From an uncultured delta proteobacterium (GTDB lineage: Bacteria; Desulfobacterota; Desulfomonilia; UBA1062): 64,000 nucleotides of DNA. Made by a program: the position numbers and the translations under genes. The stretch lies in NCBI GenBank assembly GCA_963785235.1, contig CAWAUM010000002.1, forward strand, positions 160,001-224,000, written 5' to 3'. This document shows positions 1 through 64,000 of the stretch, in pieces. The notes below the pieces were generated by a model. That model searched no databases. It saw only the letters and a program-made list of their open reading frames with translations, and had not been told where the DNA came from. Each line of letters begins with the position of its first letter. The stretch's first letter is position 1.

Positions 1-91
1 GATTGCTGAAAACATTATCAAGGCAAAGCAAAACCCCTGATGGTTATCTCTTGGTAATCAAGCGGATAAAACTTAGGCTCTCCTGGGTCGC

Positions 92-619
92 TCACTTACT
101 CTTCAGGAGCTCATTGATCTTGTCCTCAGCCGAGGCACATTGCCAGCAGCCGACGATCCCGCTTTTTGCCACGACGATCTTGGTGGGTACGCCCCGTATA
201 CCGTAGGTGCGTGCAATCGACCCCTCAGGGTCAACAAGGATGGTGTAGGGAAGGGAGTATTTCTCAACAAAAGGAGCAACCTTTTTCGCTGATTCTGCTA
301 CATAAATCGATATAAGCTCAAAGTCCTTACCCTTCATGGAGGTATAGAGCTTCTTCAAATTCGGGATATCTTTTTTGCAGTACGGGCACCAGGTGGTGGT
401 GAAGTTGAGGAGCACGATCTTACCCCGATAGTCTTTCAATGATCTGGTCTTGCCGCTGAGATCCTTCAAGGTAAAGTTGGGAGCCAGGGGGGCAGGCTGA
501 TTTGTTGTGATCTTCTGAACATTCTGATCACCGGCCCTGGCATCGATTATCGATGCATTCCATGCTAGGAGAACAAAGAGGAGAGAGGCAAGGATAGACA
601 AACAGATCTTAGGTTTCAT
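92..619 (-). CDS. TlpA/ResA-like exported thiol:disulfide oxidoreductase
   Basis: N-terminal TM/signal, APNFTLKDL, WCPYC active site, GVPT cis-Pro loop; start moved to ATG 619 (MKPK). Confidence 0.85.
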   Translation of the reverse strand: MKPKICLSILASLLFVLLAWNASIIDARAGDQNVQKITTNQPAPLAPNFTLKDLSGKTRSLKDYRGKIVLLNFTTTWCPYCKKDIPNLKKLYTSMKGKDFELISIYVAESAKKVAPFVEKYSLPYTILVDPEGSIARTYGIRGVPTKIVVAKSGIVGCWQCASAEDKINELLKSK

Positions 620-638
620 AATGGGAGAACTCCTTTTT

Positions 639-1349
639 TTACATCCAAAATTTGCCCGCAGTAATGAGAAAGTATTCCGCCAATGCAATAAAGATGAATC
701 CAAAGACCTTTTGGATCCAGACCATCCACGGTCCGGACTTGGGCATGCTTGTCAGAAGGCCGGTGAAGGTGCCGAGGATAATGAGGATTGTCCCCATCCC
801 AAAGGCAAAGACAAAGAGCAGGCTCATGCCGAAGAGAACATTCTGCTTGGTTGCCACATAGCTTAAAAGAACGGCCAGTACAGGGGCGGAACAGGGGCTC
901 ATAATGAGTCCCGAAGCAATACCGAGGAGCAGAGCTCCGAAGAGGCCCTTCTTTTGAGTATTGAAAAGAGGACTGCTGAAGATCCGCGGCAGGGGGATAA
1001 AGAATACGTCAAGCATGGCCAGGCCCATAAGGATGAAGACATTGGCGATAAACAGGTTTATCCACGGGTTGGTCTGGATCGCACCAAAGAATCCTCCTGT
1101 GAGCCCGGCGATGCTTCCGAGGATGGTGTATGTCAGCGATGTGCCGAGTACATACACGACAGAGAGGAAGAAGCCGCTGCTGCGCGAACCCTTTTGCCGC
1201 GACCCGATAAAAGATACGGTAATGGGCAGGAGTGGGTACATGCACGGGGTGAAGCTCACCAGGACTCCGCCGACATAGGCTGAAAGATAAGCCAGCAACA
1301 CAGACCCTTGCAGGTATGATTCAAAACTGGTTGTCAGATTTTCAAACAT
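639..1349 (-). CDS. ccdA: CcdA/DsbD-family transmembrane electron transporter
   Basis: SFTPCMYP and SPCSAP Cys motifs, about 6 TM helices, next to TlpA. Confidence 0.85.
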   Translation of the reverse strand: MFENLTTSFESYLQGSVLLAYLSAYVGGVLVSFTPCMYPLLPITVSFIGSRQKGSRSSGFFLSVVYVLGTSLTYTILGSIAGLTGGFFGAIQTNPWINLFIANVFILMGLAMLDVFFIPLPRIFSSPLFNTQKKGLFGALLLGIASGLIMSPCSAPVLAVLLSYVATKQNVLFGMSLLFVFAFGMGTILIILGTFTGLLTSMPKSGPWMVWIQKVFGFIFIALAEYFLITAGKFWM

Positions 1350-1441
1350 ATCCGGCGCGAATGTATCATAAAGGACCTTTATCAACAATCTTGGATTACT
1401 TTTTTTGAGCGATGCACTTTATCAAGATGCCATAAGGAGAC

Positions 1442-1473
1442 TTGACAGGGGCAGTAGTTAATAGTAACTATTA
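1442..1473 (+). promoter_or_regulatory. sigma70 -35 (TTGACA) with an adjacent Fur/PerR-type 7-1-7 operator
   Basis: TTGACA 1442-1447; perfect inverted repeat TAATAGT-A-ACTATTA 1459-1473 covering the expected -10 region. Confidence 0.7.
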
Positions 1474-1531
1474 TCAATAACATGTTAAACAACACTCCGT
1501 GCGACTACTTTCCGGGCTTGCCGGTGATTAT

Positions 1532-1972
1532 ATGAGCAAGATACAACACAGGATGACAAGGCAGAAGAGGGTTGTCCTTGAAGAGTTGAGCAAGGTGAAA
1601 ACCCATCCTACGGCGTATGAAATTTTTGAGATGGTCAAATCGAGACTCCCTCGGATCAGCCTCGGAACAGTATATAGGAACCTCGAGCAGCTCTCTTCGG
1701 GCGGACAGATCCGCAGGCTTGACATGGGTCAATCTCAGAGAAGATTCGATGCCGTGGTCGATGATCACGTGCATATCCGATGCATTTCCTGCGGCAAGGT
1801 GGATGATGTTCCCTTGAATCCGGCCATGAGCGCTACTACTATTAAGGATACTGTAAGCAGCCAGAGCGGATATGATGTTTTGGGTTGCGAGTTGGATTTT
1901 CAGGGCATCTGTCCCTCATGTAAAAAAAGCCTCGCCAGTCAAAAGATTGATGGAGCAAAGGCTTACTCATAA
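1532..1972 (+). CDS. perR: Fur-family regulator, PerR-like
   Basis: HPTA, SLGTVYRNL, HxHxxCxxC and C-terminal CxxC; directly upstream of rubrerythrin. Confidence 0.8.
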   Translation: MSKIQHRMTRQKRVVLEELSKVKTHPTAYEIFEMVKSRLPRISLGTVYRNLEQLSSGGQIRRLDMGQSQRRFDAVVDDHVHIRCISCGKVDDVPLNPAMSATTIKDTVSSQSGYDVLGCELDFQGICPSCKKSLASQKIDGAKAYS

Positions 1973-2006
1973 TAACGAAAAGAACACTACTGCTAAGGAG
2001 GATTAC

Positions 2007-2582
2007 ATGGGAAAGTTAAAGGGTACACGGACCGAAAAAAATCTTCTGGGCTCATTTGCCGGTGAATCTCAGGCAAGGAACCGATACACTTATTTTGCCA
2101 GCAAGGCCAGGAAAGAAGGCTTCATGCAGGTAGCCGATATCTTTGAAGAGACGGCAAACCAGGAAAAGGAACATGCCAAGAGATTCTTCAGTTTCCTCGA
2201 AGGGGGAGACCTTGAGATCCAGGCAAGCTTTCCGGCCGGGGTTGTCGGCTCTACCGTGGAGAACCTTAAGGCAGCGGCCGCCGGAGAGCACCATGAGCAG
2301 GCAGAGTTGTACCCGGGATTTGCCCAGGTAGCACGTGAAGAAGGGTTCGAGGCAATAGCAAAGGTCTGGGAGGCTATATCGGTTGCAGAGACGCAGCATG
2401 AGAAGCGCTACAAGGACCTTGCCGCGAATATCGAGGCTGGAAGGGTCTTCAAGAGAGACAAGGCAGTTGTATGGAGATGCCGCAATTGCGGATACCTCTT
2501 CGAAGGCGCCGAAGCACCGGGTGCCTGCCCTGCCTGTGCGCATCCGAAGGATTACTTCGAGCTCCTCGGTGAGAACTGGTAA
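2007..2582 (+). CDS. rbr: Rubrerythrin
   Basis: FAGESQARNRY, EKEHA di-iron motifs, C-terminal CRNCG/CPAC rubredoxin domain; RBS AGGAGG. Confidence 0.95.
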   Translation: MGKLKGTRTEKNLLGSFAGESQARNRYTYFASKARKEGFMQVADIFEETANQEKEHAKRFFSFLEGGDLEIQASFPAGVVGSTVENLKAAAAGEHHEQAELYPGFAQVAREEGFEAIAKVWEAISVAETQHEKRYKDLAANIEAGRVFKRDKAVVWRCRNCGYLFEGAEAPGACPACAHPKDYFELLGENW

Positions 2583-2668
2583 CCGACTATTTTACTTGGG
2601 GCCCGACCCCGCGGGCTTTTGTTTGATGCCTCGGGCGTTGGGTATACCTTGATCGGAGGGGCCTGATC

Positions 2669-3247
2669 ATGCTTAAAAAATTATCGTGCTCGATTATCAT
2701 TGTTATACTCATCGCGACATTCCTGTGGGCCGGAGATGATCCCGCACAGATACAAGATTACAGTAAGGCTATAACACAGGTGAAGCTCAGCGTACCCGAT
2801 GACCCTGATGTCAAAGCCTACCTGGGTATCAAGCAAAAGAGCGGCCAGTTCATGTTAAGTGATATAGATGGTGAGATCCTAATCATAGAGATCTTCAGCA
2901 TGTACTGTCCTTACTGCCAGAAGCATGCCCCCATGGCCAACAAGCTCTATCAGGCGATTGAAGAGGGCAAAGAAACGCGCGGCAAGGTGAAATTGATCGG
3001 CATCGGCGTGGGAAACTCAGCGTATGAAGTCAAGTTCTTCAAAAAGAAATATGGGGTGCCTTTCCCGCTCTTTGATGATGCAAACTCAGCCGTGCTGAAC
3101 AGCATCCGTGGCATAAGAACCCCGACATACTTCGGCATCCGGAAAAATGGCAAAACCCTGAGCGTTTTCTTTACACAGCAGGGACCCTATGATGATGCCC
3201 AAACCTTTCTCCAGGCCGTTCTCAAGAAGTCCGGGAGTCCATTTTGA
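2669..3247 (+). CDS. Exported thioredoxin-fold (TlpA-like) protein
   Basis: Signal peptide, FSMYCPYC, TP motif. Confidence 0.8.
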   Translation: MLKKLSCSIIIVILIATFLWAGDDPAQIQDYSKAITQVKLSVPDDPDVKAYLGIKQKSGQFMLSDIDGEILIIEIFSMYCPYCQKHAPMANKLYQAIEEGKETRGKVKLIGIGVGNSAYEVKFFKKKYGVPFPLFDDANSAVLNSIRGIRTPTYFGIRKNGKTLSVFFTQQGPYDDAQTFLQAVLKKSGSPF

Positions 3248-3255
3248 GGTGTAAC

Positions 3256-3855
3256 ATGAAGACGAGCGGTTATTTATTGATGTTTGCTGCCGGATTGATA
3301 ATCTGTGCAAGTATGCCTGTACTGGCTGCATCGGATGACTTGAAGGATGGGATATACCAGGTGGGAACGCTCAAGCCTGTGGACAGCACCCTTAAGGTCA
3401 AGGTGGGTGAGAAGGCCCCTGATTTCACACTCGGTGCTGTTTCCGGAGGGACAATATCCCTAAAGGACTACAGAGCCAAAAAGAATGTCATGATCTCGTT
3501 TGTCCCTGCTGCATGGACACCGGTCTGCTCGGATCAGTGGCCGGGATATAATATTGCCCAAGAGGAATTCGAAAGGCTTAATACTGCGCTCGTCGGTATT
3601 ACAGAGGACAACATACCGACCCTGTATGCCTGGACCAAGACTATGGGGACCCTGTGGTTCCCTGTGCTCTCTGATTTCTGGCCGCACGGAAAGGCGGCGA
3701 GCGCATACGGCGTGCTGCGTTCAGACGGGACTGCTGAAAGGGCCATCTTCATCATCGATAAGCAGGGGATAATACGCTACATCGATGTCCATGACATCAA
3801 CGCAAGGCCCCCGCTCGAAGGCATTATCACCGAGCTTGAGAAGCTGAACAAGTGA
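3256..3855 (+). CDS. Exported peroxiredoxin (AhpC/TSA, AhpE-like)
   Basis: PxxxTxxC (PAAWTPVC), LSDFWPHG, AERAIFIID. Confidence 0.85.
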   Translation: MKTSGYLLMFAAGLIICASMPVLAASDDLKDGIYQVGTLKPVDSTLKVKVGEKAPDFTLGAVSGGTISLKDYRAKKNVMISFVPAAWTPVCSDQWPGYNIAQEEFERLNTALVGITEDNIPTLYAWTKTMGTLWFPVLSDFWPHGKAASAYGVLRSDGTAERAIFIIDKQGIIRYIDVHDINARPPLEGIITELEKLNK

Positions 3856-3980
3856 ACCCCCCCTGGGTCAATCTTCGGGGGTTCTACAGAGGCTGTCTCT
3901 ATAGTGAAAATACCCTCTGAGTCGAAGGCAATCCTTACGTGGATATGGCAACCATGATCGCTAAACCCGCATGTGTCGGG

Positions 3981-4604
3981 CTATATCCACTTTAAGATTA
4001 CTGCAAAAAGAATCAGGGACGCTGCATTAATCGCAAAGAGTGTCCCGATAAACAGTTTCTGAGTCCTTGGCGCCCAGTCATAAGCATAGAATGCTGCCAG
4101 GAAGAACGGGATGTAAACAGTTACAAAGACCGGAAACGAACCCCACCATGGATAAACCCACACAAAGGTCGGGGTTTTAACCAGGAAGATCTCGATGATC
4201 GAATAGAGTGCGGCATTGGCAATGGCAAAGACCAGCCGGTTGTTTATACCGAAGATTTTCATGGTGGGGTCTTCCGGCAAGAGTTTGCTCAGGATGAGCC
4301 CTGCTATCGAGAACATGAGGCTTATCTCTATGCCTACCCCCACCAGGATCAGAAACGCAGTTCCTGTCGGAACGGTCCACAGCGCATGCCCTGAGAAGTA
4401 CTGGATCAGGGCATTGACGATCTCCACAAACCAATGGACCATGTACAAGGACAGCCCGGCTGCGATTCCCTTCCAGTTTTTCTGGGAGAACTCGTTGATA
4501 TAGACGTAAAGCGTCAAGGCCAGCAACGTGATCACATACCACTGGAAAGGGTCGCCTGACCTTAGTATGGAAAGGGCCATGGTAGTAGCTTCCGGGTGAT
4601 TCAT
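3981..4604 (-). CDS. Integral membrane protein of unknown function
   Basis: About 6 hydrophobic segments, RBS GAGGAGG. Confidence 0.7.
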   Translation of the reverse strand: MNHPEATTMALSILRSGDPFQWYVITLLALTLYVYINEFSQKNWKGIAAGLSLYMVHWFVEIVNALIQYFSGHALWTVPTGTAFLILVGVGIEISLMFSIAGLILSKLLPEDPTMKIFGINNRLVFAIANAALYSIIEIFLVKTPTFVWVYPWWGSFPVFVTVYIPFFLAAFYAYDWAPRTQKLFIGTLFAINAASLILFAVILKWI

Positions 4605-4742
4605 GCGAACCTCCTCTTATTGCAAGATGAACATATGATAGCTATGTTCAGTCATTCAGGCAAGCATCCTTAAGAAAAAGAAATGTTATTAAGGCTCAGG
4701 ATGACTTGCAGTGGTTGATTATATCAAAATAAAACTGCCGGG

Positions 4743-5261
4743 TCAGCCGATCTTCTTCAATGTGTTTTGATATTGTTTCACAAGTTCAACATACATCTGT
4801 TTTCCTGCCTGCATGACATCCTTATATGTTTGGTTGATGTCTCCCTTTTCAATAGCAGGAGAACCGGCATAGAGTTTATAATCCGGAACCACCTGGTTCT
4901 TTTTTACCAGGGAGTGCTCTGCAACAATCGACCAGCACCCCACCTGGGCGTTATCGCCAAGGGTAGAGTTCATTCCTATCACGGCATAATCCTTGATGAT
5001 GCTGCTGTGTATCATCGCCAGGTGTCCGATGGTAACCTGTTGCCCAATGGTGAGTATGGACGGTGTATGGATGACTGCAGAGTCTTCAACCGCAGTTTCA
5101 TCACCAATGAATATTGTCCCGAAATCACCTCTGATTACAGCGCACGGACCGATCCAGCAGTTTTTTCCTATCCTCACATCACCAATAATCTCAGCGCTCT
5201 GTGCGATCCATGTCCCTTCGCCCACCTGAGGGACCTTGCCGTTGAATTCGAAGATTGCCAT
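4743..5261 (-). CDS. Gamma-carbonic anhydrase-like hexapeptide repeat protein (YrdA/CaiE/PaaY family)
   Basis: IIGDVRIG, IRGD, three His ligands (VIH, IGH, MIH), AGSPA. Confidence 0.85.
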   Translation of the reverse strand: MAIFEFNGKVPQVGEGTWIAQSAEIIGDVRIGKNCWIGPCAVIRGDFGTIFIGDETAVEDSAVIHTPSILTIGQQVTIGHLAMIHSSIIKDYAVIGMNSTLGDNAQVGCWSIVAEHSLVKKNQVVPDYKLYAGSPAIEKGDINQTYKDVMQAGKQMYVELVKQYQNTLKKIG

Positions 5262-5477
5262 AACTTCCTCTTTCTCTTGGAAAAAAATAATAACCTGTTT
5301 TAATCTAAACATATACTTGCCATGAGAAAGCCGGCTCAGTATAGAAAAAAATATATTAGCAACATCTTCTCAAGACAGGTAAAAAAGTGACGATAAGAAT
5401 TTAAATAATTGTATTGTGAAATGAGTTTATTGGGGGCAAGCTCTCTCAATGTTTCTATGGCAGGAGGATGAAAGACG

Positions 5478-7763
5478 ATGCACAACTCAGACCAAGTAAA
5501 CAGCGAATTGGTCTTTAAAGATGATCGTGATGACCGCTTTTTAAAGCCGGAAAAGTTGAATCGTCTGAATAAGGCCCACCTCCAGGGGGCCTTTGTCCGC
5601 TCCGGAGCCAGTGTCCTTATCTGGCTGTTCACCCTGGGTGCATACTGCTACAGAGCCATTGGCAAGGGGTCCTTCGAAGGCGCAAGCGTGGTGATGGCGT
5701 ACATCATCCTGATGAATATCCCCATGCTTGCGATACTGAGCCGCATCAGACGAAAGGTGCTCTATGAGCAGTTTTCGTTCCTTATCAATGTCCTTGAGAT
5801 ACTCGGGTACACCGGGTTCATCTATTTTGTCGGTGGTTTCAGGTCCACCTATCTCACTCCGATTTATGCAGCAATGATCTTCTATGTCGGAGTCCAGGCC
5901 CCAATGCGCTATCCTCTTATCCTGGCAGGGATGTGCTCTCTTTCATTCAGCACGGTGGTTACCCTGGAGCACTTCGGTTATATCCCCCATCAGAATGTGA
6001 TCCTGGCATATGAATATCCATGGTACACAGTGGTCTTTACCTTGAGCATACTGACAGCAGTGCTCTTTGTAATAGCTTTGATGGCGGCATATACGGCAAA
6101 GGTCCTCCAGAAGGCAAGAAAAAACCTGAAAGAGAAAAACCTTGCCCTGGAGAGGACCAACGAGAAATTACGCCACGAGATCGATGATCGCATCAAGGCG
6201 GAGTATGCGCTCCGGGAGAGCGAGGAGAAACTCCATGACATCTTTGAAAATGTTCCCGACGCCCTTTTTTCCCATGATTTGGAGGGGAATTTCATTGAAG
6301 TGAACGGGGGTTTTAAAAGGTCGTTTGGTATAAGCGAAGAAGATCAAATTCCAGGAGAATTGAACATCAAGACCCTGATCCCTGACAAGTATAAGGCGCT
6401 TTCTGATAAGTATCTTGCAGAGATCGTTCACCATGCAAGGAGTGAAGGACTCATCAGGATAATCACAAGAACCGGGGAGAGGATCTTCGAATATCACAAC
6501 TCCCTCATCAGAGATGCAAGAGGAAACCCTAAGGGAGTTCGAGGCTCTGCCCGGGATATTACCGAACGCATCATCGCAGAGCGTGAAAGGTTGAAACTTC
6601 AGAACCAACTACAAAGTGCCCAGAAGATGGAGGCAATCGGCGTCTTGGCCGGAGGAGTTGCACATGATCTGAACAACATCCTTTCAGGGCTTGTAAGCTA
6701 TCCAGAGCTTCTCCTCATGGAGATACCTGAAGACAGTCCCATGAGGAAACCCTTGGTCACTATCCAGAAGTCCGGAGAGAAGGCTGCTTCCATTGTACAG
6801 GATCTCTTAACCTTGGCACGAAGGGGTGTACCTATCTCAGAGGTAGTGAATCTGAACCAGGTCATTACTGAATACCTTGCAAGCCTTGAGCATGAACGTA
6901 TTATGGTGATAAACCCCCTCGTGGAAATCGAAACATCCTTGGACCCTGATCTGTTGAACATCATGGGATCACCGGTACACCTGTTCAAGACCGTTATGAA
7001 CCTGATAGCTAATGCCTTAGAATCAATGCCTTGTGGTGGTACAATCCAGGTATCAACCACGCACAGATATATCGATAAGCCTATGCACGGATATGATGCC
7101 ATCGATAAGGGGAATTATATCATCCTGGTCATAGCTGATACAGGAACCGGCATGACCGAAACGGATCGCCAGCGTATCTTTGAACCCTTCTATACCAAGA
7201 AAGCCATGGGTAGGAGCGGGACCGGTCTTGGGATGGCTGTTGTGTGGGGGACGGTCAAGGATCATCACGGGTACTTGGAGGTGCTAAGTGAGCCGGGGAT
7301 TGGTTCCACGTTTACCCTGTACTTCCCTACCACACAAGAACAGGTGGCTCAGGAAGATGCCCCGGTCTCCATTGATGAATACAAAGGCAACGGGGAAATA
7401 ATCCTTGTAGTGGATGATGTAAAAGAGCAGCGGGAGATAGCCACCAAAATCCTTGAGCGTCTCGGATATCATGTCGAGACGGTTTCCAGTGGTGAGGAAG
7501 CGGTTGAATTTTTAAAATACAAGAGTGTTGATCTCTTGGTCCTTGATATGATCATGAGTCCCGGGATCGACGGTTTGGAAACCTATAGGAGGGTCCTTGC
7601 GGGGAATCCCGACCAGAAAGCTGTAATTGCAAGCGGATACTCCGATACCGAAAGGGTGAAAGAGGCCCTGCGTATCGGTGCAGTGTCATATATCAAGAAA
7701 CCCTATCTCCTCCAGAAGATAGGTGTAGCAATAAAAGAGGCCCTTACCAGTAAGGCAGCCTGA
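5478..7763 (+). CDS. Membrane-bound hybrid histidine kinase (TM-PAS-HisKA-HATPase-REC)
   Basis: AGGVAHDLNN H-box, N/G1/F/G2 boxes, receiver LVVDD...LDMIM...KP. Confidence 0.93.
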   Translation: MHNSDQVNSELVFKDDRDDRFLKPEKLNRLNKAHLQGAFVRSGASVLIWLFTLGAYCYRAIGKGSFEGASVVMAYIILMNIPMLAILSRIRRKVLYEQFSFLINVLEILGYTGFIYFVGGFRSTYLTPIYAAMIFYVGVQAPMRYPLILAGMCSLSFSTVVTLEHFGYIPHQNVILAYEYPWYTVVFTLSILTAVLFVIALMAAYTAKVLQKARKNLKEKNLALERTNEKLRHEIDDRIKAEYALRESEEKLHDIFENVPDALFSHDLEGNFIEVNGGFKRSFGISEEDQIPGELNIKTLIPDKYKALSDKYLAEIVHHARSEGLIRIITRTGERIFEYHNSLIRDARGNPKGVRGSARDITERIIAERERLKLQNQLQSAQKMEAIGVLAGGVAHDLNNILSGLVSYPELLLMEIPEDSPMRKPLVTIQKSGEKAASIVQDLLTLARRGVPISEVVNLNQVITEYLASLEHERIMVINPLVEIETSLDPDLLNIMGSPVHLFKTVMNLIANALESMPCGGTIQVSTTHRYIDKPMHGYDAIDKGNYIILVIADTGTGMTETDRQRIFEPFYTKKAMGRSGTGLGMAVVWGTVKDHHGYLEVLSEPGIGSTFTLYFPTTQEQVAQEDAPVSIDEYKGNGEIILVVDDVKEQREIATKILERLGYHVETVSSGEEAVEFLKYKSVDLLVLDMIMSPGIDGLETYRRVLAGNPDQKAVIASGYSDTERVKEALRIGAVSYIKKPYLLQKIGVAIKEALTSKAA

Positions 7764-7773
7764 GAGGTTTAAC

Positions 7774-8764
7774 TTAATCTTCCTTCAAAAAAGAGCCTGT
7801 TTTAACCTCATCGAGAAGGATGGGTATGAAGGTGGTCAGATCTTCCGTGATGCAGTAATGTGCGACATGGAATATTGCTGCATTGGGATCGGTATTGATG
7901 GCTACAATGTTAAGGGACCCCTTCATGCCGGATACATGCTGGACGGCACCTGAGATGCCGCATGCAATATAGAGCTTAGGTGAAACTGTGTGGCCAGTGG
8001 TACCGATCTGATGAGAGTATTCGAGCCAGCCTAAATCGCATACCGCACGTGATGCCCCCAAGGCGGACCGCGGTATGACCGCTGCCAGATCCTTTATGTA
8101 GCGATATGTTATCCTTCTTCCCTACCCCTCTTCCAGCGGAGATGATCGCATCTGCATCGCTGAGCCTGCTGTCACGGTGTATGGATTCTTTATATCCAAT
8201 CGTCTTAGATCGTGAGTGTGGAGTAATAACCTCGATTTTCTTCACTGAGCCAGGGGAGTGTGCCTTTGAAGTAAACGACGGGAATACCCCGGGAAGTACG
8301 GTAATGACAACGCAGGGAGTTTGCGGGACTATATCCACCATGAAACGCCCGGAGTAGGCAGAGCAGCTGAATTTACCTTCATGCACCTTCTCCACGGATG
8401 TAATGCACGCCGCATTCAGCTTAATTGCAAGCTGTGGCGCCAGATCATAGCCCATTGATGTATGGGCAAGGCACACGTAAAAGGAGCCATTCTCGGGGAG
8501 GATCTCCATGATTGCTTTGCAATAGGATTGGTTATTGTAGGTATTTAATTGGTTGCCTATAACAGCAATTGTATCGAACCCGGTTTTTTCAGCAATCTCT
8601 GTTGCCCGTGCTTCGTTATTACTGTCAAGAAGGATTATTATTGATAGTCGGCCTCTGCAAAGATCTTGAGCAAAGGTTATGAGCTCATATGTTTCGTGGG
8701 TGATGTGTCCCTGATCAGATTCAGCAATGATAAATATATCTTTATCCATAGAACATACCATCAT
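7774..8764 (-). CDS. etfA: Electron transfer flavoprotein alpha subunit (frameshifted near 8098)
   Basis: [34 protein letters not shown] split across two frames; removing one base restores [13 protein letters not shown]. Confidence 0.88.
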
Positions 8765-9541
8765 GAAAGAAAGTTTTTTTCATGAAGGATCCGGAGAAGC
8801 TTACGGGCCTTTTCCCGTGAAGATCCTTCAATGAATGTCCCCATGGAAACTGGAGCCGGAAATCTCACACTTATGCATTCCTCACGTATCTCCGGCAGAT
8901 TAAAGTGTTCTGCCCTGATGACTTCTTGCTGCTGGGTCCTTGCCCTCAAGACATTTGAAAGAGATGGGTACCGGGGGGTATTGATCCCTGACTGAATGGT
9001 GAGCACAGCCGGCATTTCGAGCTGGACCGAAAGCCTGCGCCCGCCCTCGATCTCTCTATCCACATTCACGACGCCCTTCTCGGGCTTGATATTCTGTGCT
9101 GATGACCGAGGTGGCATACGGCAGATCCAATAATGCTGCAATGAGCTGGCCTGTCTGACAGGCCATATCGTCCTCGGCCATGACCCCGGCCATGATCAGA
9201 TCATAATCCCTGTTCCGGGCATATGAAGCGATGAACCATGCAGTATTAAAGGGGCTTACATAAATCTCAGGCGTAAAAAGTATATGAACGCCATGGTCTG
9301 CACCCATCTCAATTGCACGGCGGACAGTAGTGCCGGCCCGCTCGGGACCGAATGATAACGCATGGACCGAGGTCCCTGGAAACTTCCCCTTAATAAGAAG
9401 CGCCTCTTCCAGGGCAAACTCGTCGTACCTGTTCATCCTGAACACGGTTGAGGTCTTGAAAACTATTTGGCCGGTACGTTCATCAATGGCAAGAGTATCG
9501 CTGGAATCTGGGACCTGTTTTACACAAACGAGGATCTTCAC
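8761..9541 (-). CDS. etfB: Electron transfer flavoprotein beta subunit (frameshifted near 9095)
   Basis: VCVKQVPD, DEFALEEAL, REIEGG, NTPRYPSL across two frames. Confidence 0.88.
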
Positions 9542-9607
9542 ACTTATTATCTCCTGAATTTTCTCCTATAGAAGATAGCGCAGGACGAGAAAGAGTGCAA
9601 GTTAAAA

Positions 9608-9621
9608 AACGAGCGCTCGTT
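9608..9621. promoter_or_regulatory. Palindromic operator candidate (TetR-type)
   Basis: Perfect palindrome AACGAGCGCTCGTT between the divergent etfB and phosphatase genes, next to TTGACA (9632); core recurs at about 51595. Confidence 0.6.
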
Positions 9622-9666
9622 CGATAATTGCTTGACAAAACCCCCTCCCTTTGTTATCTTGTTTCT

Positions 9667-10377
9667 ATGAGCATGATTTATCTCATCCGTCACGGCCAGG
9701 CATCCTTCGGCCATAATGACTATGACAATCTATCACCGCTTGGAAAACAGCAGGCCCGAATCCTGGCCCAACACCTATTCGCAACAGGTTTCCGGCCCGA
9801 TGCCGTCTACTCGGGCACCATGGTGCGCCAGAAGGACACGGCCAAGGAGGTTTTGGCTACCTATATCAGAGAGGGCAAAGAGTTGCCAGATCTTGAGCTT
9901 TTAAGCGGTTTCAATGAGTATGACACCACCTCTATCGTAACAGCCATGTTTCCGGCCATGGCACTAGACGACCCGACATTGCATGATGAGCTTGCCAGGA
10001 TGTATGTCAGCAAGGCCTCCTTCAAGCGGGTCTTCGAGACAGCCATGCTCAGGTGGGTCACCGGGGAATTCGATTCCCCGGGGATTGAGACATGGGAAGG
10101 GCTCAAGGCCCGCATTGCAGATTCCTTGAAGTCCATTATGGCCAGGCATGGCAAGGGCAAGATCATTGCGGTCTTTACCTCAGGCGGGGCCATTGCCGCA
10201 TCCCTTGCCCATGTCCTGGGCATCCCAGGCGATTATGCCATGCGGCTGAACTGGCAGATCGTGAATACGTCCATAACGCGCTACATGTATAATAACGAAA
10301 GGATCACCATGGCAGGGTTCAATTGCACAGCGCATCTCGATCTCGCATGTGACCCGGCCCTCATCACCTATCGGTGA
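9667..10377 (+). CDS. Histidine phosphatase family protein
   Basis: RHGQ motif, FNEYD, FTSGG. Confidence 0.88.
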   Translation: MSMIYLIRHGQASFGHNDYDNLSPLGKQQARILAQHLFATGFRPDAVYSGTMVRQKDTAKEVLATYIREGKELPDLELLSGFNEYDTTSIVTAMFPAMALDDPTLHDELARMYVSKASFKRVFETAMLRWVTGEFDSPGIETWEGLKARIADSLKSIMARHGKGKIIAVFTSGGAIAASLAHVLGIPGDYAMRLNWQIVNTSITRYMYNNERITMAGFNCTAHLDLACDPALITYR

Positions 10378-10404
10378 GATCTTACAACAAAAAGGAGAGA
10401 GACC

Positions 10405-11613
10405 ATGGATTTTGAAGTCCCGGATAAGATGAAGGCCATAACCTCTATGATCGACGAGTTCGTGGAAAAGGAACTCATACCACTGGAGCCTGAGTTTCTC
10501 CACAAGACCTTCAGGGAGATGCTCCCTGTCATCGAAGAAAAGCGCAACATGGTCAGAAAGATGGAGCTCTGGGCGCCTAACCACCCCAGGGAGTACGGGG
10601 GCATGGGGCTTAACCTTGTGGAACACGCCTTTGTCTCGGAATCACTCGGCAGATCTCCTCTGGGGCACTTCGTCTTTGGGTGCCATGCCCCTGATGCCGG
10701 CAATATAGAGATCCTCCACCTCCACGGCTCACCCGAGCAGAAGGAAAAATATTTGAGGCCCCTGGTGGAGGGCAAGATCCGGAGCTGCTTTTCCATGACC
10801 GAGGTGGAGATGCCCGGGTCCAATCCCGTGATGATGGACACCACCGCGGTCAAGGACGGAAACGACTACATCATCAACGGCCAGAAGTGGTACTCCACTG
10901 CGGCCGACGGCTCGGCCTTTTCCATTGTCATGGCAAACACCAACCCTGAGGCGCCGCCTTACATGCAGGCGAGCATGATCATCGTGCCTACTGACACCAA
11001 AGGGTTCAACCTGGTGAGGAACATCCCGGTCATGGGGCATTCGGGCGACGACTATGCCTCCCACGGCGAGATCCTGTTCCAGTCATGCCGGGTCCCGCAG
11101 ACGAACCTTTTGGGGCCGGAGGGGTACGGATTCATGATCGCCCAGGAGCGGCTGGGCCCAGGCCGTATCCACCACTGCATGCGCTGGATCGGCATCTGCA
11201 ACCGTGTCTTTGACCTCATGTGCTCCAGGGCCTCCACACGCATCATTCAACCCGACGGCAAGACGCTCGCCACCAAGCAGATCATCCAGGCCTGGATCGC
11301 CGAGTGCGCGGCCAACATCCAGGCGGCCCGGCTCATGACCTTGAACGCGGCATGGAAGATCGAGACGCTTGGGGCCAAGGCCGCCCGCTACGACATATCG
11401 TTCATCAAGTTTTTTGTGGCCAATGTCATGCAGGAGGTAATCGACAAGGCACTGCAGGTGCACGGCGGCATGGGCATGACGGATGACACTATCATTGCTT
11501 TCTTCTACCGGCACGAGCGGGCTGCCCGCATCTATGACGGTGCGGACGAGGTCCATAAGATGTCCGTAGCCAAGAGGATACTCAGGGATTACGAAGGCAG
11601 GAAGGTCCGTTAA
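10405..11613 (+). CDS. Acyl-CoA dehydrogenase, ACAD10/11 (LvaC)-like
   Basis: APDAGNIE, RLGPGRIHHCMR, RIYDGADEVH (Asp in place of the canonical IYEG Glu). Confidence 0.9.
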   Translation: MDFEVPDKMKAITSMIDEFVEKELIPLEPEFLHKTFREMLPVIEEKRNMVRKMELWAPNHPREYGGMGLNLVEHAFVSESLGRSPLGHFVFGCHAPDAGNIEILHLHGSPEQKEKYLRPLVEGKIRSCFSMTEVEMPGSNPVMMDTTAVKDGNDYIINGQKWYSTAADGSAFSIVMANTNPEAPPYMQASMIIVPTDTKGFNLVRNIPVMGHSGDDYASHGEILFQSCRVPQTNLLGPEGYGFMIAQERLGPGRIHHCMRWIGICNRVFDLMCSRASTRIIQPDGKTLATKQIIQAWIAECAANIQAARLMTLNAAWKIETLGAKAARYDISFIKFFVANVMQEVIDKALQVHGGMGMTDDTIIAFFYRHERAARIYDGADEVHKMSVAKRILRDYEGRKVR

Positions 11614-11616
11614 CTT

Positions 11617-12315
11617 ATGGATTCTAATTTGAAATTCGAGACTTTCAAGGGTCTCGTGAGCCTTTCCATGGAGGACCTGTGCCGGGAGCATTTCCTCGTT
11701 AACCGCGAGAGCATCAAGATCAAGAAGGAAGGGGTCGCGGTAAAGAACCTCGTGAAGATCTTCAACGCTGCCCTGACCATAAGTAATGAAAAAGGTTTTG
11801 CCGCCATGAGCCTTCGTGATCTGAGCGCCCAGGCAGGCTTGAGCATGGGGGCGCTGTACACCTACTTCACAAGCAAGGAAGAGTTGTTACAGATGATCCA
11901 GCGACAGATTTCGGTTGTCATACAGGTTTTGTTGGACCAGATCGAGGGAATAGAAGACCCACGATCAAAACTGAAGCGGGTGATCCAGTCTCATCTCTTT
12001 CTCAGCGAGGTCATGCAGCCGTGGTTCTACTTTGCCTATATGGAGACCAAGAACCTTGCAAAGCAGGAGCACAAAAAGGCCATCGAGGCAGAACTTGCCA
12101 CGGAAAAGCTCCTCATCGACATCATGAAGGAAGGCCAGGACAAGGGTGTCTTCAAGGCCGTCAATATGGAGCTCACAGGCGCAGTGATAAAGGCCATGCT
12201 TCAGGACTGGTACCTCAAGAGATGGAAGTATGCCAGGCGGAATGTATCAGTGGAGAAGTATGCCGCATTTGTCGTGGACCTTGTTGAGACATATCTTGCA
12301 ATGCCTCAACAGTGA
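11617..12315 (+). CDS. TetR/AcrR family regulator
   Basis: HTH KGFAAMSLRDLSAQAGLSMGALYTYF. Confidence 0.88.
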   Translation: MDSNLKFETFKGLVSLSMEDLCREHFLVNRESIKIKKEGVAVKNLVKIFNAALTISNEKGFAAMSLRDLSAQAGLSMGALYTYFTSKEELLQMIQRQISVVIQVLLDQIEGIEDPRSKLKRVIQSHLFLSEVMQPWFYFAYMETKNLAKQEHKKAIEAELATEKLLIDIMKEGQDKGVFKAVNMELTGAVIKAMLQDWYLKRWKYARRNVSVEKYAAFVVDLVETYLAMPQQ

Positions 12316-12333
12316 TTAGAAGGAGTTAGAGAC

Positions 12334-13399
12334 ATGGATCTTACTGACAAATCCACAAAGGTAAGACAAGGCGAAGAGCTTGATCTCAAGGTTGTTGAGC
12401 AATTCCTCAAGGACTCTATCCCGGGATTATCCGGGGATCTTGTGGTTGAACAGTTCCCCAGCGGGTTTTCGAACCTCACCTATCTTATCAAGGTTGGCGG
12501 CACAGACCTCGTGCTCAGACGCCCGCCTTTCGGACGCAAGGCCAAGACCGCCCATGACATGGGCAGGGAGTACCGGATTCTCACTTCCTTACATCCCGTA
12601 TTCCCCTATTGTCCCAGAGCCGCTGGTCTATACGGAAGATGAATCCGTCATGGGCTGCCCCTTCTATGTAATGGAGCGCATCCCCGGGATCATCCTGAGG
12701 AAGAGGCTCCCTAAGGGTCTCGTGCTGAGCCCGCATCAGATGAGAACCTTGTGCGAGAATCTGCTGGATGTACACTATAAGCTTCACTCTATTGACTATA
12801 AGGCCATAGGCCTTGAGGGCTTCGGCAAACCCGAAGGGTATGTGAGGAGGCAGGTTCAAGGGTGGTCGGAGCGCTACAAGGCCGCCTGGACCCCGGACGC
12901 CCCCACTTTTGAGAAGGTCATGCAATGGCTCCATGACAACATGCCCCCGGATCATGACAAACCCGCCATCATCCATAACGATTACAAGTTCGACAATGTA
13001 GTGCTGAATCCTGATAACCCCCTGGAGATCATCGGCGTGCTTGACTGGGAGATGGCCACCATCGGCGATCCGCTCATGGACCTGGGCAACTCGCTCGGAT
13101 ACTGGGTTCAGGCCGATGACCCCCCTGAGGTCCAGGCGGCAGGCATGCTGCCCACCAACCTGCCCGGGGCGCTCACCCGTGCAGAGATGGTCAAGCGGTA
13201 CGAGGCGAAGGCCGGCATCAACCTCGAGAACTTTAATTTCTATCTCTACTATGGTTTCTTCCGTATTGCCGTGATTCTTCAGCAGATCTATTACCGTTAT
13301 TATCATGGTCAGACGCAAGACGAGAGGTTCAAACTGCTCATCTTCGGTGTGCATATCATAGATGCAGAGTTCAAAAAGCATCTGAAGGGTGAGGCTTGA
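12334..13399 (+). CDS. APH-family phosphotransferase, ACAD10/11 kinase (LvaA)-like (frameshifted near 12618)
   Basis: GFSNLTY, VLRRPP, AHDMGRE, HNDYKFDN, LDWEM across two frames. Confidence 0.88.
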
Positions 13400-13410
13400 T
13401 AAAGGAAAAG

Positions 13411-13442
13411 TTTCGGGTACGCCTTTCCAGGCGTACCCGAAA
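13411..13442. terminator. Hairpin between convergent genes
   Basis: TTTCGGGTACGCCT-TTCC-AGGCGTACCCGAAA, 14-bp stem. Confidence 0.7.
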
Positions 13443-13450
13443 AGGGAGGC

Positions 13451-14945
13451 TTACAGCTTGGTGAGAGTACCGGGCTTCAGCTCTTCCACGCCGGCAAGGT
13501 AATTCACCAGATGTTCTCTTGTCTTGATATCGTACTGGGATGTAATGGCGATCTCTTCCATGATAGGCGATCCGCCGCCATGGTAGTTCCCATAGTTCAT
13601 TGGCCCGGTAAAGCCCGAGCATTGGTAGTCTATAAAAAGCATCCAGAATTTGATCTGCTCTTCTATGGGGGCATTGGGGTTGCGGTTGAGGTACTTTTCC
13701 AGGAGCGGCTTCAGTTCCGGGTTCATGGAGGTCGCCTTCATTGGGGAAGGTGGCGGGCAGACCGCCTGCAATACTGCAGAGCATCTCCTGCTCCTCAAAC
13801 ACCGCCTCTCCGGTGAGACATCTGCCCACATTGGCATAGATGGAATTAGGGATGCAGCTGCCGGGGCCATAGGGCACCGGGCCCATGCCCGGGATATAGA
13901 TCTCGGGCTTGCCAAAAGCAGAGGCGGTATACCCTGCCGCATAGCCGAGTTCGGTGATCTTGATGAATTCGGCGAGCATCGTTCTGATATGGCCGGTCTT
14001 CCGGATGCCGTTGTGCCTTGCAGCCATGGATGCCATACCGGTGAGCACATCACCGATGGCCGGCTTGCAGCCGGAATAGCTGTGGCGGTGGAACAGGGCG
14101 AAGAGCAGCGCGCAGATACCGCCGTGATCGTTCTCTCCACAGAGGAAGACCCTGTCCCAGGGCACAAAGACATCATCGAAGATCAGGTATGAATCCGTAT
14201 AGCCGCCGGCGAATCCTTTGTGATATGCTGTTTACGCTTGCGGAAGTTGTGAATGGAGAGCACCTGCTTGACGCCCTCGTGATCAGCCGGTACCGCGAAG
14301 GCCACGGCATAATCCTTCTCGTCAGGCCCGAGAGCCCTGGTGGGGATGACCAGGATTTCATCCGCAATGGAGGCCTCCGATATATGGAGCTTGCATCCCC
14401 TGACCACGATACCGTCGCTCTTTTTCTCCACCACATGAAGGTACATGTCCGGATCGGTCTGTTCAATGGGCCTCTTCGAGCCGTTCGCCCTTGATGTCGG
14501 TCTGGGCGCAGCACCCAACAAGGTCTTTGTCCTGGAAACGGGTGAGCCATTTCAGGAAGTTCTTGTGATACTCGGTCTTCCCGCCGTTGAGCTTGTCGGC
14601 TTCAAATGAGGCTGCATTGACGGCATTGATGGAGTCTATGCCCATGCAGCGCTGGATGCAGAAACCGACTTTACGGCACAGGGCGCGTGTCATATCCTGC
14701 TTTTTGTGGAGATCCTCCGTGTTCTGGTGGATATGACAGAAGCGGTTGATGGTATTGCCCGTAATGTGTGACTTTGCGGTGCATAGATCCTTGAGCTCCG
14801 GGTCTGTGGTAGCATCAAAGGTGACCCCCATGACCTCAAGGGTGGGCAACTGCAGCTCATCATCACGGTCAATGAGCGACCCGTTGTAGTAGAGATTCCT
14901 GCGCATCTTCCGCAACCCTTCTATGTATTGTTCTTTTGTTCTCAT
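13451..14945 (-). CDS. 4-hydroxybutyryl-CoA dehydratase (AbfD/HpaB family), with several frameshifts (about 14490, 14190, 13730)
   Basis: CIQRC (CxxxC) and HRHSYSGC Fe-S ligand motifs, AQTDxKG, DPDMY, HGGGSP; pieces in four ORFs. Confidence 0.8.
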
Positions 14946-14988
14946 ACAAACCTCCGTTTGAGATGCTCTTTTCGTTTGACGTATATTG

Positions 14989-15675
14989 TTATGACCCTTG
15001 TCTCTTTTTCGGGGTTTCTGTTTTATTCAGCGATACGGCATCGTCTCCGAGGTGCAGGTGAAGGGTGATATCCTTGGAGTTCTTCTGAACCCGTAACCCT
15101 TCGAGTATCAGATCAACCAGCGGATCGACATGATCCATCAGATTGGATGGGGTGCCCAGGAGATGCCACCTGGTGCAAAGGTGTTCAATGGTCCCCAGGA
15201 TCATGGAGCGCACCAGGTAAGGATCGGTGTCCTTTTTAAAGGTGCCCTCTTCCACGCCTTCCTGGATGCAGGACAGCAGCATGCGTGCAGCGGTTCGGAT
15301 CACCTCGTAGGCCTTTGTCTTCAGGAAATTCCTGTTGGTCTTGAGGTGGAGCATGATCAGGGCGGAGTACTGGGGGTTCTTTTCATAGAGGGTCATGTAG
15401 ATCTGTACAAGAGCCCTCAATTTGGATTCAACACCCCTGAGGAACGGCAGCATCTTCTCTGCGCCTCTTAACGCCTCGTCCGTAATCTCCTCGGGAATCG
15501 CAAACAGCAACTCCTCCTTGCTCTTGAAATATTCGTATACGGTGGCGTCAGAGACCCCTGCGGCCTTGCTTATTTCAGAAATGGTTGCATCCTGGAAGCC
15601 CTTTTCGGCAAAAATATTCAGGGCGGATTCGATGATCCTGTCTCTTCTGGCGGTTTTCGGGGTTGGCTTTGTCAT
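14989..15675 (-). CDS. TetR/AcrR family regulator
   Basis: HTH KGFQDATISEISKAAGVSDATVYEYFKSKE. Confidence 0.9.
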   Translation of the reverse strand: MTKPTPKTARRDRIIESALNIFAEKGFQDATISEISKAAGVSDATVYEYFKSKEELLFAIPEEITDEALRGAEKMLPFLRGVESKLRALVQIYMTLYEKNPQYSALIMLHLKTNRNFLKTKAYEVIRTAARMLLSCIQEGVEEGTFKKDTDPYLVRSMILGTIEHLCTRWHLLGTPSNLMDHVDPLVDLILEGLRVQKNSKDITLHLHLGDDAVSLNKTETPKKRQGS

Positions 15676-15689
15676 GACTTCATCATACT

Positions 15690-15765
15690 AGAGTAAGACT
15701 CTGGCAAAGTCAAGTATTAATTGACACCAACTATTATTTAATGTATATAAATCATAGTGACACTC
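15690..15765. promoter_or_regulatory. Candidate paired TetR operators and promoter
   Basis: AGAGT-AAG-ACTCT (15690-15702) and the similar ATAGT-GAC-ACTCC (about 15754) flank TTGACA at 15721. Confidence 0.4.
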
Positions 15766-15912
15766 CAATAAAAAATTGATTGGCACAAATAGAGTGCGTA
15801 AATGACAGACAGATTGAAGCAGTTATTAGAAAGAGGGCAGACAAAAAGAAAGAAAACCATTATAATGATAAGGTCAAGAAGCTATCACAAGAAACCATAT
15901 TAGGAGAATACC

Positions 15913-16677
15913 ATGGAGAAGGTGGATTTTAGTTTGAACGGGAAGATTGCACTGGTGACCGGGGCCAGCCGCGGAATCGGCGAGGCCATTGCCATTACGC
16001 TTGCTGACTATGGCGCCCACTGTATCCTCGTGAGCCGAAAGGCGGATGCCCTTGCCGGCGTTGCGGAAAAGATCGCCTCCCGCGGCGGCAAGGCCGAGGT
16101 CATGGCCTGCCACGTGGGCGACCTCAAGCAGATCGAGGGGCTCTTCGCCAAGATCAAGGAACGCCATGGCAAGCTCCACATCCTTATTAATAATGCCGCC
16201 ACCAACCCATACTTCGGGGAGATGCTGGGTGCCGATGAAGGGATATGGAACAAGACCTTTGACGTGAACCTCAAGGGACCGTTCTTCCTGATCCAGCATG
16301 CAGCCAAACTTATGATGGAATCAGGGGGCGGCTCAGTGGTAAACGTGTCTTCCATCAACGGTGTCAAGCCGGCGCCTTTCCAGGGTGTCTATTCAATCAC
16401 CAAGGCCGGGCTCATCTCCATGACCATGGCCTTTGCCAAGGAGCTTGCATCCAAGAACATCCGGGTGAATGCGCTGTTGCCCGGCCTGGTGGAGACGAAA
16501 TTCTCCCAGGCTATTCTGGAGAACGAGACGTTCCACGATTACGCAGTCAATATGATACCCATGAACAGGCCCGGGCAGCCCATGGAGATCGCCGGAGCGG
16601 TATTGTACCTGGTGTCGGATGCAGCCCCGTTTACGACCGGGTCGTGCCTGGTGGTGGACGGCGGGGCCTTGGCATAG
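15913..16677 (+). CDS. Short-chain dehydrogenase/reductase
   Basis: TGASRGIG, NNAA, YSITK. Confidence 0.92.
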   Translation: MEKVDFSLNGKIALVTGASRGIGEAIAITLADYGAHCILVSRKADALAGVAEKIASRGGKAEVMACHVGDLKQIEGLFAKIKERHGKLHILINNAATNPYFGEMLGADEGIWNKTFDVNLKGPFFLIQHAAKLMMESGGGSVVNVSSINGVKPAPFQGVYSITKAGLISMTMAFAKELASKNIRVNALLPGLVETKFSQAILENETFHDYAVNMIPMNRPGQPMEIAGAVLYLVSDAAPFTTGSCLVVDGGALA

Positions 16678-16734
16678 AGATATTGATCTTTGAAGATAGG
16701 ACCGAAAACTTAACCATAATAAAGGGGAAAAGCT

Positions 16735-17653
16735 ATGAAGATAGATGACATCAAACGTGTGCTCATCCTGGGCGCAGGCACCATGGGACAGCAGATCGGG
16801 CTCCAGTGCGCCATGCATGGATATGAGGTTGTGTATTATGATATCTCCCAGGACATTCTGAATGATGCAGTGAAGCGTGTTGCCAAACTTGCCTCCTGGT
16901 ATGCCTCCACCGGCCGTCTCACCCAGGAGCAACTCAAAGAGACCCTTGCGAGGATTTCATCCACAACAGACCCTGCCAAGGCGGCCGAAGATGTTGACAT
17001 TATCAGTGAGTCGGTGCCGGAAGATCCGGGACCTGAAGGGCAAGGTGTTCGCGCAGTTCAACAAGCTCTGCCCCGAACGGACGATATTTACCACCAATAC
17101 TTCATACCTCGTCCCATCCATGTTTGCCGAGGCCTCAGGCAGACCGGAAAAATTGGCAGCGCTCCACTTTCATGACCTTCGTGCAAACAATGTGGTGGAT
17201 GTCATGCCCCATCCGGGAACAGCGCCAGAGGTTACGAGCCTCGTACATGACTTCGCCAAAAGCATCGGACAGATCGTTATCATGCTCCATAAGGAGAACA
17301 ATGGCTACGTGTTCAATACCATGATCTCAAACCTCTTCTTCTCGGCCATGACCCTGGCGTCTAAAAACGTAAGTTCCGTTGAGGATATCGACCGGGCCTG
17401 GATGGGGATCACACATATGCCCATCGGACCTTTCGGCCTCATGGACCAGATAGGCCTGAAGACCGTATGGACCATCACCGACTACTGGGCCAAGATGGCC
17501 GGCGACAAGGGTGCCCTGAAAAACGCCGACTTCCTGAAGCAGTACGTTGACAGGGGGGAACTGGGATATAAGACGCACAAGGGCTTTTATTCGTACCCGA
17601 ATCCTGCATATCAGAAAGATGATTTTATCATTGGAGAAACGGAAAAAAAATAA
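16735..17653 (+). CDS. 3-hydroxyacyl-CoA dehydrogenase (frameshifted near 17030)
   Basis: GAGTMG, ESVPED, TNTS, LHF, GPFGLMDQIG, GFY across two frames. Confidence 0.87.
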
Positions 17654-17762
17654 AGTGAGTTTAGGTGTAAGGCCAAGGTTAAGGGTGCATGGGTAAGCCT
17701 CCACCTACGATAGCTATAGAGAGATCAACTAGGGAGAAGTTATAGAACGAGCCCGGCCATTC

Positions 17763-18998
17763 CTAAAATTCCGTAAGACCCGGCCCCACCACACCCTTGA
17801 GGTAGCCTTGAATGATACCTATAGCCCGCTCGAAATCCGTGCGGGATGGTGTCAGCACAGAGATCCTGATATAATCAGACCATCCTGGTCCATAGATGTC
17901 TCCCGGGGTGATCCTGACACCTTGCTCAAGGAGTTTTTCCTGGCTGATGCGACTGGGTACCGATGTTTTTAACCACAGGCAGGGGCCGTTTGTAGACCAT
18001 GTTGTGGCCTGAGACAAGTAGGCCAACCGTGTTCTCTGTTCTGTCTTGAGCCGCTTGACATGCTCTTCCAGATCCGAGGACGCGAGCATGGCAAAAAGGC
18101 ATCGTTGGAGTATGCCTGAGAGAGAGAGGTCGTTGATCTCCTTGAGGTGGATGAATCTGGTGTACAGAGGACTCGGGACCACTGCAAATCCGATGCGCAG
18201 ACCAGGACCCAGAATATTGGAAAGACTCTTGATGTAAACGACCCTCTCATGGGTATCCCGGGCCTTCAATGGGGGAATGCCCTCAATCTCGGAGAGCGGA
18301 TCATCCTCGATTATGAAGAAATCTTTCTTGCGGGCGATTTCCAGAAGCCTGTCCCTTAGGTCTTCAGGGATGGATCCGCCTGTCGGGATGTGTCCTTGCG
18401 GCATGGTGTAGAACAGGCGGATACCAAGGGTACCCAGCCGGTCAAGGTCCTTTTGGCTTGAGATATAGGGCACGGTCTTGACAATGGCCCCAAGGGATTC
18501 AAAGATCCGTACCGCACCCATATAGCCCGGGTCTTCCACGGCAACCACATCGCCTTTTTTTAGCAGGGCAAGCCCGATCAGGAAAAGGGCCTGCTGGGAC
18601 CCGGCAGTGATTATAGGGGTATGATCGATGCCCAGGGATATCATCCATTTCCTTGCCTGCTGCCTCAAGGGTTCATAACCCTGTGGGGGGTCATAGGTCT
18701 GGAGACCCTCAATCGTAATGTTCAGGTGCTTGCCGACCCACAGCAGCAGCTCTTCGGGCGGGTGGATAGTTGCCATGTCAATGACGCCCCCGGAAGAACC
18801 GCACGCAACAAAGGTTCCCACCCCCTGGCGGCTTATCACAAGACCCTTTCCCATGAGGTGCTGATACACGTTTCTCGCCGTTACAAGGCTAATGTTCTCC
18901 TGTATGGACAACTCCCTCACCCCGGGCAGGCGATCTCCGGGCCTCTTTCTCTTCAGGATATCGCCCGCAAGCCTCTCGGCTACCTCTTTGTACCTCAC
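17763..18998 (-). CDS. pdxR: MocR/PdxR-type GntR regulator with PLP aminotransferase domain
   Basis: GDRLPGVRELS wHTH, VEDPGY, IIEDD, PGLRIG; divergent from pdxST; GTG start after AGGAGG. Confidence 0.8.
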   Translation of the reverse strand: MRYKEVAERLAGDILKRKRPGDRLPGVRELSIQENISLVTARNVYQHLMGKGLVISRQGVGTFVACGSSGGVIDMATIHPPEELLLWVGKHLNITIEGLQTYDPPQGYEPLRQQARKWMISLGIDHTPIITAGSQQALFLIGLALLKKGDVVAVEDPGYMGAVRIFESLGAIVKTVPYISSQKDLDRLGTLGIRLFYTMPQGHIPTGGSIPEDLRDRLLEIARKKDFFIIEDDPLSEIEGIPPLKARDTHERVVYIKSLSNILGPGLRIGFAVVPSPLYTRFIHLKEINDLSLSGILQRCLFAMLASSDLEEHVKRLKTEQRTRLAYLSQATTWSTNGPCLWLKTSVPSRISQEKLLEQGVRITPGDIYGPGWSDYIRISVLTPSRTDFERAIGIIQGYLKGVVGPGLTEF

Positions 18999-19084
18999 TA
19001 CACTCCTCCTTGACTTTATTGAAAATAAATATAACATTAATAAGATAAAGAGTAAATTGTTATATAACAATAAGGAGAGTAAAC

Positions 19085-19972
19085 ATGGTCAGATTATCGG
19101 AAAGGATTCTCGTGAACAGGGGCCTTGCCCAGATGCTCAAGGGCGGCGTGATCATGGACGTTACAAATGCAGAGCAGGCCAGGATTGCTGAAGATTCCGG
19201 CGCAGTTGCGGTAATGGCGCTGGAGAGGGTGCCTTCGGATATCCGGTTGCAGGGCGGTGTTGCCAGGATGAGCGACCCTCTTATCATCAAAGGCATCAAA
19301 GAGGCGGTAACTGTTCCGGTCATGGCTAAAGTCAGGATCGGTCACATTGTTGAGGCCCAGATACTTGAGGCCCTTGAAATAGACTACATAGACGAAAGTG
19401 AGGTCTTGACGCCTGCCGATGAGGAACACCATATCAATAAGCAGGTCTTCAGGATCCCGTTTGTTTGCGGTTGCCGAGACCTGGGTGAGGCCTCACGAAG
19501 AATAGCCGAGGGTGCAAGTATGATCAGAACCAAGGGAGAGGCGGGTACCGGCAATGTTGTAGAGGCTGTCCGGCATATGCGTACCATCATGAAGCAGGTG
19601 CGGGAACTATACTCCATGAGCGAAGACGAGGTCTTCAGCTTTGCAAAAGGACTTGGTGCCCCGCATCAGGTCCTCATGGAAATCCGCGAGCTTAAGGGTT
19701 TGCCTGTTGTGAATTTTGCAGCCGGAGGCATCGCCACCCCGGCAGATGCCGCTCTCATGATGCAGCTTGGGGCTGATGGTGTATTTGTGGGTTCAGGAAT
19801 CTTCAAGTCATCTGAGCCTGCAAAACGGGCCAGAGCCATTGTTGAGGCCGTGGCGCATTACGAAGAGCCTGCATGGATTGCACGAGTATCCGAAGGTCTG
19901 GGCGATGCCATACCGGGCCTTGATGTCAGAACAATGCCGGATGAAGAGCGGCTTGCTAAACGAGGCTGGTAA
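19085..19972 (+). CDS. pdxS: Pyridoxal 5'-phosphate synthase lyase subunit
   Basis: [37 protein letters not shown]. Confidence 0.97.
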
Positions 19973-20520
19973 TGATGATCGGGATCCTTGCGCTCCAGGG
20001 CAATGTCCGCGAGCACAGATTAAACCTCGAGCGTCATGGTGCACAGAGCCGGTGCATCCGGAGCCCCATTGAACTTGATGGTATTGATGGCCTCATTCTT
20101 CCCGGCGGAGAAAGTTCGGCCATGAAAAAGCTCATCGTGTCTTCAGGGCTTAAAGAACCTGTGCAGGGCCTGATCCGGCAGGGACTACCCGTCTGGGGAA
20201 CCTGTGCGGGGGTCATCCTTCTTGCATCCGGAGGCATCTGGCAGAGCGTGGATATTGAGGTTCAAAGAAATGCCTATGGCTCCCAGGTCTACAGCAGGGC
20301 TGCAAAAGGGAGATCCATCATAACGGACAGAGAGTTTTCCATGGTGTTCATCCGCGCGCCACGGATTTGTTCCATTCCGACAAATGCCCAAGTCCTTGCC
20401 GAGCTCGATGGAGACTTCGTGGCTGTCCGCTGCAGCAACGTCCTGCTTACCACTTTCCACCCTGAACTTACGCAAGATACTCCTTTCACTGAATATTTTC
20501 TCAAGATGGTGAATGAATAG
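19972..20520 (+). CDS. pdxT: PLP synthase glutaminase subunit
   Basis: LALQG, PGGES, GTCAG, FIRAP, FHPE. Confidence 0.95.
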   Translation: MMIGILALQGNVREHRLNLERHGAQSRCIRSPIELDGIDGLILPGGESSAMKKLIVSSGLKEPVQGLIRQGLPVWGTCAGVILLASGGIWQSVDIEVQRNAYGSQVYSRAAKGRSIITDREFSMVFIRAPRICSIPTNAQVLAELDGDFVAVRCSNVLLTTFHPELTQDTPFTEYFLKMVNE

Positions 20521-20552
20521 CACCTCTACCGGCCAGGGTCTTGCACCCTTAA

Positions 20553-21497
20553 CTAGGGCCTTTCATTAAAAAACCGCCAGGCTTCTTGAGCCATATTCAT
20601 GTCCCGGCTCACCCTGCCCACAACAAATACTGGCAGATACTGCTTTCCGGAAGGTACAGTATGACCGCCTCCATGTATCATATAGAGGCACACCCTCGAA
20701 CCGGTCCAGGAAAGGCGCTCTATATGTGTATCATCAGCCGGGTCAAGGTCCGGCATCTGTTCAATCTTCGGGTGTAGTTCCCGGTTTTCGCTCTTCAGCC
20801 AAGCGCGGGCGGATTCCATGGAAGACACTACCTCTCCTTTTGAGATCACATAAAAGAGCCTCACCATACCACCTTCAAAGGGATTGATGGGGTCATCTGT
20901 ACCGTTCACTATCATCACGGGCATGCCTGCTCGCGGGGCCGCGCACTTTGAATAATTGTTCCCGGGCATGTTCGCGCCGATTACGGCAATGCCTGCTATC
21001 TTGTCACGAATTTCAGTGGCGAGACGAAAGCACATGTGGCCTCCGTTTGATAGGCCCACTGCATAGACCTTTTTCGGGTCTGCATGCCACTTTGTGCTGC
21101 AGGCCTCGATGAGCTTGGTTATAAACCCCACATCATCAATGTTCTTGGTATGGGCATCATCCTTTGGTGCGGTTCGGCAGTCGTTCCAATACGTCTGATA
21201 CCCGTCCGGGTAGACAACAAGACACTTCTCCTTCTCGGCAACGCGATCGAACTGATCCCCGCATATCTCCCTCATCTTTTTGCCCGTTCCCATGGCGCCA
21301 TGCAGGACAATGATGATGGGCGGGGCTGAGAGTTCCCCTGATGGGATGTATGCAAGGTAAGTTCGATCCATCCCGCCCAGCGACAGGGTTTCCTCCACGA
21401 CCTTACCCGGCAATACCGACTCTGCTGCATGGAGATAGTGCCCAGGAAAAAATGCTGCTACTATGATCAAGTGGGTGAACAAATGATGGTATTGCAT
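20553..21497 (-). CDS. Secreted esterase, PHB-depolymerase/LpqC family
   Basis: Signal peptide, VLHG, VVYPDG, GLSNGG, GTDD, GGGH triad. Confidence 0.8.
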   Translation of the reverse strand: MQYHHLFTHLIIVAAFFPGHYLHAAESVLPGKVVEETLSLGGMDRTYLAYIPSGELSAPPIIIVLHGAMGTGKKMREICGDQFDRVAEKEKCLVVYPDGYQTYWNDCRTAPKDDAHTKNIDDVGFITKLIEACSTKWHADPKKVYAVGLSNGGHMCFRLATEIRDKIAGIAVIGANMPGNNYSKCAAPRAGMPVMIVNGTDDPINPFEGGMVRLFYVISKGEVVSSMESARAWLKSENRELHPKIEQMPDLDPADDTHIERLSWTGSRVCLYMIHGGGHTVPSGKQYLPVFVVGRVSRDMNMAQEAWRFFNERP

Positions 21498-21654
21498 AAG
21501 TGCCCCTTGTTTCCTGTAGTATAATAATTAAAAAAAACACGGATATAACAATCCACTTGTATATTCATGATGTAATACTCCAATCCAAGTTTCAGTTAAA
21601 GCAGAATCCATATGACTGTTGACATCCTCGCCCCTTCAACCCCATAGATACATA

Positions 21655-21945
21655 ATGAATTCCCTGGTCGTGAGATGTACCTTCTGCGGGAAACGGCACC
21701 TGATGGATATTGAAGACCTGGATTGCTGGTTTGCAGAATGTGGGTGCGGTGCCTGCGGGTTCGTTCAGGATGATTCGGAGTTCGGCGAGGGATTGAACAA
21801 AGGTGTCGGATTCACGGTGCATGAAGTCCCCAATCCGCGGGGTACGTTTGTCCACCTGGCTGACCCCTTGCCTGTCTTTGTAAATGAGAAGGGATGTTGG
21901 GTGTATGTGTGTTGGTATAAAAAAGATGCGAGGCCTTATGTCTAA
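21655..21945 (+). CDS. Small Cys-rich (zinc-ribbon-like) hypothetical protein
   Basis: CTFCG and CGCGAC motifs. Confidence 0.5.
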   Translation: MNSLVVRCTFCGKRHLMDIEDLDCWFAECGCGACGFVQDDSEFGEGLNKGVGFTVHEVPNPRGTFVHLADPLPVFVNEKGCWVYVCWYKKDARPYV

Positions 21946-22007
21946 GTCCTTAGACTGCGTTCACCTATATTTTCCGGTGTTGTACAATTCTTTCATTAAG
22001 GAGGTCC

Positions 22008-23165
22008 TTGATGGCTAAAAGAGTTCTCAGGACAAACCTGTGTGACATGCTGGGTATCGAGTACCCCATTATTTGCGCAGGTATGGGTCCGGTTCTCATC
22101 GGTGAACAGGCGGGCTCGCCTGTGGATCTCGTGGTTGCCGTTTCTGAAGCTGGCGGTCTTGGTGTACTGGGCGGAAGCGGTTTTACCGTGGATGAGCTGA
22201 GGCAGGCCATCCGTGATATCAGGGCTCGCACAGACCGCCCTTTCGGGGTAGACCTCCTGCTGCCTAAGAATGTGGTCGAGGGCAAGGGTGTTGATTACGG
22301 CGATATCAAGGAAGTACCCCTGAGTGCAGCGTTAAAGACCCTGCCCAAGCCTTACCAGGACTGGATAAGTAAGGTAAGAACCGAACTGGGGTTACCCGGC
22401 GTGGAGGTTATGGTGAAGCTCAATACCACCACCATGCGGCCTCTCGATGCTGTGAAGGTGTGTATCGAAGAGAAGGTCCCCCTTTTCTGCGCAGGACTGG
22501 GAAATCCCGGCTTTATGGTGGAGGAGGCACATGCGAACGGAATCAAGGTACTCGCCATCACCGGCAATGTGAAGAATGCAGTGCGCATGGTGGAAGCCGG
22601 CATTGACCTGCTCGTGGCCCAGGGATTTGAAGGCGGAGGCCATACAGGCAGGGTAGGTACCATGGCGTTGCTGCCCGGGGCATTGGATGCGGCAGGTAAG
22701 GTACCGGTTCTTGCAGCTGGAGGTATCGGTGACGGCAGAGGGCTGGCCGCTGCCCTAGCCATGGGGTGTGCGGGTGTCTGGGTGGGTACCAGGTTTCTGG
22801 CAACGAATGAGGGTGGCGCCTTGGATGTGAACAAACGACGTATCCTTTCTTCCACTGAAGAGGACACCCGGGTGAGCTATGCAATAACGGGAAAGACATC
22901 ACGGACGAGCTACAGCCTGTTCCATGATTTGTGGAATTTATCCGGACTTGAGCCTCTCCCCTTTCCCATGCAGGTGCTGGTCTCTTCAGCCTTGTTCGCA
23001 GATTTGGTGGAGGCAGACAAAGACGAGTACATGGGCGGCTTTGCTGGTCAGGTCTCGGGCATCATCCATGATATCAAGCCTGCCAGGCAGGTGGTGGAAG
23101 AGATGGTTGAAGAGGCTGCCGAAATCCTTACCCGGGGGCTGCCGGAACGCGTGAAGGTACAGTAA
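22008..23165 (+). CDS. FabK/nitronate monooxygenase family flavoprotein
   Basis: YPIICAGM, AGGLG, EGGGHTG, AAGGIGDG, GTRF. Confidence 0.88.
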   Translation: MMAKRVLRTNLCDMLGIEYPIICAGMGPVLIGEQAGSPVDLVVAVSEAGGLGVLGGSGFTVDELRQAIRDIRARTDRPFGVDLLLPKNVVEGKGVDYGDIKEVPLSAALKTLPKPYQDWISKVRTELGLPGVEVMVKLNTTTMRPLDAVKVCIEEKVPLFCAGLGNPGFMVEEAHANGIKVLAITGNVKNAVRMVEAGIDLLVAQGFEGGGHTGRVGTMALLPGALDAAGKVPVLAAGGIGDGRGLAAALAMGCAGVWVGTRFLATNEGGALDVNKRRILSSTEEDTRVSYAITGKTSRTSYSLFHDLWNLSGLEPLPFPMQVLVSSALFADLVEADKDEYMGGFAGQVSGIIHDIKPARQVVEEMVEEAAEILTRGLPERVKVQ

Positions 23166-23227
23166 ATAGGTGAAGGGGTATATAGATATTAATAATGCCA
23201 GCAGAGCCTAAGGTGAGCTGAAACAAA

Positions 23228-23257
23228 AAGGCCCCGTCTTATAAAAAGACAGGGCCT
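23228..23257. terminator. Hairpin between convergent genes
   Basis: AAGGCCCCGTCTT...AAGACAGGGCCTT, preceded by an A-run (U-tail on the - strand). Confidence 0.65.
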
Positions 23258-23268
23258 TGTATTACTTA

Positions 23269-24558
23269 TTAGTCTTCATCGTCATAACCCGTACCAGGAG
23301 GGGCTTCTGATTTGATTGACCGGTTGATTCCCTTTGAAAGTATGGCTGCAATGGAGAAGAGTATTACCATTGCGCCGAAGAGGATCAGTATGATCGTGGT
23401 CAGCCATGACTGGGCTTCCTTTTCTACCTTACCGGAAGCGATCTTGGCCTGCTCGTTGAACTTTTCAACATCCACACCCATGCCAACCCATCCGAATCCG
23501 GCCGGCTTGGGGTAATCCTTTGCGTAGAAAGGTATGGGAGCATACGCCACTATCTTCGTACGGCCTTCGAATTTATAGGTCTTTATTCCCGATTTGCCCA
23601 ATGCGGCTTCTCTGGCGACCTCAGGCATGACCGGATCAATACCGCCAAGCTGATTGAGGTTCAACACCTCTTCACCCTTATTTTTCATTTCCTCGGCAAT
23701 GGCTGAGGTCAGCGGCGGAACAGGTGTACCATCCTTGTAGAGGCCTTCTATATGATAATCATTGGGGTGCGAGATAACAAACCCTCGGTTATCAACCATG
23801 TATGCATAGTTTCCCGTGGAGGCGTCCGCTTCTATGACGTAATTCGCCTCGAACGGCACGATGTTATCCGTGTATTTGGCAAGGGCCCTTGCATCAAGCG
23901 CAAGTTCTATGACCCCGGTAAAACCCTGCTTATCGAACAGCGGAGTTGCCATTCGAATAATCCCTTCGAATCTCTTCCCTTTTTCAAAATCAGCCTTGTT
24001 AACATACCACCCAGTGACAGGAGAGATATACATCTCACCCTTGTTGAGCTCTTTTGCCTTGAGGAAGTACTCCTCAGACTTATACGTTGTGTTGGCAGGA
24101 TTGCTCACATTTACTAATTCGTTTTTGGGGGCTATCTTGCCATCTTTAATTTTTATGAGCTCATTTCCATTGGTGTCTATGAGTGACATTTCCACATAGA
24201 GTGGCAGCTGTTCCTTTACGATGCCTGTATCTTTTTTAACCCAGAGTTCATACGTCTTGGTATCCAAGAACTGCTTATATGTCTCCTGGGTTGAAGGAAG
24301 GATTGTGGTGGTTAACACATCCCTCTGACGTTCACGCAAGAAGTTGGAGATATTCTCTGCCAAATCAGTTGCGCGCACACTGAGCTCCTGTTGCGATTTC
24401 GTATCAAGAGCATTCATCGTACCTGTTTTGGATAAGCCGCCAATATTGAAAATGCTGAAGGCTATGAGGGAAGCGATCAGTAATAAGGGGATCACGACAA
24501 GCAGGAAAAATAACCTTGCAACCGTTAATAAACGAGTTCCTTTAATCGATTCAGGCAT
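23269..24558 (-). CDS. Two-TM periplasmic Cache-domain protein without a cytoplasmic output domain
   Basis: TM1, YF...YISP, YAYMVDNRGFVISHP, VAYAPI, TM2, then an approximately 20-aa acidic tail. Confidence 0.8.
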   Translation of the reverse strand: MPESIKGTRLLTVARLFFLLVVIPLLLIASLIAFSIFNIGGLSKTGTMNALDTKSQQELSVRATDLAENISNFLRERQRDVLTTTILPSTQETYKQFLDTKTYELWVKKDTGIVKEQLPLYVEMSLIDTNGNELIKIKDGKIAPKNELVNVSNPANTTYKSEEYFLKAKELNKGEMYISPVTGWYVNKADFEKGKRFEGIIRMATPLFDKQGFTGVIELALDARALAKYTDNIVPFEANYVIEADASTGNYAYMVDNRGFVISHPNDYHIEGLYKDGTPVPPLTSAIAEEMKNKGEEVLNLNQLGGIDPVMPEVAREAALGKSGIKTYKFEGRTKIVAYAPIPFYAKDYPKPAGFGWVGMGVDVEKFNEQAKIASGKVEKEAQSWLTTIILILFGAMVILFSIAAILSKGINRSIKSEAPPGTGYDDED

Positions 24559-24611
24559 TTTTTCCCCCTTATTCTTTGAATCGTTCTGTTAAAAACCCTC
24601 TGTCCAAAAGC

Positions 24612-24989
24612 TTATCCAAACAGGAAAGTCTTGAATGGGTTGGCGAAGATGAGGATGAGCGTAATAACCAGCGCATAGATAGCGATGGATTCGGCCATGG
24701 CCATACCAACCATCATTGTCATCATGATCTTTCCCTGTGCCGCTGGGTTTCTGCCTACTGCCTCAGAGGCGCCTGCTGCTGCTGCGCCAATGCCTGCGCC
24801 TGCACCGATGCACCCAAGGCCGATAGCAAAGCCTGCGCCGAGCATTGCGCCGACCGAGAAGATCACCTTGATAAGCGGATCCTGAGCAGCCGGGATTGCA
24901 TCAGCTGCGAAGACTCCCTGTGACGCTAGAAGCGAAAGGGCCACTGTTGTTGCAATTGTGAAGAAGATTTTGGTCGCGTTACGAAACAT
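24612..24989 (-). CDS. atpE: F0 ATP synthase subunit c (stand-alone copy with N-terminal extension)
   Basis: GxGxGxG, RNP loop, ESIAIY ion-binding Glu, ANPF. Confidence 0.92.
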   Translation of the reverse strand: MFRNATKIFFTIATTVALSLLASQGVFAADAIPAAQDPLIKVIFSVGAMLGAGFAIGLGCIGAGAGIGAAAAGASEAVGRNPAAQGKIMMTMMVGMAMAESIAIYALVITLILIFANPFKTFLFG

Positions 24990-25063
24990 GTTTATTCTCC
25001 TTTCTAACTGATAATTTTTTCGTATTCATTTTGACTGAGTCCTCATTTCTCTCATTCAAGAAA

Positions 25064-25079
25064 AGCAATAGCTATGCCA
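25064..25079 (-). promoter_or_regulatory. sigma54 (-24/-12) promoter for atpE-Cache
   Basis: TGGCATAGCTATTGCT matches TGGCAC-N5-TTGCW, about 75 bp upstream of atpE. Confidence 0.8.
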
Positions 25080-25469
25080 CGTTGTGACAGTGTTAATATT
25101 TCTCCTGTACCAACTTGATATTAATATCTAATTTAGCTATGAATTCTGTGTATCACCCACTTTGCCTGAACAATACTATTAAACGTATCGTTCAATAGAG
25201 TCTCATCATGTTGAACAAAAAGTGTTATATGCCCCATGAACCATCAGTATACTCCCTGAAGGATATTCATCGAGAGCTCCCAAAAACATCCTTTTTGTAT
25301 CTAGTTTAAAGAACTTCTCATGGATGGATAAGGTTCGTGATGGAATGAAGTAATGATAAGGAGTTGCTATTGGTATTACAAGGGGGTGAGCTGCGAGGGA
25401 TTGTTTTGATTTGTAGCTGGGCACCAAACAATAGCTGGTATTTACATAGGACTAGATATAATGACTTGG

Positions 25470-25719
25470 TCAGTCCTACCGGCATAGCAGAAACAAGGAA
25501 GAAGCCGAAAATGAAACTGCAAATACCCACTATCCAGATGCTGGATGCATACTGGAGAAGCAAGGGCAGGGGGATAGACATACTCATAGCCAGTACCAGG
25601 AATACCTTTCTTCTGTGGTATTTATCCGAGAGGGCCGAGATTACTCCCGCCCCGAATATACATCCACCCACAAGGAGGCCACCCATAATGCCCGGGACAA
25701 GGGTTGAATCGATGCCCAA
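25470..25719 (-). pseudogene. Internal fragment of an MFS transporter
   Basis: Hydrophobic helices with motif-A-like ALSDKYHRRK; both ends missing. Confidence 0.6.
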
Positions 25720-25744
25720 TTATTTGTGGATGCATCCTATTGCA

Positions 25745-25786
25745 TGCACTTCATGCCCCGGTCGTGGGACCGGGGCATGAAGTGCA
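25745..25786. terminator. 19-bp perfect hairpin downstream of fadL
   Basis: TGCACTTCATGCCCCGGTC-GTGG-GACCGGGGCATGAAGTGCA. Confidence 0.65.
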
Positions 25787-25802
25787 CCCTTTTTAACCTG
25801 TA

Positions 25803-27122
25803 CTAAATCGAGTAATCGAACCCGACAGCGAAGATCCAGGTTGAATTCTTCATGTCCACTGTACCGATGGGGGTTACAATGCTCTCATCTTTCCACCATG
25901 TATAACTGAGCCCGCAATTCAGGTTAAGGCCGGGAAGGACCTTGTAACCGAATCCCGCTGCAAGGTTCACATCATCCGAATACTGAACTTCAACAGACCC
26001 GGGAGTCGCATTGTAGTATGCGTCAATATCGTCCCATCTAAAGAGGGTGTACAGCGTTCCTGCGCTGACTTCCAGTTCAGGTGAGACCTGATAGACCCCC
26101 GCAACCCCGATACTCCAGCAATCACCGGCTAGGTTGGAAATATCCTTTCCAGTTGATGCCTTTCCCCAATTGGCTGCGCTCTGGAACCAGTAATTGGCAT
26201 CCAGCTCACCCCTGAATTTCGGTGTGAACAGGTACGATGCACCCATGCCGATCATGCCGGGGAAATCCCTGCGATTCTTTTCTCCATCTGAGTATAACCC
26301 AACTGACTCGCTGATATTGTCTCCACCCCTGATATCTGTCTTGAGATCCAGTTTCACCGGGGATTCGTAATGCAGAGCGAGATTCAATTTGTCATCCGGC
26401 CTTACCTGAACACCCAGCACCCCGCCCCATCCGTTATCTTCCTGTTCCACATTGACCTTTAACGGGTAATCCGGTGTAGCATCCCCCCCAACGCCGCCTG
26501 TCATCGTCAGACCCCCTTTGATGGAATTAGACACGGAGATGTTACGGATACCGGCAGCAACTGAGATCTTGTCTGAGATCTTATAGGCACCCCCCAAACT
26601 TGTTGCGAGATAGACCGAAGTGCCCTTGAGGTGCTCATTTGTGATGCCGGTGTAGGCTCCATAAAAGGGACTAGCCGGGTCAGTTAATAATTGTGCACCA
26701 AGCCCTCGGGTAGTGATGGAACCATCCGGGTAGTCGATGGACCCCGCACTACCCGGCATGTACAAACCACCGAAGATGGACCACAGTCCTTTCTTGTAGG
26801 AGGCATAGAGGTTGGGAACGAACAAGTCCGGGCTGTCCTGTTCATAGCTCAGCCGGCCGGTGCCCAGAGGATCATTAAAGGAATGGCTGGGCTTCCGGAA
26901 CATCATCTGATTCGAGACATTGAGATGAAACCCGTCGGACAGACTGACCAGACCGGCCGGGTTGTACACCACAATATCTGCCGCATCGGTAGCGGCATTG
27001 CGGTTGGACATGCGCACCCATTCCGCACTCATGTTGGTCAGGTTGTCAATCTGGGCAAAGCCCTGCCCGGAGGATAAAAATAGACAAGTGATTATGCCCG
27101 AGGCGATCAGAAGGTGTTTCAT
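25803..27122 (-). CDS. OmpP1/FadL family outer membrane channel
   Basis: Signal peptide, YNPAGL motif, beta-strand pattern, C-terminal aromatic strand GFDYSI. Confidence 0.85.
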   Translation of the reverse strand: MKHLLIASGIITCLFLSSGQGFAQIDNLTNMSAEWVRMSNRNAATDAADIVVYNPAGLVSLSDGFHLNVSNQMMFRKPSHSFNDPLGTGRLSYEQDSPDLFVPNLYASYKKGLWSIFGGLYMPGSAGSIDYPDGSITTRGLGAQLLTDPASPFYGAYTGITNEHLKGTSVYLATSLGGAYKISDKISVAAGIRNISVSNSIKGGLTMTGGVGGDATPDYPLKVNVEQEDNGWGGVLGVQVRPDDKLNLALHYESPVKLDLKTDIRGGDNISESVGLYSDGEKNRRDFPGMIGMGASYLFTPKFRGELDANYWFQSAANWGKASTGKDISNLAGDCWSIGVAGVYQVSPELEVSAGTLYTLFRWDDIDAYYNATPGSVEVQYSDDVNLAAGFGYKVLPGLNLNCGLSYTWWKDESIVTPIGTVDMKNSTWIFAVGFDYSI

Positions 27123-27554
27123 AAAGGATCTCCTTTCAAAAGGATCTATTCTATGGTTACCCCAAATGACCTATCCTTTAAACACAGGCTTATTACCACT
27201 CACGGAACCCGGCAAGAAGGGGTTACCGTATACCATGATATACAATTGTATAATAATGAACAGGACTATTCCAGCCAAATACATGACCAATGTGTCCAAA
27301 AATGGGGGTGAACTATCATCAGATGAATATCAAAGAGCTCAGAAGGCAAGAAGATCGGAGCTCTTAGATATGACTGACAGGCTTCCAGCATAATATCCAT
27401 AGAATGGGATGGCAGGTTAAGCCGAAGCAAGTATGAACCTTCAGGCTGCATAAACAACTTTGAAGGCTGCTAATATTACAGACAGTTCGTGACTTTATTA
27501 AAGCCGTATACTATAAGATAAGGAAAAGCACGTACAACGTAAAAAGGTATAGAG

Positions 27555-27725
27555 ATGAGGGAAATTGCCGCCATTGCAGCCTATCTTGTGTCCTGGTTGT
27601 TCTGCGAACTGGTAATCGGGATTAAAAGCGGGTTTATAACACTCATGATCTCCCTGCTCTTTGCCTTTGCCATCTACGCGCTGATCGCATATGCTGAGCA
27701 CGAAGAAGGGGATAAGAACGCATAA
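27555..27725 (+). CDS. Small two-TM membrane protein (56 aa, not in the ORF track)
   Basis: MREIAAIAAYLVSWLFCELVIGIKSGFITLMISLLFAFAIYALIAYAEHEEGDKNA, preceded by AAGG. Confidence 0.55.
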   Translation: MREIAAIAAYLVSWLFCELVIGIKSGFITLMISLLFAFAIYALIAYAEHEEGDKNA

Positions 27726-27803
27726 CGACCCCCTCCCTTTTTTTATACACAGACTATCTTACTCATTGCATCTAAGATAAGGATAAGACAAAATCATCGA
27801 CGC

Positions 27804-30368
27804 ATGAAAAAGAAGATATCCAGCATATACCTGAGATACTCCATCTGGTTGACTGCATTAACCGTTATTGTCCTGATAGTCCTCCTTGCCCTGACCGTTT
27901 ACTATGTGCGCGAACGGGCCATAATAGAGCTTTTCAGCGACCAACAGGCATTTATTGCAGGCCATACGGCATCCCGTATAGAGGAGTCTATTGCCAAGGG
28001 TGAGAAGGGCGTGAGCATGCTCTTGAAGCTGTTATCCACTCAAGGAGCGGGCGAGTTGAGGAAACAAGAGGAGATAAAGACCCTTTATAATGAACTCAGG
28101 GAAAACGTGCTCACCATTTTGGAGATAGATAAGAATGATGTTGCTGTCTATGGATATCCGGAAGATATTTCATCAAGGATGTATGGGAAGAAAATAGAAG
28201 ACTTTGCCCTCTACCATGTACTGAAAAAGATGAATCAAAGATTTATCGGAGAAATCAGAGGCTTAAATATCATAGACAACAAAAACCAGTCATCTCAAGG
28301 TAAGAATATTGGAATTGGTCTGCCTGTTATAACCTCGGGCGGCACCTATGCCGGGGCGATATTGGCAATAATCTCTCCTGAGTTACTCATCAAGCGATTC
28401 ATATCCCTCAATCAAACCCGCACTATGAATATGTACTGGTTGGTTGATGAATCAGGTGCCATAATCTATCATCCCGACCAGGCCAGTATAGGAAAAAATA
28501 TTGCGGAATTGACGCCCCAAGGAAATGCGCCTTTTAAAATGTTTTCTTACACATCGAAACACTACAGCGAGATGACTCTTAACCAGAAAGACAAACAGGA
28601 AAAGTGCATTATTGCCTATTCCCCCATCCGTATAGGCATTGCAAAGTGGTGGATCATTCTCGTTACCCCCTATGAAGATGTCTTAAAACCTATTCGCAGT
28701 GCATCGTTAAACATTATTCTCGGTGCAATAGGCCTTATTACCGTTGTCATCATCACAGCCATATCCATTGCCCGTTCCGATGTAAAACGATTCCGGCTCA
28801 AAGAAGAGCTTAAACGGCTACAGGAGCGGGAGGTATGGCAGGGAAAGCTTTTGCGCGAGAAGATGACCATTGAAGGGATCGTTGAAGGATCCCCGGTCCC
28901 TATGTTTGTGCTGGATCAAGATCATAAGGTTATCTTGTGGAATCGCGCATGTACTGATCTTACCGGGTACAGCGCAGATGAGATGATCAACACGGATAAT
29001 TACTACAAGCCATTCTATGAAGACAAACGACCATTCCTCCTTGACTTCATCATCGATGGCAATGTGGAGGACTTTGAAGCATTTTATGGTGAAGGCAAGG
29101 TCTTGAAATCCGAATCCATCAAAGGGGCATATGAGGCAGTAAAATATTTTAAAAACTTAAGTGGTAAAGAACGACACCTGCATTTCCTTGCTGCTCCGAT
29201 TTTCGATGAAAAAGGCGAAATTGTTGCTGCCATAGAGACCTTTCTCGATGTATCAAAAGAAGTGGAGCTCACGAAGAACCTCCAGGAATACGCTGAAACC
29301 CTTCAAAACGAACTGGATGAGAACATCAGGCTTACGAAAGAGGTGGAAGAGCTCTATAGTTATCTTCAGAGCATATTGAACAGTCTGCCTGATAAGATTT
29401 ATGAGCTGAATAAAGACGGCATTATCAATTATGTCAGCAGGCAGATACGCAGAGGCACGTACGATCCAAAGGGAAAACCCTTCACGGAATATGTGGCCCC
29501 GGAGCACAGGGCTTATGTCATCTCCAAATGGGAGGATGCAAAAAGAGGGATTTTTAAACCCTATGAGCTTGAGATGCTCAGCAGAAAGGGCACAAGGAAA
29601 CATCTCCTGATGACACCAAGCCCTGTAAAGGGCACTGATAGATTCGTTCTGGTGGAGCGGGATATTACCGAACTGAAAGACCTTGAAAAAAAATATTATG
29701 AAAGTCAGAAACTCGCAGCTATTGGTCAATTATCAGCAGGGATTGCCCATGAAGTGAGAAATCCTCTTTCGTCGATAAAAATGAGCCTGCAGATTCTGGA
29801 AAAACGCATGAAGCCTGAAGGCAATGACCTTAAGCGATTCAAGATTGCCCAAAGAGAGGTCGAGCACCTCGAGAAGCTTGTCAGCGATGTACTCATTTAT
29901 GCAAAGCCCACAGCCCCCCGTAAAGATCCGTCTGATTTAAGGTCAATCATTGAGAGTGCCCTTGCCATGGTTGAAAAATCTCTTGAAGACAAGGCTATTG
30001 ACCTGCAGAAAATATATGCACCCGGCAATGATATTATCCCTGTGGATTCACAAATGATCAAACAAGCGCTTATCAATATTTTTCAGAATGCTATCGATGC
30101 AATGGAGCCGCAGGGAAGGCTCTCTATCGGTTTGCGCAAAGAAAATGAATCCCTCCTCATAGAGGTTGATGACAATGGTTGTGGGATAGATGAGGAAGAT
30201 ATCCCCTACCTGTTCAATCCTTTCTTTACCAAGAAGAATTATGGAACCGGCCTTGGTCTTACCCAGGTTAAGAAAATCATTGAACAGCACAATGGAGAAA
30301 TAGAGATAATAAGCAAAAAAGGGTTAGGCACACGATTTATCATTACCCTCCCAACGGGTGTTACATGA
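27804..30368 (+). CDS. Sensor histidine kinase (Cache-PAS-PAS-HisKA-HATPase)
   Basis: Two TMs, IIYHPD, AHEVRNPL, NAIDA, DNGCG, GTGLGL. Confidence 0.93.
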   Translation: MKKKISSIYLRYSIWLTALTVIVLIVLLALTVYYVRERAIIELFSDQQAFIAGHTASRIEESIAKGEKGVSMLLKLLSTQGAGELRKQEEIKTLYNELRENVLTILEIDKNDVAVYGYPEDISSRMYGKKIEDFALYHVLKKMNQRFIGEIRGLNIIDNKNQSSQGKNIGIGLPVITSGGTYAGAILAIISPELLIKRFISLNQTRTMNMYWLVDESGAIIYHPDQASIGKNIAELTPQGNAPFKMFSYTSKHYSEMTLNQKDKQEKCIIAYSPIRIGIAKWWIILVTPYEDVLKPIRSASLNIILGAIGLITVVIITAISIARSDVKRFRLKEELKRLQEREVWQGKLLREKMTIEGIVEGSPVPMFVLDQDHKVILWNRACTDLTGYSADEMINTDNYYKPFYEDKRPFLLDFIIDGNVEDFEAFYGEGKVLKSESIKGAYEAVKYFKNLSGKERHLHFLAAPIFDEKGEIVAAIETFLDVSKEVELTKNLQEYAETLQNELDENIRLTKEVEELYSYLQSILNSLPDKIYELNKDGIINYVSRQIRRGTYDPKGKPFTEYVAPEHRAYVISKWEDAKRGIFKPYELEMLSRKGTRKHLLMTPSPVKGTDRFVLVERDITELKDLEKKYYESQKLAAIGQLSAGIAHEVRNPLSSIKMSLQILEKRMKPEGNDLKRFKIAQREVEHLEKLVSDVLIYAKPTAPRKDPSDLRSIIESALAMVEKSLEDKAIDLQKIYAPGNDIIPVDSQMIKQALINIFQNAIDAMEPQGRLSIGLRKENESLLIEVDDNGCGIDEEDIPYLFNPFFTKKNYGTGLGLTQVKKIIEQHNGEIEIISKKGLGTRFIITLPTGVT

Positions 30369-30434
30369 GGATGAACTCGCTGACAAAAGAGAATATGATC
30401 AAATCAAACAACAAGGAGAACGAGGGCCGGTAGC

Positions 30435-31814
30435 ATGCCGAAGATACTTGTCATCGATGATGATAGCTCGATCCGCGAGACACTGGACCTTTATCTGACA
30501 GAAGAAGGGTACGATGTCTATACAGCACCCACAGGGACGGACGGCCTCAACACATTCACCCAACAATCGCCTGATGTAGTCATCCTGGATATCAGGCTTC
30601 CTGATGTAAACGGTTTTATGATCCTCGAAGATCTCAGAGAAGAGGATGAAAACGTAAAGGTCATCATGATTACTGCCCATCATGACATGGAATCAACCAT
30701 CAAAGCCATGAAGGAAGGTGCCTTTGACTACATCCACAAACCAGTGGATGTCAATGAACTGGATATCGCTATTAAAAAGGCCATCCATGCATTAGAGATG
30801 GAGAAAAAGATAAAGGGTCTTCTTGTTGAGTCCTCACGGGATTACAAGGTCGGCGACATCATTGGTGAAGGCCCCGGGATGAGGGAGATCTTCAAGACAA
30901 TCGGTGTGGTATCTCAAAGCAGAACCCCGGTGCTTATTCAAGGCGAAAGCGGAACAGGCAAAGAACTCATTGCCAAGGTTATTCATAATAACACCGCTGC
31001 GGATGAACCATATATCGGAATAAACTGCTCTGCAATTGTAGAGACCTTGCTTGAATCAGAGCTGTTCGGCCATGAGAAGGGGTCGTTTACCGGGGCCATC
31101 ACGCGTAAACCCGGCAAATTCGAGCTGGCCCGCTATGGCACGGTATTCCTTGATGAAATTAGCGAGATGTCTTTGAATCTTCAGGCAAAGCTCCTTCGGG
31201 TCCTTCAGGAGAGGGAATTCGAGCGTGTAGGCGGGAAAGACCGGATCAAGGTAAATGCCAGGATCATTGCAGCCACAAACAAAGACCTCCGGGCAATGGC
31301 AAAAGAAGGGCATTTCAGGGATGATCTGTATTACCGACTGAACATCGTTACCATATTTATTCCGCCGCTCAGGGAAAGAAGAGAAGACCTTCAACCGCTT
31401 ATCAATTATTTATTATCCAAGATTAATTTCGATCTCCATAAACATATCGCAGGGGTTTCCGATGATGTGCTCGAGATCTTCAGACAGTATAGCTGGCCCG
31501 GTAACATCCGGGAGCTTGAAAACCTCCTCGTTCGTGCGGCAGTAGTTGCCAAGGGGCAGGTCTTGATAAAGAGCGACTTTCCAGACCTGAACGAGACTGC
31601 CGGGTTCCAGATAACAAGGGAACCAGAGGTGGATTACAGCCATGATGCCTTGGGCAGAATCCTCACCCTCGATGAAGTCGAAGAGATGCATATAAGGAAA
31701 GTGATCAGAGAAACAAAAAAGAACAAAGGCGAGGTCTGTGATATCCTGGGGATCTCCAGGCCGACATTCGAGAGAAAACTTGAGAAATACAATATCCAAT
31801 TTGAACGTGACTGA
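30435..31814 (+). CDS. sigma54-dependent response regulator (NtrC/AtoC family)
   Basis: REC domain, GESGTGKE, GSFTGA, WPGNIREL, Fis-type HTH. Confidence 0.95.
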   Translation: MPKILVIDDDSSIRETLDLYLTEEGYDVYTAPTGTDGLNTFTQQSPDVVILDIRLPDVNGFMILEDLREEDENVKVIMITAHHDMESTIKAMKEGAFDYIHKPVDVNELDIAIKKAIHALEMEKKIKGLLVESSRDYKVGDIIGEGPGMREIFKTIGVVSQSRTPVLIQGESGTGKELIAKVIHNNTAADEPYIGINCSAIVETLLESELFGHEKGSFTGAITRKPGKFELARYGTVFLDEISEMSLNLQAKLLRVLQEREFERVGGKDRIKVNARIIAATNKDLRAMAKEGHFRDDLYYRLNIVTIFIPPLRERREDLQPLINYLLSKINFDLHKHIAGVSDDVLEIFRQYSWPGNIRELENLLVRAAVVAKGQVLIKSDFPDLNETAGFQITREPEVDYSHDALGRILTLDEVEEMHIRKVIRETKKNKGEVCDILGISRPTFERKLEKYNIQFERD

Positions 31815-31858
31815 TGCCTATGATAATCCCGGATTATAGAAAGAGGGGCTTCGCAGCA

Positions 31859-33982
31859 TTACACCCTATCAATCCCGGTTACCCCTTTGAGTTTTCTGAT
31901 CTCTGTAAAAATTTTATCTAGCTCCCGGAGATCCTTAACCATAACCCTGAACACGCACCTTGAGTGCCCATCCGGAAGGGAGGAGACGTTCAGCTTGGTG
32001 ATGTTGATATTTTTTATCCCAAGGATTGCTGTTATGGAACCCAGCATGCCTGGTTTATCTTCACAGGTGACAGAGAACTCTATCTCGTGACTTCCGCTGA
32101 TACCGGTATCCCATTCCACCGGGATAAGTCTCTGGGCGTCGATCTCGTTTGTATAAAGGCAATTCATGCGGTGGACCGTGATCCCTTTGCCGCGAGTAAT
32201 GAACCCTATGATTTCATCGCCGGGTATGGGCCTGCAGCAACGGGCATATCGGACGAGCAGGTTCTCGACACCCTTGACTACTACGTTGGTGCCTTCCTGT
32301 TTTTTCTTTGGTGTGACATCCTTATGTTCCTTCTTCTGCTCCTCGGGAATGATCTTGTGGATAACCTGGTTAACCGAGGTTCTCCCGAAGCCGATGGAGG
32401 CGTAAAGATCTTCGGTGGTCTTGAACAAGAACTCCCTGGCAAGGGATTCAAGATCGATATCCTTCGCCACATGATGGCTTTTTAACTTCTTTTCGAGCAT
32501 CTCCCTTCCAAGCGCGATACTTTGCTCACGCTCCTGCGTCCTCAACCATGTCTGGATCTTGTTTCTTGCCCTCGATGTCTTTGCTATCCTCAGCCAGTCT
32601 TTGCTCGGGTGTTGCTTCGGAGACCGGAGGATCTCGATGACATCTCCGCTTTTCAGCTCGAAATTTAGCTTTACTATCTGCCCGTTTACCTTGGCCCCGG
32701 CACACTGGTTTCCAAGCTGCGTATGGACGCTGTAGGCAAAATCAAGGGGAGTCGCCCCCAAGGGGAACTGCAGCACTTCGCCTCTGGGTGTGAAGACAAA
32801 GACATCTTCAGGATAGAGGTCAAGTTTTACACTCTGAAGAAACTCGTGCGGATCTTTGAGCTCCTTTTGTGATTCCAGCAACCGCCTGAGCCAGGAGAGC
32901 TCATGGCCTTGCTGATCCTTGAACCTGGGTTGATCCTTCAGCTTGGAGTAATCTTTATAGAGCCAGTGTGCAGCGATACCTTCATTGGCAATAAAATCCA
33001 TCTCGAAGGTCCTGATCTGGATCTCAATCCTCTCCCCTCCCGGACCGAACACCGTAGTGTGCAGAGATTGATATTTATTCGGCTTGGGCATGGCGATGAA
33101 GTCCTTGATCCTCTGCTGAATAGGCTTCCACATGGAATGGATAATGCCCAGGGTCTCATAACATTCACCTACAGTTGTTACGAGAACCCGTACCCCGAGG
33201 ACATCATAAATGTTCTCTAAAGAGATACCTTGGCGCTTGAGCTTCTGATAGACGCTGTAGATATTTTTTATCCTGCCCTTGAGCTCGGCCTTGATCTCCG
33301 CTCCGGTGAGCTTGGCTTGGATATGCGCTATAACTTCTTTGATATATTCATCTTTTTCTTTTGCTATGGAGTCCAACGTGGCCTTCAAGATGCGATAATC
33401 ATCCGGTTCCAGGAATTTCAGACTGAGCTCTTCCAGTTCCACCTGGAGCCAGTGAATACCAAGCCTGTTGGCCAAGGGGGCATAGATATCAAGGGTCTCC
33501 CGTGCTATCCTGATCTGTGATTCGCGTTTATGGTATTCCAGGGTTCGCATGTTATGGAGGCGGTCCACCAGCTTTATGAGAAGAACCCTTAAGTCCTTGC
33601 TCATGGCAAGGATCATTTTGCGGAAGTTCTCTGCCTGCTGTTCTTCAACAGAACGGAAATTCATCTTGCTGATCTTGGTGAGTCCGTCAACTACCTGTGC
33701 CACCTCAGCGCCGAATCCCACCTTGATTTCTTCTATTGTGATGAGGCTGTCCTCGACGGTGTCATGAAGGAGGGAAGCGACTATGGCCGTTGCGTCAAGA
33801 TGCATCTGACCGGCCAGGTAGGCCACTTCAAGGGGATGGTTGAGGTATGGTTCTCCGGATAGCCTCGTTTGACCCTGATGAACCCGGGCTGAAAAGACAT
33901 AGGCCTTCTCTATCAGGCGCTTTTCTGCCTCCGGGGCATAGGCGGATACCTCATCGAGGATGTCATTTATCCGTATGGTCAA
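31859..33982 (-). CDS. spoT: Bifunctional (p)ppGpp synthetase/hydrolase
   Basis: HDTVED, DRLHNMRTL, YQSLHT, EIQIRT, TGS and ACT domains. Confidence 0.93.
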   Translation of the reverse strand: MTIRINDILDEVSAYAPEAEKRLIEKAYVFSARVHQGQTRLSGEPYLNHPLEVAYLAGQMHLDATAIVASLLHDTVEDSLITIEEIKVGFGAEVAQVVDGLTKISKMNFRSVEEQQAENFRKMILAMSKDLRVLLIKLVDRLHNMRTLEYHKRESQIRIARETLDIYAPLANRLGIHWLQVELEELSLKFLEPDDYRILKATLDSIAKEKDEYIKEVIAHIQAKLTGAEIKAELKGRIKNIYSVYQKLKRQGISLENIYDVLGVRVLVTTVGECYETLGIIHSMWKPIQQRIKDFIAMPKPNKYQSLHTTVFGPGGERIEIQIRTFEMDFIANEGIAAHWLYKDYSKLKDQPRFKDQQGHELSWLRRLLESQKELKDPHEFLQSVKLDLYPEDVFVFTPRGEVLQFPLGATPLDFAYSVHTQLGNQCAGAKVNGQIVKLNFELKSGDVIEILRSPKQHPSKDWLRIAKTSRARNKIQTWLRTQEREQSIALGREMLEKKLKSHHVAKDIDLESLAREFLFKTTEDLYASIGFGRTSVNQVIHKIIPEEQKKEHKDVTPKKKQEGTNVVVKGVENLLVRYARCCRPIPGDEIIGFITRGKGITVHRMNCLYTNEIDAQRLIPVEWDTGISGSHEIEFSVTCEDKPGMLGSITAILGIKNINITKLNVSSLPDGHSRCVFRVMVKDLRELDKIFTEIRKLKGVTGIDRV

Positions 33983-35702
33983 CGATTGTACCCTTCACCT
34001 CAAGCTGCTTCTCACAATAATCGAGAATCTCATCTGTTCCGATCTTCTCCACCTTTCCACTTGACCTGTCCTTGAATTCTACTACACCTCCGGCCAGATC
34101 CTTAGCCCCTACGGTTACCCTCAACGGGACACCGATAAGGTCGGCGTCCTTGAACTTCACACCGGGTCTTACATCCCTGTCATCAATCAACACATCAAAC
34201 CCTAAAGCGATAAGGCCGTCATAGATGCGCCTTGCTACTTCCATGGCAGGTCCCTCATTCACATTAATAGCAATTACCACCACATGGTATGGTGCAATGG
34301 CCATGGGGAAGATGATGCCGTTATCATCATGGTTCTGCTCAAGGGCGGCCGCCACTGTCCTGCCTACACCGATTCCATAGCAGCCCATGATCAGGGGCTT
34401 GGGCTTCCCGTCCTCATCGAGGAAGAGGGCGTTCATCGTCTTGGAATACTTCGTGCCCAGTTTGAAGACATGCCCCACCTCGATGCCCCGGATGACTTTA
34501 AGTTTTCCTGCCTGACACCGGGGGCAGCTGTCTCCTGTGATGGCTGCACGGATGTCCGCCACCAGGTCGACCTTGATGTCGCGCGAGAACCAGACATCCT
34601 TGATATGATAGTCCTGCTTGTTCGCCCCTGTCACATATGCACTGCCTTTAAGGAGCGAGGCGTCTGCGACCTTTTTCAACGTAAGGCCGACAGGACCTGC
34701 AAACCCCCTCGGCGCCTTGGTATATTTTTCTATGGCGAATTCATCCGCGAGCTCCACGGACTCGCACCCAAGTGCCCGCCTCAGCTTGGCCTCGCTGATT
34801 TCATGGTCTCCTCGTACAAGGGCTGCCACCGGGCCGTCCTCTGTTGTGTAAATAAGGGTCTTAATCAAATTTGATGGCTCAATCTTCAAAAATTCGCACA
34901 CCTCCTCCACTGTCCTGATATTCGGGGTGTGAACCTCCGCAGGCGTCCCTTCCGGCGACTTTGGAAAAGAGAGATCACCTGGCATTGCCACCTCTGCCCT
35001 TTCCTGGTTTGCAGCATACTTGCACGCGTCACAGCTCAGGATGGCGTCCTCACCGGTATCGGCCAGAACCATGAATTCGTGGGAAAAATTACCCCCGATG
35101 GGTCCAGAATCCGCCTCTACAGCTTTAAACTTCAGGCCACACCTTTGAAAGATCCTTTCATAGGCCTTATACATGGCCTCATAACTTTTCTGCGCACCCT
35201 GATCGTCCTTATCAAAGGAATAGGCATCTTTCATGATGAACTCTCGCGCCCTCATGACCCCGAAGCGCGGCCTTATCTCGTCGCGGAACTTGGTCTGGAT
35301 CTGATACAGATTGAGCGGGAGCTCCTTGTAGGAATGGACGTAGTCCCTCACGATCTCGGTGATGACCTCCTCATGGGTGGGCCCAATGACGAATTCCGCA
35401 CCCTTACGGTCTGATACCCGCAGGAGTTCCTTGCCGTAAACAGACCATCTGCCGCTCTCCTTCCAGATTTCAGAGGGCTGGACGGCAGGGAGCAGGACCT
35501 CCTGGGCGCCTGCGGCGTTCATCTCTTCGCGGATGATCTTCTCGACCTTGCGGAGGGCCTTCAGACCGTAGGGCAAATACGAATATATACCTGAGGCAAG
35601 CTTCTTGATCATACATGCCCTGAGCATCAGCTTGTGGCTTACCACCTCTGCATCGCGGGGCTCTTCCTTAAGGGTGTGGAGAAAAAACGAGGACATCTTC
35701 AT
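33963..35702 (-). CDS. proS: Proline--tRNA ligase
   Basis: GPTHEE, FRDEIRPRFG, INS domain, MGCYGIG. Confidence 0.97.
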   Translation of the reverse strand: MKMSSFFLHTLKEEPRDAEVVSHKLMLRACMIKKLASGIYSYLPYGLKALRKVEKIIREEMNAAGAQEVLLPAVQPSEIWKESGRWSVYGKELLRVSDRKGAEFVIGPTHEEVITEIVRDYVHSYKELPLNLYQIQTKFRDEIRPRFGVMRAREFIMKDAYSFDKDDQGAQKSYEAMYKAYERIFQRCGLKFKAVEADSGPIGGNFSHEFMVLADTGEDAILSCDACKYAANQERAEVAMPGDLSFPKSPEGTPAEVHTPNIRTVEEVCEFLKIEPSNLIKTLIYTTEDGPVAALVRGDHEISEAKLRRALGCESVELADEFAIEKYTKAPRGFAGPVGLTLKKVADASLLKGSAYVTGANKQDYHIKDVWFSRDIKVDLVADIRAAITGDSCPRCQAGKLKVIRGIEVGHVFKLGTKYSKTMNALFLDEDGKPKPLIMGCYGIGVGRTVAAALEQNHDDNGIIFPMAIAPYHVVVIAINVNEGPAMEVARRIYDGLIALGFDVLIDDRDVRPGVKFKDADLIGVPLRVTVGAKDLAGGVVEFKDRSSGKVEKIGTDEILDYCEKQLEVKGTIVDHTDK

Positions 35703-36763
35703 GAAACATTCTCCTTCTGTAGTTCATTCACAATTGTTTGCACAATGTCTGCAGTCTTGATCCGTCGCAAGGATTTCCCATGAGAAAACAGCAGCGCGCC
35801 CTTTTTATCGCATGCCACTCCAAGGTCTGCTATCCTGGCCTCTCCGGGGCCGTTCACCACGCACCCCATGACCGCCACGACTATATGTTTCCTGATATTC
35901 TTCAGCGCATCCTCCAGTTCGGAGGCAATGGCCGCCACATCCGCGCAGCTCCTGGCGCAGGTGGGGCATGCAATGACCCGTACCCCCTCTTTTCTGAGGC
36001 CCAGGCATTCCAGCAGGATTTTGCCGGCAAAGACCTCCTGGATCGGGTCAGCTGACAGCGAAATCCGTATGGTATCGCCGATGCCCTCTTCAAGGAGCGT
36101 CCCGATACCGGCTGAGGAGCGGATCAATCCAGACAGTAGCGGACCTGCCTCTGTCACACCAAGGTGAAGGGGCCAGGATTGAACCTTTGAGAACCTCCGG
36201 TAGGAATCAATGGTCTCTATGACATCAGAAGATTTCAGAGAAACCTTCATGGACTCTACACCCATATCCTCGAGCATCTCGACATATTGCCTGGCATTTT
36301 CAATCAAGGCACCCACGTGATCATCTGCATATTTTGCAAGAAGAGACCTCTTGACCGAGCCGAGATTGACCCCAACCCTGATGGGTACTTTACGCTCGAT
36401 GGACGCCTTGGCCACGGCCTTAAGCCTTTCTTTACCGCCGATATTGCCGGGATTGATGCGGATACCATCGGCCCCTTGTCTAATAGCCCCGATAGCAAGC
36501 CGGTGGTCAAAGTGAATGTCTGCAATGAGAGGCAATCGGATACCTTTCCTGATCTTGCCAAAGGCCACGAGCGAGTCTTCATCCGGGATACTGACGCGGA
36601 CAATGTCGCATCCTGCCTTTTCGAGCCCCTCAATCTGTGCGATCGTACCCTTAACGTCCGTGGTGGCGGTATTGGTCATGGACTGAATGCTGACCGGAGA
36701 TCCCCCACCAATAGGGCATGTGCCGATATAAATCCTTCGTGTTTGTTCACGATGCTGCGCCAT
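35699..36763 (-). CDS. ispG: HMBPP synthase
   Basis: IQSMTN, ADIHF, RINPGN, HLGVTEAG, CPTC, MGCVVNGPGE. Confidence 0.97.
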   Translation of the reverse strand: MAQHREQTRRIYIGTCPIGGGSPVSIQSMTNTATTDVKGTIAQIEGLEKAGCDIVRVSIPDEDSLVAFGKIRKGIRLPLIADIHFDHRLAIGAIRQGADGIRINPGNIGGKERLKAVAKASIERKVPIRVGVNLGSVKRSLLAKYADDHVGALIENARQYVEMLEDMGVESMKVSLKSSDVIETIDSYRRFSKVQSWPLHLGVTEAGPLLSGLIRSSAGIGTLLEEGIGDTIRISLSADPIQEVFAGKILLECLGLRKEGVRVIACPTCARSCADVAAIASELEDALKNIRKHIVVAVMGCVVNGPGEARIADLGVACDKKGALLFSHGKSLRRIKTADIVQTIVNELQKENVS

Positions 36764-36830
36764 TTTTGATGAGTACCATATTAGGGGTTCTTACTCAAGA
36801 TTGGAAGCCGATTGAACGATAAGATCAAGG

Positions 36831-38768
36831 ATGATGAAATTGTCTCCTGATCAGATTGAGACCCTCCTCAATAATGTCGGCGAGTTGCCAACGTTGCCCT
36901 CCATAGCCACGGCAATCATGGAGAAAACAATGGAGGCAAGCGTAAGTGCACGGCAGGTTGCCGAGCTGATAGAGAAAGACCAGGCGCTTTCACTGAAGGT
37001 GCTCAGGGTTGCGAACTCACCATTTTACCGGAGGATCAAGGAGATTTCCACCATACGCGGCGGCGTAGTCCTGCTCGGCTTCAATGTATTGAAAAGTATT
37101 GTTCTGAGTATCAGCGTCATCAATATGTTTAACGAAAAACAGCGCCATGCGCTCGACTTCTATAAATTCTGGCAGCATAGCATCGCATGCGCGGTGTGCG
37201 CAAAATCCATAGCGGGCAAGATACTGCCGGCTTCATCCGAGGATGCCTTCGTTGCGGGCTTGCTGCACGACCTCGGTAAGGTCATTGCCGATCAGATCAT
37301 CTGTAAACACGGCGAATACAATGGGGTATTTGAAGCAATGAATCGTGTCGGTGCGGATATCTGTGAAATCGAACAGGGCATCATGGGCATCGATCACGCA
37401 TCCATCGGCAAATACCTCATGGAGCGCTGGAACCTGCCCGGTCACCTCAGCAAGGCCGTAGGCTACCATCACAGCCTCATCGACATTACTGATGATGTAC
37501 AGACCAAACAGCTATGCTCCATCATCCATGTGGCAGATATGGTTGCTAACCACCTGGGGCTTGGGATAAATCCGATCCAGACAGGGTTCATCGATCCATC
37601 TCTGCTCCACCAACTGAAACTAACCAGCCAGGACATCCAGGATATCTCCATTTCCCTGAAGGACAATATCTCGGCCATCAGTGATGAGCTGGGTATCCCT
37701 ACGGCCGAGCCCAAGACCTATTTTGAGGTGCTGCAGTCGGCAAATGCCCACCTGGGCAGATTAGGCCTTGACCTGGAACAGAAAAAGATGGCCCTGGAAC
37801 GCAGAACCATGGAACTCGTCAGCCTCAACCAGATGAGCAGCAACCTCCAGGCATCGTTGAAGCTCTCTGAGATTACAAACACCATTGCATCCAATACAAT
37901 CACCATCCTTGATGCCAAAAAAACCAGGTGCCTGATCCGACTCAACAACCTTCGTATCATGGTTACTGAATCCTTCATGCTTGGCGAATCCCCTCAGACC
38001 AAAGCGGGCATTGCAAGCGCAACAAAAGAGATGTTGGATAGGACGAACGGCATCTTTCCCAAATCCAGTGGTATCATCTTTACAGCCTTAAAGGTAGACG
38101 GCAAGATCATCGGCGCTATCGAGGTACTTCTGAAGGACAACCTGGGTCCGGATGAAATCTCTCAGAAGGGGCTCCTGCTGCGCACCATTGCCGAGGTGAG
38201 TTCTCAGGCTATCCAACGGGCTATGCTTATTACCAAGAACATGAAGGCAGGAAAACTGGCAGCTGTTACCAAGACCGCCATTGCGGCAAACCATGAGATT
38301 AATTCACCCCTGACCACCATTTTATTAAAGCTTGATATGCTCACAGGCGAATTGCAGTTGAGCGCGGCAGCAAAGAAGGTCATCAATGAGATTAAAGGAG
38401 AGGCCATTGCTGTCAGGAATGTCGTAAAAAAGATGCTGGAGATATCAGATGTGGTGGAAACTTCCTATACACAGAATGAAAAGATGCTCGACCTGAGACA
38501 GAGAGCAAATACACAATCGAGAGAACCTTTGCACAAGGAAAAGGCTCCGGATCAGGGCGATATTGCCGGATTTGAGGATTATATCGAGGAACAACCAAAG
38601 ATTGAGGCTGTCTCGAAAGGCGCAAGACCAGGCAATATCGAACATACGCCAGGATTTGAAGATTACCTGGAAGACAAGTCAACGGCTTCCGCAGGGACAA
38701 AGACTGTATCAAAGGGCAATGAAAAAAATGTTGATACCCCCGGCTTCGAGGATTACCTCGATAAATAG
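36831..38768 (+). CDS. HDOD-domain signalling protein with HisKA-like helix and repeated C-terminal motif
   Basis: LPTLP, ANS, FWQHS, LLHDLGK, HH; HEINSPL; three GFEDY motifs. Confidence 0.85.
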   Translation: MMKLSPDQIETLLNNVGELPTLPSIATAIMEKTMEASVSARQVAELIEKDQALSLKVLRVANSPFYRRIKEISTIRGGVVLLGFNVLKSIVLSISVINMFNEKQRHALDFYKFWQHSIACAVCAKSIAGKILPASSEDAFVAGLLHDLGKVIADQIICKHGEYNGVFEAMNRVGADICEIEQGIMGIDHASIGKYLMERWNLPGHLSKAVGYHHSLIDITDDVQTKQLCSIIHVADMVANHLGLGINPIQTGFIDPSLLHQLKLTSQDIQDISISLKDNISAISDELGIPTAEPKTYFEVLQSANAHLGRLGLDLEQKKMALERRTMELVSLNQMSSNLQASLKLSEITNTIASNTITILDAKKTRCLIRLNNLRIMVTESFMLGESPQTKAGIASATKEMLDRTNGIFPKSSGIIFTALKVDGKIIGAIEVLLKDNLGPDEISQKGLLLRTIAEVSSQAIQRAMLITKNMKAGKLAAVTKTAIAANHEINSPLTTILLKLDMLTGELQLSAAAKKVINEIKGEAIAVRNVVKKMLEISDVVETSYTQNEKMLDLRQRANTQSREPLHKEKAPDQGDIAGFEDYIEEQPKIEAVSKGARPGNIEHTPGFEDYLEDKSTASAGTKTVSKGNEKNVDTPGFEDYLDK

Positions 38769-38942
38769 GGTCATGCCTTTTCATAGTCACCCTTAGCTAT
38801 TCTCTCCGCTCAATTTCTTCATAAGGATCACCCGTAGATACTCAATTGTGTTTCCCGTTGATCCCAGATCAAGTTTTTTTATTCTTCTTAAACGTAAAAT
38901 CTGGGATAATATAAACAGCACATACATCGAGGGGGCAATTGT

Positions 38943-39929
38943 ATGGAATCACTCATTGATGATCAGGGCCGGATCAGGTGGGGTATCTATGACGAACCCA
39001 TCCAGAGCGTGAACTATCTCGACTATGACCTCCAGACACCGATGGGTCTGACCTTGCCGAAGTCCTTGAAACGGCTCCTGGCCAATCAGTTCCATTTTGT
39101 CGGTATCATGGGCCCGGAGGTCATCGGCGGCCTGGCCGTCGTTGACCTGAAATATGTGGCAAACGGTTTTTTCTATCTGTATGACCGGCAGGCAAGGCGT
39201 ATGTATGAAGCCACAGCACTTTCGGTTGCAGGGGGCAGAATCAAGCCCACGCCCGAGCAGCCATTGAGCACCTTTTCTTCCGGTGGACTCACCATAGATA
39301 TAAACAATTCCCGGGTGTCGGCACAGGGGAAAGGTATCTCGCTGCTGCTCGACCTTGATACCAAGGCAACAAAACCCCTGAGGATCTGCACTCGAGCCGG
39401 GTACCGTGGATGGGTCTATACGCAAAAGACAAGCCCGGTCCTTGTGCGCGGTTCTGCCAGGATAGGAGATAGACAGATCGAGGTCTCATCACCCGCCACC
39501 ATGGCCCTCATGGACTGGACCTGCGGATACATGAGAAGGAAGACCTGCTGGAACTGGGCAGCCTCTGCTGCAACACTGCCTGACAACAGATCGTTTGGCC
39601 TCAACCTCTCCTGCGGGGTGAATGAGACGAGCTTTACAGAAAACGCCTTTTGGATAGATGGCACCATGACAAAGGTGGACACGATCAACTATATCTTCGA
39701 TGCCCGCGACCTCATGAAACCCTGGCTCATCACCTCATTCGACAAAAAGGTCGATCTTACCTTTAATCCCGAGGCCTCCAGAGGGGAGAAGATCAATACA
39801 GGATTTGTAGCATCCCGGTTCACCCAACTCATCGGCATGTTCGAGGGTACTCTGACTACCGACTCCGGAGAGATGATACAGATAAAAGATTGTCCGGGCT
39901 TTACCGAGGACCATTATGCCAAGTGGTGA
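38943..39929 (+). CDS. DUF2804-like protein
   Basis: DWTCGYMRRKTCWNW, ENAFW, FTQLIG, GFTEDHYAKW. Confidence 0.7.
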   Translation: MESLIDDQGRIRWGIYDEPIQSVNYLDYDLQTPMGLTLPKSLKRLLANQFHFVGIMGPEVIGGLAVVDLKYVANGFFYLYDRQARRMYEATALSVAGGRIKPTPEQPLSTFSSGGLTIDINNSRVSAQGKGISLLLDLDTKATKPLRICTRAGYRGWVYTQKTSPVLVRGSARIGDRQIEVSSPATMALMDWTCGYMRRKTCWNWAASAATLPDNRSFGLNLSCGVNETSFTENAFWIDGTMTKVDTINYIFDARDLMKPWLITSFDKKVDLTFNPEASRGEKINTGFVASRFTQLIGMFEGTLTTDSGEMIQIKDCPGFTEDHYAKW

Positions 39930-40861
39930 ATCCTCTGGTTGATCTGGTTCAGCCAGTCGCGGTACATGACTGAGATCACCATGAAATCCTTCTCGTTGTC
40001 CACATCCAATGCAGCACCGCCGATGGTGGTCTCCACAAGCTTGAAACGTGCGCTGACTATGGCGGATATGAGTATCTCAAGCTTTTCCCTACAGACGGGA
40101 TAGCTTATGATTCGGGCTAGCCATTCCAGCCCCAGGGCAGAGAGGCCTGCAGATATCTGCAGGAGTATGTAGAGAAATAAGGTCGTACCTATCTTACCGG
40201 GTCCTAGTCTGATGATTTCCAGTATGGCCCTGGCTATATTAAATAATTTTTTCTGGTAACGGAACTCGTATACTTTGAGAATGAGATCGATGCTGTTCAT
40301 CAGGACAAAAGGCCGGGCCATGTGGAGGTTGTTCTGCCTGAAATTCCCTTCCCTGGTGTGGAATGTTGCCATCTTGATGCCCGGTCTCCCCTTGCGGGGA
40401 CCGAACAATTGTAAGATCTCCTCGGAGGTGATACCTGCAACATAGTCGCTATGCTCCATATCGCATCGCGATATGAACTCTTCCAACTCCTCTACGCAGA
40501 TCAAGGGGATATCGCCGGAAAGGAACAGGATGTGTTTTTGTGAATACTTATCAATTAATGCCCCGGTGATCTCCGGATTCTCACGATACTCGGGTAAGGT
40601 CTGGAGAAAACCCTCCCAGCCATTCTCTGCAAGGCTTCTCTTCTGCTGAACGATATGCACGCCAGTGTCACCGATGATCTCTTCGAACTTCTCCCTGGGC
40701 CCTACCACAACGATATTATCAATGAGTTTACAGGCCTTCAGGGTATCGACAATATGCCTGATCATAGGCTTTCCGCCAATATCGAGCAGCGCTTTATTCT
40801 TTTTAAACACCTTCCGCGAGGCCCTACCATCACCTGCAAGAACGACTGCGTCTATACCCAT
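39914..40861 (-). CDS. MobA-like NTP transferase family protein
   Basis: VVLAGDG, NKALL, GDIP, DVD. Confidence 0.75.
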   Translation of the reverse strand: MGIDAVVLAGDGRASRKVFKKNKALLDIGGKPMIRHIVDTLKACKLIDNIVVVGPREKFEEIIGDTGVHIVQQKRSLAENGWEGFLQTLPEYRENPEITGALIDKYSQKHILFLSGDIPLICVEELEEFISRCDMEHSDYVAGITSEEILQLFGPRKGRPGIKMATFHTREGNFRQNNLHMARPFVLMNSIDLILKVYEFRYQKKLFNIARAILEIIRLGPGKIGTTLFLYILLQISAGLSALGLEWLARIISYPVCREKLEILISAIVSARFKLVETTIGGAALDVDNEKDFMVISVMYRDWLNQINQRIHHLA

Positions 40862-41046
40862 AACATTGTATGAACGGGAAAATTGTCCGGATGTCAAGAC
40901 AGACTAGATACTCCTGCATAACTATCATGCCAGAGAATGGATTCAACGAAGGATGAAAACCTGTAGCAAAAGGCTTGTGAGCAGCCTACATGCGATTCAG
41001 AACATTGCACAACCTAACAAACTCTAAGAGGCAAACAAAAAATTGG

Positions 41047-41097
41047 CCCGTTCAAGACATGCATCTCGGCTTCACCGAGATGCATGTCTTGAACGGG
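41047..41097. repeat. 23-bp perfect inverted repeat in a divergent intergenic region
   Basis: CCCGTTCAAGACATGCATCTCGG-CTTCA-CCGAGATGCATGTCTTGAACGGG. Confidence 0.85.
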
Positions 41098-41243
41098 TAA
41101 GGTCTTTTCCTTTCCTCAACAAACTGTTTGGAGGGTTATGTTGGGGTCTTTACAATTTTTTCACGGAGTATATTAGTACCTTGAAATATTTTTCACCGTG
41201 CCTTACCACATACCTATTCACACTATTAAAGGGTTGAATCTCC

Positions 41244-41960
41244 ATGAAATTATTATCTCGGGCATTCTTACTTCAGGGGCTGAGAGCAGCGTTACCCATC
41301 TGGGTAGGATATGCAGCTGTGGGCATACCCTTCGGAGTCCTGGCAAGACAGGCCGGGCTTTCGCCGATACAGATCGCCCTGATGTCCATAATCGTCTTTG
41401 CCGGGAGTTCTCAGTTCATAGCAGTCGCCATGATAGGATCAGGTGCATCCGTCCTTCCCATCATCATCACCACCTTCTTTGTCAACCTCAGGCACCTCCT
41501 CATGAGCTCAAGCCTGGCACTTCATCTTAAAGGCATCTCAAAGGGACGATTAAGCCTGTTCGCCTATGGGATCACGGATGAGAGCTTTGCGGTAAACCTT
41601 ACAAAGTTCATGTATGGCAGCTGGGATGTGAACAGGGCGCTTGTGGTGAATCACACGGCAAATGCTGTATGGATCGCAAGCACCATTGCCGGAGGCTATC
41701 TTGGAGAGGTAGTACCTGAAGGCGCCCTAGGTATCGACTATGCTTTGACTGCCATGTTCATAGCCTTGCTGGTTTTTCAGCTCAGGAACACTCTCGTCAT
41801 TGTCCTTTCTATTCTGTCAGGGTTGCTGTCGCTGTTCTTCTCACTGCTCCTGCCCGGGGCCTGGAATATTATCCTGGCATCCATGATTGCCGCATCCGCA
41901 GGTGTTTTCATCACATATGCCTTCAGATACCATAAAAAAGGTCCAGACAATGAGCTATGA
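41244..41960 (+). CDS. azlC: AzlC family branched-chain amino acid exporter
   Basis: FAGSSQF, VNLRHLLMS, TDESFA. Confidence 0.9.
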   Translation: MKLLSRAFLLQGLRAALPIWVGYAAVGIPFGVLARQAGLSPIQIALMSIIVFAGSSQFIAVAMIGSGASVLPIIITTFFVNLRHLLMSSSLALHLKGISKGRLSLFAYGITDESFAVNLTKFMYGSWDVNRALVVNHTANAVWIASTIAGGYLGEVVPEGALGIDYALTAMFIALLVFQLRNTLVIVLSILSGLLSLFFSLLLPGAWNIILASMIAASAGVFITYAFRYHKKGPDNEL

Positions 41961-42270
41961 TCAATATCTCATCTGCGTGCTCGGTATGGGTCTTGTTACC
42001 TACCTTCCCCGGTGGCTGCCTCTGGCGCTGCTGCCCCAAAGGGATATCCCGGAGACTCTTAAGGAGTGGCTCGGATTTATACCGGCCTGCATACTCAGCG
42101 CATTGGTGGCACCGGCCATTTTCCTCGATTCCACCGGAGATTTTCAGATACTTCAGGCCCGGTTCCTTACTGCAGTACCGACAATAATCTTTGCCTTAAA
42201 GACGAGGTCTCTCGGTGGGACGGTCATCGTCGGAATGCTTATATACTGGCTTACAACCAAGCTCGTCTGA
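41950..42270 (+). CDS. azlD: AzlD family protein
   Basis: VTYLPRWLP, PACILSAL; overlaps azlC end. Confidence 0.85.
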   Translation: MSYDQYLICVLGMGLVTYLPRWLPLALLPQRDIPETLKEWLGFIPACILSALVAPAIFLDSTGDFQILQARFLTAVPTIIFALKTRSLGGTVIVGMLIYWLTTKLV

Positions 42271-42410
42271 TATCCCTCAGACGCCCTTGCTCTTCCGGCA
42301 TCGCACAGTTCCCACCAAAGGACAGAAGGACATTCCTCCTTCGGCACTTGACATCCTTCCAGTCTTCAGATATATCCGAGCCCTATTTATCGCGCTAAGG
42401 AGTAGTATGT

Positions 42411-42839
42411 ATGGGTACATACCAAGCAAGAAAGGACGAGGTTGCCAGACAGTGGGTCCTTCTGGACGCAACTGATATGGTGCTCGGCAGACTGGCTGTT
42501 CAGATTGCCTCTATCCTCAGGGGAAAGACAAAACCTGAATTCACACCCCACACCGATGTGGGTGATTTCGTCGTTCTGATCAATGCCGACAAGATCAAGG
42601 TTACAGGCAACAAAATGGAGCAGAAGACATATTACCATCACAGCGGGTACATGGGCGGCATCAAGAGTGCAACCATGCGAGAGCTCCTCAATAAAAAACC
42701 TGAGGATGTCATCAAGCACGCTGTAAAGGGTATGCTCCCCAAGAATTCTCTTGGCAGGGCCATGTTCAAGAAGCTCAAGGTATACACTGGAGAGAACCAT
42801 CCGCATGAGGCGCAGATGCCTCAGCTATTAAGCAAGTAA
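42411..42839 (+). CDS. rplM: 50S ribosomal protein L13
   Basis: [25 protein letters not shown]. Confidence 0.98.
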
Positions 42840-42851
42840 GAGGGTATTGGT

Positions 42852-43244
42852 ATGGCAGAGAAGATATACGCCACTGGACGTCGTAAGAACGCAACCGCGC
42901 GGGTTTGGTTGTCCCCGGGTAAGGGCGATATGACCGTAAACGGCAGACCCATCGATGAGTATTTCCCGAGGGAAACACTTCAGATATCAGCATCACAGCC
43001 CTTTGTCATAACTGATACCAGAGGGCAGTTCGATATCTACGCAACTGTCAGTGGCGGTGGCATTTCCGGCCAGGCTGGAGCTTTACGCCACGGCATTTCA
43101 AGGGCTCTTGCAACCTTTGACATCGAGAAGTTCAGGTCAAAGCTGAAGGCCGCCGGGTTCCTCACCAGGGATCCCCGTATGGTTGAGCGTAAGAAATACG
43201 GCCTCCACAAGGCCCGCAAGAGGCCTCAGTTCTCCAAGAGGTAG
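42852..43244 (+). CDS. rpsI: 30S ribosomal protein S9
   Basis: [21 protein letters not shown]. Confidence 0.98.
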
Positions 43245-43251
43245 TATTTCA

Positions 43252-44280
43252 TTGACGATCTCCATAGGTATCCTGGGAGCCACGGGGTATACCGGTGCGG
43301 AGCTTATAAGATTACTGCACTCACACCCTCAGGCAAGGATTACCTATTGTTCGTCTCGCCAGTACAACGGGAAGCCAATTTCCGAAATCCTCGAATTTCT
43401 AAAGGGGTCCGCAGAGTTTGACCTTGAGGAGTTTGACTCCTCGGCCATAAAAAATCGATGCGATGTCGTGTTCAGCTGCCTCCCCCATGGGGTGAGCATG
43501 GGCTTTATTGCCCAGATTATTGACTCGGTGAAGGTAGTTGACCTGAGTGCGGATTTTCGTTTGCACGATGTTTCCCTGTACCAATCATGGTATCAGGAGC
43601 ATTCGAACCCGGAGCTACTTCAGAAAGCAGTCTATGGCCTATGCGAAATCCACCGCGAAGAGATCAGGAATGCCAGGCTTGTTGCAAACCCCGGGTGTTA
43701 CCCAACCAGCGTGCTGCTACCGCTTATTCCGCTGTTGAAGGCAGGCCTTGTGGAAAAAGATGACATCATTGTGGACAGCAAGAGCGGTGTCTCGGGTGCA
43801 GGAAGGGGCCTAAGCCTGAAGACCCACATATGCGAAACAGGGGAATCATTTACTGCCTATAAGGTCGGACGCTCTCACCGTCATATCCCTGAGATGGAGC
43901 AGGAACTTGCCTTGGCAGCAGGTGGGAATGTCAATATCGAGTTCACGCCGCACCTCCTGCCCATAAGCCGCGGGATGCTCTCATCCATCTATGTGAATAC
44001 ATCAGCTAATGAACAAGACCTGAAATCCTGTATCAATGATTTCTACCTTGGCTCGAGGTTTGTCAGGGTCATTGATGGATTCCCTGCTACCAAGGATGTT
44101 CGCGGCACCAACAGGTGCCTCATGGGCATGGCAAAAAACAAGGCCTCCAGGAGGGCCATCATCATAAGCGTCATTGACAACCTCACCAAAGGTGCCTCTG
44201 GCCAGGCCGTGCAGAACATGAACCTCATGTTCGGCCTTGACGAGGCAACCGGCCTTGACTACGTCCCGGTATTCCCCTAA
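43252..44280 (+). CDS. argC: N-acetyl-gamma-glutamyl-phosphate reductase
   Basis: GATGYTG, NPGCYPT, SGVSGAG, DNLTKGASGQAVQ; TTG start. Confidence 0.95.
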   Translation: MTISIGILGATGYTGAELIRLLHSHPQARITYCSSRQYNGKPISEILEFLKGSAEFDLEEFDSSAIKNRCDVVFSCLPHGVSMGFIAQIIDSVKVVDLSADFRLHDVSLYQSWYQEHSNPELLQKAVYGLCEIHREEIRNARLVANPGCYPTSVLLPLIPLLKAGLVEKDDIIVDSKSGVSGAGRGLSLKTHICETGESFTAYKVGRSHRHIPEMEQELALAAGGNVNIEFTPHLLPISRGMLSSIYVNTSANEQDLKSCINDFYLGSRFVRVIDGFPATKDVRGTNRCLMGMAKNKASRRAIIISVIDNLTKGASGQAVQNMNLMFGLDEATGLDYVPVFP

Positions 44281-44341
44281 TTTTTTAATGTAGGTTCCTG
44301 GGGCCTCCAAGCAGGCACTGAAGGGATCAAGGAGGGATTTT

Positions 44342-45163
44342 ATGGCAGGACCTGTGCGCAGACCGGTTATTGCAGGCAGCTGGTATCCGGGCAATCAGGA
44401 CACCTTGAAAAAGGATATCGGTCGGTATCTGAAAGATGCATCCATCCCTGAGATCCCCCAGAAGCCTATTGCCATTGTCTCCCCCCATGCAGGCTATATG
44501 TATTCCGGGCCTGTGGCGGCTTATGCATACAAGGCACTTACCGGATATGATTACTCAAGTGTCGTAGTCATCAGCCCATCGCACCGTGCATACTTTCCCT
44601 TCATATCCGTCTGGCCTAAGGGTTCTTATGAAACCCCGCTCGGCATGATCGACGTGGATGAAGACCTCTGCGATAGGCTCCTTAACTTTGGGGATATCCA
44701 GGATGACACCCATCCACACATAGCGGAGCATGCCCTTGAGATTCAGCTCCCCTTCCTCCAGAGCGTACTTAAACCATTCAAACTTTGTCCGCTCATCATG
44801 GGCAGGCAGGATCTCTCTTTGTGCGAAGCTCTGGCAGAATCACTCCATAAGAGTATTAAGGACCCTGATAACACCCTGATAGTTGCTAGCTCGGACCTCT
44901 CCCACTTCCATTCCTCCCAAAAGGCCCAGAAGATGGATCAGCAAGTGGCCCAGCGCATTGAGACATTTGATATATCGGGCTTAAGCCTTGATCTTGAAAA
45001 GGCCTACAGCGAGGCATGCGGAGGCGGCCCCATCCTGGCAGCCCTGCTCTATTCTAAGCAGGCATCCCGGAGCACGGCCAAGGTCCTACGTTATGCCCAC
45101 TCAGGCAATATCACCGGCGATAACGACTCGGTAGTGGGTTACCTCGCGGCTGTGGTGTATTAA
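44342..45163 (+). CDS. amrB: AmmeMemoRadiSam system protein B (MEMO1 family)
   Basis: AGSWYP, PHAGY, EHALE, SSDLSH, ACG, VVGY. Confidence 0.9.
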   Translation: MAGPVRRPVIAGSWYPGNQDTLKKDIGRYLKDASIPEIPQKPIAIVSPHAGYMYSGPVAAYAYKALTGYDYSSVVVISPSHRAYFPFISVWPKGSYETPLGMIDVDEDLCDRLLNFGDIQDDTHPHIAEHALEIQLPFLQSVLKPFKLCPLIMGRQDLSLCEALAESLHKSIKDPDNTLIVASSDLSHFHSSQKAQKMDQQVAQRIETFDISGLSLDLEKAYSEACGGGPILAALLYSKQASRSTAKVLRYAHSGNITGDNDSVVGYLAAVVY

Positions 45164-45166
45164 CCC

Positions 45167-46117
45167 ATGCTGAGAAAGTTAATCTGTTATTCAACAGTGC
45201 TTTTCCTTGCCCTGCTTGCATCAGATATAGCTATCAGTTTTGTATACCCTGGCCTCTCTACTCTAAAGAAAGAAAATCCCCGGAAAACTGCCTTCATGGA
45301 ATACCGTGAAAAAGAATGGGCAAGAGAGGGTATTCGCAAGTCTATCATACAGAAATGGGTGCCCCTGAAGAGGATATCCCCGTACCTTATTAAGGCGGTC
45401 ATTATCGCAGAAGATGACAAATTCTGGGGGCATGAAGGGTTTGATTACGAGGCCATGCAGCAGGCTCTGGAAAAAGATATCAAAAAAAGACAGTTCAAGG
45501 CAGGAGGTTCCACTATAAGCCAGCAGCTGGCCAAGAATCTCTACCTTTCCCCATCAAAAAACCCCATCCGTAAGATCAAAGAGGCTATCCTTACCTGGCG
45601 GATGGAACGGACGCTGTCAAAAAGACGGATCGTGGAGATCTATCTCAATGTGGCGGAATGGGGTGATGGCATATTTGGCATAGAAGCCGCAGCAAAGCAC
45701 TACTATGGTAAGCATGCATCTTCACTGACCGCCCAAGAGGCGGCAAGGCTTGCCACAGTCCTTCCCAACCCGAGGATATACAAGGTAACCGGGGATTCCA
45801 GGTACGTGCGGAACCGCTCGGCCAGGATCTATCAGGTCATGGTGGCCCGTGGTATCGTTATACCCGAGTATGATGAGGTAATGACTACACCCGAAGAGAC
45901 GGAACCGGTTTTAACAGCAGAGGCACCCGCAATCGAAACAACTACGGCCGGGATAGAACCTCCTACCGGCGAGACAACACAAAATAAAACACCTGAGGAC
46001 TCAATCCAAACAAGAGAAAGACCGAATCCTCCCGATACATCTATCCCGGAGACAGGTGTTGACAAAAGTCCAGTCCCTGAGCCAGTGAGCGGTTCAGATA
46101 CCGACGGGACTAATTAG
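45167..46117 (+). CDS. mtgA: Monofunctional peptidoglycan transglycosylase with Pro/Thr/Glu-rich tail
   Basis: EDDKFWGHEG, GGSTISQQLAKN, RKIKE, YLNVAEWG. Confidence 0.92.
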   Translation: MLRKLICYSTVLFLALLASDIAISFVYPGLSTLKKENPRKTAFMEYREKEWAREGIRKSIIQKWVPLKRISPYLIKAVIIAEDDKFWGHEGFDYEAMQQALEKDIKKRQFKAGGSTISQQLAKNLYLSPSKNPIRKIKEAILTWRMERTLSKRRIVEIYLNVAEWGDGIFGIEAAAKHYYGKHASSLTAQEAARLATVLPNPRIYKVTGDSRYVRNRSARIYQVMVARGIVIPEYDEVMTTPEETEPVLTAEAPAIETTTAGIEPPTGETTQNKTPEDSIQTRERPNPPDTSIPETGVDKSPVPEPVSGSDTDGTN

Positions 46118-46223
46118 TCGATACGGAACAACCCTATTTTTTCCCTGCTGGTTGAAGTGCTGGTCGATTGTAGACGGGAAACAGCAAGAAAAAATAAAGG
46201 GAGGAACTCGGGCGAGAGGGTAC

Positions 46224-46616
46224 TTACTTTTGCTTCAAATAAACCGGTTTGATGGATTGTGCCACAAGGAAGCCGTCTTTGTTGGTGATGTATTGCACCC
46301 TCACCTGCTGTCCTTTTTCAAGTTTATCAAGGGATATCGCCTTCCAGTCCGGCCCATAAATGGTTGTTGTGGTCCTTACCAGGAAGGTGTAATTTTTCCC
46401 ATCTTCACCTGATAAGGTTATTTCAGGGCGGATGCCCTTGGATGGCTCAGAGGGGATGATGCTTCCGACGCTGCCTCTCACCTCCAGAGGAACCGAGATC
46501 TTCTTAGAAACAGGAGGATGGGTTCCCTCTTTTTGTGCGCTCAGGAGTGTATCCTGCCCGAAACACACTGAAGAGAGAAGCCCAAGGGCAAGTAGTATGA
46601 TTGCAACCCTTTTCAT
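46224..46616 (-). CDS. Secreted small beta-barrel (DUF5666-like) protein
   Basis: Signal peptide; LEKGQQVRVQY...VAQSI pattern. Confidence 0.6.
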   Translation of the reverse strand: MKRVAIILLALGLLSSVCFGQDTLLSAQKEGTHPPVSKKISVPLEVRGSVGSIIPSEPSKGIRPEITLSGEDGKNYTFLVRTTTTIYGPDWKAISLDKLEKGQQVRVQYITNKDGFLVAQSIKPVYLKQK

Positions 46617-46644
46617 CCTCCATATACCTCTTGTTTGTTAGGTG

Positions 46645-47127
46645 TTACTTCTTTTCTTCTGCTGCTGGTACTGCTGCTGCTGGTGCTGCCTTTTCTTCTG
46701 CCTTCTTCACTTCTTCTTTCTTCACTGCTTCTTTCTTTTCTGCCTTTTTCACTGCCTTCTTTGCCTTAATAACCTCGATCTTGTCTGCGTTCAAGGTGCC
46801 GGCTGCTGCTGTAATCTTTACCTGCTGGCCCATTTTCAGTTTAGCAATATCTTCTGCCTTCACGGTGAAGGTCTTGCCGCTTACATCGATCGTGTTAGCT
46901 GCTGTGTCGATCTTGGTGATCTTGCCTTTGATTACTTCGGGCTTTGCTACCTCGGCCTTTACTGCCTCAGCCTTTGCGGGAGCTGCTGCTGGTGTTGCTG
47001 GTGTTGCCGGTGTTGCTGCTACAGCGGGCTTAGCTGCATCGGCTGGCTTTGCTGCGTCAGCGGCAAAGACCATCGTGGTGAAGCACACCAGTGCGAATAC
47101 TGCGATCAAACTGATAATTTTCTTCAT
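46645..47127 (-). CDS. Secreted Ala/Lys/Pro-rich protein with small beta-barrel core
   Basis: Signal peptide, low-complexity arms, KGKITKID...LKMGQQVKI; RBS AGGAGG. Confidence 0.7.
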   Translation of the reverse strand: MKKIISLIAVFALVCFTTMVFAADAAKPADAAKPAVAATPATPATPAAAPAKAEAVKAEVAKPEVIKGKITKIDTAANTIDVSGKTFTVKAEDIAKLKMGQQVKITAAAGTLNADKIEVIKAKKAVKKAEKKEAVKKEEVKKAEEKAAPAAAVPAAEEKK

Positions 47128-47180
47128 GATACAATCCTCCTGAGATTTTTTATTGATGCTGTGCCATCTACGACAGGGAT

Positions 47181-47213
47181 GATTAAACGATCATTAGAAG
47201 AAGATTAGAATAT
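47181..47213 (-). promoter_or_regulatory. OmpR-type 11-bp tandem direct repeats
   Basis: GATTAAACGAT/CATTAGAAGAA/GATTAGAATAT upstream of the gene ending at 47127. Confidence 0.6.
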
Positions 47214-47215
47214 TC

Positions 47216-48739
47216 TCATGTTATTTGGGTAGGAGGGGGGACAGCTGGGTGAAAATCTTGGTCTAAACCTCCCATGGGAATCGATACGAGGAAGGTTGTC
47301 CCTTTGTTGGGCGTGCTCTCCACCGTTATGGACCCTCCATGGGCCTCTATAATCGATAGGGCTATGCTCAGCCCCAGGCCGAATCCTGCAGAGCTCCGCG
47401 AGCTGTCGGCCTGATAGAACCTATCGAAGATATGCGGGAGGTCCTGGTCGGGTATGCCGATGCCCGTATCGGTAATGGTAATAATTGCATATGAGTTCTC
47501 TCGTATGACCTCAACCGAGATACGGCCTTTTTCCGGGGTATACTTTATGGCATTTTCCAGGATATTTATGAATGATCGCATGATTTGATCTTTGTCAATG
47601 GGAAGAATTATCCCCTCCTGACTTACAAAATCGATCTCGATGCCTTTTTGGTGCGCAAGAATCTCCATGTCATCAAGGATATCACGCATAATGGCAGCTA
47701 TGTCCACAGTATCCTTTGCGAGGCTCACGGAACTGCTGTCTAATCGAGCCAGAGCCAGAAGAGTTTCAAGGAGCTTTCCGATCTTCGCTGTCTCCTCAAG
47801 GCTGCTCTGCAGGATAGCACTATACTCCTGCGGAGAGCGTTGTCTCTTCAGCGCCACCTCCAGCTCTCCCCTCATGATGGTTAAGGGGGTTCTCAGCTCG
47901 TGGGAAACATCCTGGATAAACTGTTTCTGAGAAAGGAATACTTGTTGTATCTTTTCAAGCATCTCGTTGAAGGTCTCTGCAAGCTCCCTGATCTCATCGT
48001 GCGTTTCCGGCGGTGCAATTCGAAGACTCATATTTTCCGCAGTGATTTGATGTGCCGTTGCGATCATGTTTTTGAGAGGTTTTAAGGTTATGCTGGCAAG
48101 GAATTCACCTGCAAGCACACTGGCAAGCACTACTGTTATAGGAAGCAGGAGAAAGAGCATAAATTTAAGGCCCTTGAGCGTTTCCCAGATGGAATTCAAG
48201 GGGCCTCCAACCTGGACGATATATGCAATCTTGCCTTCTTCAAAGACAGGGATGACGAGAATGCGCAGATCGAGGGGCTTTTCTTCTCCTTGTGTTACCT
48301 GACGGTCTTCGTATACCGTCTTATTGGTTGCAAGCCCATGGAGTGTGTTTTTGGATATATTCAGGTGCGTCAAGGCGTTTAGCGAAAAGGCTATGAGTTC
48401 ACCATCCGGCTTATAGATCTGGACGATGATATTCATAAGATCAGGATCATTCGTGCGTTCTTCAACCCACCTTCGTGCAATCTTGAGGAAATTTGCATTA
48501 TTGATCTTGCTGAATACATTTTTTCTCGCCCCATGCTTGAGTGCATCCATCTTCTCGGTTTCCCAGTAGGTGTTAATGGACCTGGCGATACCCTCTGCCT
48601 TGGTGAGCAACAAGTCGTCCATTTGGTCTTTCAGGGTAGCGCTTACATTGAAATAGAGCGCCACAGCGAAACCCGAGAAGGTAACTGCGAGAATAAGGGT
48701 GTACCAGAAGAAGAATCTGAGCCTGATGGATTTAAACAT
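47216..48739 (-). CDS. HAMP sensor histidine kinase (CusS/BaeS-like)
   Basis: Two TMs, HAMP, SHELRTPL, NAIKY, GLGL. Confidence 0.92.
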   Translation of the reverse strand: MFKSIRLRFFFWYTLILAVTFSGFAVALYFNVSATLKDQMDDLLLTKAEGIARSINTYWETEKMDALKHGARKNVFSKINNANFLKIARRWVEERTNDPDLMNIIVQIYKPDGELIAFSLNALTHLNISKNTLHGLATNKTVYEDRQVTQGEEKPLDLRILVIPVFEEGKIAYIVQVGGPLNSIWETLKGLKFMLFLLLPITVVLASVLAGEFLASITLKPLKNMIATAHQITAENMSLRIAPPETHDEIRELAETFNEMLEKIQQVFLSQKQFIQDVSHELRTPLTIMRGELEVALKRQRSPQEYSAILQSSLEETAKIGKLLETLLALARLDSSSVSLAKDTVDIAAIMRDILDDMEILAHQKGIEIDFVSQEGIILPIDKDQIMRSFINILENAIKYTPEKGRISVEVIRENSYAIITITDTGIGIPDQDLPHIFDRFYQADSSRSSAGFGLGLSIALSIIEAHGGSITVESTPNKGTTFLVSIPMGGLDQDFHPAVPPPTQIT

Positions 48740-48740
48740 G

Positions 48741-49411
48741 TCAGCTCTTCAGGACATACCCTCTGCCCCGTACCGTATGGATGAGTTTTGTTTCATGGCC
48801 ACGATCGATCTTATTTCTTAGGTAACTGATGTAGACATCTATCACGTTGGTAAAGGTGTCGAAGTTGATGTCCCATACGTGCTCGGCAATCATGGTGCGG
48901 GTCACTACGCTGCCTGTATTCCTCACGAGGTATTCCAGTAGGGAATATTCTTTGACGCTTAGTTGGATTTCGGTCTCACCCCTGGATACGGTGTGGGTGA
49001 TTGTATCCAGAACGAGGTTGTCCACCTGAAACCGGGTTTTCTGTTGAAGGGACTTCTTGCGTAGTAGCGACCTGATCCTGCGCCAGAAGCTCTTCAAAGG
49101 CAAAGGGTTTTGTGAGATAATCATCTCGCACCGGCATCGAGCCCCCTGACCTTGTCCTTTATTGCGTCCTTTGCTGTGAGCATGAGGATGGGTGTGTGAT
49201 TATCCTCAGACCTCAATTTTGTGCAGAGAGTAATGCCGTCCATCTTTGGAAGCATGATATCAAGCAGGATTGCATCATATTCGTTTGTCATTGCAAGAAA
49301 ATAGCCCTGATCTCCATCATGTGCAAGATCAACGGCATAACCTTCTTCGGCAAGCCCATTGCTGATGAAATCTGCAACCTTCTTTTCATCTTCGATCACA
49401 AGGACCCTCAT
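48741..49411 (-). CDS. OmpR-family response regulator (frameshifted at about 49085-49125)
   Basis: REC N-terminal half plus wHTH (NVIDVYISYLRNKID, TVRGRGY) in separate ORFs. Confidence 0.88.
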
Positions 49412-49480
49412 AATGCCTTGGTTATCTCATTTGATACCCAGAATCAACGAGATTCCCTGAAAGGACCATGTTCTAAGGAG

Positions 49481-49525
49481 AAAATAAACAAGGACTGCCA
49501 TTATTCGGCAGCCCTTGTTTATTTT
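49481..49525. terminator. Rho-independent terminator
   Basis: AAAATAAACAAGGACTGCC-N7-GGCAGCCCTTGTTTATTTT. Confidence 0.75.
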
Positions 49526-49573
49526 GACTCATGATACTATTTTTAGAATTATTCTTTTGTTGATGACTTATGG

Positions 49574-50714
49574 CTAAACCTTTATCTTCCCTTCTTTCAT
49601 GGTACTCGGTGGGCCTGAAGGTTTCGATGCCGAATTTATCAGCCAGTTCATTGCACCTCGCCACGAGCTTGTCATATCCGATGCTCTGGGCCAGGGTAAA
49701 AGGACCGAGCCCTCCTCCTCCGTTGGCAATGGCAAGGTCGATGTCCTTGGGGTCGTTCGTCACGCCTTCTTCAAGGCACTTGGTGGCCTCGTTCACCTGC
49801 AGTGCTACCATGTGAGTGAAGTCATATTCCGTGGTGGGATTATTGGTATCAATGGTTGGTCTTCCGGCTGACCAATCATAAAGACCTTTACCGGTTTTTT
49901 TACCCAGGTTCCCGGATGCTACAATGTCTACAAGGGCCTTTCTCGGTGTGTAGTCCTTGGACAGTGTCTCAGAGTAGTACTTCTGTGTATGCAGAACAAT
50001 ATCAAGCCCTACATAATCCATGAGCTCAAATGGTGTCATGGGCATAAGGGCCTTAAATGCAGCATCGAACTGCGCAGGTTTTGGACTGCCCTTGTCAAGG
50101 ATGAGCTGCATGAACAGAGCAGTTGGCGCATTCACCCGGTTGTAGATGAAGCCGGGCGAATCCTTTTTCACAATGACCGGGACCTTGCCCATCTTTTTGG
50201 CAACCTCATAGATAGTCTGGATGGCTGCATCAGAAGAATCCTTGGCATAGATAACCTCCACGAGCTTCAACATGACCGCGGGATTAAAGAAGTGCATGCC
50301 CACGACGTTGGCCGGCCTCTTTGTTGCCGAGGCGATCGCTGTGATGCTCATGGACGAGGTGTTGCTGGCCAGAATGGTCTTGGCCGGGGCAAAGGCATCG
50401 AGATCGGAGAAGATCTTCTTTTTGAGGTTCAGGTCCTCGAACACAGCCTCAATCACTAGGTCAGCATCCGCCGCTGCTGCCTTGAGGTCAATGGTAGGCA
50501 GAAGGCGGGAAAGCATATCCTTGTTTTGGTCCTCACTTATCTTGCCTTTGCTCACGAACTTGGCAAGGCTGTCCTTGATGGTGTTCACGCCCCTTTCCAC
50601 GAAGCGCTGCTCAACATCATGCATGGAGACGGTATACCCTGCCATGAGTCCGACCTGTGCGATGCCGTTGCCCATGGCTCCGGCGCCGATGACTGCAATT
50701 GTCTTCACTTCCAT
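49574..50714 (-). CDS. 3-hydroxyacyl-CoA dehydrogenase with duplicated C-terminal domain (probable frameshift near 49600)
   Basis: GAGAMG, EAVFE, SNTSS, GMHFFNP. Confidence 0.9.
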
Positions 50715-50736
50715 ATTTTCCTCCTGAAAAGTCAGT

Positions 50737-51506
50737 TCATTCGCCTTTAAATTCGGGCTTTCTCTTCTGCATGAATGCAGTGAATCCCTCGATGGCATCC
50801 TTGGATTTTACACAGATCTTGGATCCCTCCGCCTCCGCCTTGAGGCCCTCATCTATGCCCTTGTCCACATGAGCTAACGTAGCATTGATTGCTGCGCGAC
50901 TGCTAACGGGGCCTTCTCGGCAAGGGCCTGGGCCATCTCCATGACCTTCGGGATCAGCTCTTCGGGAGGATAAAGTCCGTCCACCAGCCCTATGGCAAGG
51001 GCTTCCTGGGGGCTTAAGCGCTTACTGAAGAGTATGAGATCCAGGGCCTTGGTCCTGCCCAGTAATCGCGTCATAGTTTGAGTCCCGCCCCATCCAGGGA
51101 TAATACCAAGGTTCAGCTCAGGGCAACCCATCTTGGCCTTATCGTTTTCTGCTATGAACCTGAAGTGGCAGACCAGTGCCAGTTCGCATCCACCGCCTAG
51201 TGCGTGGCCGTTGATGGCCGCTATTATAGGTTTTTCAAACCGGTCCACCTTGGTCCATAGTGCCCGGCCTATATCTCCGACATCAGGATGGCTCATGGCG
51301 TCGGCCACATCCATACCTGCAGAGAAACACCTGTCCCCGGCCCCGGTTATCACCAGCACACGCACATCCATGTCGTTCGCTACCTCGTCAAACACCTTGT
51401 CCAGTTCCTGCAGCATGACATAGCTGACGGAATTGGTTGGAGGGCGGTTCAGGGTGAGCACTGCCACATGTCCTTGTTTTTCCAAAAGTAAGGTTTCGTA
51501 ACCCAT
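50737..51506 (-). CDS. Enoyl-CoA hydratase/crotonase (frameshifted near 50890)
   Basis: LNRP, FSAGMD, GGGCE, PE..LGIIPGWGGTQ; C-terminus KRKPEFKGE lies in another frame. Confidence 0.88.
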
Positions 51507-52035
51507 AGTAAATCCTCCTTATTGATGAAGACATAAAAAGTGCTGTTATTTGTGTAAGATACCGGGAAGGGGGGTTGTTGTCAATAATTAAGAGCGAGCG
51601 CTCGGTATTTAATCCGGGATTTTGTAGTTGAAAGTGCCCATAAAAGCACTATGCTGTTCGGGTGGCTTAACCATAAAACTCATTGTGTCGTGGTATTGTT
51701 TTTAAAAATAGGTCTGTTCAAAACCCCTATCTCGCAGGCTTTGTCCGTCCCATCCTTAAACCGGATGACTTTGATATAAGGATTTTCCAGTTTTATCTCG
51801 CGTATGATGGGCGCCCTCTTGAAAAGGGATGCCCTTTCGAGATCAATGGTCAGCGAGGGGAAAGATCAAGGAAACAACCTGGGGAACATTATGGGTTCAC
51901 AATCTCAACCGATATGTATGATAGGGCTTTTCACCCGTTGTCTATATCACTATGGCAGAAGCTTAAGACAAGGATCATTGAAAAGCTAAACCATCGACCA
52001 TATGAGAAGCTGTGAGAATACAAAGGAGGAGATCG

Positions 52036-53131
52036 ATGTTCGATTCTTGTTTGGATATTTCCAAATTCATGGAAACAGCAACCTACAGGCGCACACCCGA
52101 GTTCATTACCCCGAACAGGATTGTCCATGAAGACAAGGCCGTCATCCTCAGGAGGTTTGATGAGGGACGGACCGGGTCCCCGCTGCTCATTGTTCCGCCT
52201 CAAGCGGGCCATCATTCGAGCATAGCCGATTATGCACAGGAGCAAAGCCTGGTCCAGACATGTCTGAGGGAAACGACCCTGCCGGTGTATGTCATTGAAT
52301 GGAAACCGAGCACACCAACCAGGCAGCATGAGACCATCAGCGATCTTGTCTTACAGTTGCGGCTCTGCGTGCATGATGCCGGAGAACCTGTGATCCTTGT
52401 GGGGCTCTGTCAGGGAGGGTGGCTCTGCGCCATTTACGCGGCCCTTTACCCCCAGGATGTCAAGGCCCTTATGCTGGCAGCCGCACCTATTGATTTTACA
52501 GCCGGCGGAGGAAAGCTTCAGGATGTAGTCCAGGGCATGCCCATCGATTTCTACCAATGGCTTGTTACTATGGGCTTTGGAAACATGCTCGGCGACATGA
52601 TGCTCATGGGGTGGAAGATCATGAATCCCTACGAACGTTTCGTGAGCGACTTTATCAATCTCTGGGTCAATGTAAGGGATGAAAAATACCTGGAGAGGTC
52701 CAAGCAGTTCCAGACCTGGTACGAGTATACCCAGAACATCTCGGGCAAGTGGTATCTGCAGGCCGTGGATAAGCTCTTCAAGAAGAATCTCCTCATACAG
52801 GGGAAGCTAAAGATTTTGGGAAAGTATGTTGATTTGCGCACCATCTCGTGCCCCATCGCCATGCTCGCAGGAGAAAAGGACGATATTACCCTGGTGCCGC
52901 AGCTCTTCAATATGAGCTCCTATGTGGCAACCCAGCCTGAGGATATCTTCCAGACAATTGTGGAGGAGTGCAGGTCACATATCGGTATTTATGGGTCGAA
53001 AGGCACTGAAGGATCACTGGCCGCCGGCGCTGAGGTTCACCCTTGAAAAGACAGGGCTTGGTGCAGCACTCACGTATGGGGCCAGGAGAAACCAGACTAT
53101 TGGAACTTGCCAGCAGGTAAGCTCTACATAA
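52036..53131 (+). CDS. Cys-nucleophile alpha/beta hydrolase, PHA depolymerase/synthase-related (frameshifted near 52968)
   Basis: PLLIVPPQAGH, GLCQGG, EKDDIT, GHISVF in the next frame; RBS AGGAGG. Confidence 0.75.
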
Positions 53132-53151
53132 AAGAAACCTCGATTCGATTA

Positions 53152-53649
53152 TCATGAAGAGGGCGGATGAAACATCATCTGCCCTTTTTCTTTTTGTTGG
53201 TTTTTTCTTGAGGGCGCGGAGCTGATTGAGGAGAGACCCGGGAAAGGGGAGAGTCCCTTCATGGCATTGCGTGTCATCTCCGAGTAATTCATGCCCATGT
53301 TCAGCCACTTGCCGAACTGCTCGTCAAAGGCCTGTTTGTACTGAAGATAGGAATTGATGGAGTCCTGCAGGTGTTTATCAAAGAATTCGTGGAGAAGATT
53401 ACCGCCATAGCGTATGGCTAGGTGAAGCAGTGGTGGTGGCAACAGGGCATTCTTGTTCTTCGCCTCCTCCATGATAATCTGTGTGAGGATAAATGCTGTA
53501 ACGTCTTCGCTGGTCTTGGCATCAAGGACCTGAACGTCTTTGCCGCCCCTGATAATGTCCGCCACCTGGTTCAGCGTGACATAAGAGCTGTTTTCCGGGT
53601 TGTAAAGCCGCCTGCTCGCATATTTTTTCAGGATAACCGTCTCGTTCAT
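53152..53649 (-). CDS. phaR: PHA accumulation regulator PhaR
   Basis: KKYASRRLY...YVTL...DAKTSEDVT..ILTQII N-terminal domain. Confidence 0.88.
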   Translation of the reverse strand: MNETVILKKYASRRLYNPENSSYVTLNQVADIIRGGKDVQVLDAKTSEDVTAFILTQIIMEEAKNKNALLPPPLLHLAIRYGGNLLHEFFDKHLQDSINSYLQYKQAFDEQFGKWLNMGMNYSEMTRNAMKGLSPFPGLSSISSAPSRKNQQKEKGQMMFHPPSS

Positions 53650-53693
53650 GGATCACTCATTCACTTTTCTTACGCCTATACTACCCTCTTTAT

Positions 53694-53872
53694 TGTCACA
53701 GTGCAACAAAATCCCCACAGGGGTTCCATTTGATATTGATTCTGCGCAATCATTAATCGTTATATCAAATAGCTACGTTAAGCATGGATAAGTTACGAGG
53801 AAACCAGACCTAAATAAAATATGCTGCATTGCAACAATTACCCCTTGACAATCTGTTCTTTGCCACTATTAT
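53694..53872. promoter_or_regulatory. PhaR-type operator boxes plus sigma70 promoter
   Basis: TGTCACAGTGCAACA (53694) and TGCTGCATTGCAACA (53822); TTGACA 53845 and TATTAT 53867. Confidence 0.65.
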
Positions 53873-53903
53873 AGATTAAACAATCAAGATCAAGGAGGTA
53901 ACA

Positions 53904-54161
53904 ATGGAAAACAAGGAACTCGTAAAACAGATGGTTGACCTGCACAAGACATCATTCGACAACAGCTTTAACATGCTCATTACCCTGCAGGACCAGATGG
54001 AAAAGATGGTGAATTCTTTTGTGGAACAAGCGCCATGGCTTCCCGCAGAGGGAAGAAATGCAGTGACCAATCTGGTAAGCACCTATAAAAAGGGGCGCGA
54101 GGATTTCAAGAAGGTTGTTGATGATGGATATAAAAAGGTTGAAGAATATATTGCCAAGTAA
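53904..54161 (+). CDS. Phasin-like small helical protein, paralogue 1
   Basis: KQMxDxHK..FDNSF..LQDQ.EKM...YKKGR; PHA gene context; RBS AGGAGG. Confidence 0.7.
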   Translation: MENKELVKQMVDLHKTSFDNSFNMLITLQDQMEKMVNSFVEQAPWLPAEGRNAVTNLVSTYKKGREDFKKVVDDGYKKVEEYIAK

Positions 54162-54193
54162 ACTATAAATAATAATGAAGGAGGCGATATACT

Positions 54194-54466
54194 ATGGATT
54201 ATCAAAAGGATATGGCAAAACAGGTAATTGCGTTTTACAAGACGACTTTTGACAACAGCTTCAACACTATGATCATGCTTCAGGAACAGGCGGAAAAGCT
54301 TATGAAGACGTTTGTGTCACAGGCCCCCGGGATGAACGACGAGGGCAGGAAGGTGCTGGAGCAGTGGATGGGTGTGTATAAGAAAGGACGCGACGATTAC
54401 AAGAAGGCCATGGATGAAGGGTATGCCAAGGTAGAAGATTTTTTCGAAAAATTTGGAAAGAGTTGA
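54194..54466 (+). CDS. Phasin-like small helical protein, paralogue 2
   Basis: Same motif pattern as paralogue 1; RBS AGGAGG. Confidence 0.7.
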   Translation: MDYQKDMAKQVIAFYKTTFDNSFNTMIMLQEQAEKLMKTFVSQAPGMNDEGRKVLEQWMGVYKKGRDDYKKAMDEGYAKVEDFFEKFGKS

Positions 54467-54517
54467 GTAAAGAACCTGCCCTGCAGGTCACAAAAAGAAA
54501 AAGCAAGGAGAACCGTT

Positions 54518-54808
54518 ATGGACGAGAAAATTATTGTCAAACAGATGCTCGACTTCCACAAAAGTACATTCCAGAACAGTTACAATGCGATGACCATGCT
54601 TCAGGACCAGACCGAAAAGATGCTCAGCGCCTTCTTGAGCCAGGCAAACTGGGTTCCGCAGGACTTCAAGAAGGTTATGGGAGAATGGACCACCTCTTAC
54701 AAAAAAGGCCGCGAAGAATTCAAGAAATCCATCGATGAGAACTTCAAGCGCGTGGACGACTATTTCTCAATTCCAGACAAGCCGCAGACCAAGACGAAGC
54801 AGCATTAG
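54518..54808 (+). CDS. Phasin-like small helical protein, paralogue 3
   Basis: Same motif pattern; RBS AAGGAG. Confidence 0.7.
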   Translation: MDEKIIVKQMLDFHKSTFQNSYNAMTMLQDQTEKMLSAFLSQANWVPQDFKKVMGEWTTSYKKGREEFKKSIDENFKRVDDYFSIPDKPQTKTKQH

Positions 54809-54840
54809 GTTTCCTTGCAGCCTGAAGATCCGGGGGGAAT

Positions 54841-56433
54841 ATGGATGACATCAGTGAAGCTACCGAAAAGGGTCGTGAGTACTATGGGTCTGTTTTCAAG
54901 GAAATTGAAAGGCTCATGGGCATGAGTCTCGCCTTAGGCGAGGCCTCGCAGGAAAAGCTTAAGGCCAGCGGGATATACTTCAATGGCGTGTTCAAGTACC
55001 TCAATGAATTCATGACCCCCTTCTGGATCGCATTGAATTCTTTCAATGCCACCGAGCGCGAGAAGCTCGTCCGCCACACCCCGCAGGACAGCTTACAAGA
55101 TTACCTTGAGCTGCTCCAGTTCAACATCCAGGTGGCGCAAAGAGGCTATGACAGCTCCATGAAGGCCATGACCGATTTTCACATGAACGAGCTCTCCAGG
55201 GCATTCAATGCCTGGCTCAACACCATATTCGATCGGGAAGGGGAAGATATCCAGGCCTTTGTGGAACGACAGGCCAAGCTACTGCAAAAGGTGATCTACG
55301 AATACCCAAAGGCCATCGACGACATCGAACCGGAGTATGGGTTTCATTTCGAGACAGATGGTTATAAGAAGATCGCCGAGACCGATCGCTTTAGTGTCTA
55401 TCAGGTGCTCCCACAAAAAGGCTTCAAGATCAAAACCCTTTCAAAACCAGTCCTCATCATACCGCCTTACGTACTCGGAGCAAACATACTTGGATTTCTT
55501 CCTGGAGAAGGTAAGAGCTATGTGCATGCCTATGCCAACCAGGGGATACCCACTTATGTTCGCGTGCTCAAAGATATCGAGACCACTCCTGCAGTCCAGA
55601 TCATGACCGGTGAAGACGATGCGTTGGATACCAGGTATTTCTGTGAGATCCTTTATAAGAGGCACAATCTGCCTGTAACGCTCAACGGCTTCTGTCAGGG
55701 TGGGTTTGTGGCGGTGCTGGACATCGTTTCAGGCGAGCTCGACGGCCTTGTGGATGCTCTCATCACCTGTGTGGCTCCCATGGACGGCACCAGGAGCAAG
55801 GCATTAATCGAATATCTTGCTCACCTGCCCGGCCGATTCCGCGATCTCGGTTATGCAGTAAAAGACCTGCCCAACGGCAACTCCGTGGTGGACGGCAAGG
55901 TAATGAGCTGGGTGTACAAACTCAAGAGCATGGACAAAGAGGCCCCCATTTATGCCCTGTACCGCGACCTCATGATGTTCGACGATCCGCTGGGAAAGGA
56001 TGTGAGGATAACAAAGACCGCTGCGGCACTGAACCACTGGCTCATCTATGACCGCAAGGACATCCCGGTGGCCATAACGAAAATGAGCTTCGATTCCTAT
56101 ACCGTGCCGGTGGCCGAAGACGGGACCTTACCGGTGAAACTCTTTGGCAGGAAGCTTAATTTTAAAAGGATCACGGAAAAAGGCATCAAGTTCCTTATCT
56201 GCTATGCGGAAAATGATGACCTTGTGGACAAGGAGTCTGCGCGTGCACCACTTGATTATGTGGATGCGGAGGTGACCGTGTTCCCCAAGGGCCACGGCGC
56301 TATTGCAACGACCTGGTCTGCTGTTGAGACGGAGTATGCCATCCACAAGCGCTATGCAAACGGATCGCGTGGGCCGGTGCGGTTCCAGCTTGACCTCGAT
56401 GAAGAGGCCAGAAAGGGGAAATCCCATGGATAA
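54841..56433 (+). CDS. Divergent PHA synthase (PhaC)-like alpha/beta hydrolase
   Basis: PVLIIPPY, GFCQGG box, ENDDLV Asp, KGHG His; long helical N-terminus. Confidence 0.65.
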   Translation: MDDISEATEKGREYYGSVFKEIERLMGMSLALGEASQEKLKASGIYFNGVFKYLNEFMTPFWIALNSFNATEREKLVRHTPQDSLQDYLELLQFNIQVAQRGYDSSMKAMTDFHMNELSRAFNAWLNTIFDREGEDIQAFVERQAKLLQKVIYEYPKAIDDIEPEYGFHFETDGYKKIAETDRFSVYQVLPQKGFKIKTLSKPVLIIPPYVLGANILGFLPGEGKSYVHAYANQGIPTYVRVLKDIETTPAVQIMTGEDDALDTRYFCEILYKRHNLPVTLNGFCQGGFVAVLDIVSGELDGLVDALITCVAPMDGTRSKALIEYLAHLPGRFRDLGYAVKDLPNGNSVVDGKVMSWVYKLKSMDKEAPIYALYRDLMMFDDPLGKDVRITKTAAALNHWLIYDRKDIPVAITKMSFDSYTVPVAEDGTLPVKLFGRKLNFKRITEKGIKFLICYAENDDLVDKESARAPLDYVDAEVTVFPKGHGAIATTWSAVETEYAIHKRYANGSRGPVRFQLDLDEEARKGKSHG

Positions 56434-57032
56434 GCAATTTTTAGAGTTCTGGGGCAATATGATGCTCTCCTCAGCCAAAGGCCAGCAGCAGCTTGACGAC
56501 ATCATGAAGTGGTTCTCCGGCAATTTCACTGAATTCAAAGACATCACTTCGGCCTTCTGCAAGATGTACGGTATAGATCCGGAGGCACAAAAGGCACCTG
56601 GAAACCTTACTATATGGCAGAAGGCCTTTGACGAGTTCCAGAAATCCTTTGGCGAACTTGCCATCATGATGGACCTGGTGCCCAGGAAGGACTACATCGC
56701 CCTGTCCCGGGAAAACCAGGATCTGAAGAAACGCCTTTCCGAACTGGAAGAAGGGATAGCCCACCAGAGGGCGCTCCTGGCGGAAAAGGCCATTGCTTCT
56801 TCACGGCGAGGGGCTCAAGGGTTTCCAGGAGCTCATAAATGAGCAGGCAAAGCAGTATCAGGATTTCATGAATAACATTGGCAATGTCTTCGGAGAGAAA
56901 CCTTCCTCGCCTGAGGCTCGACCCGCTGCAGCAGCTGCCAAGCCCAAGCCTGCCGCCCCTGAACAGAGTAAGGTAAAACCCAAGGACAAGGTTGCAACAA
57001 AAACAGCCCCGAAAGCCGCTAAGAAAAAGTGA
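56426..57032 (+). CDS. PhaE/PhaF-like coiled-coil protein with Ala/Lys/Pro tail (frameshifted near 56800)
   Basis: DLVPRKDY...LKKRLSELE coil; AAAKPKP...PKAAKKK tail; overlaps the stop of the PhaC-like gene. Confidence 0.55.
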
Positions 57033-57220
57033 CCCTTGAATTACTTTTCATATACCGGAAGGCTTTTGGCGTTATATGCTTTCTAAGCTCTACCTTTCAG
57101 AGCCGGACTATTGCAATCGATTTTGTCTCGTCGCCAACAATCAATAGTCTCACCTGGACCCCTTGACTCTGTTCTGATGAATATTAACTATGTAAGGCAT
57201 CGCAATAAAGGAGGCTGATT

Positions 57221-57631
57221 ATGGAAAGCTCATGGGAAGCCCGATCGGAAAAGATGCGCAGGTTCTTTGACAAGACCATTGAAACAGGTACCTGGGCCGG
57301 GATCGTTCTATCACGCATGTTTAAGGAAGTCATGCCTTCCCCGATAAGAAGAAGCTTGGAGCATTTTCATCAGCATATAGATGACAGAAGGTATGATAGA
57401 AGGCTTAAGCTGAAAAAAACCATAACCGGCTTCAGTGATGGAAAGATGTTGAAGGACATACACCTTATCAACATCAGCAAGGGTGGTATGTATGTTGAGG
57501 TAGAGTCCCCCTTGGAGGTTGGACCGGAAGTGTCCTTCAATCTTTCAGGGAAAAATCTCGGGCCTATTATGCGGGTTAGGGGACGGGTTATGCGAAGGGC
57601 AGAAAGGGGAATGGCCATACAATTCTCTTGA
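57221..57631 (+). CDS. PilZ domain protein
   Basis: RRYDR (RxxxR) and NISKGG (NxSxxG). Confidence 0.85.
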   Translation: MESSWEARSEKMRRFFDKTIETGTWAGIVLSRMFKEVMPSPIRRSLEHFHQHIDDRRYDRRLKLKKTITGFSDGKMLKDIHLINISKGGMYVEVESPLEVGPEVSFNLSGKNLGPIMRVRGRVMRRAERGMAIQFS

Positions 57632-57747
57632 AAGATACCTTCTTTCCTTTTCAACAGCGACACCTGCTAAGGGACGGGCCTCCACAGACAAGACTCGCCT
57701 GCGTTTGTCCTTTCGATGCAATTAAACCCTGAGGCCTCGTTGTTTCT

Positions 57748-60528
57748 CTATAGACCGATCTTTTTCCTATACCGGCCAATGCTTGAAAACAATACGAGCA
57801 TGAGTAGGCTGACAGCCCACACACCCTGTGATGAAGAATGATGAAGGGATGTATCGATAAAGCATTCGTTCTTGCTGTTTTTATCTGTGCTTATATCTTC
57901 ATTTACCTGTTGAATCTCATCTGCTCCGATACCGCCTGGATCAATGATAATCCCATTGGCAACTCCATCGGTATCGCCGTAATCCGGATCTCCATCTTTT
58001 AACTGTATCGTCACTTTCATCCGATCTTCACTGAAGGCAAAATGCGGGTACATCTTCCACCCGTTAGTCTCATCATAAGTATACCACTTTGCACCTTGAG
58101 GAGCCGGATCGGATAGATTTATAACCACCTCGGCAAAATCACCGGGTGTAGCTACCTCTACCTTAAAGTCAATCAGTCCGATCGGGAGAGCCCCTGGCTT
58201 CCCTGCTGTATCATGGATCGATGTAGGATCAATTGATTTAAAAGATCGTATAGCCTTGCAGTTTGTAGACATCTTAAGACTTACATATTCTTCTCCTGGA
58301 GAGGTAATCAGGGCTTTCATATTTTCCTGATCACGGTCATAAACCCCATCTGAATCTAAATCCACATCTTCACCTAAGAGCAGTTCCTGCTCATCGGGTA
58401 TCCCATTCTTATTGAGATCTGCCGGATCGATTTGCACTGTCTCGAATGCCACCGGGTCCGACCACTGGGTGCCATTGTTTTGATCGTCATAGAATTTTAC
58501 CCTGCAGTAATGTTTCATGCCGGCATCAAGAATCAGTTCGGGAACAACCAACTCGGTACGTTGCGTAGCACTCTTCAGATTGAGGAGAACATCACCTTTA
58601 TCATTGCTGATCTCCCACTCTGTCAGTCCGTAGTTATTGGCGAGGGCAGTCGTTTTCAGGACAGGTGTCAGCGAGACCTCGACTGCGTTGTTTTCCGGAG
58701 CGATGATTACCGGTGTTATGAGGGTGGTTTCTGGCTGGTCCTTGGTCGATACGCTCTCTTTCGGGGGAGTGTTCTCTTTCGGAGGGGTGTTCTCTTTGAC
58801 CTGGAGCGAACAGGTGGTAGGGGACTTCATCCAATTTTCTGCTGAGTCCTTGAAAAGGACATACACCGTCTTTTTCCCAGTCCCACTTGAGAGCGTCCAA
58901 GCATAGCTGGTGGTAAAGACAATTTCAGTGGTGTAGCTCACTCCGTCATTACTGATCCTCATCCCTGTCACTGTTCCGCCTGCATCGCTGGCGCTCAGCG
59001 TGAGCGTCACCGCATTGGTCGTGCTTGTCGCTGCCCCTGAGTTGATCACCACGCTCCCTGTCGGGGCAGTGGTATCCGTGACCTGGATCGTGTCCGTGGC
59101 CGGGGTCCTCATCCAGTTCCCTGCTGAATCCTTGAAAAGGACATACACCGTCTTATTACCGTAGCCGCTTGACAGCGTCCACGTTCGGCTGGTGCTATAG
59201 GCAACTTCACTGCCGTAGCTCACTCCGTCATTGCTGATCCTCATCCCTGTCACTGTTCCGCCTGCATCGCTGGCGCTCAGCCTGAGCGTTACCGCATTGG
59301 TCGTGCTTGTCGCTGCCCCTGAGTTGATCACCACGCTCCCTGTCGGGGCAGTGGTATCCGTGACCTGGATCGTGTCCGTGGCCGGGGTCCTCATCCAGTT
59401 TCCTGCCGAGTCCTTGAAAAGGACATACACCGTCTTATTACCGTAGCCGCTTGACAGCGTCCACGTTCGGCTGGTGCTATAGGCAACTTCACTGCCGTAG
59501 CTCACTCCGTCATTGCTGATCCTCATCCCTGTCACTGTTCCGCCTGCATCGCTGGCGCTCAGCCTGAGCGTTACCGCATTGGTCGTGCTTGTCGCTGCTC
59601 CTGAGTTGATCACCACGCTCCCTGTGGGGGCTGTGGTATCCGTGACCTGGATCGTGTCCGTGGCCGGGGTCCTCATCCAGTTTCCTGCCGAGTCCTTGAA
59701 AAGGACATACACCGTCTTATTACCGTAGCCGCTTGACAGCGTCCACGTTCGGCTGGTGCTATAGGCAACTTCACTGCCGTAGCTCACACCGTCATTGCTG
59801 ATCCTCATCCCTGTCACTGTTCCGCCTGCATCGCTGGCGCTCAGCCTGAGCGTTACCGCATTGGTCGTGCTTGTCGCTGCTCCTGAGTTGATCACCACGC
59901 TCCCTGTGGGGGCTGTGGTATCCGTGACCTGGATCGTGTCCGTGGCCGGGGTCCTCATCCAGTTTCCTGCCGAGTCCTTGAAAAGGACATACACCGTCTT
60001 ATTACCGTAGCCGCTTGACAGCGTCCACGTTCGGCTGGTGCTATAGGCAACTTCACTGCCGTAGCTCACTCCGTCATTGCTGATCCTCATCCCTGTCACT
60101 GTTCCGCCTGCATCGCTGGCGCTCAGCCTGAGCGTTACCGCATTGGTCGTGCTTGTCGCTGCCCCTGAGTTAATCACCACGCTCCCTGTGGGGGCTGTGG
60201 TATCCGTAGTAGCTGGCACAATAACCGGAATATAAGCGCTTTGCTCCGTTGATTTGCTCGACTCGTTCCCGGAGTTATCATATGAAGCCACCGTAACATA
60301 GTAGGTTGATCCGCTCTGTACATTGCTGATCGAATAACTCGTTGCCATTTGTACATCTGCAACAGTCTCATATGTTCTCGATTGAGTGCCGTAGTACACC
60401 TTGTAACCGGCCAGATCGGCATCGGTATTCGCCTGCCATGTAATGAGCAGAGAAGCCGCAGTGCAAAGAGGAGGGAAAAGCGCTATGAAGGTAATAACCA
60501 GAACCCCTATATTTCGAAAACGCCTCAT
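57748..60528 (-). CDS. Cell-surface protein: FN3, five Ig-like repeats, FN3-like domain, choice-of-anchor-U-like domain, CFI-type sorting tail
   Basis: Signal, DLAGYKVYYG..YD.SGNES, DGDPDYGDTDGVANGIIIDPGG, CFIDT + TM + RYRKK. Confidence 0.8.
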   Translation of the reverse strand: MRRFRNIGVLVITFIALFPPLCTAASLLITWQANTDADLAGYKVYYGTQSRTYETVADVQMATSYSISNVQSGSTYYVTVASYDNSGNESSKSTEQSAYIPVIVPATTDTTAPTGSVVINSGAATSTTNAVTLRLSASDAGGTVTGMRISNDGVSYGSEVAYSTSRTWTLSSGYGNKTVYVLFKDSAGNWMRTPATDTIQVTDTTAPTGSVVINSGAATSTTNAVTLRLSASDAGGTVTGMRISNDGVSYGSEVAYSTSRTWTLSSGYGNKTVYVLFKDSAGNWMRTPATDTIQVTDTTAPTGSVVINSGAATSTTNAVTLRLSASDAGGTVTGMRISNDGVSYGSEVAYSTSRTWTLSSGYGNKTVYVLFKDSAGNWMRTPATDTIQVTDTTAPTGSVVINSGAATSTTNAVTLRLSASDAGGTVTGMRISNDGVSYGSEVAYSTSRTWTLSSGYGNKTVYVLFKDSAGNWMRTPATDTIQVTDTTAPTGSVVINSGAATSTTNAVTLTLSASDAGGTVTGMRISNDGVSYTTEIVFTTSYAWTLSSGTGKKTVYVLFKDSAENWMKSPTTCSLQVKENTPPKENTPPKESVSTKDQPETTLITPVIIAPENNAVEVSLTPVLKTTALANNYGLTEWEISNDKGDVLLNLKSATQRTELVVPELILDAGMKHYCRVKFYDDQNNGTQWSDPVAFETVQIDPADLNKNGIPDEQELLLGEDVDLDSDGVYDRDQENMKALITSPGEEYVSLKMSTNCKAIRSFKSIDPTSIHDTAGKPGALPIGLIDFKVEVATPGDFAEVVINLSDPAPQGAKWYTYDETNGWKMYPHFAFSEDRMKVTIQLKDGDPDYGDTDGVANGIIIDPGGIGADEIQQVNEDISTDKNSKNECFIDTSLHHSSSQGVWAVSLLMLVLFSSIGRYRKKIGL
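58798..60207 (-). repeat. Five tandem 282-bp (94-aa) intragenic repeats
   Basis: TDTTAPTGSVVINSG... unit; four identical in protein, the fifth diverging towards its end. Confidence 0.95.
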
Positions 60529-60578
60529 AATAATAACTCCAATCCAGTAGTTCCAATGCAGCACTTTTGAAAACAAAA

Positions 60579-60663
60579 AGCAAAAACCAGGCCATATTTA
60601 TTTCTGTTTCTTAATCAAAGAGTTACATTTCGCTTTTTGAAGATTTTGTTACATTATCGTACA
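60579..60663 (-). promoter_or_regulatory. sigma54 promoter with IHF site and enhancer candidate
   Basis: TGGCCTGGTTTTTGCT (60594-60579), AATCAAAGAGTTA (60613-60625), TGT-N11-ACA (60647-60663). Confidence 0.7.
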
Positions 60664-61216
60664 TAGGCCTGATATTTTTGTAACCGGTCCCCTTTCCCGG
60701 AATGACTTAATGTTGTTTCTTTTTTCCATTTTATTAATTAATTATTAATATTATTGCATTAATTGTTAGTGCTGTAGGCCAGGACCATTTTGAGGACACC
60801 CTAGTTATGGTTTGCCTCTCTTATGAATAACGTCAAGATGCCGCCTAAATACCGTCAAAAAATGAACTTCTGCTGGAAAACTGGTATGGTTGTGATTCAT
60901 GCGGAGGGTATCTTGTAGGCCACACCTTGAAAACTATACCGGTAAGCGGATATTCAATCAATTTCCTGTAATATATTTGATTTATTTACACTAATCATTC
61001 TATATTATATTATATATATATATTATAAAACAATACTATTTATTATAGTCTTTTATCGATTTATATTAATTTTATTATTAGTAACATTTTGTTGGCTGTA
61101 TTCATTTTACTATGCTAATTTTCTAGAAAATTACATATTATAAATAAATGGATCATAAAAAAGCAATGCTTGACCCCTGGGATTTCCAGGGATAAACCAA
61201 TGAATGGAAAGGCTCT

Positions 61217-61732
61217 ATGGAGGTAAATGGGATGAACGGGAAAAGGGTAAATGAAAGCATGGTGCTGATGGCCCAGCTTATGACCCCGGAAGACGCCAAT
61301 CCGGCAGGGAATGTCCACGGCGGGGTCATTATGAAGCTCATCGATAATGCCGGAGGAACAGTGGCTGCAAGGCATGCCCGAAACAATGTGGTAACAGCAT
61401 CCATAGACCGCCTTAGTTTCCACAAACCGGTCTATATCGGGAATCTCATTACGCTAAAGGCCTGCTTAAACTTGGCCGGCTCAACATCCATGGAGGTGGG
61501 AGTACGTGTAGAGGCTGAAAATCTTCTTACAGGAGAGGTGTGGCATACGGCATCGGCCTACCTTACCTATGTTGCCCTGGATTCCAATTCCATACCCATG
61601 GAGATTCCACCCCTGATTGTGGAGAATAGCGAGCAGACACGGCGTTACCAGGAGGCCAATGCCCGCAGAGAACTGAGGCAGCTCGAAAGGCAGCGTGAGG
61701 CTCTTCGCCAGAAGGATGAGGGGAAGGGATAA
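61217..61732 (+). CDS. Hotdog-fold acyl-CoA thioesterase (YciA-like)
   Basis: DANPAGNVHGG..MKLID, VVTAS, TSMEVGV, TYVALD. Confidence 0.9.
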   Translation: MEVNGMNGKRVNESMVLMAQLMTPEDANPAGNVHGGVIMKLIDNAGGTVAARHARNNVVTASIDRLSFHKPVYIGNLITLKACLNLAGSTSMEVGVRVEAENLLTGEVWHTASAYLTYVALDSNSIPMEIPPLIVENSEQTRRYQEANARRELRQLERQREALRQKDEGKG

Positions 61733-62630
61733 AGGGTAGGCAAGTGTTTTTCATGGAATAATAGGTAGACCTGGTTCTCTGAGGCTATCTTAACTCTAAT
61801 TAGATCCGAACACTCCAACCAAAGAAAGATAATTTTAGTAATATCTTTTTTTATTTTTATTACGATTAAGATTAACTTCTCATTCCGCTTGAGTGCATCT
61901 GGCTTACACGACTTAATTCGATAATCACATCAGTCACTGTTCTTTTTTATTCGCAACTATCTAATATCAAACATACCTGATAATAAATTAATATTATCTG
62001 GTAATAAGATTTTTATTCGAAGAATTATCATCTTGTCTTATTAGCTATTAATATATTTGTCATTAAAGATATATAAGGCAGTTAATATTTAATATATTAT
62101 TTATTTCTAACAAACATCTGTACATGTTCGACTTGTAGACCTTCCTTCTAGGATTACGATGCTCCGTACGTTACTCAGATTGTTAAAATTAAGAACTTGT
62201 TGCTAAAAGGCAACATCCAAAAAATCTCAATGTGGTATCCCTCAAGAATCCCAAAGATTAACAGAAGACCCCCCCTTTCGGCAGTAGTAAAAAATAACAG
62301 CCCTCTGATTTAGCCGCCATTAAAAATATTAGAGCGTCCGGGGTAGTTGGTATGCCTCAGGAACAAGCCGGGCAAAATAAGCAAATTATTTAAAAAAACA
62401 GATGCCTCCCATTAGAAGGAGAGCTCTTAATCATCGGCCTACTAAATACGGATGCCCCAGGAACAGGCAGTCAAATCCTTTTTAAAAAACATACATGAAA
62501 TTACTCCAGGCATTCTTTCCTTGGGGACGTTATGACTAGTCTCTGAAAAAGCGTCACAACAACTCCCGGGTGGGGACTAAGGACTCTTGCTGCGGCAATG
62601 AGAATGAAGCAACGTCATAGTCTAAGGTTT

Positions 62631-62670
62631 AAAAAATACCCGGCCTCCTTCCGGAGACCGGGTATTTTTT
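62631..62670. terminator. Bidirectional rho-independent terminator after gyrA
   Basis: AAAAAATACCCGGCCTCC-TTCC-GGAGACCGGGTATTTTTT. Confidence 0.85.
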
Positions 62671-62697
62671 AGGTATTCTCGTAATGAGACGCCTGCT

Positions 62698-64000
62698 TTA
62701 CTCGGCGTCCTCTTCGCTGATGTACTTGGTGAAGTCCACGATCTTCTCGTCTTCCTTCATGCGTATGGCGCGCACGCCCTGGGCCGAGCGCGTCCTGGTG
62801 GTGCGTATCTGGGAGACGGGCATGCGGATGATCTGGCCCGAGGTGGAGATGATCATGAGCTCGTCGGTCTCCTTGATCACCCTTACACCCACCAGGTCGC
62901 CAGTCTTCTTGGTGATGTGGACCGTATTCACACCCTTGCCGGCCCGGTTCTGGACCGGGTACTTGCTTACAACCGTCTTCTTGCCGAAGCCGTACTCGGT
63001 GAGGTTGATGACCATGTCCTCGTCGCTCGTGATGACGTCCATGCCGATAACCGAATCGCCCTCGTCGAGCCTGATGGCCCGCACGCCTTGGGCCTGGCGG
63101 CCCATGACGCGGACCTGGTCGGCCGGGAAGATGATGGCCTTGCCCGCCCTGGATGCAACGATGATGCGGGTGCTGCCGAAGGTGATGCGTGCCGACATCA
63201 CTTCGTCGCCCTGCTCCAGCGTGCAGGCGATGATGCCCGTGCGCACGATGTTGCTGAAGCTCTTGAGCTCGACCCGTTTGATGTTGGCCATGGCCGTTAC
63301 CATGACGACCTCGGCTTCCATGTTGATGTCGGTGGTGACCAAGATGGCGCAGATGCGCTCCTCTTTCTGGATGGGCCTGATGTTCACGATGGGTACGCCC
63401 TTGAGTGCGCGGTCGCGCTCCGGGATCTCGTAGACCTTGGTGTGGTAGACCCGGCCCTTGTTGGTGAAGTAGAGGATGGAGGTGTGGTTGGTGGCCACGA
63501 AGATGTGCTCGATGAAGTCGTCCTCACCGGTCAACGCCCCTTTTACCCCCACGCCGCCTCGCTTCTGGGTGCGGTACTTGTCGAGCTCGGTGCGCTTCAC
63601 ATAGCCCTTGCGGGTGATGGTGACCACCATCTTCTCATCAGCGATGAGGTCTTCCATGTTGAATTCGCCGATCTCGCCCTGCAGGATAAGGGTCCGCCTG
63701 GCGTCCGAGTAGTCGGCCTTGACCTCTTCCAGCTCCGCCCTGATGACCTTGAGCAGCTCATTGCGGTCGGAAAGGATGAGCTCGAGCCGGGCGATCTCTT
63801 TGGTAAGCGCTGCGTGCTCATCGGCGAGCTTGTCACGCTCCAGTCCGGTGAGCCTCTGGAGCCGCATGTCCAGGATGGCCTGGGCCTGGATCTCGGAGAA
63901 GCCGAAGCGCTCCATCAGGTTTACCCTTGCCTCGGGCGGGTTGGCCGATGCCTTGATGAGCGCAACGATCTCGTCGATGTGCTCCAGCGCCTTTAAGAGG
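62698..64000 (-). CDS. gyrA: DNA gyrase subunit A, C-terminal part (truncated by the window edge)
   Basis: QAQAILDMRLQRLTGLE, GyrA-box QKRGGVG, beta-pinwheel repeats. Confidence 0.95.
   Translation of the reverse strand, partial: LLKALEHIDEIVALIKASANPPEARVNLMERFGFSEIQAQAILDMRLQRLTGLERDKLADEHAALTKEIARLELILSDRNELLKVIRAELEEVKADYSDARRTLILQGEIGEFNMEDLIADEKMVVTITRKGYVKRTELDKYRTQKRGGVGVKGALTGEDDFIEHIFVATNHTSILYFTNKGRVYHTKVYEIPERDRALKGVPIVNIRPIQKEERICAILVTTDINMEAEVVMVTAMANIKRVELKSFSNIVRTGIIACTLEQGDEVMSARITFGSTRIIVASRAGKAIIFPADQVRVMGRQAQGVRAIRLDEGDSVIGMDVITSDEDMVINLTEYGFGKKTVVSKYPVQNRAGKGVNTVHITKKTGDLVGVRVIKETDELMIISTSGQIIRMPVSQIRTTRTRSAQGVRAIRMKEDEKIVDFTKYISEEDAE

Follow-up and report, generated by a model that had tools for sequence, protein, structure and literature searches.

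The composition of the c ring sets the ion/ATP ratio of an ATP synthase and is usually regarded as fixed per species. The Na+ F1Fo of Acetobacterium woodii (PDB 4BEM) has more than one F-type c isoform per enzyme, combined in one mixed ring, and it offers a close likeness to the reading proposed below. Its c genes lie inside the atp operon and one of them is a duplicated hairpin, whereas the extra c genes described here are found outside the operon, encode single hairpins and are each accompanied by a Cache protein, and one of them appears to be under sigma-54/two-component control. That control resembles DctB/DctD-dctA, with a dCache kinase, a REC-AAA+-HTH activator and a divergent target that has a -24/-12 promoter and, upstream, an inverted repeat. 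However, the target here is a rotor subunit together with an output-less sensor-like protein and not a transporter or a catabolic operon. As with AtpI/UncI and related small membrane proteins, which assist c-ring assembly, the gene of a membrane protein that might act on ring assembly adjoins a c gene, although neither the Cache protein nor a 56-aa protein of the locus has an AtpI or AtpZ match in Pfam, and the Cache protein bears a large periplasmic ligand-binding domain. N-ATPases (TIGR03322) likewise add a further, F-like c gene to a genome, this one included, but the c protein studied here lacks the helix-1 Glu, falls below the family cut-off (67.4 bits, cut-off 130.85) and branches apart from N-type c in our tree. 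The alpha2delta subunits of animal voltage-gated Ca2+ channels join an extracellular Cache domain and a membrane anchor to an ion-translocating complex. A Cache protein that accompanies a c ring would resemble them in this; the homology ends at the Cache fold, and partner and kingdom differ. Searches of the main texts of papers gave no description of the cassette presented here.

In the window, by which we mean the whole 64-kb stretch analysed (C2:160001-224000), an F-type c-subunit paralogue of 125 aa with a signal-peptide-like N-terminus (hereafter B type) is encoded at 24612-24989 on the minus strand. It matches PF00137 across profile positions 1-60 of 60 (E-value = 4.1e-17, 62.6 bits, cut-off 24) and contains both the R-N-P loop and AESIAIY, in agreement with the complete c gene with RNP loop and ESIAIY that an earlier note on this DNA had claimed. 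Ile occupies the Gln position; Glu100, Ser101, Tyr105 and R80-N81-P82 are retained. These three residues and the R-N-P loop occur without exception in 68 distinct sequences (55 B-type and 13 of the D type introduced below). No NCBIfam equivalog cut-off for F0F1 subunit C is reached, all 16 matches falling below, and the top match is NF009998 with 72 bits (cut-off 116). Among solved structures the best match is the c1 chain of A. woodii (PDB 4BEM, E-value = 7.8e-25). Comparison of the mature B-type c with two relatives gave no non-synonymous change and 37 and 34 synonymous codon changes, and the c paralogues are under strong purifying selection.

After a spacer of exactly 53 nt (24559-24611, minus strand), which carries a GGGGG ribosome-binding site and has the very length given in the earlier note, follows the gene of a two-TM dCache protein at 23269-24558 on the same strand (429 aa, cytoplasmic tail ending in YDDED). 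The domain dCache_1 (54.2 bits, cut-off 45) is its sole Pfam domain; no HAMP, HisKA/HATPase, MCP signal or GGDEF domain was detected by Pfam, and the C-terminus lies about 21 aa past TM2, as expected of the output-less two-TM Cache protein described in the note. The AF2 model shows a dCache fold and two TM helices (pLDDT 79), and its top Foldseek matches, Mlp24 (E-value = 2.5e-12), vpHK1S-Z8 and PctB, are all dCache ligand-binding domains. We found at least 782 homologues, of which the best 120 span 373-458 aa. The note had allowed that relatives might reveal a truncated kinase; among the matches listed, the orthologues are of about 430 aa without an output domain, and sensor modules of HAMP-containing histidine kinases from other Desulfobacterota occur only among distant relatives (about 36% identical, E-values 1e-92 to 1e-60). 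The gene surroundings of these distant kinases are heterogeneous and gave no clue to the ligand; they include a TAXI-TRAP transporter, an MFS transporter, a polyprenyl synthetase and a T2SS ATPase. The periplasmic domain of the Cache protein takes up residues 50-365 or so, and its acidic C-terminal tail is conserved. Complex prediction for the Cache protein with mature c returned a score of 0.02 (mark 0.32), which we count neither for nor against a contact.

Upstream of the pair, a sigma-54 -24/-12 promoter (TGGCATAGCTATTGCT) is located at 25064-25079 on the minus strand and is the one match to TGGCAYN5YTGCW in 64 kb. Since at least one match also arises in 38 of 100 shuffled sequences, the single match alone is not significant, and we credit the promoter because the same motif stands at the same position in 63 of 67 related loci. 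It predicts a transcription start some 12 nt past TTGCT. An enhancer (UAS) at 25179-25217 (minus strand) consists of TGTTCAA-N15-TTGAACG (25189-25217), in which the GTTCAA-N15-TTGAAC repeat reported earlier is matched exactly, and a third half-site, GTTTAA; the repeat is kept in 12 of 12 aligned upstream regions despite diverged flanks. Alignment of 12 upstream regions also brought out a conserved block in the 5'UTR (AAATGAGGACTCAGTC, 25033-25048, minus strand). RNA folding of the 5'UTR gave no stable structure, and an Rfam scan of 22900-27900 no match above noise. An intrinsic terminator with a 13-bp stem (7 GC pairs) followed by TTTGTTT is present 3' of the Cache gene (23228-23258, minus strand). 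The promoter and the terminator, too, are where the earlier note had placed them. Parts of the c and Cache genes are covered by metatranscriptome contigs that resemble the window at 88-99% and stem from 4 runs (4 studies); none of them crosses the c-Cache spacer with 31 nt on each side, and the libraries may contain DNA.

The window pair is part of a cassette conserved in Desulfomonilia and Syntrophales, which comprises a small two-TM protein, a dCache-PAS kinase and an NtrC-type activator and, divergent from these, c and Cache. The first three genes lie on the plus strand. The small one (27555-27725) encodes a conserved 56-aa two-TM protein directly 5' of the kinase gene; its homologue adjoins the kinase gene in 45 of the 49 loci that have one, and often overlaps the kinase start. 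It belongs to no Pfam family, with sub-threshold matches to unrelated DUFs only (E-value 0.02 or worse), and an AtpZ-like or AtpI-like identity was dropped, as Pfam gives no such profile match. The sensor kinase (27804-30368; dCache-PAS-PAS-HisKA-HATPase by Pfam) is divergent from the c gene in 46 of the 53 loci that reach far enough upstream, and the NtrC-type response regulator at 30435-31814 (REC, sigma-54 AAA+, HTH_8; Sigma54_activat, E-value = 4.4e-67) was found in 43 of the 49 loci long enough to show it. The earlier note had overlooked this two-component system, the small two-TM gene and, elsewhere in the genome, a further c+Cache pair. Between c and the kinase operon, a FadL/TodX-like outer-membrane protein (25803-27122, minus strand; PF03349, E-value = 1.7e-17) is encoded with its own hairpin terminator (25745-25786); with a homologue in 0 of 80 related loci, the gene is a lineage-specific insertion outside the conserved cassette.

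The conservation of the c-Cache adjacency, on which the earlier interpretation hung, was confirmed: the c gene directly precedes the Cache gene in 25 of 25 loci of relatives and in 73 of the 74 GTDB loci that extend far enough upstream; the remaining locus is masked by Ns, with the 3' end of c visible. Related loci include ones named as Syntrophus species, which are cultivable carriers. In one MAG (L017/L044) c and Cache form a single ORF. We rejected a natural fusion on account of a deletion of about 60 nt and an impossible membrane topology; on the same contig the 3' end of the Cache gene is also frameshifted. In one single-contig Syntrophales genome the c and Cache genes are frameshifted, with kinase and regulator intact. 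Joint decay was set aside in this case, as similar single-base insertions in the atpA of the window's genome may be assembly errors.

Four c genes were identified in the genome, that of a relative of sulfate reducers, namely in atpI-atpB-atpE, in an N-ATPase operon (a family marked by the order atpDC-QR-BEFAG; contig C7, outside the window), in the window pair and in a second c+Cache pair (D pair). The subunit had been called an orphan, which this count corrects, and the second atpE sought in an atpBE operon does exist, in atpI-atpB-atpE on a contig other than the window's. Within the window itself, tblastn with nine subunit queries (a, b, alpha, beta, gamma, epsilon, AtpI, AtpQ and AtpR) gave no match, which bears out the statement that no other atp gene lies in the 64 kb. 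The promoter of the D pair is sigma-70-like, and no kinase, regulator or two-component system adjoins the pair. The F-type atpA of this assembly contains three 1-nt insertions in its reading, which may be assembly errors; if real, they would cast doubt on whether the F1Fo of this genome works.

In the c tree, B type is sister to the D-type clade; the joint clade has a support of 0.986 and the two clades internally only 0.76-0.77, the c and Cache trees being based on short or few sequences. Syntrophales have a solo c that falls in the D-type clade. The Syntrophales genomes checked (5 of 5) carry their F-type atpB without a c gene next to it, and apart from N/V-type and cassette-borne genes the solo c is their only c; as the sole remaining candidate it must therefore be their F1Fo rotor subunit. 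The sister position of the window-type c to this candidate makes it most likely, on phylogenetic grounds, that the c paralogues are true rotor subunits. The topology of the Cache tree follows that of c (support for the output-less clade 0.99, D sister to all B), which indicates that c and Cache were duplicated together, as a unit.

We give about an even chance to the reading that the B-type c is a sensor-switched alternative or mixed rotor isoform of F1Fo, with the Cache protein as its membrane partner. The dCache-PAS kinase, co-transcribed with the small two-TM protein, would phosphorylate the NtrC-type activator, which would bind the TGTTCAA-N15-TTGAACG/GTTTAA enhancer and open the sigma-54 promoter. 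The c and Cache genes would then be read as one transcript ending at the terminator. The conserved -24/-12 element, the upstream activator sites, an activator gene and rpoN, the marks of a sigma-54/NtrC-type regulon, were all found in this genome. Together with the adjacent kinase they lend support to the idea, already put forward in the earlier note, of a second c inducible from an activator-dependent sigma-54 promoter, and we infer that the neighbouring regulator is this activator. The product c would be a functional, ion-binding, ring-forming F-type rotor subunit that most likely becomes part of the one F1Fo ATP synthase, in a rotor ring that is either alternative or mixed, and may alter a ring property, for example ring size or, through Gln to Ile, the chemistry of the ion site. 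The retuned rotor stoichiometry of the earlier note, and the H+ rather than Na+ coupling that it read from Ile in place of Gln, may follow. The Cache protein would contact this c as its isoform-specific membrane partner, either a helper of ring assembly or segregation or a ligand-dependent modulator. Counting against a rotor isoform are the lack of any F1 or a-subunit gene in linkage with the two pairs, the constant periplasmic ligand-binding domain of about 300 aa, which an isoform alone does not explain, and the c already present in atpI-atpB-atpE in Desulfomonilia (28 of 30 loci), which would make three isoforms for one F1Fo in this genome.

The absence of a, b and F1 genes nearby would fit a separate membrane complex of c ring and Cache protein that works independently of F1Fo, as a ligand-controlled ion-conducting ring or a sensor of the ion gradient. 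The Cache domain would be its extracytoplasmic ligand-binding subunit, and the repurposed c-ring of the earlier note is covered by this proposal. The strict pairing of c and Cache and their duplication as a unit would follow from such a complex, as would the retention of both Cache TM helices and the acidic tail between the two paralogues of the genome at 34% overall identity. We nevertheless hold it unlikely. The R-N-P loop, the gamma/epsilon contact in F-ATPases, is invariant in 68 distinct sequences, a constraint that would be hard to explain without F1; the D-type lineage holds the only candidate F1Fo rotor subunit of Syntrophales; and the Cache TM helices have no membrane-embedded charged residue able to replace the stator arginine. 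That a c ring, whether in F1Fo or in a stand-alone complex, has in the output-less Cache protein a dedicated subunit for extracytoplasmic ligand sensing is a tentative suggestion with a similarly small chance. If true, the rotor or ion-translocating ring would respond directly to a small molecule of the periplasm, a post-translational, ligand-gated control, and we know of no described precedent in bacteria for such control of a rotary ATPase component.

The homology of the Cache module to the sensor modules of HAMP-containing histidine kinases, which points to a kinase origin of the module, and a kinase operon that adjoins the Cache gene in most loci, might instead suggest an accessory co-sensor feeding back on the neighbouring kinase, with the c gene merely a co-regulated isoform. 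This appears distinctly improbable, as the Cache protein is not significantly similar to the Cache domain of that kinase (best E-value 0.035), the Cache phylogeny follows that of c, and the D pair, with its sigma-70-like promoter, has no kinase or regulator beside it. Since the second pair lacks a nearby kinase, the function of the Cache protein is probably tied to the c subunit and not to the kinase. Finally, the pair might be a redundant or decaying copy that has no function of its own, and the frameshifted pair of the Syntrophales genome would speak for it. This is very hard to credit given intact orthologues in the hundreds, 0 non-synonymous versus 34-37 synonymous changes in mature c and a conserved promoter and enhancer, and the frameshifts may be assembly errors, with single-base insertions of the same kind in the atpA of the window's genome.

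Syntrophales and Desulfomonilia live close to the thermodynamic limit, and the unusual feature of the cassette is a sensor system of its own that would turn on a second, probable rotor subunit. The presence of a Cache protein beside both c paralogues, one of them apparently constitutive, points to an undescribed partner of c rings. Both ideas, the rotor isoform and the Cache partner, are testable in the cultivable carriers. If the second subunit enters F1Fo, the outcome would be a regulated change of the ion/ATP ratio or of the coupling ion, and the cassette suggests that these energy-limited bacteria re-equip their ATP synthase on a signal.

The c gene at 24612-24989 on the minus strand encodes a 125 aa protein that belongs to PF00137 (62.6 bits against a cut-off of 24), and none of the NCBIfam equivalog cut-offs was reached (best 72 bits vs. 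116). The N-terminus resembles a cleavable signal peptide, with a basic start and a hydrophobic core followed by VFA/AD. The Cache gene (23269-24558, minus strand) starts 53 nt downstream and encodes a 429 aa protein with a single dCache_1 domain and no other. According to the AF2 model (pLDDT 79), this protein would adopt a double-PDC fold between two long TM helices, for which Foldseek retrieved the ligand-binding domains of Mlp24, vpHK1S-Z8, PctA/B and Tlp3. An earlier note had described a complete c gene followed 53 bp later by a two-TM Cache gene lacking an output domain, and both assignments were borne out, as were a -24/-12 element (25064-25079) and an inverted repeat (25189-25217) upstream of the c gene and a terminator (23228-23258) after the Cache gene. 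A FadL/TodX-like outer-membrane gene (25803-27122) separates the c gene from the kinase operon as an insertion and has a terminator of its own, a 19-bp perfect hairpin at 25745-25786; the gene is absent from this position in all 80 related loci. Beside it, a 133 aa membrane-protein-like ORF (25318-25719) has a counterpart only in the closest relative. Downstream of the pair, 20553-21497 and 22008-23165 encode an alpha/beta-hydrolase with a signal peptide and, on the opposite strand, a nitronate-monooxygenase-family (NMO) protein, neither being conserved beside the cassette.

The adjacency of the two genes is conserved. In 41 related genomes, all 25 full-length Cache homologues with a locus returned are immediately preceded by a c gene in the same orientation, a B-type c (the type of the window's gene) being matched with a B-type Cache and a D-type c with a D-type Cache. 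Among GTDB species representatives c precedes Cache in 73/80 loci, which overlap the 41-genome set and, being mutually related, are not independent; of the remaining seven, one has its c gene hidden by Ns apart from the 3' end and six lie less than 250 nt before a contig end. Judged by record title, all carriers seen are metagenome-assembled genomes. The sigma-54 site, whose conservation the earlier note had proposed to check together with the adjacency, recurs ahead of c, always at the same distance, as a strict TGGCAY-N5-YTGCW in 63/67 loci (in one of the four misses the upstream sequence is just 29 nt long). When 12 upstream regions from Desulfomonilia were aligned, nearly all positions proved to have diverged, the exceptions being TTGTTCAA-N14/15-ATTGAACG-N5-GTTTAA, the -24/-12 element, a block in the 5'UTR and the ribosome-binding site. 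Divergently upstream, a dCache-PAS-HisKA-HATPase kinase is found in 46/53 loci whose upstream sequence spans 3.8 kb or more, and an NtrC-type activator in 43/49 where it spans 5.3 kb or more. A two-TM protein of 56-64 aa, for which no Pfam family was found, is encoded ahead of the kinase in 45 of the 49 loci that have one, and often overlaps its start. The genome of the window also has rpoN. Very probably, the neighbouring two-component system has the c + Cache operon as its sigma-54 target, a conclusion on the regulation that is as firm as sequence comparison can make it.

The c subunit had been taken for an orphan, which did not hold, as the genome (3.9 Mb, 13 contigs, 93% complete) contains four PF00137 genes. 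One is located in atpI-atpB-atpE, the atpBE-type copy that was to be looked for, and carries the helix 1 Gln (GIGQG); one belongs to the N-ATPase operon, one is the B-type gene of the window (GAGIG) and the last is the D-type gene of contig C1 (GSGMG). Downstream of the latter, at a distance of 187 nt, comes a second two-TM Cache gene, whose product is 34% identical to that of the window and has the same DDED ending. The genome further encodes a single F1 cluster and a single a subunit of the F type, plus one N-type set. The F-type atpA, outside the window (C1:575900-577300, locus L213), has three 1-nt insertions compared with a 96%-identical relative; it is intact (503 aa) in four relatives, and the insertions represent either an assembly error or a broken or decayed alpha subunit.

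In 10/10 loci the D pair carries a near-consensus promoter of the sigma-70 type, CTTGCAT-N17-TGTATAAAAT, and lacks a sigma-54 site. In the genome of the window it is neighboured by an MshEN/T2SS-type ATPase and NfnAB-like genes, and no two-component system lies beside it. Downstream of the promoter and outside the window, its 5'UTR contains a palindrome, CATGATTCAGA-N7-TCTGAATTCATG (C1:729215-729295; L172:7215-7295), which is kept in 10/10 loci, folds into an RNA hairpin (-14.6 kcal/mol, z -2.4) and may serve as an operator or as a leader structure. Within the Desulfomonilia family f1, 23/25 genomes have the D pair (the two without it are 71% and 76% complete) and 17/25 the B pair.

The mature c protein is under strong constraint. 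Over its 97 codons, comparison with two relatives (Cache protein identity to the window 91% and 88%) gave 37 and 34 synonymous changes and zero amino-acid changes, the corresponding figures for the Cache gene being 118/38 and 101/51. After removal of identical sequences and one ORF >300 aa, Gly79, R80-N81-P82, Lys87, Glu100, Ser101, Tyr105 and N117-P118 were invariant in 55 distinct B-type and 13 D-type C-terminal sequences, and the canonical Gln position holds Ile in 55/55 and Met in 13/13, respectively. Of the solved chains, A. woodii c1, Spirulina c15, chloroplast c14 and the c11 of Fusobacterium and Ilyobacter come closest; in the three alignments printed they carry Gln where the window c has Ile. 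This Ile may or may not signify H+ instead of Na+ coupling. The other ligand positions of Na+ rings, Glu, Ser and Tyr, are common to the three F-type c genes of the genome. For Syntrophus aciditrophicus, the relevant passages of the N-ATPase paper describe the F-type ATPase as H+-specific and make no mention of extra c genes (PMC2881411).

In the Desulfomonilia families f1 and f2 the Gln-type c follows atpI-atpB in 28/30 loci, the other two being broken off by contig ends. No c gene adjoins the F-type atpB in the five Syntrophales genomes examined, which contain the B-type c of the cassette, one solo c and, in 4/5, an N-type or V-type copy. The distance between the solo c and atpB is 3-8 kb, except in a single-contig genome with two c genes in total, where it is 100 kb. 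At five Syntrophales loci (L080, L081, L090, L100 and L160) a solo D-like c is convergent to Cache, about 300 nt from its end, resulting in the order c - Cache - c; one single-contig genome has no c genes besides these two. The frameshifted c + Cache genes of one Syntrophales genome were not relied on, the atpA of the window's genome showing insertions that may be assembly errors. A FastTree of 98 distinct 88-aa sequences, short as these are, was rooted on the N type (97/138 were kept after removal of identical sequences and ORFs >250 aa, the genome's own N-type c being the 98th). This tree of c subunits, also suggested earlier, placed the atpIBE Gln-type clade on one side and a 0.986-supported clade on the other, comprising Syntrophales solo c with f1 D-pair c (0.77) and all B-type c (0.76). 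Based on the tree and the c genes of Syntrophales, the D lineage holds the sole F1Fo rotor candidate of Syntrophales and B is its sister.

At least 782 Cache homologues were retrieved at E <1e-5, with lengths of 373-458 aa among the 120 matches listed. In a 401-genome sample of the phylum, the short form occurs in 19 genomes and truncated matches in 2, and the TM1-Cache-TM2 module (E 1e-92 to 1e-43) opens frames of 827-1217 aa in 24; the long relatives scanned are HAMP(-GAF-PAS)-HisKA-HATPase kinases. The kinase whose sensor module is the nearest long relative of the output-less Cache protein (L115, G034:C17:1-12000) lies beside an NtrC-type regulator, and facing away from both are genes for a TAXI-type binding protein and a TRAP permease of the fused DctQM form. 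No similarity was detectable between the Cache domain of the cassette's own kinase and the output-less Cache protein. In a tree of 46 Cache sequences, midpoint-rooted because the kinases fall into two basal groups, the output-less forms are one clade (0.99), in which D (9 sequences, support 1.0) branches as sister to the whole of B, from f1 and Syntrophales alike. Conserved between the paralogues are the two TM helices and, in the tail, the motif R-S-I...(Y)DDED. The congruence of the c and Cache trees implies that c + Cache were duplicated together before the split of Desulfomonilia f1 and Syntrophales, the latter having retained the D-type c without the D Cache protein.

The c paralogues have the appearance of functional rotor subunits. 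That the c protein is an alternative subunit of the F1Fo rotor has, in our view, about an even chance; it is the reading that best accounts for the unvarying F1-contact loop, the selection on c and the phylogeny. Its main rival, an F1-independent complex of the c ring and the Cache protein, appears rather improbable. Since the pairing persists without any kinase, the Cache protein most likely works with its own c isoform in the membrane and not with the kinase, and it would assemble, segregate or gate the c ring. A full-text literature search returned no description of the arrangement of the c + Cache cassette. New are the second c + Cache pair of Desulfomonilia, driven by sigma-70, the finding that its c is orthologous to the solo c of Syntrophales, the congruence of the Cache tree with the c tree and the descent of the Cache module from a kinase sensor.
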